Shown here: in pieces, positions 1-64,000 of the stretch
Position numbering within the stretch: position 1 is the stretch's first letter
Layout: the number at the start of each line of letters is the position of its first letter
DNA from: Schmidtea polychroa
Taxonomy: Eukaryota
Direction: 5' to 3'
Assembly (NCBI GenBank): GCA_044892525.1
Contig: CM097885.1
Location: 25,174,001-25,238,000, forward strand
Length of the DNA: 64,000 bases
Notes under the pieces: generated by a model
Database searches by the model: none
Told to the model about the DNA's origin: nothing
Seen by the model: only the letters and a program-made list of their open reading frames with translations
Translations under genes and position numbers: made by a program

Positions 1-157
1 TAGGCTATTATTTAATATTATTTTCAATTTTTACTTTTCTTATAAATATTTATGTTTTAGTAATTTTTGTATATATTTATTATATTTATATTTTTTCTTA
101 ATTTATTCTTTTTATATTAATACTTATTTATTTTTATAATCATATTATTCTTCTAGC

Positions 158-1703
158 ATTAAGTGATGATTTCTCGGTAGCAGCATTAATCAAATTTAAA
201 ACAATTAAATGATAATTTAAGCTTTTTGCTGTGAATATTATATTTAATACAAATGAAAAAATATTTTCGACTATAAGATATCCCTTTTCAATTTCCTGGA
301 GTTTAGTTTCTTATATTTTCAAAATGCTTTTTGATCTTCTCTTTTATTTCCTTTTTTTACATCTCATTTGTTAAAAATAATAATAAACTTTTTCTGAAGA
401 ATTTAAAAATTAAAATTTTTTTTTAATTAAATATTCTCTAAAATTCAAAACGAAACGCTAAAAAATTTTTAAATCTTCTATAATTAGCTTATAGAAACCT
501 CTTAATAAATACTTAAAATATTTATAAAATATAGTTTCCAATAACTATTTATATACGCAATTTAAATATTTTAAATAATATTTCTATATTGATTTTTAAA
601 TCCTGACGGTCTTTTAAATTTATATTTTATCTATTTTTCTATATTATTTTAAATTATTATTTTTTAATTTGTTGGATATGTCTGTTTATTGAGGATGCTC
701 CACCAGGATCTAGATGTTCTTTAACTCTTTGGTGCAAGGCCCTGAGTGTACTTCCAATGTAAATTTCCTTGCATACATTGCACGTGATGCAATAGACGAT
801 GTTTTTTCTAAAGCACATATCTTTCGGTGTCTGGCAGTTTTTCATTGTGCAATTGTTTTCTCTATTTATGTTGTTCGCCAGAGCTTTTCTCAATGTCCAA
901 GATTTATCTGCTATACGAATTGGAAGGCCGGTGCGTTTAAGTTCTTTCAGGATTTTGAAGTACATTATGTCGACTGATGAATGAAATATCCAGATAAAAA
1001 TATTTCCTCTTTTTTTGTGTTAATTCCCTAGATCTTTTTGGAATAGAATTTATTCTTTTAATGTCCTCACCTTGATATCCGTATTTATTATTTATTATTA
1101 TTTTTATAGTTTATTTTTAAAATTATTATTAATTTTTTTAAGTTACTAATTATTTAATATTAGGAGATCAATGAAATCATCAGTTTGATTTGTTATTAAC
1201 CTTAAGAATAGCTCTATAAAAAAATTAAAAAATAAAAATTTAAAATAATATAGAAAAATAGATCAAAAATACCTTTAAAGGATAATTAGGATTTAAAATC
1301 AAAATAGAAACATTTTTTTAAATATTTAAATTGCGTATATAAATAATTATTGGAAACTATTTTATAAATATTTTAAGATATCATTTATTAAAAGGTTTCT
1401 ACAGAAGCTTTAAAAATAAAAAAATTTTTTTATTGTTTCCTTTTGAAATTTAGAGAATATTTAATTAAAAAAAAATTAAAATTTTTAAATTCTCCAGAAA
1501 AAAGTTTATTAAAGGAAATAAAAGAGAAGATCGAAAAGCAGTTTGAAAATAAAAGAAACTAAACTTCAGGAAATTGAAAAGGGCTATCTTATAGTCGAAA
1601 ATTTTTCATTTGTAATAAATATATTATTCACAGTAAAGGACTTAAATTAACATTTAATTGTTTTAAATTTAATTTATGCTGCTACCAAGTAATCATCAAT
1701 TTA
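158..1703 (-). mobile_element. Penelope-like retroelement relic: 5'-truncated RT-thumb/GIY-YIG fragment between inverted pseudo-LTRs
   Basis: About 158-656 and about 1217-1703 are diverged inverted copies (ttttcgactataagatatcccttttcaatttcctg vs caggaaattgaaaagggctatcttatagtcgaaaa). They flank a GIY-YIG ORF. Confidence 0.8.
657..965 (-). pseudogene. Penelope GIY-YIG endonuclease fragment
   Basis: KNIVYCITCNVCKEIYIGSTLRALHQRVKEH matches the PLE GIY-YIG motif (VY.I.C..C...YIG.T.R.L..R..EH). It is preceded by a Cys-rich linker and is truncated. Confidence 0.85.
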
Positions 1704-2859
1704 TAAATAATTAAGGTAATGAAATAAAAGTTCTGTGAAATGAAATATTATGTTATTTTATCAAATATTTGAATTAACTCCGCCTGATGATCCAGTTGTT
1801 GATTATTAAATAAATCCGAGAGAAAAAATTATTTAATCTTACTCCTCGTGCTCTATATTGAAACACCAAAACCCAGCATAAATAAATTTTATTTCCAAAA
1901 TAATAATTCGCAAGATTCATTTGTCATCAATAATTACAAACTCGGCTTGATTCTATATTTTATAACTGTTTTATAACACCTAATTCCGAAATTTAATAAC
2001 TTCTATAATCTTAAAAAAAAATCAATAAATATATATTATAGGAACACACAAACTTACCTGTGCGTAGAAATTTATTGTTCCGAAATTTAATAACTTTATT
2101 ATAGGATTTGTGAAGGTGAGAGAAAAATAACTGAACACACCAACACAAAACACATAATGAAAAATGCATGCAAATTTCTTATATAGGTTTTTGTTCCGAA
2201 ATAAATAACCGTTAACATATTGTTAAAATATAATTATTTTTAAATTATTAAAAAATACTTTTAATTTACATTCTGAGAGCTCTACATTGAGCTTTAGAGA
2301 AAAAGAAGAAAATACAATGTAAGTTTAATTCTTTAAATTACAAAACATTAAAATATTTTATAGTATATGTAAAAGCAGCATTTCAAATATTGAAGGTCCT
2401 TCGAGATCTTTTGATTTAACAGAAATAAATGTCTTCGGTGATTAGTTTATTTATTTAGTTAAAAATATATCGAACTTACATTTTAACGAAATAATTCCAG
2501 ATAAATGCATAAAATATCATAAAATTCCTAAAAAAACACCTGAAATTTATCTATCAATGTTATATTATAAATGCTAACTAGCAGTAATATTTAAGAACTT
2601 GAATAATGATCTCATAATTATATAAAATCAAAATTCAAGTCTTAAATGTACTTAAAATTAAAAAAATTACCTGAAAATCATTTTTAAAAAATTGCATAAC
2701 TGAATTGAATAATTGAAATTGAGTAACTTCATTTTCACGTAAATGGTGACTCACCTCAATTGGTGTGCACACCAACGTGAATTATAGAGGTTACCCAATT
2801 TCGGAATTGGGTGTATTATAATGTAACCAAAACTGACTACTATTGGATATTTATTGCTA

Positions 2860-3132
2860 ATTACTATTTTATTCATAAATCCTTTGTCCAGAAAAACTTC
2901 ATTAGTTGCACTACCATTTTCAAAACCAGATCTAATTTCTGGGACTCTATCAAAAGTTATAGGAATTTACTTGAAATACTAAAACTGCTTCTCTAATAAA
3001 ATTAACTGTTTCTTCATGATATTCATAAATTCCATGACTAAAATTCACACGAGCAACGCCCATGCCGGCAGAAACCATTTTGTGAAAAACTGATAGCTCG
3101 TAATTAGCCGATTTTGCATCACATAATTCCAT
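2860..3132 (-). pseudogene. PK: Pyruvate kinase fragment (frameshifted, degenerate)
   Basis: MVSAGMGVARVNFSHGIYEYHEETVNFIREAV, then in another frame PITFDRVPEIRSGFENGSATNEVFLDKG. Compare PK AGMNVARLNFSHG and ALDTKGPEIRTG...EVELKKG. The catalytic DTKG is altered. Confidence 0.8.
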
Positions 3133-3639
3133 GGCTCAAAGAAATTGATTTGACTTCTTTTTAATAAACTTTTACAAAACTCCGAAACAATTCAAAAGAA
3201 ATATATATTCTAATTACAACAAAATTTTATCATTTATAACAAATCTCGTTTTATTAGAAAAATATAAAAATAAACAATTTCAAAATAAAACCAACTCTGA
3301 AAAATTGAAACACACTTAAAATTAATTCAACCCAAGGTGCAGCAAAATTATAAATACACAAAAGGAAGAAACATGCAACACACCTGCACAGACACAACCA
3401 CATAAAAAGCACTCTTTGAGAAATTTTATTCGACCTGGAATTTCAAATTAGCCTAACTTTACTTTCTGTAAATCTATAATCTGTTTCATTTTTTTTGAAA
3501 TTTAACTTTATTCTATTGTGACAAAATATCAAGAATAAAATTTTCTATGCAACACAAATTTCATTTTCGATATTTTACCACTTTGTCTTTTTGACATATA
3601 AGGCCGCAAACTGATTTGTACTAAAAGTAATAAAAAATA

Positions 3640-3740
3640 GACTATGAATCAGTATACTGATTCATAGTCAATTTTTTAATAAATACAATGTCAATTGAAA
3701 ATAAATCAGAGGTAAAAATTAAAGAAAGTTCTTATTATAT
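3640..3740 (+). repeat. Dispersed repeat copy starting with a perfect 30-bp palindrome
   Basis: gactatgaatcagtatactgattcatagtc (3640-3669), followed by aaatcagaggtaaaaattaaagaaagttctta. Related copies lie near 6380, 18713, 33270, 48302, 52530 (minus) and 63836. Confidence 0.7.
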
Positions 3741-3862
3741 ATATAATTTAAAGGTCTATCCCAATTTAGTTAAAAATTTTTCTATGACAAAGCCAATTTC
3801 AAGTCAAATCGCTATTTTTCTAAATTTTCATCCAAGTCATTATAAATTAATTATAAAAGTAA

Positions 3863-3912
<50 letters not shown>

Positions 3913-4346
3913 TCGAATCCTGATTATTTCATAGATTATTTCATAGATTATTTGATTTATTTTTATTATGAGTATGGATTAAAAATTTATTTTCCTGTGT
4001 AACACAAATTAATTTTTTATCCTTTGTCAAATTGAAAATAAATGAAACACAAATAGATTAATGTTGAACAAAAAATAAAGGATTTTGTTGCCTTGCCCAT
4101 TGATCTGTAAATATTATACATGTATTATTTATCTTCGTTATCTTTCTCCCCAGTTATCTTTCTCTTTCGATCTTACTCACCTGTTGATTTACGTTATCCC
4201 AAATAATTTTTCACAAATGTTCACTCGTATTAGTTTATATACTCCTGCCCTCAACTCTCATATTCAAAATTATTTAGGCATTCATTTTCGCTTTATTTAA
4301 TTTTTGAAAACCAAATTTGCAATTCATGTCCATTTCCTAACCCCAG

Positions 4347-5590
4347 AGTTGAATATTACAGATGCGCCATTAATGGTAAGCTTGCCAACTGGATCGTTTA
4401 AAACTCCTTCCTGGTTGTTTGTTGACTCACCAATCACGAAACCCCATGCTCGCAGTGATATAAAATCAATTGTTTTTATCGCCGCTGGCAGTGGAATAAC
4501 GCCAATGATCAGGATTTTATTGGCCAGTTTATCACAAGGAAACATGGAGTAATTTTATCGTTTATTTCCATTCTATTTTTTGGATCAGGTAAAGAATATC
4601 CCCCTGGGGGGATATTCTTTCTAATAAAATTTTTATATAATAAATAAAAATAATCTATATATTTAATGATTTCCTTAATGATTTCTTATGATGAAGAAAT
4701 ACAGCCATTATTTCAAATGAGCTCGATTGAATTGATTCATTATGCACAACTAAAGAGGCTAATAGCTAGTAAAATGCCTTGTGACTATTGTTGTGTCAAT
4801 ATGGTGCTCACAAGGTATCAGACGATCGATGGTTTTGTCTGGAAATGCCAGAATAAACCATGCTCAAAATACAAAACCAATAAAAGCATCAGAGAAGGTT
4901 CTTTTTTGAGTCATATTGGAGTCATATTGGAACAAGCAGAAGCATTTCAAAAAACGATCTGAAAAAATACTTGTGCGAATTTATGTGGAGAGATCATATT
5001 TCTATTAATCCTTACTTCGGAATAATCTCCCTGATAAAGAATAAATTTATTTTTTAATTATTTTATTTTAAAAAAGTATTATTATTTTTCTGGGGGGATA
5101 TTATTTACAACAATTTTTCTGGGGGGATATTATTTACCTGATCCTATTTTTTATCTCTTCCTATCATTTATTTTTAAATTTAGTTGTTATTTATTATTTT
5201 TCAATCGCACACGCCTTGATATAATTTACGTGAACGAGTTTATTGCCCTAGCACAATTTTATCAAACCAGGTTTTAATTTTTGCCCATTGGTTGTTGTGG
5301 TTTTAATGTCTGTGTAACGCCCAGGTTTAGCGCTTCGTATATTTTGTCTCAACCGGACTCAGATTGGGAAGGTTTTAAAGGAAGAATTACAAATTCGATA
5401 ATTCAAGATGTTCTCGGTGATAATTTACGCGATCGATATTATATGATTTGTGGACCGAAAGGATTTAACGAGTTATCGATTCAGTGAGTGAATTCTAGTA
5501 GTGAGTTATGCAATAAATGAATACAATACTTCCAGGATACTCAAAGGTTTACATATTGGATCTAATCATATTTTCGAGTTTAAAGGGTGA
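4347..5590 (+). CDS. CYB5R4: Cytochrome b5 reductase 4-like FAD/NADH oxidoreductase, 3' exons 4347-4548, 5184-5270, 5325-5483, 5536-5590 (possibly a decaying copy)
   Basis: Phase-consistent GT-AG splicing gives ...IVFIAAGSGITPMIRIL...DCYLLFFNRTRLDIIY...FSASYILSQPDSDWEGFKGRI...YMICGPKGFNELSIQILKGLHIGSNHIFEFKG*. The upstream exon-like segment ~4154-4300 has the FRSYSPV (RxYTP) motif but contains stops/frameshifts and lacks a clear GT donor. Confidence 0.75.
4582..5144 (+). mobile_element. Internally deleted Merlin (IS1016/ISXO2-like) DNA transposon in an intron
   Basis: TIRs ggatcaggtaaa.aatatccccc / gggggatatt.tttacctgatcc; 8-bp TSD tatttttt (4574-4581, 5145-5152). The Zn-ribbon CDYC...WKCQNKPC...SIREGSF is fused to C-terminal ESYW and YLCEFMWR motifs. 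Confidence 0.9.
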
Positions 5591-6966
5591 GTTTTACAAA
5601 TGGGAATTCGTGATTGGAGATTTCAAATAAATCATTAGTTTTATTTTTATAGAATTTGAATTTCTATTTTTTGTTTTGCGTGGAATACATTTTTTAACTT
5701 ATAATATCACGTGTGATGGCGTCATATGGGGATGAAGTTCAAATACTCGCAGTAAAAAAATAATTATAAACAATTCAAACGTATAAACAAAATTCATAGA
5801 ATAGCCGCATCTAATAACTTGCGGTATTGAAAGCAAAATTGCATATTTGGCCTACAGTTGCATGAAATGATGGGCCATATATAATTTAGGTCAACTATTA
5901 AAAAACTGAACAACAATATTATTAACAAAAAGCATGTAAACTAGTCGTCTTTTACAATTTCCGATACTCCTTTTAAAATGACATTTTAACTAACTCCACT
6001 ATCTTAGAATAACCTTAAACAGCGCTTTTGTAATTGAGAATTTTTGTAAGCAGAATACAGCGTTGAATTTTAAAATATTTAAGTCTTGTTTTATATTTAA
6101 AAAAATCAAATTGCACAATGCAAAGAACACAAATGTGAGTTCTTGTCTTCTAGTTACACATGAAATACAAATATTGCTATTTGAATGACAATTCCAATTG
6201 TTTAAATCAAAAAATTGAGTTTGAGACTTCATTTAATAAAATGAGCATTTTGTCTTATCTAATTTTCATTAATTCTACTAACGTATGTCCCTGATGAACC
6301 ATGACTATAATTTAGTAAAAATTGTCATAATTTTTCGAACATGTCAATTGCTAATTTACTGCTATTTTTATAAAAGTTCACTATGGATCAGTAAATATAT
6401 CGATGTTTTTTGATTTTCACGAATTTTTCAAATAAACGTCTAAATTTCAACAAAAAAATCAGTTAATAACATATTCTGCAAATCGTTGCTATGATGGTAT
6501 AATTATTGCATGCGAGTTGTTGACATTTGTCAAATTTATCAGCTGATTTGGTATTTACAACTGCTACAGATGAAACACCTCTACGTTTTTCCTGTTGGCT
6601 GGGTAATGTCGACCGTGGAGGTATATGGATATACAGAAATACAAATATTGCTACAATATGCCATTCTTTATATTGTCAAGATTCAATAATTAAAAATCCA
6701 AAGAGTGAAGAAATGGACTCTTGCATTTTTTTCTTATTCAGAATAGTTAAATTGTTAATTCACGATCAATTTAATTTTAAAGAAGTTGAAAATTATGTTT
6801 ATAGCTAAATAATTTTCTTTGCAAAAAAACTATTAAATGTTCTAACCATTTCAATTTATTATATTTGCCAAAATCTTAGATATTTTACTAGCATCTTTTA
6901 ACTAGATATTTTACATTTTTCGGCAGTAATACAACTCGTTGCATTTTATAAAAAAATCTTTATGGA

Positions 6967-7127
6967 ATGTGTTGGGAAGATTTTACCTACAAAGAGACAT
7001 GATTAATTACTTCATACAACATTTTACAAAATATAAAAATTTCATATGTGTTGGGAAGATTTTACCTACAAAGAGACATGATTAATTACTTCATACAACA
7101 TTTTACAAAATATAAAAATTTCATATA
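6967..7127. repeat. Perfect tandem duplication, 79-bp period
   Basis: atgtgttgggaagattttacctac...aaaaatttcat occurs twice back to back. Confidence 0.9.
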
Positions 7128-7731
7128 TTTCAGAAATATTTGTGTATTTTAATAGAAAATGTTTTTAAAAAAACGTAAGTTATTTTAAATTTATTAAATA
7201 ATTAAATAAATATCAAATTTTAAGTTTATTAAGTTAAGAAACCACAATTTACTTTTTATAAAAATTTTTAATATAGTATTATGTGTTTTATGTATATAAT
7301 GTAATCAAATTATGTGTTTTATTAATTGCACCGTCATTTCCCCACATAAACCCAATTATTAAAATTATTCCATTACACTAGGGACAATTGATGATAGCTA
7401 AATGGACATTGATTTAAAGATTAATAATATAAATAAAACCTACCTATAATAAATGCGTGTATGCCATACACAAGACACATTTAATTAAATTCATGACATT
7501 AAATAATGGTTTACAATATAGACGGATAGAAAAATTTACTGTTGAAAGAAAAAGAACAAGCACGTACACAAGCACGTTTACAAAATCTACATAATAAAAA
7601 CTACAGACTAATCGTCAATATTAAACTCCAGGACATTTATTAAACTCTAAATTTTTAATTTTAAAACTATTAAATATGAATATATTTGAGGATATCTCTG
7701 ACACTAATATATAATTAAAACTCCACCAACA

Positions 7732-7956
7732 TTGTGTTTAGTAAAATTTACTTGGAATAAAGCACAGCAAGATGCTTTCGATGTTCTTAAACAAAAATTA
7801 ATAATCAATCCAGATATTGCGATGCCCAGATTTTACAAAGAGTTCATGTTTATGACAGACGCAAGTGGTTTTGCATTGGGAGCAGTATTGGGACAAATGG
7901 TAGAAGGAGAAAAAGGCCATGTCATTGCATATCCCAGCCGATCACTGAAACCCTGA
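7732..7956 (+). pseudogene. Ty3/Gypsy RT-connection/RNase H fragment
   Basis: FTWNKAQQDAFDVLKQKL...P.IAMP.F.KEF...TDASGFALGAVLGQ...VIAY.SRSL. Confidence 0.85.
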
Positions 7957-9328
7957 AATGGAATACCAACTACGATCAAAACAAAAGAAACTTAATGAGA
8001 AAACAATCATTCAAAACAAATTTCAAAAAAACTCTACGCCATTGGATATGAACCAAGTTTTATTTATAACTACAGTCGTAATAAATATCTATCAAATACG
8101 AATGGAATGACAATGAATCTACCATATGCAGTCGAAAAAGAACCATTATTGGATAAAATTTATATATATTCAACGTTTTGTGTGGACAGTATTGTGTGGA
8201 CATATCATTGTGAAATATCAGAGCAAATAGAAGTTAGCATTCTATTGAATCCCTTCGAACAATTTGTCGCGTTGAATTATGAGCAAAACGTATATATAGC
8301 TCGACAATTGACAACAAATTATAAATATCTTTGGACTATTAAACAATATACGTATTAAAAAAATGTAACTCAAAATATTTATAACCTTGAAAGGGTAGAA
8401 TTCACGTTTAAGTTAAAACTGAATATTGTTAATAAACATTTAAATTGTATTTATCAGATTACATAAATTTTTATATAAATATTTAAATTAATAAATTAAA
8501 GTAAGTTTAAATTATAAAAATAAATTAAAATATATTAAATATTAAAATAAATTAAATCAGCATTGAAATCAGCATCAAAATTAAAATAATAAAAAGCCTC
8601 GAACATATTGTTTGAATATTACAAAAAAAGAGCAGTTTTGTGAATAAAATAAATTTAGTAATTTTATTTGGTTAATTTATTAATTATGGAGATTGAACAT
8701 GAATTCGACGTTGTCGCGGCTAACAAACCTTATACAAATTAACATTTTCACTAAAGAGTGGAGAAATGTTGTTGAAATTGAACCGATGATAAATGAAATT
8801 CATGTATATTGGAAAGCAGAAGAACAACATAAAGTCAGAATTGTTTTCCAAAACCATACGAAAGAAACATCAAATAAAAGTAAATAAATCTTTTGTTACA
8901 TATAAAAATTTACAAGTAAATCTCACTTACGGTCTTTCAATAAATTATTACGAGAAACTTCTTCATGATAAGGAAAAGAGCACCATGAAATGATATATCT
9001 TAACAATGAAACCGATCGAGTCAAAATAAAAATTAACAATAACAGAATAACTGTTTCATGGGAAATCAGAAATCAAGAAAGAGTAAATATATTTGTAAAT
9101 AATAAGATTCAGGTGTTGCTGGAAATCTATCAAACAAAAGCAGAACTCAGTCCTCAAAACTCGAGAAACGAACACACATCAAGAGAAATCGCGATAAAAA
9201 TTCAATATTTCAATCGAAAAGCGAACCCAGATCGATGGCAAGTTACCTTCAGTGAAAATAAACTGATATATTTAACAATAACTTCTCAAAAATTGTAAAT
9301 AATGATCACAACCTAACATTGTCACTTA

Positions 9329-9544
9329 CCGTATTTTAGCGCATATAACGCGCGCGTTATACGCATTTTTACAAACCGTGCACCCCCCATGCGCGGTATC
9401 TGTGGGTGCGCGCTTTATGATTTATATTTTACACGTGGCGGCATTGCCAGTGGAAATATTTTTATGATGTGACAGTAACCCTACCATCGGTTTTATTGTT
9501 TATTGTAATCAGATACCGCGCGCGTTATATGCGCTAAAATACGG
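9329..9544. mobile_element. Tc1/mariner-superfamily MITE
   Basis: 28-bp perfect TIRs ccgtattttagcgcatataacgcgcgcg; TA on both sides (9327-9328, 9545-9546). Confidence 0.85.
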
Positions 9545-10365
9545 TAATTCTTCATTGTTAAAAAACGAAAGTCAATTGAAAAATTATGTTAAAAACTCAT
9601 CTTTTCATAATCATAGTGACACGATTTTCATCTGTATAATCATGGCGATGCCAACTAGTGTCTTATTCATTTACATCGTAGTCAGTTCAAAAACAAAAAG
9701 AAATAACAAGCATTTTCATCATTCACGGTATTCAAGACCACAGACAATATGGTGGTTGGAAACATCGGTATAGTAAAATACTGTTTTATTGCATGTTAAT
9801 GACAGTTGATTATTATTTCTTTAATATCCTTTTTATCATTGTACTCTGAGAAACATTTGATAATTCTTCATGGTAAAATTTATTGTTAAAAATTTTAAAT
9901 TATTTTATTGTAATTTGATTGGGTAAATAATCACACACCGTCGCGATAAAATATTTGGGGTATAAAACTGACGATTGTTCGAATGCTTTGACGACATAAA
10001 GAAATTTTTAAAGAATACCAAAGAAAATTCAAGAAAAGAAAATGGAAGAAATCAAGAGAGGAATGAAGCTATACGACAATTATTTTCGTGAAAAAAAGAG
10101 CCGAACTGAGAGGATCATAATAATAGAAGAAAATTTAAAAATACCGAACTGGGTAAGAACAGGGAATGACCAAATGCGAATATGCTTAACCGAAGTTGAG
10201 TGGATGTCAAAAATATGATTTACCGACCTATTAGTCAGAGAGAAAAAAGAGTGTGACAGTCTTATTTATGTTGAAAATTTCAAACGCACCATAAATTTCG
10301 TGTTGCTACATTTTGCTTCTTACAAAGAACAGATGGAATATTGGTCTTTTAAAACGCTCCCTTAA

Positions 10366-10586
10366 CCCTTAAATGCATGATGATGTATTTATACATCAGT
10401 GTATTTGTCCTTAAATAATTTCTAAACGGTAACTCAAACACAGTATTTTTTGCTTTTATTTTGATATTATTAGTTTCTGAACGCAAGCTGTCACAATATG
10501 GCAGTTAACTTTTTCAATTGTCAAAATTTGACAGCTTGGCGCAGCATTTTCGAATACGCACTTTGGAAAAATCATGCATTTAAGGG
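10366..10586. mobile_element. piggyBac MITE
   Basis: TIRs cccttaaatgcatga / tcatgcatttaaggg with TTAA on both sides. Confidence 0.9.
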
Positions 10587-11245
10587 TTAAACAGCACATT
10601 TATAGCTCCTTATTCCTCCCATGGTCCATCAAGCCAGACATAGTAACATTTTTAAACATCAAAGAGTTAGTCAAAATGTTTAATTTAATAAAATTCAAGC
10701 AGAAAGAACAATACTACTCAAAATAGATCTTTGACATCCTCTTGACCCAGTCAACGTTATGATTTATATCCTATAATAATGATGATCATACAAATATTGT
10801 CAATATCGTGAAAAATTTGTAAAAATTTAATAAATAATTCATAGAAATTTCATTCTCTAGAAAGCTCTGATGAATTTCTATTGTTTTTAATTGCATGCAA
10901 TTTCATTTCACATCACGTTCTTAGAAAATTTCAATCAGTTTCAATGCAGAAATACGTGGAAATAATTATATTAAATTAATTTTGTAGAAATTAAATTTTT
11001 ATGAATTTGTATTCATTTTTGTTTTAATAATTTCACGTATATTTTGCAAATTCTTGGTAAAAGTAGCCAGGACATTGAAATGTATCCGCAAGGACTCGCG
11101 AGGCTGACTGGGAATATTATTTGACAGACGAATTTCAATTTTCACTAGTAAAAAGATTCTATGAAATTTGAAAAATCTCATAATTTTTGAATAATTAAAT
11201 GATACAATTATTCAAATTAATTCTACTTCTTATTTGTCGATAAAT

Positions 11246-11350
<105 letters not shown>

Positions 11351-11479
11351 CATATTAATAATAATTGTTGAGTGTTATAATTGGTATATATGTCGTAGGC
11401 AAATGGTAATTTTAGGAAAATAACATTTGGCTAGGTAAATGCCATTTGCCTGGTCAAAGAGCTTTAGCTATTATTTCAT

Positions 11480-11580
11480 AATAATACCCTTGCGAGTTGT
11501 TGAGTGCGACCAGTACCCTTACGACTAATACCCATAGAGGGACAGAATATTTTGTCGGATAGACTAGGAGTATATATATT
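11480..11580 (-). repeat. ~95-bp Polinton-TIR-associated module (copy 1)
   Basis: The reverse complement aligns with 35070-35158 and 40368-40462 (tatccgacaaaatatt...ctatgggta...aagggtactg...ctcaacaactcgcaa). Confidence 0.8.
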
Positions 11581-11597
11581 AATACTAATACTAATAC

Positions 11598-11647
<50 letters not shown>

Positions 11648-12583
11648 CTAAGAAAAAAAAATTTAGAAAATAATAATATTTTTTTAAAATAATAATATGA
11701 CCTTGAAAATGTTATTTTCCTAAAATTACCATGAAATGAAATAATAGCTAAAGCTATTTGACCAGGTAAAATTACTATTTGCCAACGACATATATATTTA
11801 TTGACTTATTAATATATTATTATAATAATATTAATATATAACATTAATATATTAATATTTAAGTAACAACTGTTATAAAAACAAATGAGCTTTAACAATG
11901 ACAACTTTTATTGCTTTATAACAAATTTACTTACTGAAAAACGACTTACATAATCTATCTTCTTTAACTTTCATATTTGTTGCATTAATTAGCTTTTTTC
12001 TTTACTTCGAAATTTTGAATATTTTATTTTATTTCCAAGATTATATTTTTTCACAATTGTTTGATTGATATTTTTTTGAATTTATTCCTTAGTTATAATT
12101 TTTATTTATATTTATTTATAATTTAAAATAATTTACAATAAGGGAGCATCCATTAAGGACGTTCCCCGTAAAATAAACACTTTTTGAGCCCCCTCCCCTT
12201 TGTCCCTTTTATGTCCCTTTTCTGGAGACCTCCCCCGGGGACATCCATTCAAAAACAGAACTCCCTTATTTTCAGACGAAATTTAGGACAAAATTATAAT
12301 ATTAGCAGATTATTTTATTGCTGGTTTGTGCCCGCATCCTTAAAATGGCACACATGAATATTAAACACCCCATACAGTAGCTCGCCTACTGTATTTGGCC
12401 TAGCATATTTATTATGCTGACTTTCATTTTCATTAATAAGTTTTTCTATAACATCATATTGTTTAAGCTTTAGTAAAAATTGTCCAAATTTAAAAAGAGA
12501 ATCCATTTTTTAAAACAAAATTAATAAAGCTAATATAGGCATCTGTCTTTTAATTAGTAGACTAAATTATTTCAGTCTAATGT

Positions 12584-13380
12584 TTACTCGTCCTCCCATG
12601 GTGATCTGAAAATGCCAAAGATATTTCTGTAGACAGCTGGGGATACAGACAAACTGCTCTGGCTTTCTTCGGTTGTCTCCAGACATTCAGTTTCTGCTTC
12701 GTCTTCAACATCCATTACCAGTTTTTGTTGACAAGTACCTGAACAGCCACCATTTTTACGATGACGCATTATGGCTGCATGCGAGGGCACGTAGATTTGG
12801 CAGGATTTGCAAACCCTTGATTCAATATCCTTGGGTATTAATTTTGGGCAGTACATATCATACGGTATCTCGCCTTTGTAAGTTTTGCTGGATACTGGCT
12901 TTAGTTTAATGGCTTTCCTCTGCCAAAGTGACATTAATTTGTCACCTGTCTTGACATCACTAGGATCTGGTATATCTGGCCCACTGGATGTAATTCTGAC
13001 TGGAAATGGTGCTGGTAGAAAACGATCCGGAAATACCTCTAACCAGGATGTTCGAGTTTTGCTGTAACATTTCACAGATTGACATTTCACAATCATCAGC
13101 ATATACTGAGAAATTTTACAGTGACGTGTCATCCATCCTTCATCTACATTCTCAACACTCAGTGTAGCATTCTCTACATACTCAGCCTCAACAGGATGAC
13201 CCTCTAACGCAGGGGTTTCAAACTCAAACTGGCCTGCGGGCCGCATTAGACTAGTATTATGAGCCGGCGGGCCGCAACATAAATAATTGTTTTTCAGAAC
13301 ATGTGGAGTCTGAAACTCCGACGTTAATATTTATTTAATTAAAAACTCAACAAAACTAAAAAACATTTTTTTATTATTAA

Positions 13381-13448
<68 letters not shown>

Positions 13449-14370
13449 TGTATAAATAAAAATAATTAAAAAGATAAGTTTTAATTTATACAGCCAATTA
13501 TGATTTTAATTGTTAAATAAGTTTGGTTAAATTACAAATCTATGTTTTTTCGTTGCGTGTGTTTGAGACCCCTGCTCTAACGTCATATTCCTCCAAATTT
13601 CAGATAGCACTTCACCTGCTTTCTTAATATTCTGTTTTTCCAAATTGTCATCAATTGTACATCCCGAAGCATTGAGATGGCTACCATATGAGTCATGAGG
13701 AAGAATGATGCCGGCAAGTTCTTTGCTGATAGGTGCCATTCGTCTTTCAACGTAATTGAATGCCGATAAACCTGGTGCATGTGTCATTGTGATATAGACG
13801 TCAAGATTGTATTTTTTAAATCGGTCAACAGCCACTGCCAAAGATTTTGGATATCTTGGATTTTCATCTGGTCCTCGTTCTACAAAGGCTAGAAAATCAG
13901 TTTAACAACTCCATTAAGATTCGCAACTTCTTGGAATGATTCCAATTCAATAAGGTGTTCGACATCTCTACCATGACTGAAAGATGTACTGCCATCATGT
14001 TTCGCACTTCTGATAGCGATGTACATTGGTCCAGAATAAGAAATATCGAATGATGCATGTTCACTTGGTGCTTTGATGACGCAGGCAACATACACTGATG
14101 GATTAAGTTTGTGCCTACTCGCAATGACAAAATCATGATCAGGAAGGCGAACTTCGTATTCGAGACACATGAGAATTGGCGCCTGTTTACTTGCTGCTGC
14201 TAGACCAAGTGGCACCTTGGCTTTGTCATCTATTGATAGAACAAAGACTGCCGATGGTCCAAACAAGGCAGCAACGGATTTCAAATACTCCTTTGTTGCA
14301 AATGTGAAATCCACATCAACATGGTGTTTGTGTTGACTGTTTTCTGGGCGTGCTAGGTTATAGGCTACAA
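12584..14370 (-). pseudogene. Zator transposase: frameshift at ~13890, interrupted by a hAT MITE, N-terminus missing
   Basis: ORFs 13889-14314, 13527-13841 and 12584-13246 are consecutive parts of one protein. Removing the MITE plus one TSD rejoins ...EIWRNMTLE-GHPVEAEY... in frame. Confidence 0.85.
13210..13574. mobile_element. hAT (Charlie-like) MITE nested in the Zator transposase
   Basis: Ends caggggtttcaaac / gtttgagacccctg; 8-bp TSD ctctaacg (13202-13209, 13575-13582); subterminal gcgggccgca motifs. Confidence 0.9.
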
Positions 14371-14593
14371 GTTTGCAAGTCTTACTAAGAGATGGGAGAA
14401 AATAATATTCAAATAATAGGGGTGTTGGGTAGGTATTAGGTTTAGTCTGAGGATGTCCTAAGCACTTGGACCCTCTCCCCCATTGTCCCCTTTGTAGAGA
14501 CCCCCTCTCCCCTCCCTCTTAGGGGACGTCCTTAATGGATGCTCCCTAATAATAATAATTCCACAATAAAAGCATAAAGTAAATAAAAAACGT

Positions 14594-14712
<119 letters not shown>

Positions 14713-17700
14713 TAATAATAAAATAATACAAAAATTTATTATAATAACATTTTATAAATGATTCTACTATCGAAAAATTATTTTAAAGTTTAAATAATAA
14801 TAATAAAATTTGGCAAATAGCAAAGTACTCGTCTAAATAACAAACGTTTTTGAAAGAAATTATTTGCAGCAAATAACTAAAATGACTTTTAAATGTCCAT
14901 ACGATTGCTTTATCAAAAAAAACATACAAAATGGAGTCGGACAAAATAAGTGTAAATTATTAATATTATTCCTTCAGCCAATCTTGAGGCAGACCATATA
15001 TATATTTGCGAAAGTTTCAGAAATTTTCCACACATTCCTAACATTTCTAAAAAATCCCTAAAATCACAAAATATAATTTCAATTCTTTTATTCTTATTTT
15101 TATTGTTTAAATGAATCGATACAAAATGAAACATTGTTTGCAGAATATTGTGTAAAGAAAAGAGTGATATTGATTTCATAGAAATTCGATAGCAGTTTTC
15201 TAAAGATCTTTCTTTATCTTTATTCGAAAATCTTTATTTTAAACAAAACAAAAATATACTTCAGAATTTTTTTTTGTTTAAATGGATTACTTTGTAATAA
15301 TTAAATTGGTTTTTTATACATAGATGTTTTTAAAAAAAATTTTTTTCAATGAAAATAGATCAATAAGTTAAATTAAATTTTTCATCAATGTCAACAATGG
15401 GAATCATTGTATAGAATTTACTAATTTTCCTTTTATTGTTTTATCAATTAGGAAAAATTGAAAAAGAACTTAACAAGTATGTGAGATTATGACAGAACTG
15501 GTGTAAACCTTTGCTCGCTCAAAATAAATACTTTTAAATAAATTATTTATTATAAAGAGATCCTTACGTATTATATATGATCATAGATTATTATTAAATA
15601 AATTTTCTGGACTATTTTGTTGCTAAGTCATTAATATGTACAGAATTTTCTATTTCGCTGTCGGTAGATAAAATAGTTAGAGATGTAAAGCGGTCTTGTC
15701 TTACTGGAAATCGAAGGTAATTCTTAATCTTCATTTTATTAAAATATAAATTAAATAATTATTAAAAATTTGTTTTATTAAAGCCAAATGCTGAATCAAC
15801 GAATATATTATTGATTTTTAAATTCATTAAATAAAATCGATAATTTTGTGCAGACTCAACATTAATATGAATTTTTTTAATTAAAAATTTAATTAAAATA
15901 TTTGTTAAATTATTATTATAAATTTGTTTTATTAAAGTCGAATGTTGAATCATCAAATATATTATTGATTTTTCAATTCATTAAAAAAATCGATAATTTT
16001 GTGCAGACTCAACATTAATGTGAATTTTTCAAATTCAAACTCATAATTAAAACAAATAATTAATATTAAAATTAAACTATTTTTATAAATGAACTAGAAC
16101 ATCTCCCAACATATTTGAATAAAAAACAGTCCTGTAAATCTAAATTGTTTATAGAAATCAATGAAATTATACAATGCAACTGTTTTCAGTCTGTTCTTCG
16201 CCAAAAATTCTAAAGAAATTCTTATATCTCTGACAGAAATTCGAGTTATTGCTACGAATTATGGTTGGGCATTTAAAACAAAAAAATGTCGACAGTCGAC
16301 CAATAAACATCAAGTATCAAATGCAGAAGAGAAATTACAAATACTATCTTTAGTGAAAGACATGAAAATTTTTATTTGAGTAACATAGCGATATCTTGAT
16401 TTGAACGAAACGATGCCATGTTTTTCTTGGAGGAAATTCTCTGTGATTCTTTGATTGTTGATTCATTTGGAAATATCTGCATCGTTTTCTGCCGCTTCCA
16501 GCACCATAAATTAGAATGGTATGGTATATATTTTATTAGACTTTTCTTATTCACATATTAATTATTTACACTAATTTTTAATCAATAATTTAAAATAATT
16601 TTTTGCTTATTTTTCAAAAATTTAAAAAATTAAAATTAATTTTAAAATATTAAATAATTATTTTTGAAATTTATTTACTTTTTAATATTAAATAGAAATC
16701 AATTATATTCTTTTTTATCAACTAGGAAATTTGAATTCAAATTTAAATTTTCTTTAAATAATTTTATTTTAATTAATAAATATCAACATATATTTTTCCA
16801 ATATTTTTATATTTTGATATTCAATATGGATGTGCTGTTTTATTGATTAATAAATTGATGGACATTTTACATTATCATTAATCAATTATTTTCTCGAACT
16901 TTCATTGGATAATTTTATTTTTATAGAAAACATAAATAAAATTTGTATTTGTAATTGTTAGAATTTATTTATTATTTTCTCTAAAATATAATATTAATCA
17001 TAATTATAATAATAATAATTCATGTAATTCATTTTCTTTTGACAAAACCAATAATAAATCTTTGAAAAAAATTAAATGGTATTCACGAGAGAGATGTTAT
17101 TTTGTTTTAATTACTGCTTGATAAAGTTGATTTATTATGTTTATTAAATTCAATTATATAAATTTTGAAATATATATTTTTATATATTTTAAATTGTATA
17201 TAATATTAATTACTTAATTTAAAGTCAAATTTGTTAAGGAAATATTTTTATAATTTATAAAACGAAGTAAATATTTCTAATGTGTATTTATGTGCAAACA
17301 AAAGAAAATTTTATTATATAAAATTTCTATCAAAAAAATATTTTATTCAAAGCATTATAACAACCATTTTCATATTCTTCATTACAATCCATGTTTATAT
17401 TTTTTAGGCAGGAAAAAAATTTAACTCTCACTTGTCATATATCAAATATCTAACAATATTGCATTTTATTACGATATTTGAAAACACAAATTTCACGACA
17501 ACCAAAATCTACAATGACTAAATTTTCCTATAAAAAATTAATTATTTTTGAACCTCACTTACATTTTATTAAATAACAATGGTGATTTAGACATACATAA
17601 AATAAGACCATTATTTAAAAGTTTATTTTTGCAATATATTTCGACAGCTCGGCTGTCATCAGCATTCACTAAGCAACTTATACTTGAATTATTTTTATTG

Positions 17701-18200
17701 GTCCATTAATAATTACATAATTATATGCGAGGAATTGAATAAAATTTATTATTACTAATAAAATTAATTAAACACCAAAAATACACGTAGTTAATTCATT
17801 TTATTTGTTGGTTTATGGCTTAAATGATTTTATTACGAAATCTTCACAAGTAATACGACCCTTTATTTACAGTATAAAAAAACAAGAAAAATCGCTATTA
17901 CACACAAATTAGTAATTAGGGCAATCAAAAAATTGTATTTATAAAGCGTCAAAATTGCATATAAAAGGTATATTTAATTGCCAGGAAAAACGTTATCAAG
18001 TGAGGGCATTTCATCTAAATTATATGTTTATCTGTTTAGGTGCTACTCGGTCTCTATGCTGCAACTGAATGAAATTTTTCAATATTGGAAAGTTTTCTAG
18101 CAAAAAACCGAAACTTTGATGATTTTAATATTTCTGTCTAAATATCTTTATACTATAACGAATATGTCAAATCTGATATTAAAATTGACGAATTTGATAA

Positions 18201-18440
18201 CAGACAATATTAAACGTTCAGTATTTTAATTAAAATGTTCAGTAATTTATGTTTCAGTAAATAAGATAATTTTTTTCAGTAAAAAAGATTATAATCCAAA
18301 GTAAACATATTTTTGGTCAATATATTATCAAAAATAGAGAGTAAAGCAACGGTTAGGGTTAGGGCAATTTATTTAAAAATTAATGAACATTTAATCCATT
18401 TTACTGAGTATAAAATATACCGAACATTTAAATCGTACCC
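18201..18440. mobile_element. Degenerate TIR MITE with 9-bp TSD (MULE- or Merlin-like)
   Basis: atttgataa flanks both sides (18192-18200, 18441-18449); imperfect TIRs (taaacgttcagta vs taccgaacattta); internal ggttagggttaggg. Confidence 0.45.
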
Positions 18441-20829
18441 ATTTGATAAATAAAGTTTTCTGCTGATTTAATTTTTTTTCTTACAATTAAATGGAATTTT
18501 TACACTCTTTTCTAAATTTAAAATTTTTTTCCTGTGGCTCTAGGAATTACATAACTATTCTTAATTAATTGAATAAAATTTATTAATCGTAATAAATTTA
18601 ATTAAACACCAAAAATACACGTGTTAATGCATTTTATATTTTGGTTTATTGGCTTAAACGATCCTATTACCAAAGCTTCACAACTAATACAAGCCTTAAA
18701 ATTTCTATTGAAAGGAAATCAGCGGTGAAAATTGAAAAAAGTTCTTATAATATTATTATTATGATTTGAAAGTTATATTAATTATATTAATTATTGTATG
18801 ATTGCTTAATGGACATTCTAATTTTTCTATGTTAAAAATATTTCTTAAAATTCGAAAAGCTATAAAATATCAATTGTTTTGTTCTTTAAAACCTTTTTTA
18901 CGAATGAGGGAATTTTTGTTTATATTTAATGACTTTTCTGTTGATTAAATATTAATTTATGCGATTCCAAAAATATTATTTATTTCTTATTTTTATCCCG
19001 TTTACTAATACTTGCAAATAATATTTTCCTTAAAAATGTGTTTAAAATCCAGATTTCATCAATTAAAACAATTAGCAAAATAAAAGAAGAAGAAAAACTT
19101 GTGTAAAGATGCAAAAGCCGTGTAAATGAAATATTGGTATACTCCTACAAGACAGATAATTTATTCATTTTCGCATTAATTTTATATTTTTGCTTTTTCT
19201 TTCTTCCTAAATAGGATTCTTCAGTTGAATTAATTTGTTCTGCAACACGATTCTGACCACACTTAGTTCTCCATGAATATATCCATCAATTAATTTATTT
19301 CATGCCCCACAAGTTATTGGTAGGCATATCCGTAAACTTGAATTGGTTAAATCGTAACACGCTCTCAAACGCGTCTCACATTTGACGAGTTGAATTATTC
19401 ATTCGGATTAATTAACTCAGCTACAAGGAGAACCAATTAACTCGATTTTTCCCCATTAATTAAAACACAGGAACAACTAAACCAAAATGCGTAGAAAACA
19501 TGAAAATAAATTCTAAAAATAATAAATCCTTTATTCAAAAATGATGTCGTAAAATATCGCTTATTGAATAAGGCGATTTTCAATTTAGGAAAACAAATTT
19601 TTATTGCGAGTTTTGTTTTAAATTTGAAAAATTCATTTTACATATAAAACAAAATATTGATTTATAATAAAATAAAAAGAAAATAAAAAATAAAAAATGA
19701 TTAATATTGAAAAGGAGAAACAGATTTTAACGATAAATATTTTTGAAGTTTTGATGAATAATGTGAAGTAAAAGGTGTTTTCGTATTTTTAAATAAAAAA
19801 ATTGACAATTTCTTTTAAAAAATAGGCAACAAAAAGGTTGAGAGATATTTGATAATTTACGCAGTTTATTTGTTAACAATAAAGGTTGGTATTTATTATT
19901 TGACAAGATTTAAGAAATTCAAACTCATTCTTCAAACTCATAAAAATACGTTTACTAATAAAGATCTAACGCTTAGGATGATTCGCTTGAAGATGCGAAA
20001 AGTCACATCACTATTCTCACCTGATGTCCTATTAACATTTTTTCAATGAACTTTAAAAAACTTTATTTTTTTTTATTTTAAAAGGTTTCCCTTGCATTTT
20101 GATCATATTTTCAATCCTTCCAGAACCATGAAGACCATGAACAGATTCAATTACCATAGCATTTTATTGATACATTTCTCATTTTAAAATTTCTATCTTT
20201 TACTTTCTCCATATTTATTTTATATTTTCATTTAAACCAAATTTAACATTAACCTATTTTTTACATTTTATCTATGTTCAATTTAGACATCAAATATAAA
20301 TCAATGTATTTTATTAAACACAAATTTCCGACAGTGCTTTCACTTTCAAAGGTTAAAACACTAGAAAAAGGCAATACCAAAAATTCGTGTTAAATCGTAA
20401 AAATTAATCTCTAATTGAAACAAATAACTTTATTTAATTTTTGCAGTTATTTAACTATTATTCTTTACCTTAAAAAATTAATTATTAACATATATTTTCT
20501 TTACACCTCCTCCCATCTGAATTACCAACAAAGGAAAAGAATTGCATTTTAATCTATTTTGTTGGAAATTTACTGAATTTATTTTAAAGTTTTTCACGTC
20601 TATTTTCAAAATAAATTGAAATTACTTTTTTGTTATTTGTTATATTTTTAAAAATAATTCATATTAAAAGTAAATTGACATATAAATTTTAGTTTCAATT
20701 TTTCAAGAATAAAACCTTCACAAAAACGTCAAATTTTTTTCGAATATTCTCCATCCTAAATGCTAAATATAATAATTATAATAATATTAAAACAATAAAT
20801 GCTGTTACCAAGAAATCATCACTTTATAC

Positions 20830-21060
<231 letters not shown>

Positions 21061-22953
21061 TAAATTAATATATTTCCCTCCTTGATGCGCGTATTGTAAT
21101 TGGAAATTAAGCTGGGAAAACAACATCTGAGAACAAGTGCAATTACCCCCACCACAAACCAAAGCTGATGAAAATATAATTTCCAGATAATTGAATATTA
21201 TCGCATAAGTTAAAATTTTCCAACTAAGTTTTTTTTTTATTTCAAAACGACAAATTGTATTTCTTGATATTGCTTTCAATAACTCTCGAAATTGCTTTCA
21301 AATTAATTTAAATATGAAAGCCTCTAGTTTCAGTAATTCGCATATCCGGCAGGCAACATTGAAAGAGAGAAACGATAACGACGATGACGACGACGACAAC
21401 GAAAACGACGATGCTGCTGCTGCTGATGATGATGTTGAAGATGAGAGAATTTATTTTTGGAAATAATTTCTACTTGGGATTCTACTCGAACCGTTTCATG
21501 CGCGACTATTCAAATACAAGTGTTACTTTGATAAATGGGAAATTTATCCTTATTCCCGATCTTCAGCCTTTAAATGAATTTTATTTATTATTGCGGAAAA
21601 TTTTAAATACGATTTTTTTTGATTTGCAAACGGCATTATTTGGAAATTTAAAAAATTATAGTCGGGAAAATTGAACAAATAAAAATCTCCTAGCATATTC
21701 GCAAGTAAGAAATAAGTAATAAGGGAAATTTAATATAAACATTTGGGTTTAATAACAAAATAAATATATTTAAATATATTTTTGCATTAAAATTCTTTCA
21801 CTCGATATATGAAATTTGTTATTATGTGCGTTAATAAATAACAATAGATCAATAAATTTCTTAAGGATTACTATCAATTTCTGCACACCTTTATCACATT
21901 CTATTCAACCAATCACAGTCAAGGAATAAAATTTATTTAAATTTTATTTTAGAAATATTTTATTGGTTAGTCATTATCGATTACAAACTTGTTAAGATCA
22001 TTCACATTAGCAATTGCCATATACACTTTTATAAATGTACATAACGGGACCCTAAGCTTTCTTTAAATAAAATTACAAATTATAAATACTTTCTCAAATT
22101 AAATTACCTCCTATAACTCACAGTACCGCCATCTTTAACTTTGTAAAGTTAGTGGATTATAATTTGGATATGGATAAAAATGATGTGTTGTTTTAATGCA
22201 TAGTTTTCAATAATGTAATTTTTACTTTGACTTAATCTATTTTATTTGATATAAGATTTAATTTTTTTAACATAAAATACGTTGCATTTTCTGAAGTCAA
22301 AATGTATAAAATATGAACAAGCATAGATTTTATAAGGGTAATAAATATTCTCATACAATATATTTCATTCTTCAGACAGTACCCTAAATAGTAATGCCGT
22401 TTTCCCACATTGCTGAAAAGTAACGCGTTTCAGAACTCAACACAGTTGCAAGAACTCAAGTGCAAAAAATTTCGGATTCAATTTATTAATCACTTATTAT
22501 TTTCTACCGCAGACACTTTCAATTTTTTTCTTTTCCTAAACCCTTAATCATGATTTTTTACATACTATTTTCATACAAACTGATTTGATATCATTAATCT
22601 AGCAATTTCCACTTATGTAGGATCACGTCTTTTCTATGTTTGTTTAATCAAGTATCTCACAACTAACAGTAATAAAATAAAATAATATAAATCATTTCAA
22701 ATAATTAGTTATTAATTAATATTAATTGAATTCTGTAAAACTTCAATTTAAAAATCGAATTAAAGACACTTTCAAAAATGATTTTCTATTGAATTCTTTT
22801 TCTTTTCCAGATGTTGATGACGTTTTAATTAAAATATTACTTCTCATTAATTATTTAAACGAGAAACTGAATACAGAACACTTCATTAAAACAACGTTAT
22901 AAGCTAGTTCATTACATATTGTATAATTTTTCCATTTCATTATTTTTTAAATC

Positions 22954-22988
<35 letters not shown>

Positions 22989-23450
22989 TAATAAAGAAAC
23001 ATGGTAAAGATTTTATTAATAAAAATCGCCATTTGTACATCTTTTTCACTATATATTTCGATAGCATCACTATCATAATCAGGTTAGCTACATTAACGAC
23101 GGTGAATTTAAATCTAAAAGAAATATGGCGAAAGGATTGGTTTATCGATCATGGTGCTTATCTTCTACTTTTAAAAATTCAGTAAAAAGTGTAGATAAAT
23201 TAGTTGAATTACTGGTAAAGAATGGCTACTCAAAACGGTTTTTATTTTTAACGTTGAAAAAGTCTGTTGATAAATGTATGAATAATGCTAAGGATCGTAG
23301 TATGAATGAATGTAAATTGACTGATATGTCGAATGATGTAGTGAATATGAATATACTAACAAACAAGATGAGACAAAATATACGATGGTATTGCTGTATT
23401 CTGAAGGATATAAAGATTTCAAATGAAAGATAGGTAAACAGCTGGGTAAA

Positions 23451-23831
23451 TTGAATTATAGAATTGTTTCAAAATCGTGCAAACTACGTAGTATATTTGT
23501 TAGTAAATCTCAAACGCCGGTTGGATTGTGTTCGGATCTCGTTTATCAATTCACATGTAATGGATGTAATGCCACATACATTGGAGAGACTTCCCGTCAT
23601 CTCTGTACTCGAGTTCAAGAACACTGTCGACCGAAGGGGATGTTCAATATTAAGGATCATAATAAAGTCTGTATGAGAGAATTAGGAATGTCTGATTTTA
23701 AAGTCTTATCAAAAAATTTTGATAATTGTTTTGAGCGTGTGATATGTGAAGCATTATTGATAAGAACTTTTAATCCTAAAATCAATGTGCAGAATGCAGT
23801 GAATATGTGTGTGTTGAATGTTTTTAATTAA
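23451..23831 (+). pseudogene. Penelope GIY-YIG endonuclease domain
   Basis: SDLVYQFTCNGCNATYIGETSRHLCTRVQEH...H...C...F.VL...R.I.EALLI...NPKIN.Q. Confidence 0.9.
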
Positions 23832-24044
23832 GTTTTTGTATGTTGATGTATATTGAATAATAATTATGTTAAATAATTAAAAAATAATTAAAATAATATT
23901 TTTAAAGAATTTTAAAAGTTTAAAATAATTGAATGTTGAAAATTATTTTTAAAAATAATTATTTAAAATTTCGAAATTTCAAAATTTTATAATTTGTTTA
24001 TAAATTATCAATATTGTATAGTTATTCATCCATCGTGAATGTAA

Positions 24045-24090
24045 GCAACCTGATGATGGTAGTGATGCTATCGAAATATATAGTGAAAAA
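24045..24090 (+). ncRNA. Minimal type I hammerhead-ribozyme-like motif in the Penelope pseudo-LTR
   Basis: CTGATGA (24050-24056), stem ggtagt-gat-gctatc, GAAA (24073-24076), palindromic TATA, putative AUA cleavage triplet. Stem I is weak. The inverted copy at ~23047-23093 has CTGATTA. Confidence 0.55.
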
Positions 24091-24761
24091 GATGTACGAA
24101 TGACGAAATATTCATAGTTTCTTAAAAGAAATTTATGTTAAATGATATACATGAAAGAGTAACAGTAAGTGGACATCCTATTCATAGATAATCCTTTATC
24201 TTTATTTCTATGTAATTGATTTGATCATTAGTCATAATAAAAATAAATGAAATGTTAAAATGAAAATAAAGAGAATTGGCTATTATATAATAATTCAATC
24301 TAATACGAATGATAAATCTGATGTTGTAATCTTATCAACTGAATATTTTATTACCTTGCTTTTGTTGATTATTTTCTTTGGAAATATAAACATTCATCAA
24401 AAAAGAAAGATGTTAATATTACATTGTCAGTTATGATTAGTATTAAATTGAAAAATATTATTTTATAATTGCTAATTCTTTTTGAATAAAATTAATTGTA
24501 AAGAATAAAATTAATCTTGTTGATACAAATTTATTAAATTACAAATTCTGACTTATTTAATTTAAAATTGCTAATTTTCAACATACTAATACTTACATCA
24601 TCAACAATCATTTTCTTGTATTATTAAATTATTATGTAACATAGAAGAGGAGAGTAAATAATACAAATCTCTACAATATCTAAATCGGAGAACCAAACGT
24701 AGAATAAATATCTAATAATAAATATATAAATCAAAATCAAATCCCTCAATTTATCCCTTAA

Positions 24762-24919
24762 CCGTTTGCGGACGGTAGGCCAGACGTTCTACAATGTATA
24801 ATGGCCAGCTGTGCTGGCCAAACATTAAAAAAATCATACCCCGATATCGGGCATTCGTATACTAAAATATTATGCTAAAATATATTCTACTTATTAAAAT
24901 TAATTCCGTCCGCAAACGG
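24762..24919. mobile_element. piggyBac MITE
   Basis: TIRs ccgtttgcggacgg / ccgtccgcaaacgg with TTAA on both sides. Confidence 0.88.
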
Positions 24920-25480
24920 TTAAGTATGTATTTATCATAAAATATGTCATTCATATGCCATAATTTTACAATGTTCATACAAGTTGTTTCAAAAAGTAAT
25001 CTAAAACTCCTCTGAATCTGCAAACCTTTTTTAAACCTTTAAACCTTTCTTAAATTCCTTATGCCTCCAATTTAGCCTCGTGCCTTCACCACATATCCAC
25101 TATTCAAAATAACTCGCTTGGAGTAAACATTCAAATAAATTTAGGAACTTAAAAAACATCTTTACATATAAAAACATTTAAAAGAAAATGAAGGTGAACA
25201 TTAATGCTCTTTTAACATATTTTCCGCCATTAAATATATATTTCGGATATTCAACCTTTTTGGCTAAGTCCAATATTTCCGTAATAGACAAGCAGATTAT
25301 GTTATATCTCCATTGCTATTTCAATATCAATTATTTTTTCTTGGAAAAGAAATATGATACTCAGAGAAAATAATTTACTTTTCAAATTATTACGGACAAC
25401 AACATTCAGAAATACGAAATGATAAATAAAACATAATGTTATAAAGTCTTAAATTTTTCCCAAATAAAATTCATTAAGTA

Positions 25481-25591
25481 TCCTAAAATCGCGCAGATAA
25501 ACCGCATTTATATATATTTTTAAAAATCACACTTCTTAAAAGTCACTTAACATTTTTTCTAAAAACATTGCTTATCTGTGCGATTTTAGGA
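25481..25591. mobile_element. Small TA-flanked MITE
   Basis: TIRs tcctaaaatcgcgcagataa / ttatctgtgcgattttagga, flanked by TA. Confidence 0.65.
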
Positions 25592-25812
25592 TAATTAAAA
25601 AATTAAAAATTATATAAAATCTAGTAAATATTGAGATAACAACAACAATAATAATAAGCAAATGATGTGATTTTCAGTGTACCGGGGAAATTATGCCATA
25701 AAGATGAATCATCAATATTGTATATTTACCTGGCGAGAAGAGAAATCTCAAAACTAGCCTACTATTGGGATTAGCACTGGGTATTATAGAGCTTGTGCTG
25801 TTTAAATTAAAC

Positions 25813-25993
<181 letters not shown>

Positions 25994-26399
25994 GTAATAA
26001 TAATTATTAGTTGTAATATAATTGCATTAAATTTCGTTATTCATTCTAAATTGATAAATGAATAAGTATATTTAAGTATTATATATTTATATATTATATA
26101 TTTCAATTTTGATGCTGTGCTTTAATTTTCAAATTCAAATTAAAATATTAAAATTCATAAATAATAATAATTGTAAAAATTGTAAAATTTGTTAATCAAA
26201 ACTTAAAAATTCAAATATTAAAATTTAAAAATCATTGAAACTAAAATTTCAGCCAACAAACATTAATTTAAATTTAAATAACATTTTTCTAGATTTTAGA
26301 ATTTGAAACTGTAATTCTTTACATCCTTTCTTTTTAAAATTTTTAATTTTCTCTACTTTCTGATTATTGCCTTGCCTCCTTCGCATATTAACAAATAAC

Positions 26400-27530
26400 G
26401 GTTTTTCGTGTATTTTCTTAATCATCGTATACGGTCCTCTATTCTTGGTCTTTATTTTGAATCTCGTGTTTTATAACTGTTTATAACTGTTTCTATTACC
26501 TTTGCTGTTTCTGCTTCCCTGTGGTTTATTACGCTATCTATATTTTTTGCGCCATTACCATATCATTTTAATTGGTCAATCTTCCTATTAAATATCATTT
26601 CTGCTGGGCTTAATGTATGAGATTGTATTTCTATTAACTCATTGGTATTATGATGATATGTACTTGAAATAAATATATTTTAATTCCTACAGATTTTGGC
26701 AATTCTTTTATATCGTTAACTTAAAACAATTTCCACAATCCTCGTAAATTTCCTTTGGTATTCCACATCTCAATATCCATTTATCTAGCAAGATTTTTAT
26801 TATTGTTATCTCATCTGGTTTTGCTTTAGCAAATATATACATCTAATGTTTCTTTCATTGCTCCATATCACTCTTTTCAAATGGCTTTTTACTTAAACTT
26901 GTCCTTTTCCTTCCTTATTCTTTATAGAGTCTTCGTTTTCAAAACGGTTCGAAATTATCAATTTAAGTTCTTTTATTTACAATTTAAGTTTCCTCCCGCA
27001 TTAGATAATGGTTAAAATGTTTACAGAAGTTGTATATTGGTAGTAGTTCTTTTCTCGTTACACAGTATCCTTTTTCCTGACTGTTCATTGCTTGAAACCT
27101 ATATGCAATTACATGTTTATGTCCACAATCATCTTTCTGAGAAAGTATTGCTCCTATTGTATCGAAACATGCATCATATCCGATATGAATTCTACTCTAA
27201 AGTTTTTGAATCCCAATACTGATCTTATCAGTGCCAATGACTCTTTCATTCCTACAAATGCTTTTGCTTGCTTTGTATATTTTTTAATAAATCGTCTGTA
27301 GTAGTTATATATTTCTAAGAAAATTTCTACATTCTTTACCATTTTGGTCTTTCGAATAACTTCTTCAATTTTACCCTCTTCATTTCGAATCTTTTCACTC
27401 TTAATTTTATGTCCTAGAAATTCTACTTCCTTTTCAACACTTAGTACTATTTTATGTTAATCCATCGTTTAAAATACATTATAATTTTCTATTGTTCTCA
27501 TATATAATAACATATCATCTTACATACCAT
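26400..27530 (-). pseudogene. Degenerate Ty3/Gypsy pol (RT, RNase H and integrase remnants)
   Basis: Minus-strand peptides EKEVEFLGHKI, YYRRFIK, DKWILRCGIPKEI and SPAEMIFNR, with many stops and frameshifts. Confidence 0.7.
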
Positions 27531-27577
27531 TACTCCGTCTTTCTTATTATACTTTTAATAATAGTAATAGTAATAAT

Positions 27578-27779
<202 letters not shown>

Positions 27780-28923
27780 GAAATTGAAATGGTAGGATAA
27801 AAAGGATATAAGAGTGAAAGAGTCAAATGGACAAGGGGGGTACCCAACAATAGAATACCGCGCAGCAATCTATTCGACTCATTTATTTTTCTCGATAGTG
27901 AAGAATTTGGTTAATTATTTGAAATGAAGCGAACAGAATTTAATTATTCGCAATTTAGCTCAGTTTTATGATTTATTTAAATGTAAAATTATTGGCCGAT
28001 ATTTATTGGGAGAAATCATTTCATAGGGAATAATAAAAATATAACTATGCCATCTATGGGAAACCTTATTAAATTTCTTTCGACAAACAAATTTCTCAGT
28101 GTCGAACCGATGTGATTATGAGGTAGAATTGATGCATTTATATTTTTGTCTTGTGGACTTTCATTTTTTTTTCAATTGAAATTCATTTGATTTTTTGTTT
28201 AAATGAAATTAGTTTTTATATAGTTTCTGAGGATTTCCATATTGAAAGTTAAAAACTTAACAATGTCAATATGTGAAATATGAAAACTTAAAAATATGTA
28301 AATTGCAGAAGACATAAATTTGTTTATTGAAATAAATTTTATTAAAACATTTATTTATTATTAATGGTGGGTTGTTAAGTAAGTTATGCAGAAAACAAAT
28401 TCTAATCAGACTTTTATATTAAAACAACAAGACCAAACAAAAATACGTTCAATTTCCAATTCTGTTATTTCAAAACTTTCGACGTATAATCGTCAATTGT
28501 TCAGCCGTCGACTTGTACTCATTTGCGTAATTTCATTATGAGTTTAGGATTGACTGATTGCAATGTTCTAGCAAGTGACAAAAGAAATAGCTAAAAACGG
28601 AGGAGATTAGGAGAAATTTAAAAAAATAGATTACAACTTTAATTTTAAAAATGTTAATAAATATTTCTATAAACTATATTCATCAACTATTCGTAAATTT
28701 TCCAAAGACATATTTACTGATTCTGGGTACCTGTAAGGCTCTTTTATACGATAACAGCTCGGTGAAGTCATCTAGAAACGACAAAATTTAGACAAAATTC
28801 TCTGTGTTAAAACATGTTTTGTTTAATTAAATTCATATTAGAAATAGAAATTTTTTTTTGTAGTAATGAGTGGATTGCCTATAGCTGAAGATACCTGTTT
28901 TGCTTTTTGTTGTACATGGACAT

Positions 28924-30390
28924 TAGGGTGTCCAAACAGGTTTTCCAAAAACCGGTTTCTGTGCTCTTTTTTAAAAACCGGTATTAAACAGGTTGGCCCA
29001 TTTTAAAACTGGTTTTTTAAAAAGGACAGACTTATTAAATGCAAGAAAATCATATTGATATCATAAATTTTTTAGTGTAAAAAATCAATCAACTCGATGT
29101 AGTTTAATTTTTTAATAAAATAACAAATTTTGTTCAAATTTATCTGAATGCTGAATAGTAATATAATATCACAATCACACAAAATTTATTTTATTGCTAT
29201 TGTCGTTATCACCTATTAAATTATTAATTAGTAGATAACGTGTATTCGATTAATTGATTATTTTGATAACGTCAACTGATTAATTGAGTATCTGTTGCCC
29301 ATGAATTCGAATAAATCTATTGTGTGGAAATACTTTACGAAATATGACGAAAAAGCTAAATGTTATAAGTGTGAAAGAATGTTTCAGTACATGGGAGGGT
29401 TGACATCAAATTTGAGGAATCACCTACTTACAAAACACAATCTAAAATGTACAAGTGAAGCTGAAGGAACAACGACTGACGATTAACAAACAAGTGTTTC
29501 GAATCCCAATAACTTTTTCGTGAATCAATCACTATCAGGAATTCATCCAAAATGTGCATCAAAAGACTATTTGTAACTCTGAAATTATACGTGCAGGTAT
29601 TAAAAGCATGGGTTATGAGTGCCACAGTCTCCTAGTACAGTAAATGCATTATTCATCTCATACTAAACAGCAGCGCATCAGAATTTAAAGGCAATTATTT
29701 CAAATCTGCTTACGAACAATACTAGATCTTGTTTGACTGTTGATGAATGGACCAGTCTTGGTAATGTCAGATTTTTAAAAGTTACTGTTCATTCAGAGTC
29801 GAAAAACTACTATCTTGGTGTTGTAAAGATAGAAGGAAGAGCAAGCGCCGAAAAAATACATCAAACGGTGACTGGAAGTTGAAAGAATTTGGAATATTGA
29901 TTTTAAATCATGTGGCGGGTGTAACCAATGACATAGCAGCCGGAATGAAGAAATTTAGAAAATTGAGTGGTGTTTTGAATCAACTTTGTTCCAATCACGC
30001 GATTCATCTTTCCGTTACTGACGTACTGTATAACTCCGGTGTTTCTGAGAATAGTCAAAATAGTTCTGTAAATGTTTACGATGGTCAGTCTGATACTGGT
30101 CAGTGTGACGAATGGACGGTGGACATTACCACGACAAAAAGAAGTTATGACAATTATGTAAATTCTACAATCACCGTATGCAGACAACTCAGTAAAATCT
30201 TTCGAAAATCGTCGGTTAAAAACAACTTGTTAAAAGCACACGTCCAGAAAGATATGACGCTTTTAGTCGATTACAGAACAAAATGGAATTCATTACTTCC
30301 AATCCTAGAAAGAATTAAAAGTCTAAGGATTTTTAAAAGAAACCACGTTTCACTCAGAACAGCCCATAAGCAAGAAGAATTAAGGTAGAT
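28924..30390 (+). mobile_element. hAT (Ac/ZBED-like) transposon relic: left end plus decayed transposase
   Basis: Left end tagggtgtccaaac...aaaaccggt. BED finger VWKYF...AKCYKC...GGLTSNLRNHL..KH, then LTVDEWTS, CSNHAIHLSV and DYRTKWNS motifs. No right TIR found. Confidence 0.8.
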
Positions 30391-32230
30391 CTATTTGAAA
30401 GAGTACCAAGTCTTCGCACCTGAGGTTTGATGTCGTTATGCTTCTGATCCATGAAATCCATGAAATGCAAGGACTACCAATTTGTGATTAATGATTAAAT
30501 AATTTATAGTTATTAGGTACTTTAAATAATCCTTAAAACCTTTCAAAATTTAAAAAATGAATAAATTAGTTTTTTGGTATCTCATTTATTTTCAATTTGA
30601 CATAAGATCAAAAAGGCAAATAAGACCAAAAAAAACAAATATTTCACTAAATGTGTCAATTTTGATTTTTTAAATCCTATTTTTTGAAAGTATATTTCCA
30701 AAAATATTTTATATTATTTTAATTATTACTTTTTAATTTATTATATTTTTTATATATTGTCAGTTATTCTCAAGGTCAATGACAACAGATCAAATTTATG
30801 ATTTCATTGATTTCTTCTTTAGTGTTGATTTTTGGCTGTCTGTTTATGCTGAGAATTGCTTCTTAATAATAATAATAATAATAGTAAAAATAATAATAAT
30901 TTTCATTTCTTCTTAAATTTCAAATACAGTATGTTATTTATGAAACTTCATGATTGAAAGAGTTAAATGTTTTTTTTTGCTATAAAATTTCTATATATCA
31001 TTAGACACTTTAGGTACAGCTAAAATAACATTTCTCTTTCAAATCAAAGTTAAAGTGCTATTTTATACTTTCTCATAATTATAGCTATAATTTTCTATTA
31101 CATCCTAGTTTATTTAATTTTAACTTTATTTAATATAATAAATAACAAACCATTACAATTTACAAAATCTACAGAATATTAACACGAATATGTGTAATTA
31201 AATACAAGTTCCTAATCTTCTGCATTTTGATTTCTCTGCTAATTTTTAACTTTGAAACTTTTTTGAAGCGCTACAGTTTATTTTAGGTGATTGACGGGAA
31301 AATAATTCAGTTTATATAACAATTTAGAAAGGCCTCCCAAGAAATATAGCACCTTTGACAGTCATACATAAGGGCATCCACATTGCACAGATAGTAAAAT
31401 GTGAGTAATACTGTTAAATGACATTATGCAAGACAGTTAGCGAAATTAATAAAATTAAAAAAATTTTCATTAATATATTATTATTATTAGTACAAAAACA
31501 TGTTTTACATATAACAGACTGCAAAGTATATTATATAGATACGACAAATTGTCTAAATTATAATAAAAAATGACGTCATTTGCTTGAATGCAAGTTTAAC
31601 ATCACATTGTCGCAGTAAAACGATTGCGGTTTCAAATTGGTTTAAAGTTTTAGGAGATTTATAATTGTTGTCGAGATTTTAAATTAGCGTAAAAAAAACT
31701 TAGTTTAGATTAGTAATTTTTATTATTTTCATTTTTTACTCTCTCTATATTAGCTTCGCGTTTGATTTATTGATTGATTGGTGTTAAATTAACTTACTTT
31801 CCGTGATCGAATTAAGCTGAAATTCGGCAAATAGATTCATTGTCGAGAACATCAAACTTTCAGATCAATCCAATCAAGGAAAGTGAATTAATTTAAAAAA
31901 TATTGATAAGTCAAATCTAGTGTTATTTCCTTATTTCAATATAAATCCTCATCTATTCATTAACTTCGAATTAAAGAGATAACGTAATTATATCTAAAAT
32001 ATGTTGAAATCAAGAGAGTGAAACAGAGTAAAACATTTATGGAAGTACTGCAAATTGTAGCTGATATTTCAATTATTGACTGATTTGCCGTTGGTTTCTA
32101 TTTATTCTATTTCAATGCATATAAATTGCAAGTTGTGCTAAAATTTTCATCCGTTCCAAATCTAACATTCACTGGAAATTGATAAATTTTATAAATTATT
32201 ATTTATTGATTATTTAAAAATTTTCAAATT

Positions 32231-32545
32231 TTTTGAGCTTGTGATATGTGAGGCATTATTGATAAGAACTTTTAATCCTAAAATCAATGTGCCGAATGCA
32301 GTTATTACGTGTGTGTTGAATGTTTTTAATTTAGTTTTTGTAAGTTGATGTATATTGAATAATAGTTATGTTAAATAATTAAAAAAAATAATTAAAATTA
32401 TATTTCTAAATAATTTTAAAAGTTTAAATATAATTGATTATTGAAAATTATTTTTAAAAAGAATAATTATTAAAAATTTTTACTTATAATTTAAAATTTA
32501 TATATTTTATAATTTTTTTATATATTATCAATATAGTCTATATAT
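32231..32545 (+). mobile_element. Second, shorter 3' fragment of the 23-24 kb Penelope family
   Basis: gtgatatgtgaggcattattgataagaacttttaatcctaaaatcaatgtg... closely matches 23735-24020. Confidence 0.85.
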
Positions 32546-34077
32546 TCATAAAAATAAAATTGGAAATTTTTAGGCAATTTTTAGATTAATTAAACTATAT
32601 TCGATATAATAAAAAATGATTTTTCATAGAGAATCGAATATAAATAATAAATGTAAAAAATGCATTCATCAAAATATTTGATAAAAGAAAATATCACAGA
32701 TAGGGAATAACATTGAATTTTATTTTATTTTGAAATATTCTATATTTATAATTTTATTAATTCGCAACGTTTAAAACAAATCCTAAAATTGAAATTATTA
32801 TAATATAAAAACTAAAATAAAGCCTATTAAATGTTGAGATAAAATATGGCCAGGAATAGGATTAATAAGAAAAATATAAGAATGAAAAGTACAGAAATTC
32901 AATAAATAATTATTTATTTAAATTTGAATCTGGAAAAAATTTCAAGGAGACATTAATTAACGAAAAATTCATGAAATAAATGGAGAAGTAAATGGATTAG
33001 AAGTAAATGGACATGAGAGAGTGAGGAAGATTATTCCAGCTCAAACCCGATAATTATAGGAGTAATTCTAGTATAAAAAGAGAAACAAAATTGGAATGTC
33101 AATCGTTAGCCTCAATTTTGGAAACCAGAGGAACCGAAGGTAATAAAAAAGTAAAGACTTCTTAAATAGAAAGTGAATCAATTGATAAAAGTTGATTATA
33201 AAAAGATCAGGCCAAATTATTTAAAATGACTTAGGATGTAATAATTGACCAAAGTCACCGAAAATTTGTGAATATAAAAAAACATCGATATATTTACTGA
33301 TTCATAGTCAAGCCTTTTTAATAAATACAATGTTAATGGAAAAGAAATCAGTGGTGAAAATTGAAAAAAGTTCTTATAGTAATAATTGAAGTGTATAAAT
33401 TGTCTATCGTTTGTTTTATTCATTAATTTTGCAATTTACGTTGGAAGTGTTGTTATTTATTGAATTTAAAAAACACGAATATTTACTTATTAGAAACCAA
33501 ACATGTGAGTTGATTATATGTGATAAATTTATTATTACATTTCTGAGAATAATAATTTTATTATTGACTCTTGGATTATTATATTCACATTTAATATTTA
33601 CAAGTAATATTTACCAATGTCTCATCAACTTGTTATTTTTGCTGTACAGAAAACAAAGATCGTGGGCTAAATTTTCTAGAATATTAAAACAAATCGCGGA
33701 TAAAAAATAAATAAAAAAAAATTTAACTTATCTAAAATTTAAATGAACCCTCAAAACTTGTCAGTCACAATATTACATTGTCTCACATTGTATGAAGTTT
33801 CAGTGCCATAAACATTATTCTCGTGTTTAGCATTGTAGATAATTTGAAATGATTATTTATAAAATTCTAAAATATTAATCGTAACATATTATTAGAAATA
33901 AAAAAAGTTTTAAAATCCTAAACATTATATACAATAAACCCTCCTAAAGCGCGAAACTCTTATAAAGCGTTTTCGCTACAACGCGGTTAAAATAAGGCGA
34001 AAAATTTTCTTGTAACGCGATTTTTGTAGATCGTAACCGGAAACCCCAATTCAGCAAACAAATTTACTTTTTACGAG

Positions 34078-35260
<1,183 letters not shown>

Positions 35261-35513
35261 TATTTTTTGTTTTAATTATCGATTACTTAATAATTTAATT
35301 TTGTTTAAATCGTTGATTATATTATTTTTTGTTTTAATTATCAATTACATAATAATTTCGTTTTGTTTAAATCGTTTATTATATCATTTTTTTGTTTTAA
35401 TTATCGATTATGTTTGTTTAAATTATCGATTATGTAATTATTTAATTTATTATTATTATTGGGAAAGATATTAACGCCCGCGCGGAAGATGTTATTTTCA
35501 AAGTTTTAATCAA

Positions 35514-35615
<102 letters not shown>

Positions 35616-35684
35616 CATTATTATTATTATTATGATTATGATTGATTATCATTATTATTATTATTATGATTATGATTGTTATTG

Positions 35685-35826
35685 CAAATATTCATAAAAC
35701 TTAATTTCTACGTCAATTTCATGATTTTCAACATTTTCACGATTTTCAGCATTTTCATCATTATTTCAGGAACATTTTCATCAAATATTTTTCAGAGTAT
35801 TATTTTCAAAGAATTATTTTCAAACA

Positions 35827-35869
<43 letters not shown>

Positions 35870-36309
35870 TTTGGAAAGTTCTAATTATTATTTTAATTTA
35901 GAAGTTTCATTATTATTATTTACTTAAATATTTATAAAATATTTATAATTTATACGTCAATTACATGATTTTCAACATTTTCACGATTTTCAGCATTTTC
36001 ATCATTATTTCAGGAACATTTTCATCAAATATTTTTCAAAGTATTATTTTTAAAGAATTATTTTCAAAGAATTATTATTATTTTTATTATTATTTGGAAA
36101 GTTCTAATTATTATTTTAATTTAGAAGTTTCATTATTATTATTTACTTAAATATTTATAAAATATTTATAATTTCTACGTCAATTACCTGATTTTCAACA
36201 TTTTCAACATTTGCATGATTATTTTAATAATTTTCTACATTTTCATGATTATTTCAGGATTTTTTTCATCGAATATTTTTCAAAGTATTATTTTCAAAGT
36301 TTTTATCAA

Positions 36310-36310
<1 letters not shown>
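35685..36310. repeat. Tandem repeat, ~230-250-bp unit, about 2.5 copies
   Basis: aatttctacgtcaatt.catgattttcaacattttc recurs at ~35703, 35947 and 36170. Confidence 0.8.
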
Positions 36311-36383
<73 letters not shown>

Positions 36384-36448
36384 TCTACTAAATAGGAAAT
36401 ATTTTAATAACAATAAACAATAGGTTTTCATAACATTTTCAATGATTA

Positions 36449-36484
<36 letters not shown>

Positions 36485-37671
36485 TTTAAATTAATTGTTT
36501 TACTGAACTGAAATCGTAACATTAAACTATTGTTTCGTGACAACTTGAAATCAATTAAAACTAAATTATTAATGCGATCTTGATAAGGGCATTCTTCAGA
36601 AAATTTAAATTGTGTGCAAATAATTTCAGAAAAATTCGGATTTTTATTATTTAATATAATTGTCTTTTAATATAAATCTTGAAAAAATCTTTCAATTTCC
36701 AAAATTTGTCAATCTTACGGTTTATATGGAATTAGTTTTACGTGTGATTTGAAAATTACAAGTTTAGGGTTTGAATCCTCCATAAATAGTAAAATTCTAT
36801 CTCAACGTTCGATCTATGAGAAATTATAATAGGACAAATAATAGGATCAAGTAGGTTTGGCTGTTAATTTATCCAATCTTTCCGCTTTAAAGGTGTCATC
36901 ATGGAATACTAGCTTTATTCACTTTTTGTTACGCCACTAAAATCTTTACAAGCGACATAATTTTCAATTTCAACAAAACCTGGAGTGATTATATACATCT
37001 TTGTGGACATTAATGAAATCGTTGTTTTTTCTAATGTAAAAAGAATTAGGAAACAAAACCTGAAGTCAAATTGAAATCTTTCCCAGGTCACAAATGTATA
37101 GTGAAACTGAATATTTTGAAATGATCTTAAAATCGTAGAAAAAGTTTCAAAAATGCAATATAAAAAGTTGTGAGCTATATCGTGCATCGTGCAGCAAAGG
37201 AATATCGTCATTTAAACCAAACGAATACCTTCAAAAACGGAAGCTGCTCTCAAAGAACTATTAGTAGAAAACAAAAAGTAATAAATATTGTAGGGCCATT
37301 AAAAATTATAAAATGTTAGTCCTATTCATTGTGTTGAGGTCTCAATATTCGAAACATCAAAAAAACACAAGAATATAAATATTTATTAATAATAAAAATT
37401 ACCTAAAATAACAATGCAAGTTTCCAAATAAAATCGTATTATCAATTCAAACAATTATTTTTTTTATTCAATTGCTTTTGAGCTACTTTAAAATGACTGC
37501 AAATATGTATTTTGTTAATATGCTATGTAATGCGTGCTTATGTAATAATTACTGCTTTTTAGAAAATCTGTGAGACAAATTCTGTACTATCTCGGGTTTT
37601 AACTATTTCTCCGGATTAACCTTTCGAAATCGCTATAGCGCTAATTTTTGGCGATTGTTCTAAATATTATT

Positions 37672-37747
<76 letters not shown>

Positions 37748-39229
37748 ATTTTGAAATAAATTATTTTAATTTCCGGCTTATACGCACGGAATATTAATAT
37801 ATTAATTATATTTGTTTTCATACTATATTGTATGTTATATATTTAATATATCGTAAAATTAATATCCTATTGCGCGTTATATTTTAATATAATATTAATA
37901 TCTTATATACTATTATATATTAGAAATATGTTTTGCACTTTTAATAGTAATGATTTTTTATACTAATGGTTTATTTAAATTTTATAATAATATTATATTT
38001 AGTTGATATCAATGTTTTATTCATTTAGTCCCTTTTTATTTTAATGTTAAGTAATAAAATATAATTTTTTAATAATATATAAATCACAAAACCATATCTG
38101 TACATTGTATTAAAGAATAAAATTTGCAAGATGAGATATATCACAAAGGATGATCAATTGTTAGCTAAATATGTACAATAAAAGTTAACCAATACAATAT
38201 ACACAGAATAAAGAAATTTATAACATAAAGGAGTCAGTTGTCATAGAAATAAAAATAGAAATAGTCATGATACACATAAAATATGAAACTATCACATAAA
38301 TAAAATAGTCAATGTTGCTAGACTTGATAGCACGAGGGATAATTGATTGTTTCTGGATGGACTGTTTCTGGACGCATATTGCCTGGATTGTATTGTTTCC
38401 CAATGATCCACTTTATTGTCTATATTCGGCACATATATTGACCCTATATTTTCTGGGCCTAGTCTTATAATATTTGTTGAGGTTGAATGTGGTGATGGGC
38501 AACAATTGGAATGTATAGAAAATCTTTATCTAACGGATATATCTCAGTTGGGAACCAAGTGTACCTGTTGTTATTCTTTTATTGACCACGTTAACGACCT
38601 CATTTTATGCAAGTTACACATCATAACAAAGTTTATGGAAAACATCGTTTAATTTAAGTTTAAGAGTTTTTAATTAAAGAAAATATTTAAAATGTTGTTT
38701 CGGGAGAAAAGCCTAATACAAGATTTCTCAATGTTGTCAGCCTCAACATGTATCAAATCTTAAAATTGGTCCATAAGTGAACTGTTCGTAAGAAATTTAT
38801 TATCTTTGTTTCGCACTCGCACTTTTATCGCGCATGTCTGCGATTTTAGATTGCACCATGTTTGAATTTGTTATTTTAATATTGTTTTAACCCTTTTATG
38901 ACTCCTAGTACACATGTGTATCTCTAAAATTTATGCTGGGATTAAACGCTTTTAATTGGATTAAATTAAGTTTAAATGCGCACCATCTGCGCCGACTCAA
39001 AATGTCATGATAACGTCAAATTTGTTCACTTTCCTATAGCACATTAAGTGATTCAGCATGTCCTTTACAAAATTATACACTCCGAAAGGGGTAAAAATCT
39101 CAAAATAGAAAATTGAAATTCATTGGTCATGTATCTGTTTTCCGGCGTCAACTTATCTTTAGACGTTTATTATGAGTAGTAAAATGTGTCACCACTGGCA
39201 CACTCCCCCGGGAGGGATAAAAAAATTTT

Positions 39230-39640
39230 TCAAGGTCAAATTTTAAACAAAGACATGTGACTCATCAAGGTCATCGAAACAAAGACCATGACTCACCACA
39301 TGACTCATCAAGGTCATTGAAACAAAGACCATGACTCATCAAGGTCATTGGATGACTCATCATGGTCATTGAAACAAAGACCACGACTCATTCAGGGTCA
39401 TCGGATGACTCATCAAGGTCATTGGTTGACTCATCAAGGTTATTGAAACAAATACCATGACTCATTCAGGGTCATTGGATGACTCATCAAGGCCATTGAA
39501 ACAAAGACCATGACTCATTGAAGGTCATTGGATGACTCATCAAGGTCATATTTTGAAGGTCAAGGTCATATTTTAAGGTCAAGGCCATATTTTTAAGGTT
39601 GTCATATTTTTTAAGGTCAAGGTCATATTTTTAAGGTCAA
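39230..39640 (+). promoter_or_regulatory. Subterminal tandem array of TGACTCA-TCAAGGTCA-AACAAAG units (21/31-bp), putative enhancer or protein-binding array
   Basis: About 11 TGACTCA by hand count, mostly fused to tcaaggtca, with aaacaaagacca spacers. Mirrored at ~47300-47570. Confidence 0.55.
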
Positions 39641-39762
39641 ACCTTCACGAAAGGGTATCATTCGAAAGGTATTTGAGAGGTCTATCTAATGGTCATACCC
39701 TCGAAGGTGTATGGTGGGTCCCCGGCCTTCTAAGGGTAAAAAACCTTCGAATTTTTTCAAAC

Positions 39763-39828
<66 letters not shown>

Positions 39829-39924
39829 TTCGAAAGGTATTTGAGAGGTCTATCTAAAGGCTATACCCTCGAAGGGGGGTCAATAACCCTCAAAGGGTGT
39901 CCAAAAATAAATATTTTTAAAACC

Positions 39925-39955
<31 letters not shown>

Positions 39956-40259
39956 CATTCGAAAGAACTTTTGATGGTGAGTTCGAAGGTTTCAAGGTTC
40001 AAAAATTTTAAAACCTTATAATATACATATCAAACATAAGGTATTTGAGATGTAAGTATCATGGTTATACTTTCAAAGGTCATATTTTACAAGATGGCGG
40101 CTATATAGTTTAATTAAAGATTGCGTGTATTTTCCTAAAATTAATATTTTGATAGTACCTTTGCTTGGATTTTATTGATCAAGGGGTCATTTTAAAGGTA
40201 ATTCAAAGGGGAATCCGTGCGCGCAAATGATGTCTTAATTTGCTTTAATAAAGTAAAAA

Positions 40260-40368
<109 letters not shown>

Positions 40369-40480
40369 ATATATACTCCGAGTTTATCCGACAAAATATT
40401 CTTTCCCCCTATGGGTAATGGTCACAAGGGTACTGCTCACGCTCAACAACTCGCAATGGTATTATTACTATTATTATTAC

Positions 40481-40708
<228 letters not shown>

Positions 40709-40767
40709 GAAACATATATATAAATAGGTCTAATAACTTCATTTACAACATTCACAAATATTCATCG

Positions 40768-41338
40768 ATGTCTTCAAACGATCCACAGGTTTGATGTTAT
40801 AATTATTTAGTAATTTAATTATTTTAAATAAGGTACAAGAATTGTCTATTGATTGGGATCATTCTTTTTTTCATTAATAGATAAACTTCTAACAATAAAT
40901 GATGAAGATTATATATTCCTGGCCAAAATATATAAATCTTTCAAACATCAAGTAATTCAAAATCTATTTGATAAGTTCGGCTTCAATATATCGATGTTGA
41001 AATTAACCAGCTGTATAATATCTATAAATAATATTAATCATACAGAAATTAACATGCTTAAGGTTTTCTGGATATGTATGGATTTCAGGTTCCGAAAATA
41101 TCGCGAGCTTATTGAAATCTTCCTTCTTAATGCATATAAACTTGGTATTACAATACATAATTTACTGAATGAAGTCAGAAAACCGTTTATTATATGTTGT
41201 ATATGTCGAATTCGAGAAGTTTCTATTCTATATCTGCCTTGTGGCCATATCATTATTTGTTCCTTATGTTTGAAAAACTGTAGTAGATGTCAGAGTTGTG
41301 GTGTCATAATCGATGAATCTCATTCAGTGTATTTTTGA
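40768..41338 (+). CDS. IAP-type C3HC4 RING-finger protein without BIR (left TIR copy); probable short first exon 40768-40788
   Basis: CCICRIREVSILYLPCGHIIICSLCLKNCSRCQSCGVIIDESHSVYF*. ATG-MSSNDPQ, a 44-nt GT-AG intron (40789-40832), then VQELSIDWDH joins the main ORF if the T-run at 40865-40871 had one more T. Confidence 0.7.
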
Positions 41339-41361
41339 AATAAATGTTGTAAAACTCCTAC

Positions 41362-41443
<82 letters not shown>

Positions 41444-41657
41444 ATTTCAACTTTCTATCACAAATCATTGTTAACTAAAAACATAGTCGATTATTATAAA
41501 ATTTATAACACAAACGTTATGCCATAAAAAGTTGACAAACAAAAATAACTAAATATTTACAAATTTTTTATTCGCCATCATATTTACAAATTTTTATTCA
41601 ACATCGTATATACACAAATATAATCACAATGTTAAATAATTGGCCCAAAATATAACT

Positions 41658-44600
41658 TTAAATTATTGAGTTGAATATTTGATCGAATTGTTGATCTCGA
41701 ATGACATGATCCGTTTCAGGCATGACGATATTACCACTACCATCTAAGACATCCACCCCTCTATAATGTCCATATGCAAAACTTGAGTTTTTCCTTACCC
41801 AAGCTCTCTTATCGTCGTGATTATTTAAAGCTATTTTTGAGTTTTTAAAAGTAAACAGCTGATGATTTCGGGTTCCTATTCTAGTTTGAGGAACCGACAT
41901 GACTGTGTTGTTGTTATAGCAGTCTAAATAAGATTGATGTTTGATGTCGGTCCCCGGTAATTTTACGCCCTTAGCCCTCATTGTTGACTTATTTCCTAAT
42001 AGGCTGTAACATTTAGGACGTAAGAAAACCCATTCACTATATCCTAACCCTTTACTCTCATCCTTAAACTTGCCTATAACTGAGTCAAGTCGCCTGGAAT
42101 ATAAAGGATGAGAGGGATCGTAATTTGAAGTATCTAAAAGGTCATCCGAAATCATCGCTTGTAATAAATATCTAATTTTAAATTTTTAACCTCTAAAAAG
42201 AAAGAGTCGGTATCACCCGCTACTAAATTAATTTCACAATTATAAATATCCCGATATCGTTGTAGCTCTATATACTGTAACTGATACATCCGTAGTTTGG
42301 ATAGATCCAGTACTGATTGTCCGATGTAGCTGGGTCTATCCAAACATATAGAGTCCTTATTGAGATGCGCGGCAAACAGATCATCAGCTATTTCAATTGT
42401 TTTTCTGAATGCCGGTTTTGACGAATATGTAATTAATTTTTCAGATGAATTACATAGTCGCAAATTCATCCTCTTTTTAAGGTTCTCTACGGATTTACCG
42501 AACAGGCTATTATTATATAATTTAAATAAATCTCTATATATTTCACTAACTGCATTAGCACGCAAGTTAGTGTTTTTATCGATATAATGTTTAAAGATAT
42601 GATTTTGTTTATATTTTATTGGTCTGTGTATATTTACAACCTTAGCCCCAAGTGAAAGATAAAGCCTGAGAAGCCTCCAATGAAGAACATAGTTCTTCTT
42701 TGGATAATGCGTGAGCATCAGCTTCTCAACTTTTGAGTTAGGTGGGCATATCTTTTCCGGTCCAATCGGAAAGTCATTTAAAAAATCATGGAAATCAATC
42801 GGAATCTCGATATCAACTGTATATCCATATGGAAGTGTTTCGATATCCGCAACATTCACACACTCATCCAAAACTTCATTCAAGCCATCATACACCCAAG
42901 TAAAATCACCATAGGGAAGACTTTGGCTAAGAGCCCAACCATATAGATTATTTATATCAATATACAATAATTCTGTATCATCTGAAGCAGCTGTGTAATG
43001 TTTGTTAACAAATGTTAACCCACCCCGTATTCCTCCCTCGTAAAAATTGAACATTTCCACGTCCTGTAAAAGTTCTATGGGTTCCGTTAATGTCATAAGC
43101 GCTGAGGCCCATGACATACCGGGAATTCCATAGAAATTTAAAGGTTCCAATCCATTGTATGCAATGGCATTGGCCCGGAATTGTTGAAAGTAATCAGCGA
43201 GTAGGAATACATCGAGTTTGAGGTAGGTTAACATATAGTCAAGCAAATTTATACAGTTTTGCTGCGTCCAGATTAGTTGTGCCTTAACGTACTCATCTTC
43301 GCTAACACCAGACCAAATAGGAGGTAGTTCATATGTAGTCTCAAGAACATCAAATGAGGTAGCAAAATCATACGGAAAAATACCTTTACAGTCAACTATA
43401 ATACCTTGAAAGACAGACGAAGTTAAAGGAAGAGAAGTTTGTGTTTTCACAGCCTTAGCTAAAGAGCAATTAACAAATTGCATAGAATCTATAAATCTCA
43501 CAGCCAATTTATTGATATGTACATTGTACAATTAACGAAATAAATTTTTCGGTTGAGGTAGGAATTATATTCAAGTCCCAAGATGAAAAGCCATTGAGAC
43601 CGTGTTTTAAAATATGGTGGAGGTCATAACCTCGTAAATTATGAAAGACAATAGGTAGTAGACGATAAATTCGACGAGCAACATTACATTTTCGGCAAGA
43701 TGCCCCTGGATATTTACCAGAGAAATGACAGTGGTCTCTTACCGGATTTACTATAGGTTTTCTACATAAGTAGCAATTTCGACAAGATTTAAACTGACGT
43801 TCCTCAATGAAAGACATCGGTCCTATCAACTTATTACCTTCCATATCATAATACGGTATCACAACAGTAGAAGCAATTTCCTCAACTTTTTTAAGAAAAT
43901 CAGTAATACAGTCAAGGCCATAAAATTCAAAATATTGTTTAGTATTTTTATAATTATTTATTAATAAAAGGCCTGCTGAACTAGGCATATGAATTTGATG
44001 ATGACGAACATCAGGGGGTAAAACCGACTCAAAATCGGCATAAATTACAAAAGGTGGTGTTATGTTTTTGAAAAATTTTGAAATTCGAGATTTTTATTTG
44101 AGGGTAAAGTGTACAGGGTTGTACCTGTCTGATTTTTGGCACATAATGCGACATGAATATTAAACGCGTTATCTAATCGGAACCCGTTAAGACAGTGTGG
44201 GCACCATTGACATCTTATTTGAACGCTACAGTCCGAGTTCCGATGACAGTTCATTAGTCTATTGATATTGGTCACAGCAGTATAATGATATCGATCCTTA
44301 TTTTCTAATAATAACAAATAAATTGGGTTTCCGTCAGTGACCTTAGATCGATGGATAAGACTTAAATGAGGATGGTGAAAGACATAATTATCAGGGGTTT
44401 CATCGTCATCAATTATTATAGTTGGAGTGTATGAAAGCACATTAATGGCTAATTTTAAATTTATGTTTTTCTTTTCAAATTTAGGAATGTTGATTAATTT
44501 CATGGGACATTCCGTGACTTCGTCATATTTTAATTCACTCAAAAATTCAGTGTATTTAGATACTCTTTGAGGATTTTCACCTATTTGATCTTTCTTTAAT

Positions 44601-45624
44601 AAGTAAAGAATGGAATACAGAAAGCATTTATCGTCGCTATTTTTGATGTTTAATATAGCTTTCTTATTTTTCAATTCAGAAGGGGTTTTAATATATTGAT
44701 GTCCTGCCAAGCGACTAATTGGTGCATATTTAGTGATAATAAAATGTATCTCAAGAATGTTGATAACGCGCCATCCACTGCCTAAATAAGTAAATTGTTC
44801 TATTTTTTCATTAAGTTTATGAACCCCTTCGTTTAAAAAGTCATCAGAAAATGTCGTTGCATTATTAGAAAAGTAATTGTCACGGATTTCACCATCTTTT
44901 TCAAATCGAATTAATATCGCAAATTGAATTTTGACGCTCCCCATTTTATTAATTTCTTTTATTAATTTAGTTTTGATTTTATCAGTTAAAATTATTTTAA
45001 TTAATTGCGCATCTGATACATCAAAACGTAAAGTCTTGATAGCGCCATTTAAATTTATTATGATTAAAGGTTCATTCTCTAAGGAAGAACCTCCAAATTG
45101 AATCAAATCATTATTTATAATAGGTATAATTTCATTATTTACAATATTTTCGTTATTTATAATTTCATTATTTATATTAGGTATAATTTCATTATTTTCG
45201 TTATTTATAATAGATATAATTTCATTATTTATAATAGGTATAATTTCATTATTTACAATATTTATAGAGTCATCATCACTGATTTCGATGACTTCCTTTT
45301 TAATAATTTTATTAGGTACATTATTTTCTTTATTTTCAGCAGGTCTTTTATTTTTTGATGTTTTATTTTGTATAGTATTTAAAATATATCAATTATTTTT
45401 ATTAATTTCCCTAAATAGGTCTTTTTTATTTACTTTAAAAGAATTTAAATGATTTGAATGTTGTTTAAAAAATTCTTTATATCTAACGCTCTGGGAAGTT
45501 TTGCATATGGGGCATATAAAAAAGTTGATGCCATTAAATTTATGCATGTAATATTTTTTCATGTTTTTATAGCATGAAATACCATGACCGAATGACGACA
45601 TGCAATATCTTGGGTAAAAAGAAC
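41658..45624 (-). pseudogene. polB: Protein-primed family B DNA polymerase (Polinton pPolB) with an endonuclease VII/HNH-like insert; one stop and three frameshifts
   Basis: ExoI YADFE (~44030), C..C...RDHCH.SGKY.G..C..CN, ExoII FHNLRGYD, KGIFPYD, motif A DINNLYGWAL, motif B KLYNNSLFGK, motif C GDTDS, GKFKDE, LRPKCYS, RAKGV, DDKR, YGHY. Lesions: TGA at 45389-45391; frameshifts at ~44062, ~43525 and ~42165. Confidence 0.93.
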
Positions 45625-45652
45625 CTGATAAAAAAATATATAAATTAATTTT

Positions 45653-45853
45653 TAAAAATTAATTCATTAACACATAAATAATAATAAAAAATCAAATATT
45701 GCAATGTCGATATTTTGATGTTATTATCATTCATTATTATACAAGTTTTCATTACAAAGACTTGTATAATAATGAATGATAATAACATGAAAATATCGAC
45801 ATTGCGATATTTGATTTTTTATTATTATTTATATGTTAATGAATTAATTTTTA
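45653..45853. repeat. ~200-bp near-perfect hairpin (arms ~97 bp)
   Basis: taaaaattaattcattaac...attatacaagt [short loop] acttgtataat...gttaatgaattaattttta. Confidence 0.9.
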
Positions 45854-45900
45854 TGTTTTTAGTTTTTAGTTAACAATGATTTGTGATAGAAAGTTGAAAT

Positions 45901-45952
<52 letters not shown>

Positions 45953-46634
45953 GTAGGAGTTTTACAACATTTATTTCAAAAATACACTGAATGAGATTCA
46001 TCGATTATGACACCACAACTCTGACATCTACTACAGTTTTTCAAACATAAGGAACAAATAATGATATGGCCACAAGGCAGATATAGAATAGAAACTTCTC
46101 GAATTCGACATATACAACATGTAATAAACGGTTTTCTGACTTCATTCAGTAAATTATGTATTGTAATACCAAGTTTATATGCATTAAGAAGGAAGATTTC
46201 AATAAGCTCGCGATATTTTCGGAACCTGAAATCCATACATGTCCAGAAAACCTTAAGCATGTTAATTTCTGTATGGTTAATATTATTTATAGATATTATA
46301 CAGCTGGTTAATTTCAACATCGATATATTGAAGCCGAACTTATCAAATAGATTTTGAATTTCTTGATGTTTGAAAGATTTATTTATTTTGGCCAGGAATA
46401 TATAATCTTCATCATTTATTGTTAGAAGTTTATCTATTATTAAAATAAGAATGATCCCAATCAATAGACAATTCTTGTACCTTATTTAAAATAATTAAAT
46501 TACAAAATAATTATAACATCAAACCTGTGGATCGTTTGAAGTCATCGATGAATATTTGTGAATGTTGTAAATGAAGTTATTAGACCTATTTATATATATG
46601 TTTCATAATAATAATAATAATAATATTAATAATG

Positions 46635-46709
<75 letters not shown>

Positions 46710-47131
46710 ATAATAATATTTTTACTTTATTAAAACAAATTAAGACATCATTTGCGCGCACGGATTCCCCTTTGAATTACCTTTAAAATGACCCCTTGAT
46801 CAATAAAATCCAAGCAAAGGTACTCTCAAAATATTAATTTTAAGAAAATACACGCAATCTTTAATTAAACTATATAGCCGCCATCTTGTAAAATATGACC
46901 TTTGAAAGTATAACCATGATACTTACATCTCAAATACCTTTTGTTTGATATGTATATTATAAGGTTTTAAAATTTTTGAACCTTGAACCCTTCGAACTCA
47001 CCATCAAAAGTTCTTTCGAATGATATATATTATATGGTTTTAAAAATATTTAATTTTGGACACCCTTTGAAGGTTATTAACCCCCCTTCGAGGGTATAGC
47101 CATTAGATAGACCTCTCAAATACCTTTCGAA

Positions 47132-47175
<44 letters not shown>

Positions 47176-47630
47176 ATGTTTGAAAAAATTCGAAGGTTTT
47201 TTACCCTTAGAAGGCCGAGGACCCACCATACACCTTCGAGGGTATGACCATTAGATAGACCTCTCAAATACCTTTCGAATGATACCCTTTCGTGAAGGTT
47301 TGACCTTAAAAATATGACCTTGGCCTTAAAAATATGACCTTGACCTTCAAAATATGACCTTGATGAGTCAACCAATGACCTTGAATGAGTCATGGTCTTT
47401 GCTTCAATTACCATGACGAGTCATCCAATGACCTTGATGAGTCATCCAATGACCCTGAGTGAGTCATGGTCTTTGTTTCAATGACCTTGATGAGTCATAG
47501 GGTGAGTCATGGTCTTTGTTTCAATGACCTTGATAAGTCATATGTCTTTGTTTAAAATTTGACCTTGAAAAAATTTTTTTTATCCCCCCTGGGGGGAAGT
47601 GCCAGAGCTGACATGTGCCATCCTACTACT
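45852..47630 (-). repeat. Right terminal inverted repeat (~1.8 kb)
   Basis: Reverse complement of the left TIR, ending ...cctactact. Confidence 0.9.
45976..46464 (-). CDS. IAP-type RING-finger protein (right TIR copy)
   Basis: Near-identical translation to 40853-41338 with a few substitutions; different indel at the 5' junction. Confidence 0.7.
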   Translation of the reverse strand: MIGIILILIIDKLLTINDEDYIFLAKINKSFKHQEIQNLFDKFGFNISMLKLTSCIISINNINHTEINMLKVFWTCMDFRFRKYRELIEIFLLNAYKLGITIHNLLNEVRKPFITCCICRIREVSILYLPCGHIIICSLCLKNCSRCQSCGVIIDESHSVYF

Positions 47631-47899
47631 ATTATGAATTCATAGAAAATGCAAATGTGACACCCAATTTGAAACCGAGTAAATTAAGTTAATGATATCA
47701 GTAAAAACTAATAGTAAATTAATTTTAAAAAATTAGTAGTAAATAATTAGAGGATGTAAATGTCAAAAAATTACATTTAGGAAATTATTTGATGAATTTT
47801 GTGGAGTTGAAAAATTTATAAATTTTTATAGTTGTTTAAATATTCTAGATAAATTGAAATTAATTGAATTATTATTGTAATAATTTATTTTAGATGAAT

Positions 47900-47991
<92 letters not shown>

Positions 47992-49531
47992 CCTTACTAT
48001 GCTAATATTGCGTAATAAGTTAGAGAATATTTCACTTTATCTAAATTAGTTGTAACAATTAATTTACATATTATTGCTGCCGTGATCCCTTTACATAAGG
48101 CACGAGCTTATATTAATTTTTTTGAAAAAAATAACAGAAATTTGAAAAAGGTCCCATGCGAATCTTGTACAACGGAATTTTTTAATTCGAGCGAATAACC
48201 TTTCCTCGAACGCATTTTGGATGATTATTTTATAATTTTAATATTTATAAAATCAATTAATATATATTGATTAACTAGGCACTGTATTTATTAAAAAACC
48301 TGACTATGAATCAGTATATATATATATGTTTTTTTATATCTTTACTTACTCATAGTCAAGATGATTAATAAATACAATAAATACAATTGAAAGGAAATCA
48401 GTGGTGAAAATAGAAAAAAGTTCTTACATTATTAACTAGGGTTTATTTAATGAGTAAAACTTATATTACGAAATATACTGTTAATAATTTTATTCCTTTC
48501 ACAAATAAAAATGATTAATTGAGAAAATTAAATTAAATTTTTGGATTTGAAAATTTTTTTTACTCTTTAAACAGTCTTCAATGTTAGGAATTAGAAAATA
48601 ATGTTTTTTTTGCAAAGGATGAATTTTATTGTTACGACATAAATGCTAATAATTGTATTGTGAAATTTAAACCAAGAATTATAGTGGGAGGGTATCAGAC
48701 TCTTCTTTATTGAAGATATTAATTCGTATTTCTTTAGGGGGAAATATTCAAGTTATGTCAAAGTAACCCACAGTAAAACATGAATTCTCTAAACACTCTA
48801 AACTCTATCATTTGTTTGTTTGTATTATGATGTCATTTTTCTTAGTATATAAAATATTTTTATATTTCTAAAAAAACCAAAGACATTTGCTAGGTCTGAT
48901 AAAACTATCTAACTTCATAAATATTCCATAGTTTTCCTTAAACCATACAAATAACAATAACAGTATCAAAACCGCTTCATGACAAAAAAATGAGTTATCA
49001 ACAAACAAAAAAGCAACATATAAATAGCTGTTTTGTCTATTCTGAATATATTAGTCAATTTAAACAATAAAATATATTAAAAATGGATTAGTTAATTCAA
49101 ACAAAAAATGTATTAAAATGGTTTTTAATTTTTTGTAGCAAAAAAATATATGAAATTGATAGTTTAAATTAAATTCATATTTCCCACATTGCTCTCCTTA
49201 TCATCAATAAAATTCCAATTAAAGTGTAACGGTATAATAATCAATAATAACACTTAAACAAAAATCTAAATCACAAGAGAAAATTTCAATTTAAAATCAA
49301 CCTCCATCTGAAAAATCTCAAGATCGGCGGAAAAATCCCCAACATTTTAACCAGCCATTAAATATTGCCCATGCCCAACTCCATCAATTTTTGAGGTAGA
49401 GGCGATTGCTCGGTCCTATGTTGAATCAACTTGCCACAATATTTTGACATTTGGTTTTAATATGCATAGTTAAATGAAATATTTTGTTTAAATTAATTCC
49501 ACATTGATTAAAAATCACGATTAGATGAGTT

Positions 49532-49610
<79 letters not shown>

Positions 49611-50166
49611 AATGTTTTGTTTAAATTTTAAACAAATTTTACCCATTTCTAAATAAAATATATATTTATATAAATATTTATTAATTTTTCAACAAAAAAA
49701 TACATAAAAATTTACACGAGATTTGAATTTAAAAAAAAATATAATTCAACAATTATGAGAAATTTACGTAGAAAAAATAATTGCCATAGAAACAAAAGAA
49801 AAAATAACAAATCTAAGAAGGCATTTGGTTACGATGATTTACCATTTTATATAGAATTGAGGAAAGGAACCTGCAATCTGTACGGAGTTCTTCATCTTGT
49901 TAATTCATTTATCCACATACAAACACGCATGCAAAACTATGAATGGGGTTCGTTAGGACACACGAGTCTCTTTTCTTCCTGGACGAGTTCTGTGTTTACC
50001 TTTGATTTGTGTTTCCCAAGTTTGGGAAAATAACTGTAACTCAACTTTCCCCCGACTATCCTGTCTTTTCAATATGAAACTTTAATTAAATAATAAATAA
50101 ATAAATAATATTTCATAAGATATCATTACTGTTAGTTCATAGCCAAAATTTGAATTTATGCTAAAA

Positions 50167-50258
<92 letters not shown>

Positions 50259-50268
50259 TTGATAATAA

Positions 50269-50304
<36 letters not shown>

Positions 50305-51895
50305 GATAATAACGAAAGGAAATAATAAAATTAGATCAAATTAATTCAACATAAAAAGTATATCTGTATCTAGGAGATTGTTAGAAGGATTTCTAATAAT
50401 TTACTCCTGAGACGGGAATAGAATAATTTACACATCAGCGGATTAATTGGGCATCAAACGAAAGCTATAGGAAACAGTTATCTGTAAAATATGACAAAAC
50501 CAGAAGATATTATTAGAAATATATTTTTGAAAAGAATTAAAAACGAATTTTGTTTCTATTGAAAAATTGAAGTTATTAAAATAATAAAAAATCATTTTTA
50601 AAATAATTATTAAAATAATTTTTAATTCTTTAACGAAGATCTTTTTTGCATGATATACTTTCGAGGTTCCCGGAATGAAGGAGAAATAAATTTGGTAGAT
50701 AAATAATAATTTAATTCTTTATGAAGGTCATTTCAAGAAATTCCTGACGAATTCAAGGGCATTATTAAATTACCCAAGACCCGGTATCGCTGAAATGAAT
50801 TCAAAGAAAAATCCAAAAAGAAAGAAATATTTTATATAATAAAGTTTTCAGCAAAGCATGTGAGTTAGATTAGTAGATAAAGTTAGAGAAATTATAAGAA
50901 TTTTAACATTTGGATTTCCGTGTGAAAATAGAAAAAGACAATAGAATGAAAGAAGAGAACGAATCTTGGGTAAAGGCTATATGAAATCGAAGAACATTCG
51001 AAAAGAACGCGCCTTGTGTCCGAAAGGTGACCATTTGAAATGACAATGACGACACAATAAAGGTTCGGATATACCAAAATATGAAATTAAGATGGAGATC
51101 AAAACCAGTTTGGAAGGTAATAAGGCAGAAATCATTTTTGCAAATAAAGTCCGAAGACGCAAAACTACGAATTTGACGGTGACGATTTATTTGAATGTGA
51201 ATAACTAGAAGGGAAAGTTTGAGTTTCAATGAAATGAATCGATGTCATAAACATTGTAGGACCCTTAAAAGGTGGAAATATTTGACAGTACAATGGACAT
51301 GTGAAGGATTTTATCACAAATCTAGAAAATAATAAATAATTATAATTAATTATTTATTTCATTAGTATTATTAATATCTACAAAATATTCCATTATTATA
51401 AAAGATATCTTAACATAATTAATGTCGAAAATGGGGTGATGCTTTGTAATAAAATTATTCGCAATTTTCGCATTTTACCTTTTACTTGTAAGTTCGCTGC
51501 AAATATTTTGACAACGTCTATGATTTTCTCGGTTGCCTGTTTTTAATCAGCCCTGCAAATCTCACATATTTCCTTTCTCTTTACGAGGGGTTTCATTCTT
51601 GATATTATGCTGCAAGTGTAGTAATGTCTCATGTATTCGGCCGTTTTTGTTATAATTCTTGTAATTATATCATAAATATTAAAACAAAACATGTCGTTAT
51701 TAAAATTCATATAATAAGACATTCATTCAATCAGACATCTGTCAATTGGATACATTTCTGTCATTTGAGGATTAAATATGCGTATTATTGATACAGAATG
51801 TTTCCTCTAGATGCGGGACTTTTACAAGTGTAATTTTAGGGGCAAAACACTTATAATTTTGGTGTTTGGACTTTGGAGTTGAGGATGCATCAAGG

Positions 51896-52130
51896 TGTTT
51901 TGGGATACGAACACTATACCGTTAACCATTCAGATTAGTTTGTGGAACCAGTTACAGCTATTCACACTTACAACATAGAATCTTATTGGGTTAAAAACAA
52001 AAGTAGATGTAAAACATTGATAGGTATCAAAAAGGAATTTCTACAGGATTATTTAAATGAATTTATGTAGAGAGATAACGTTAAAGGAGAGAGTTTTGAA
52101 AAAACTTTTGAATTAATAAGAGGTTTTTAT
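51896..52130 (+). pseudogene. Merlin/ISXO2 transposase C-terminal fragment
   Basis: LGYEHYTVNHSD*FVEPVTAIHTYNIESYW...LQDYLNEFM*R. Confidence 0.8.
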
Positions 52131-52262
52131 AAATAAAAATTGTTTTTCGTTAATGCTTATTTTTTATTTATTTTTTAAAAATATCTTTGTTGAAGGCAGA
52201 ATTTTTACAAGATCTGAATGTTTGAATATGAATGTAATTTTAAAGGTTTTTTATTATTGTTT

Positions 52263-52525
52263 AATTTTCATCAAATAATCTGTCAAATCTCTCTCAGTAA
52301 AATCCATTCTACAAATTGCATGATGCAACGCATAACCTTCATAAACTGGCATAGTGCGTGTCCCACTATCTCTGGAATCTAAAACAATGCCGTAAGTTCT
52401 TCCTCTGTATAAACAGACAGAACAGCTTGCATAGCTCCATCTATAGCAAAAACATTGAATGATTCAACCATAATTTGAGTAATATTTTCTCTGTTAGCTT
52501 TTGGATTCAGTAGCGCTCCGGTAAT
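52263..52525 (-). pseudogene. ACT: Actin fragment (frameshifted, intronless)
   Basis: [21 protein letters not shown]...MQAVLSVY / [45 protein letters not shown], matching actin residues ~105-192. Confidence 0.9.
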
Positions 52526-53307
52526 TTACCAATAATAAACAATTATTATTTACTATAAGAACTTTTTTTCCAATTTCACCACTGATTATTTTTTAATAAA
52601 TAATTATTTAATAAATAAACAAAATATATATAAAAAAATTAAAAATAAAATATGGGTGAAAAATTTCCAGATTTTTATTTTTAATGAACTTTTGTTCATG
52701 CTTGCTTGGCGTTGATTTAGTTTTCCGTTTATAGTAAAATATTTGTTAATTGAAAAAAAATATTTGTCAGATAACATTCAAATTTGTAATTTCTTCACAA
52801 AAATACAAACCTAAATAAAATCTTTTTTACAAATTGGGATTAAAAAATGAGAAAAATAAAAAAAACTTTTTTAGATCTCGGATTAGAGTTTCATTTTTTT
52901 CACTTTTATTTTCATTGATTTGTTTTATTAATCAATATCTTAAGTGAAAATTGTTCATAAATCAATAACCAATGAAAATGTTTATTTGTTTGAATTGTCA
53001 TATTCAATTTTAAATATTTGAATTTTTAGTACATACGTTTTTACATCCGCAAATACATATAAAGAATACGGATTACTATTCAGGAAACTTAATTATTTAC
53101 TATTAGTTTCTATTTTGATGTTCAGATATAACTACTACTAACAAATTTTTATGTCCTTTAAAGTAACTCGTGTCATTTAGAATCATACCTTCTGAAAATA
53201 AATTTCATATTCTAAGAAAAATAAATATTTAATTTATATCAGTAAAAATAAAAAGTTTTCTTGTCCATCTTCTTAAAGAAAATTCTATTATTATAATATT
53301 ATTATAA

Positions 53308-53374
<67 letters not shown>

Positions 53375-53640
53375 GTGAAAAGAAGACACTGTATTAAAAT
53401 ATTTATTCAAAATATTCCAAATCGTTAACATACTATTTTCAGTACTTCCTTTTCATAATCTAAATTCTAGAATAAGGAGTATTACTAATTTAGGCGATAT
53501 TATGCATACTGATTGCATGCATACTTATTTCAATTCATTGTACACACAAACATTCCCGCATTAGTCATCAAACATCAAGGTTACAGTGACCTGGCTATAT
53601 AATCTATTTATTATACATTATTATATTCTCAACTTATTAC

Positions 53641-53708
<68 letters not shown>

Positions 53709-53716
<8 letters not shown>

Positions 53717-53915
53717 TAAAACAATAAAATGATAATTTAAGCCTTTTGCTGCAAATAATGTATTTAATAAAAGAATTTTCGACTATACGAGATTGGCAAG
53801 GACTATCGTATAGTCGAAAATTCTTTCATTAAATACATTATTTGCAGCAAAAGGCTTAAATTATCATTTTATTGTTTTAAATAATAAATGCTGCTACCAA
53901 GCAATCATCATTTTA
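53709..53915 (+). mobile_element. Fold-back relic of the Penelope pseudo-LTR found at 158-1703
   Basis: Arms 53709-53790 and 53806-53887 (one mismatch), followed by gctgctaccaagcaatcatca, matching 1590-1703. Confidence 0.8.
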
Positions 53916-54268
53916 TACTTATTATTATTATTATTATTATTATATAATGATTTTATAAATGACACACAAATTCAATGAAAATGGAATAAATACAATTTAC
54001 TATGATAAAGTTTCTTAGATAAACTTAATGCGAATAAACAACATTTTTTCCGTAAATTATTTTTTAACATTTTCCTATTTGCAGTTAAATATCTCAAATA
54101 AACATTAACGAAATAGTGAGTATTTATCCATATTTGTTTTTTTGTTTTGAGAGAATTAGTTCATTGATTCAAACAAAAACAAGTGCTCATTTTCAATTGA
54201 ATTTGAAATAATTGATTTTTGATATTTAGAGTGAGCTGCAAAGACTGAGTCTATGAGATTCTCTGTCA

Positions 54269-54419
54269 ATGGAAGACAACTGTTATCAAGACTGCTCAAG
54301 CGGTCTCATCATTCCGAACGAAGACAGCATCAAGATGAATTACAATGAACAGACCTCCCCATTAACGTCACCGGATATGTTTAGTTCTAATAAAGACAAA
54401 AAGACTTGGCTAAATCTCA
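54269..54419 (+). CDS. Kidins220-like gene, putative first coding exon
   Basis: ATG at 54269 with an in-frame TGA upstream (54254). Ends in phase 1 at donor gtatga, compatible with the next exon. Confidence 0.55.
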
Positions 54420-55801
54420 GTATGACTTTTTTTAATTATTATCAGATTTTCCATTTTATTAATCCCATTGCCGTTTTATGTGAATTTAAAATATTGTTTT
54501 TTTAGTCACGTGACTTTTATAAAATCTCCCTTATCAAACAGACAGGTCACGTGTTTTTAAATTTTAATTAAAAATTCAAATTAACCTTTTTTAAAATGAA
54601 TCGAAGAAACTTTTACTTTTAAAATACCAAAGATTAAAACAACGAAAGGATATTATTATATACTATTCCCAACCCATAAAATGATTAGAATTATTTATAC
54701 ACGATTTTTTTTACTAATATGTGATGACAAATTATTACAAAATAAATGTAAACTTCAATTGTTAATAGAGTGTAGAACCTTGACTGTGCTTCGATAATCT
54801 CTTCCGTTACACGTAACTTGGATGGTTGTCGTGTTTAATTAACCAAAAGACATCATGAAGTGACATCCATAGTTCATCAACGTTTTTGAATTTGATTTCC
54901 TGACACAATTTGTTGAGCGCAATGAAAAAATTTATGTCGTTGACATTTATTTCAGTAGATTATATGTCAGGGTTGTGATAATGCAACATATATTGATAGG
55001 ATGCTGATTGGTCAATTGGAAGCTCAACAAATAGCAAATCATTCATCTGGATTAAGCAATACACAAATCGGATTAGTTATAAATGGAAGTAGTTAAATTT
55101 ATAATAAAATACATTTTTATATATAAATGATAAATTGCGTTATTTTAACGGGATACCGAAAATCTCTCAGTGATGAAAGTGATCTCACATCAGGTTACAA
55201 AGAGTCCTGCGTGTTGTCAAATAACGCAAATTGCGATGGAAGGTGAATACTGCAAAAATAAGAAAAAAATCGAATATATTTATAACTAAATTACAAACTC
55301 TAGAAAAACTAAATTTATTTAGCGTAACCGCTATTGTCAACTGTGAAATAAGTCTAACAATTTATAGAAAATAAGGCGTTATTGACAATAGTAAAACAAA
55401 ATTTGTACGAAATGTCGTAATTAAATGACAAGAAAATAATTGAACAAACTTTTTATTTCACTCGATCTTTCAGCTTTGTATAAAGTAGATTCAATTGCTA
55501 AACAATATAAAAGAATAAAAAAATAAAATTAAAATGGACATGTAAGCCATGTCCACTAAAGGTCCTAAAACAAATCCTGTCCACTCAAATACGAAATTTA
55601 TATTTATTTTTCTGAATTTTTCGATTGAATTTTATTTTTTTATTTTTTTTTGTTAATTAGATAGGATAAAATATTTGCATATATAATTGCATAACTTTTG
55701 ACATATATTCATCAATACATTCCTATATTCTTTTGTCAGTGATACTAAAATATAAATTTGTTAAGAAATTTCCAGCAGTATAACGTATAGAAACAATTTA
55801 A

Positions 55802-56020
55802 CCCTTAAATGCATGATTTTTATTAATTATTATTTTATCAATTATTATTGACAAAAAAACATAGGCACAAACACAGATTTTATTTACAGATTTTACAGAT
55901 TTTATAGACAGACTGTTTATCTTATTGCCAGACTAAAAAATATTTCGCTGTCATTAATCATAAATAATTATATTTAAATATTTGGTAAGATAGGAATTTC
56001 CATCACAATGCATTTAAGGG
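55802..56020. mobile_element. piggyBac MITE in an intron
   Basis: cccttaaatgcat...atgcatttaaggg with TTAA on both sides; same TIR as 10366-10586. Confidence 0.85.
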
Positions 56021-57423
56021 TTAAAGATAATTATGATGGTACTTTAAAACCTTTTAAAATTTTAATATATTTTAATATATTATATGTTTTTTACGTAGGT
56101 AGTATTGTTTCTGTGAAATATAAGTTGATAGCGTTCTAGAACTATTACTGACAAAATATCCCAAAATTGTTTAATTTGTATTATTCGACAGATAGAACGG
56201 ATATTCAATGTTTTATATTTATTTAAAAAAATGTATTTTAACAACTTCTTTTTGAGTTGATTTTTAAACATACCATCTGTAAATGGAATGCATCATGTTT
56301 GGATGCGTTTAGTTATTCTCCACACAAAACCGTTTTATGTACATCAGTGATACACCAGAAACCACTCATATACGTTTCTTACAATATAAAAAAAAATCAA
56401 TAATCTTACATTATAGAAACATACATATATTTTCTCATTGATAGTGCAATGAGATACGCCTTACAATATCGAAATCTAAAAAGTGGTATAAAAATTAAAT
56501 ACTGCACACAAACACAACACATACTAAAAAACACATGAAACTTTCGATATTAAAAATGCGCTGCTGAGATACATTTCTATAATAATTTTATTTTAGACAA
56601 TTTTGAGAAAATAAAAGATCACTGAAAGTTTTTTAAATGTATTTTTAAAGAAACTAGAATAAATTGTCATGAAAATGACGAAATATCATCGTAAGAATTA
56701 TTTTTGAGTTAAAATTAAGTTAAATATTCATTAGAATTTCTGATATGTTTTAGAAAAATACATTTTTGGCGATTGATTCAATTATTTGATTATAATTAAA
56801 AATATATCTGACTTACATTATATCGAAATAATTCCAAAATAATTATAAAATAAATTTCATAAAATTCGTAAAAAACTTGAAAATTAATAATATAATTAAT
56901 TAAAATGGCTAAAATAAATTTCTAGAAAAATGTAATTTATAAATTGGTGAGTCAATTTAATGAGACCAATTGATGTACACGCTAACCAACACTATAGGAA
57001 ATGTATCTCAGTGGTGTTTGGTGTATTTAATGCAAAAACTAATCAACATTGAATACCAAAAACATGCCTTAGTCACTACTAGTCAAAAAAAATCAACAAC
57101 TCAAGAAAGGTCTTGATGAAAACAAAATAACTGTTGTACAATATCTGTATTTTAACTGATAATTTTTTCCCTTTCATTTACTTTATTATGTCAAGTAAAA
57201 TACAGACGATAAATCATTATTTCGGTGGGTGCTAGGTAATTCATTTGTTAATTAATATTAATTTTCACATGATCTTAACTTGGGCATCTTTTTGGAGTAG
57301 GACCAATATTACAAGCATTAAAAAAACATGCTATGGCTTATTTTCGATGAAACACGGTAAAAGTACATAAAATCTATTATTAAAACAAAATTAAAAAAAC
57401 AAATTAATAAAGATTTGTTCTAG

Positions 57424-57594
57424 ACTCGTTCCAATTCCATAATCAAACCCAAGCGGCCAGGGAAAGAGTGATAAATATTATAAAAGTGTTAGCTGATTTG
57501 ATGACTGAACCGAATGTTCCACATCCTCTCTATGTTGGGATATTCAGCCGGACCACCCCTGGTATCAGGACGACACATTTAAATAAACTGGCTG
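57424..57594 (+). CDS. KIDINS220: Kidins220/KAP-family P-loop NTPase exon (degenerate Walker A)
   Basis: tag|...IKVLADLMTEPNVPHPLYVGIFSRTTPGIRTTHLNKLA|gtaact, compared with Kidins220 [34 protein letters not shown]. 171 nt, phase 1-1. Confidence 0.75.
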
Positions 57595-58958
57595 GTAACT
57601 TTGAAATGTTTTTAATATTATGATAATTTCTTCAAAGATTTTTAGTAAAAGAATAAATTAAAAAAAAATAATTAACCATTTAATTGTGAGTAATTCCCTC
57701 ACATAAGACTAATTTAATATTTCTTCAAACCAAAATCTTACGTAAGGCAAAATGTAAATTTGCGTCATTCAAGTTTCTGTTAAAAAAATTAAAATGGAAG
57801 TAAAAAAGAAAATATTACCTTTTTCCAGAAAAGAAATTTTATCAAGTTTACCGGAAAGAAATGTAATTTAGATAATGAACTGAGTTCCTAAAGACCCGTG
57901 AAATTAGAAGAAAGGGTCTTGAAAGTAACAGTGTTATATAGTCCGTTTGTGACTACCTAATGATTCAGGCTTTAAGGCCATAATTACAGCATTCCTTTTC
58001 ATTATTATTGTACCTCCATAAAAATAATTTAATAAAATGCAGCAATAACCAAGAAAAATGTAATGTAATTTAAAGACTTCTATTATCTGTAATTTTTTCT
58101 TCTTTCAACCCCCCCCCCTCCAGTGCAAAAAAGTTCCTCTTCATTTCCATGTTGTTTTCGTTTATTATTTTATTTATTTATACTGGAATTTCAAAATTAA
58201 ACTCCCAAAATTACTCATAATAATTAATTTGTAAATAATAATTATTATAAAAATATAATTAAATTTTGTTTTGCACCATTAAAACATTAATAAGTTTTAA
58301 TGTTTACAAAATAAATATTTTTCTAATTTATTTTATTTTTCAATTTTATAACCTTTTTTCTTTTTCTTAGAATTATTGATTTTCCAAAAGTGCAGCTTCG
58401 TAAAACAAAATACGTTAAACCATTCATATTATAATGACAAAATTACTTTTTTTTATAGTTTTAAATGTCTTTAAAAATAACTCAAGAGTTTTATTTTTAA
58501 ATTTGAGGTTATATATTTATAATTCCAGTTGAAATGGAGAAAATACTGTTTTTATATCCATTCAGTTCGAGTTCTACGTGAATACGTCCCGCTGTTTATT
58601 ATGTTGCAATTTTTTCATGGGATAAATAAATAAAAATTCTACATTATATGGAATTAATCGTAAAATTTTATTAAAATTTTTAATATTTTAATAAAAGTTT
58701 GTTAGAAGAAACCTTAAGCAAATTTAAAGTTCTTTGTAAATCATAAAATTATTAATCAACTTAATATATTGTTATTCATCTGTCAGCTGCTCCATGTAGA
58801 AAAGTTGTATATGACAATTAAAACAAATTTTATTACTTGGTGAGATAAAATTAACAATTAATTTCGTCTATAAAATGTCACGAGCTAGATAGTTAATTTT
58901 CACATAAATATAATTCTGAACTTCTTAATTTCCTTTCTTTTATTATATTAATAATAAT

Positions 58959-59105
<147 letters not shown>

Positions 59106-61063
59106 TTTATTTCTGCTCTATAATTTGCCTATATAATTCAAATAAATAAGTAGGTAAGCAATTCCCTCAGTGTTTATTAAATGAAAATAAAAAGGTTTTT
59201 TTAATTTTGTTTAAATTGTTATATTTTTTAAAACATACCAAGTGAAAGATACAAATGAAAGATAAAAATATTTTGTAGCACTTGATGTTACAAAAATAAA
59301 TTTTTATTTTATTTTATTATTTTTATTTTAAAAATACCTACACAATGATGTAATATTAGATTCTAATAATTAGAATATAAGTTGAATATTATATATTTAC
59401 TAGTAAAATAGTTGATAATAATTATTATTATTATTATTATTTGGTTTTCCATTCTGCCGATTTATCTATGTGTATAAAAGTATCATGAAAAAGTTTTATA
59501 TGACTTTTTATATACTTTTTCATATACAAGGTTTACCTCTATATAAAACATTATGTGAAGGTTCCCTCCCACAAATCATTCTTTATCAAAAATTAATTTT
59601 ATTATTAACATTCAATTCAATGAAAGATAAAAATAAAAAATAAAAATAATAGATTTAAAATTTTATGTACATGTAAAATATGAAATTGGTTGACTAAATA
59701 CATTGAAATAAATAAAAATAATCTTATCCCATGCAAAACTTCCAAAAAATAATGTACGGTTTAGTCGAACCTTTATGTCGACTGTTAGATGTTCAAGATA
59801 ACTTATCATCCTGGATCATAATAACTATGCTGCTGGTAAGCCTAAAGTGTCTTACATAGTAAGATATAAACAGCTGTAGCTACCATATGATTCATGACCG
59901 ACAGCTTTTGATAATTTGTTAAAGATGTGATTGTATTTATTCGTCCAGGATTTTGCAACCCAGCAAAATTACTCAAGGTTTATGCTCTAACTGCATAAGT
60001 TTCACTTATGATTTGAGGGATTCTACAGAATTTGATATATGTCTGTTATTTTTTGATTAAATGCAGTTCATGGAGTAAATTTATGTTTAACATATATTTC
60101 ATATACATATTTATTACATTTATTTACAGCTGTGTTGGAAAGGAGGAACGTTGTTCCTGTATTTATTCGGTTAGCTTGAACATACTTAGAAAGATTTCAA
60201 TTATTCATTATAGAGAAAGGGGAAACCAAATGTTTATTTCCCAATTTCTATTTTCAAATCTCATATTTTACCATTAAAATTGGTTGGATATTTGCTTAGA
60301 AATCCTCAATAAGTCAGCAAAATTAATATATAAATTCATATTTTGTTTTATTTTCATAGAAATCTATATTTCAGTTTTCAAAAAATTACAAATTAACAAA
60401 ATCTATATATTTGTTTTAATGAATGTCATTTGAAATAAATCTAATAAAATAAAAACCAATTCAATTATAAAATTTAATTAAATTTTTTTCATTTTATTGA
60501 AATCATATATTTTCATATTTTTTAATTATTAATTATTGATTTTACATATTAGAAAACATAATTAAAACAAAAAAAACATTTCAGTTAATTAATTTAGCGA
60601 TTTCTATTCATAAATCACAAATCAGAAAGTCAGTAATGATTTTTTCATTAAAATTAATTAGGTTGACAATAAAATTTCATTATTTTTCTCATTGTTTAAA
60701 TGTTGATTGTTGGAGATGATCTGGGATCTCAGTTGATCTCGACTGGAAGCGTTGAAATAGAGATCAGTGATCTGGGTTGACTCAACGTGATCTCACGCAA
60801 TCATCATCAGTTATTTGACAGACAATAGAAAATACAATTTCAATTATTATTATTATTAATTCAAAAAAGTTTTGACACTGCATTAATTAATTAGATATCA
60901 ATAAATAATTAAATTTATAATAACAAATATCGATTTCAATATTTTTCATTATATAAATAAAATGGAAATTTGAAGGATTGCAAAATCATATATTACTGAT
61001 TAATATTTTGCCACAATTATTAAAAGAAAAATAAAGGTATGTGCTTTACAGATCTCAGTCATG

Positions 61064-61260
61064 TTAAAAAGTATTTTCTGATCGAATATTTTTAATTAAT
61101 TTCCTTCTAATTTTCCTGCAATACTTGATAAAGGCTGTGATGGAAACATGTGTATAATTTGAACATATTGTTTTATAATATTTCTCATAAGGTATAAGGG
61201 ACCCTTCCCAAAGGATGTCCGAGATGTGTCCATAACAGATTTTATCATTAAAAAATTTAA
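61064..61260 (-). pseudogene. Possible integrase Zn-finger (H2C2, Ginger/KRBA2-like) relic
   Basis: H....EG......YKTI.SNYTHVS..AFIKYC.K pattern; weak. Confidence 0.3.
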
Positions 61261-61322
61261 AATCAGTACTACTGCGTTTTACTTTGTTTGAATCTTTATT
61301 TATATGTTTAAATATTTTACAG

Positions 61323-61502
61323 AGGAGATTTCCCATACATCTGCAAAACAAAATGAAATATTGCTACAACCTTCCAGACTTCTGTTTCTATTTCCATGCG
61401 CTTCATCAATCATATCTGGATTCGTACTTGGAATAACAATCAATTGGGTTTTCGGAATAGTTCTTGGAGTAGCCTCCATGGTTCTTATCTTTTCTCTAAT
61501 CG
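61323..61502 (+). CDS. KIDINS220: Kidins220-like exon with the first two transmembrane helices of the KAP domain; the gene continues beyond recognisable sequence
   Basis: cag|EEISHTSAKQNEILLQPSRLLFLF...GFVLGITINWVFGIVLGVASMVLIFSLI|gtgagt, compared with Kidins220 [25 protein letters not shown].... 180 nt, phase 1-1. Confidence 0.75.
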
Positions 61503-61548
61503 GTGAGTTAGTTATAATTACTATTTTAATTTTATTCATTAACTATTT

Positions 61549-61720
<172 letters not shown>

Positions 61721-62923
61721 TAATAATACTTATAAGATAAACTAGTTCTAATACCTGATTTTCACCAGCATTTTTTTTGTATGTAATAATTTCATATTCC
61801 TTAATAAACTATACAAAATATGCTAAAATCAAATTAATGCTTGGAAGAATGGGAATCTAATCACTATTAATAAATACGTTTTGTATAATTCCCTATCAAA
61901 AACTTCCAGCAATAATGACAACAACTTCCTTGACTATCAGTACATAAATGTTTATGGCTTTTGACAGCTTGTTACAAATTTCATGGAATATTCAAATTGC
62001 TGGAGTTGTTGGTAAAATTAAATATTACCAATTAATGAGCGTGCTTTTTTTAATAACAATAATGAGCTCCAGGCAGTATATACTTTATTGATTGACACAA
62101 TGGATTACCGATTTACAGTGACACAAATAATTCAATATTACAAAAATGACTCGAGTGCTTATGACAACCCTTCGAGAGGATATCACGTTTATAATACAAC
62201 TTAAAATTCACAATCACATGACCGCTGCATTTGGTTTCAATGACTGGCAGATTCAATCTAGTTGCTTTCTTAGCTTTAACTGAAAATTCCTCGATTACTT
62301 TAATTTGTTTAAAATCGTTTATACCATATCTTTGTAATTCACCTTGGTTTCATTTAAATTCTGTTTCCTTATTTCCTTATTTTCTGTTTCTTTACAAACT
62401 CTGTCTCCTTTTTTTCATTTACAAATTGTACCCTGTTAGAAATTCTTTCTGCTGATTCAAGTTGTGTTTCCTTTTATAGTCTGCAACCTAATGGAATTTA
62501 TTGATATTTTGCTTAGATTCTTTTCCATAGTACATTCCTTTTGATCATTTCCAGATTTTTTATCCTCTCTGACAACTGTCGAGATATATCATTTTTGAAG
62601 ACATCGTTTCACGACTTCCCAAGTGATCCCTTGATTTATTTCAAACAAACGTTGAAATAAGAAAATCCAATTCTGATTTTTTTTCTATTTTCTGCTTTCT
62701 TTTTATGCAATATTAATAACGACCTTGTCTTATTTTATTGTTTAATTTATTGGTTTTTGCAATTCACTTTTCATTTTTCAATTTCATCTCGTTCTTAATT
62801 TTCAGAATTCTGTTACAATATATAATCTATTTTGTATATTTTGTAAATTTTTCCCTCTTGTACTCACAAATTTAACGCTTTTGATCCTTCAAACAATTAT
62901 TATTATTAATATTAATATAAATA

Positions 62924-63033
<110 letters not shown>

Positions 63034-64000
63034 TATTTACATTAATTTTATCTAAATTAAATATTTCTCTCCAAACATTTTCTATCTGATTTGGCAGATT
63101 ATTATTTACAACCACATTTAGTTCTGGCATGTAGAATAATAATTCCTCGAATTATTTCCTGCTTTCGAAAGTATAAATTTTGGTAAAGAAATTTTTAACA
63201 TTTTACTTGAATATTATACAAGCAAAATATCATTTGCATTTAATAAAGTGTAATTAATATTAATTAAAATTTACAATATTAACAATTATATTTTTATAAT
63301 AATTATTACGTTTTAATGGTTTTCGAAGGTGGAGTTAATCATAAACTAAATTTCAAGTCAGCTCAAATTTCCAAGTCATCCTTAAAAATCATTGAAATGG
63401 CGTCCTTTATTGCTTTTAATTGGAACTCTATTCGCAAATTTGCAGAAAGATGATAAGAATTTGATAACATTATTTTATTGTTTTCCATAACTTTGCCGTC
63501 AAATCATTTCCAGGTGCGCCATATTCAACTATTTACCTAAATTGTTATGACAAATTCATTTTTTAGCTCTTGGGTTCTTAGAAGTCTTTGATTATGTTGA
63601 TTTAATTTTCATCAGTTTTCACATTTAAAATTACTCCAAATTAAATTTTAAAAATCCTAATCATAAATGTTTAACTCAATTTAATTCAAGTTTTTTTCTG
63701 AAATTTTCAACAGTTGAGGCGTGGTAATTTTTAAAATTGATGCAACTATTAGTCACAAATATAATTACTTTAATTTAATATTATAAAAACTTTTTTTTTC
63801 AAATTTCACCATTGTATTTATTACAAAGCTTATAGACTATGAATCAGTAAATGTATCGATGTTTTTGATATATTTACTGATTCATAAGCTTTTAATAAAT
63901 ATTTAAGCTTTTTTTAAGTCTTTAAGCTTTTTAATAAATATTTAATTTAATATAATTTAATATATATTTTACTATATAAATTAAACACGAATTCCAACTA

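Follow-up and report, generated by a model that had tools for sequence, protein, structure and literature searches.

Both ends of a Polinton/Maverick derivative from the planarian Schmidtea polychroa carry polarised tandem arrays of two words of host type, the AP-1 site TGA(C/G)TCA and the NR5A/FTZ-F1-type half-site CAAGGTCA. We consider it probable that these end-located clusters of AP-1 and NR5A-type sites serve as an enhancer for the genes that read inward from the ends, possibly keeping the terminal origin accessible as well. The same pair of words occurs in an array of an unrelated moth virus, which suggests that the arrays are a borrowed host on-switch.

Results

A decaying Polinton derivative carries the arrays

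The window, that is the whole 64,000-bp stretch that was analysed, is AT-rich eukaryotic DNA with host-type exons near the element. Exon-sized frames at 2953-3135, 5278-5484 and 52257-52463 match pyruvate kinase, an NAD-binding oxidoreductase and an actin-family protein in Pfam, and fragments of other mobile elements lie at 660-1019, 23427-23828, 7708-7953, 26987-27196 and 29280-29483 (two GIY-YIG, two retroviral-type RNase H and one BED zinc finger). The element itself spans 39175-47630 (8,456 bp), begins with AGTAGT at both ends and is flanked on the forward strand by a 6-bp target-site duplication, ATTATG, at 39169-39174 and 47631-47636. A 143-letter contig piece from run X1 spans the left junction with 0 differences. 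Polinton ends were reportedly described by Kapitonov and Jurka in 2006 as AG...CT with a short terminal tandem, and ends of this type are found here (AGTAGT at 39175, its complement ending at 47630). The terminal inverted repeats extend over about 2.3 kb on the left and about 1.8 kb on the right, and the identity between the arms is 84% over the first 56 bp, 93% in the array and 96-99% deeper. The termini themselves (39175-39230 versus 47569-47630) are thus just 84% identical despite a perfect 6-bp duplication. One inner arm may have served as template for the other at a later time, for instance through template switching at the array.

Inspection of the non-repeated interior reveals that it is taken up by a gene for a protein-primed family B polymerase (pPolB, 41658-45562, minus strand), recovered as five tblastn segments that are 35-64% identical to the protein P0001, which carries PF03175 and PF02945, both above cut-off. 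The gene is recognisable as a protein-primed polymerase but is broken by one stop and three frame changes. The closest relatives of pPolB (55-64% identity) stem from ENA and JGI metagenome assemblies, mostly as short contigs, and the sole named match is an aphid protein with 37% identity. Each arm adds an inward-reading RING-finger ORF, at 40853-41338 on the plus strand (PF13920, E 1.6e-6, above cut-off; a stop-to-stop frame with its first ATG at 40994) and at 45976-46485 on the minus strand (PF13920, E 1.2e-6). No relative of the RING ORF was found at E 0.001 among 18 candidates, and its Atlas matches (0.86-0.91) are generic RING clusters.

The 19 frames of at least 60 aa scanned with Pfam inside the element, a set from which simple-repeat frames were left out, gave only RING, endonuclease VII-like and one sub-threshold RNA_bind match, and none matched RVE integrase, packaging ATPase, protease or capsid. 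These four belong to the gene set of autonomous Polinton/Maverick elements (PMC4028283, in part). Because they were not found, we class the element as a non-autonomous derivative, and this copy is a decaying insertion. It resembles Polinton/Maverick elements in its 6-bp target duplication and terminal inverted repeats (PMC8097293, in part) and pPolB2-type Polintons in a protein-primed polymerase with an HNH/endonuclease VII-like domain (PMC10748475, in part). It differs from Polinton/Maverick elements in measuring only 8.46 kb, in its broken polymerase and in the four genes not found; its arms also exceed the range of 46-1,447 bp reported for intact Polintons of vertebrates. The assignment to Polintons made in the sequence-only reading is supported, here for a non-autonomous derivative.

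Several further features of the element were noted. A conserved non-coding block of 90 bp in the left arm (40371-40460, plus strand) is 92% and 87% identical to 35076-35165 in a sister end and to 11481-11580 in a relic on the minus strand. The surroundings of this block differ among left arm, sister end and relic, the right arm lacks it, and it is a candidate promoter or other cis-element. A near-perfect palindrome of 201 bp (94%) at 45653-45853 lies at the inward limit of the right arm, immediately upstream of where the polymerase begins. An Rfam search of 33500-48000 returned 0 matches, and the terminal 586 bp gave no match to phages. A sigma-70 promoter scan was discarded as irrelevant to a eukaryote, its result being at chance level.

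Both arms hold AP-1 and NR5A-type words in repeated units

The arrays sit 55-465 bp inside both ends of the element. On the left, the array at 39230-39548 (plus strand) comprises 12 units with 11 exact TGACTCA sites, and on the right, the array at 47355-47568 (minus strand) comprises 8 units with 6 exact sites. Unit borders were set by splitting the arrays at AP-1-like words, which divides the left arm (39258-39548) into five units of 31 bp, five of 21-22 bp, one of 12 bp and one closing unit, and the right arm (47540 down to 47355) into three of 31 bp, three of 21-22 bp, one of 12 bp and one closing unit. The exact 31-bp unit is present at 39301, at 47497 on the minus strand and at 34209 in the sister end, and the exact 21-bp unit at 39332 and 47444. 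Repeat units of 31 and 21 bp had been read at 39230-39640 beforehand, with a number that differs between the arms; the exact copies in both arms and the count of 12 units on the left versus 8 on the right confirm both statements. Toward the interior, the mixed arrays give way to sub-arrays of receptor half-sites, which on the left (39549-39640, plus strand) hold three AGGTCAAGG(T/C)CA direct repeats and no AP-1 site, and on the right (from about 47300 to 47354, minus strand) two direct repeats. These AGGTCAAGGTCA-type repeats, three on the left and two on the right, are of the DR0 type.

Across the left, right and sister arrays, exact TGA(C/G)TCA sites number 11, 6 and 15, giving 32 instances of the AP-1 core, and the word CAAGGTCA occurs 8, 8 and 15 times, giving 31 extended half-sites of the NR5A/FTZ-F1 form. 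The broader pattern CAAGG(T/C)CA is found 10, 8 and 17 times, and exact AACAAAG 5, 3 and 4 times. Dinucleotide shuffles (1000 per array) yielded means of 0.10-0.16 AP-1 sites (maximum 3) and 0.04-0.10 NR5A-type CAAGGYCA sites (maximum 4), and the other 60,782 bp of the window hold 7 AP-1, 3 NR5A-type, 9 AACAAAG and 0 composite sites. Since tandem amplification alone inflates motif counts, the chance of both words in one random 31-bp unit is the better measure; it is about 4e-7 to 2e-6, a figure not yet corrected for all the motif pairs that could have been recognised. A purine before and a pyrimidine after the site (R-TGASTCA-Y), the preferred AP-1 context, flank 30 of the 32 exact AP-1 sites. 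Among the receptor variants, CAGGGTCA and CATGGTCA are common to both arms and were therefore carried along, and AAAGACCA may simply be a decayed receptor site.

The arrays are strictly polarised. All 45 AGG(T/C)CA half-sites in the three arrays point inward, away from the end, and all three genes found in the element likewise read inward from an end. In the left arm, AP-1 sites fall close to a single face of the helix (R = 0.92 at 10.5 bp), those of the right arm give R = 0.74 with one spurious overlapping site included, and the phasing of the sister array is weaker (R = 0.46 at 10.5 bp, 0.67 at 10.6 bp). The nine distinct AP-1 spacings fall nearer to multiples of 10.5 bp than random lengths do, with a post hoc p of ~0.004 for lengths that are related by descent. 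The gap between the AP-1 and receptor words is 1-2 bp, 5 bp or more here and 6 and 8 bp in the viral array described below, and because it varies we read the arrays as a loose cluster rather than a fixed composite element.

A sister end retains both words with other spacers

A lone sister end that starts with AGAGTAG lies at 34076-34690 (plus strand) and carries a rearranged array at 34182-34690; no partner end was found for it between 30,001 and 39,100. Its 19 units (34209-34690) range from 12 to 46 bp and include AP-1-only units and paired receptor sites, and there is no AGGTCAAGG(T/C)CA repeat among them. Despite different spacers and unit lengths, the array retains both words, with 15 exact AP-1 sites (two of them TGAGTCA) and 15 copies of CAAGGTCA, as the sequence-only reading had said. 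A 244-bp tandem repeat with 3.2 copies was also noted inside the sister end (35590-36358).

The third word of the earlier interpretation, the TCF/Sox site AACAAAG, fared worst. It is present in just 4 of the 19 sister units and absent from the other 15, and it is absent from the viral array; it does fall inside the stretch (39308-39342) that is best covered in sequencing runs of two further organisms.

Motifs and spacers were compared within the window and in public runs. Set against the natural copy at 39301, the nine 31-bp units of the window show 10 differences, 9 of which fall in motif columns (23 of the 31 columns), and the motifs are therefore without protection in this copy. That is to be expected of a dead copy, and equally of a neutral repeat.

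Contigs placed on 39100-39760 numbered 9,416 and 3,641 in two runs of organism A, 5,665 in organism B and 5,341 in organism C. The unit is thus present in runs of two organisms besides organism A, where the arrays, known from contigs, may or may not lie at Polinton ends. All 16 of the longest pieces listed for organisms B and C lie within 39265-39543, and the unaligned ends of the pieces run on into CAAGGTCA and other spacers. Runs X9 and X12 (organisms B and C) give no cover from 39652 onward and nearly none at the terminus, and their contigs speak to presence only. Summed depth over the array exceeds the depth of the flank 25,000- to 39,000-fold in runs X1 and X5, a ratio that is not a copy number.

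At five receptor-site breaks of this copy, the motif letter accounts for 82-100% of depth in all four runs, and the spacer letters at 39319 and 39498 are split at 37-59% in all four. The motif-restoring letter reaches just 8-28%, 6-45% and 17-65% of depth at 39384, 39453 and 39493, and X9 and X12, with their low-depth cover, show other letters at 10-65% across the AP-1 site at 39301-39307. These depths are biased, as contigs were placed at their best fit and 31 of 100 variant rows were tabulated. The expectation that motifs outlast spacers is accordingly contradicted inside the element, borne out between families and weakly apparent in the placement-biased contigs.

Possible reading of the words by host factors

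Receptors of the ERR and GCNF types read the same word as NR5A/FTZ-F1 (CAAGGTCA), receptors of the COUP-TF, TR2/TR4 and GCNF types read AGGTCA direct repeats, and vertebrate SF-1 accepts CAAGGCCA. Of 54 receptor near-matches in the arrays, 31 hold CAAGGTCA, and the commonest variant, CAAGGCCA, accounts for 7. In a set of 37 probes, Schistosoma FTZ-F1 bound 8 of 8 that hold CAAGGTCA and left unbound CCAAGGCCA (2 of 2 probes), the TAAGGTCA types (3 of 3) and CGAGGTCA (PMC8673669, S4 Table). The variant CAAGGCCA of the arrays is a word that this receptor does not bind (2 of 2 probes negative), as are the TAAGGTCA sites of the inner sub-arrays (3 of 3 negative; PMC8673669). An explanation of the CAAGGCCA variants as receptor-like tolerance was therefore rejected for the flatworm protein, and the variation among the sites, with CAAGGCCA and TAAGGTCA unbound, does not follow the tolerance of that receptor. 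Read as AP-1 and NR5A-type sites, the words gain from motif retention in the sister end, from the unit in two more organisms and from the baculovirus pair; the unbound variants CAAGGCCA and TAAGGTCA count against this reading.

As for possible upstream signals, planarian fos-1 and jun-1 are wound-induced (PMC5515462, in part), and in tumours of Drosophila a single JNK-driven network includes both Fos and Ftz-F1, which may or may not bind as a composite (PMC4610234, in part). That host factors bind at the arrays and that transcription is the output are inferences, as is any link to wounding or the gonad. TGA(C/G)TCA would be the target of an AP-1-type bZIP dimer, and CAAGGTCA that of an NR5A/FTZ-F1-type nuclear receptor binding as a monomer. 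Situated in the terminal repeats of a Polinton lineage, the array would act as an enhancer on inward-reading genes and might also hold the terminal origin accessible. Unit copy number would shift by slippage or unequal exchange, and selection on active relatives would preserve both words and their polarity, not the spacers.

A baculovirus array holds the same two words

A scan of viral contigs for three successive AP-1 sites gave 21 loci, 16 of them distinct, of which one (L162, IMGVR_UViG_638276533_000001) also holds receptor sites; the chance of a receptor site given an AP-1 unit is about 4e-4 per locus. By Pfam, this contig encodes pp31, F protein, PIF2, FGF, SOD, dUTPase and ribonucleotide reductase, and on account of this gene content we take it to be an alphabaculovirus. 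Its species name is presumed from a match to the 'non-hr' repeat of PMC4599791. A 29-bp tandem array of 18.2 copies lies at 9888-10416 of the contig, just upstream of fgf, with 17 AP-1 sites and 17 copies of CAAGGTCA in the same polarity as in the Polinton arrays. The remaining 19,736 bp of the contig hold 0 AP-1 sites and 1 CAAGGTCA. In the viral array the receptor site is preceded by G, not a pyrimidine, before CAAGGTCA. Alignment of the contig with the arrays of the window by blastn gave no match and hence no detectable homology.

The viral array matches the 29-bp 'non-hr' repeat given for DapuNPV and OpMNPV (PMC4599791, in part), which lies beside fgf in both viruses, a place where related viruses carry hr repeats (PMC4599791, Table 1, in part). 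A 29-bp 'non-hr' repeat is known from DapuNPV, OpMNPV and LesaNPV, and the array in L162 is like the Polinton arrays in combining AP-1 with CAAGGTCA in the same polarity. The available text of PMC4599791 makes no mention of AP-1, FTZ, nuclear receptor or transcription factor. Baculovirus hrs are a further likeness, being tandem viral repeats rich in host bZIP sites; they are origins as well as enhancers, and their strength correlates with the number of CRE and TRE sites (PMC13513840, in part), the TRE being TGACTCA (PMC13513840, Table 2, in part). The differences are that the baculovirus genome is circular, that its array is internal and beside fgf, that no sequence homology is detectable, and that hrs also contain a 30-bp palindrome and act with viral IE1. 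Viral enhancer arrays of host sites are already a known kind. What a Polinton end and a baculovirus most evidently have in common is the transcription machinery of their hosts, and the parallel would therefore favour host recognition; alternatively, the virus may have acquired its array from a fragment of an insect transposon.

Other searches of contig collections yielded no second case. In viral contigs the exact 17-base unit gave 12 single matches and no array, a 20-base piece of the unit gave 0 matches, and the receptor-AP-1-receptor pattern gave 11 stretches, namely 10 single matches and L162, with no further array. A triple CAAGGTCA occurs there in at least 122 stretches, of which five inspected look like low-complexity or coding repeats. 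No pPolB relative is encoded in the 143 listed loci from the triple-CAAGGTCA and triple-AP-1 scans, and only in L162 do both words occur more than once within 500 bp. The two-unit pattern in metagenome contigs gave 13 loci, none encoding a pPolB relative. A pPolB segment found nothing in viral contigs, and an alignment search with pPolB found six distant viral contigs (25-33% identity), none with such an array. The locus L013 was rejected as an array, being coding sequence in a phage-like contig. A eukaryote-like metagenome contig (L021, 622-672) has three TGACCTTG alternating with two AP-1 sites, a layout that resembles the 31-bp unit, and is not an identified mobile element. No description of such motif arrays in Polinton ends was found in the literature covered (listings and the starts of abstracts), and one is possible in the subscription journals and repeat-database reports, most of which lay outside that coverage; the available text of PMC8097293 does not mention 'transcription factor'.

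Discussion

Weighing an enhancer against other roles of the arrays

A known system that is close in architecture is the left end of adenovirus, another linear protein-primed replicon. NFI and Oct-1 sites adjoin the adenovirus origin; the Polinton element has an array at each end, with the first site 55 bp from the terminus. Deeper in, the adenovirus packaging domain places seven redundant repeats at 220-400 bp, with a 21-bp spacing equal to two turns (PMC5033970, in part). The arrays described here share the redundant, polarised repeats a few hundred bp inside the end and the two-turn spacing (PMC5033970, in part), and the helical phasing fits a packaging signal just as well as an enhancer. 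The two differ in that the adenovirus words are other ones, that its repeats stand at one end and that they are read by viral IVa2 and L4-22K. The comparison with adenovirus cuts both ways for the idea of host-factor recruitment drawn from it, for the nuclear receptor COUP-TF, Oct-1 and CDP bind the packaging repeats, yet without being required (PMC5033970, in part). The arrays could instead be iterons, read by a protein that the element family encodes and that acts in trans, either an integrase or a packaging ATPase complex. They would then be comparable to the adenovirus packaging A-repeats or to the subterminal transposase sites of foldback-type transposons, and either their likeness to host motifs would be incidental or the binding of host factors would be dispensable. 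The 55-465 bp position, strict polarity, redundancy and 21-bp spacing match the adenovirus domain (PMC5033970, in part), the arrays are retained in a non-autonomous element that still needed integration in trans (as its 6-bp duplication indicates), and variants unbound by flatworm FTZ-F1 are tolerated. We nevertheless hold iterons, the strongest of the alternatives, to be unlikely, as they leave unexplained why the same two words occur in a baculovirus array without detectable homology, and why full-length textbook sites were reshuffled independently in the sister end.

The part that receptors play could also be a negative one, with receptor sites recruiting repressors of the COUP-TF, TR2/TR4 or GCNF types so that the element is silent until AP-1 is induced. 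In each arm the AP-1-free AGGTCAAGG(T/C)CA sub-array separates the mixed array from the genes, and since its TAAGGTCA half-sites are unbound by Schistosoma FTZ-F1, another receptor may be meant. The direct repeats themselves hold CAAGGTCA, however, FTZ-F1 bound a similar direct-repeat probe, and the sister array lacks the AGGTCAAGG(T/C)CA repeat, which makes a latency switch of this kind quite improbable in our estimate. We judge just as poor the prospects of a neutral subterminal minisatellite, in which one ancestral unit chanced on both words and was then amplified by slippage. Such an origin would account for the unequal unit number of the arms, for the copying of damaged units and for mutations in the window that strike motifs at least as often as spacers, in a genome rich in simple repeats (123 TRF rows). 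Against it stand the low prior for both words in one unit, their survival through spacer turnover, the presence of the unit in runs of three organisms and the baculovirus parallel. An enhancer of AP-1 and NR5A-type sites thus stays our preferred reading, and the roles of enhancer, packaging or integration signal, latency switch and neutral repeat can overlap.

Implications for Polinton biology

Animal Polintons have not been seen as particles (PMC8097293, in part), and the two-word array puts forward two candidates for what switches them on, namely a JNK/AP-1 signal and a receptor of the NR5A type. The baculovirus parallel also offers a testable reading for the 29-bp repeat, which is given without a function in PMC4599791 (in part). 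If the arrays are packaging signals instead, they would mark such a cis-element in a Polinton. Should the arrays retain activity once inserted, stress-responsive enhancers would be supplied by a repeat of very high abundance. In its widest form, which we offer as a speculation with a modest chance of being right, the argument is that animal DNA viruses and virus-like transposons of unrelated origin may have converged on tandem AP-1 and NR5A-type arrays as their means of activation. In this host the array would make the reactivation of Polintons depend on stress or wound signals in cells defined by the receptor, and, as a very highly repeated sequence, it may have seeded injury-responsive enhancers genome-wide.
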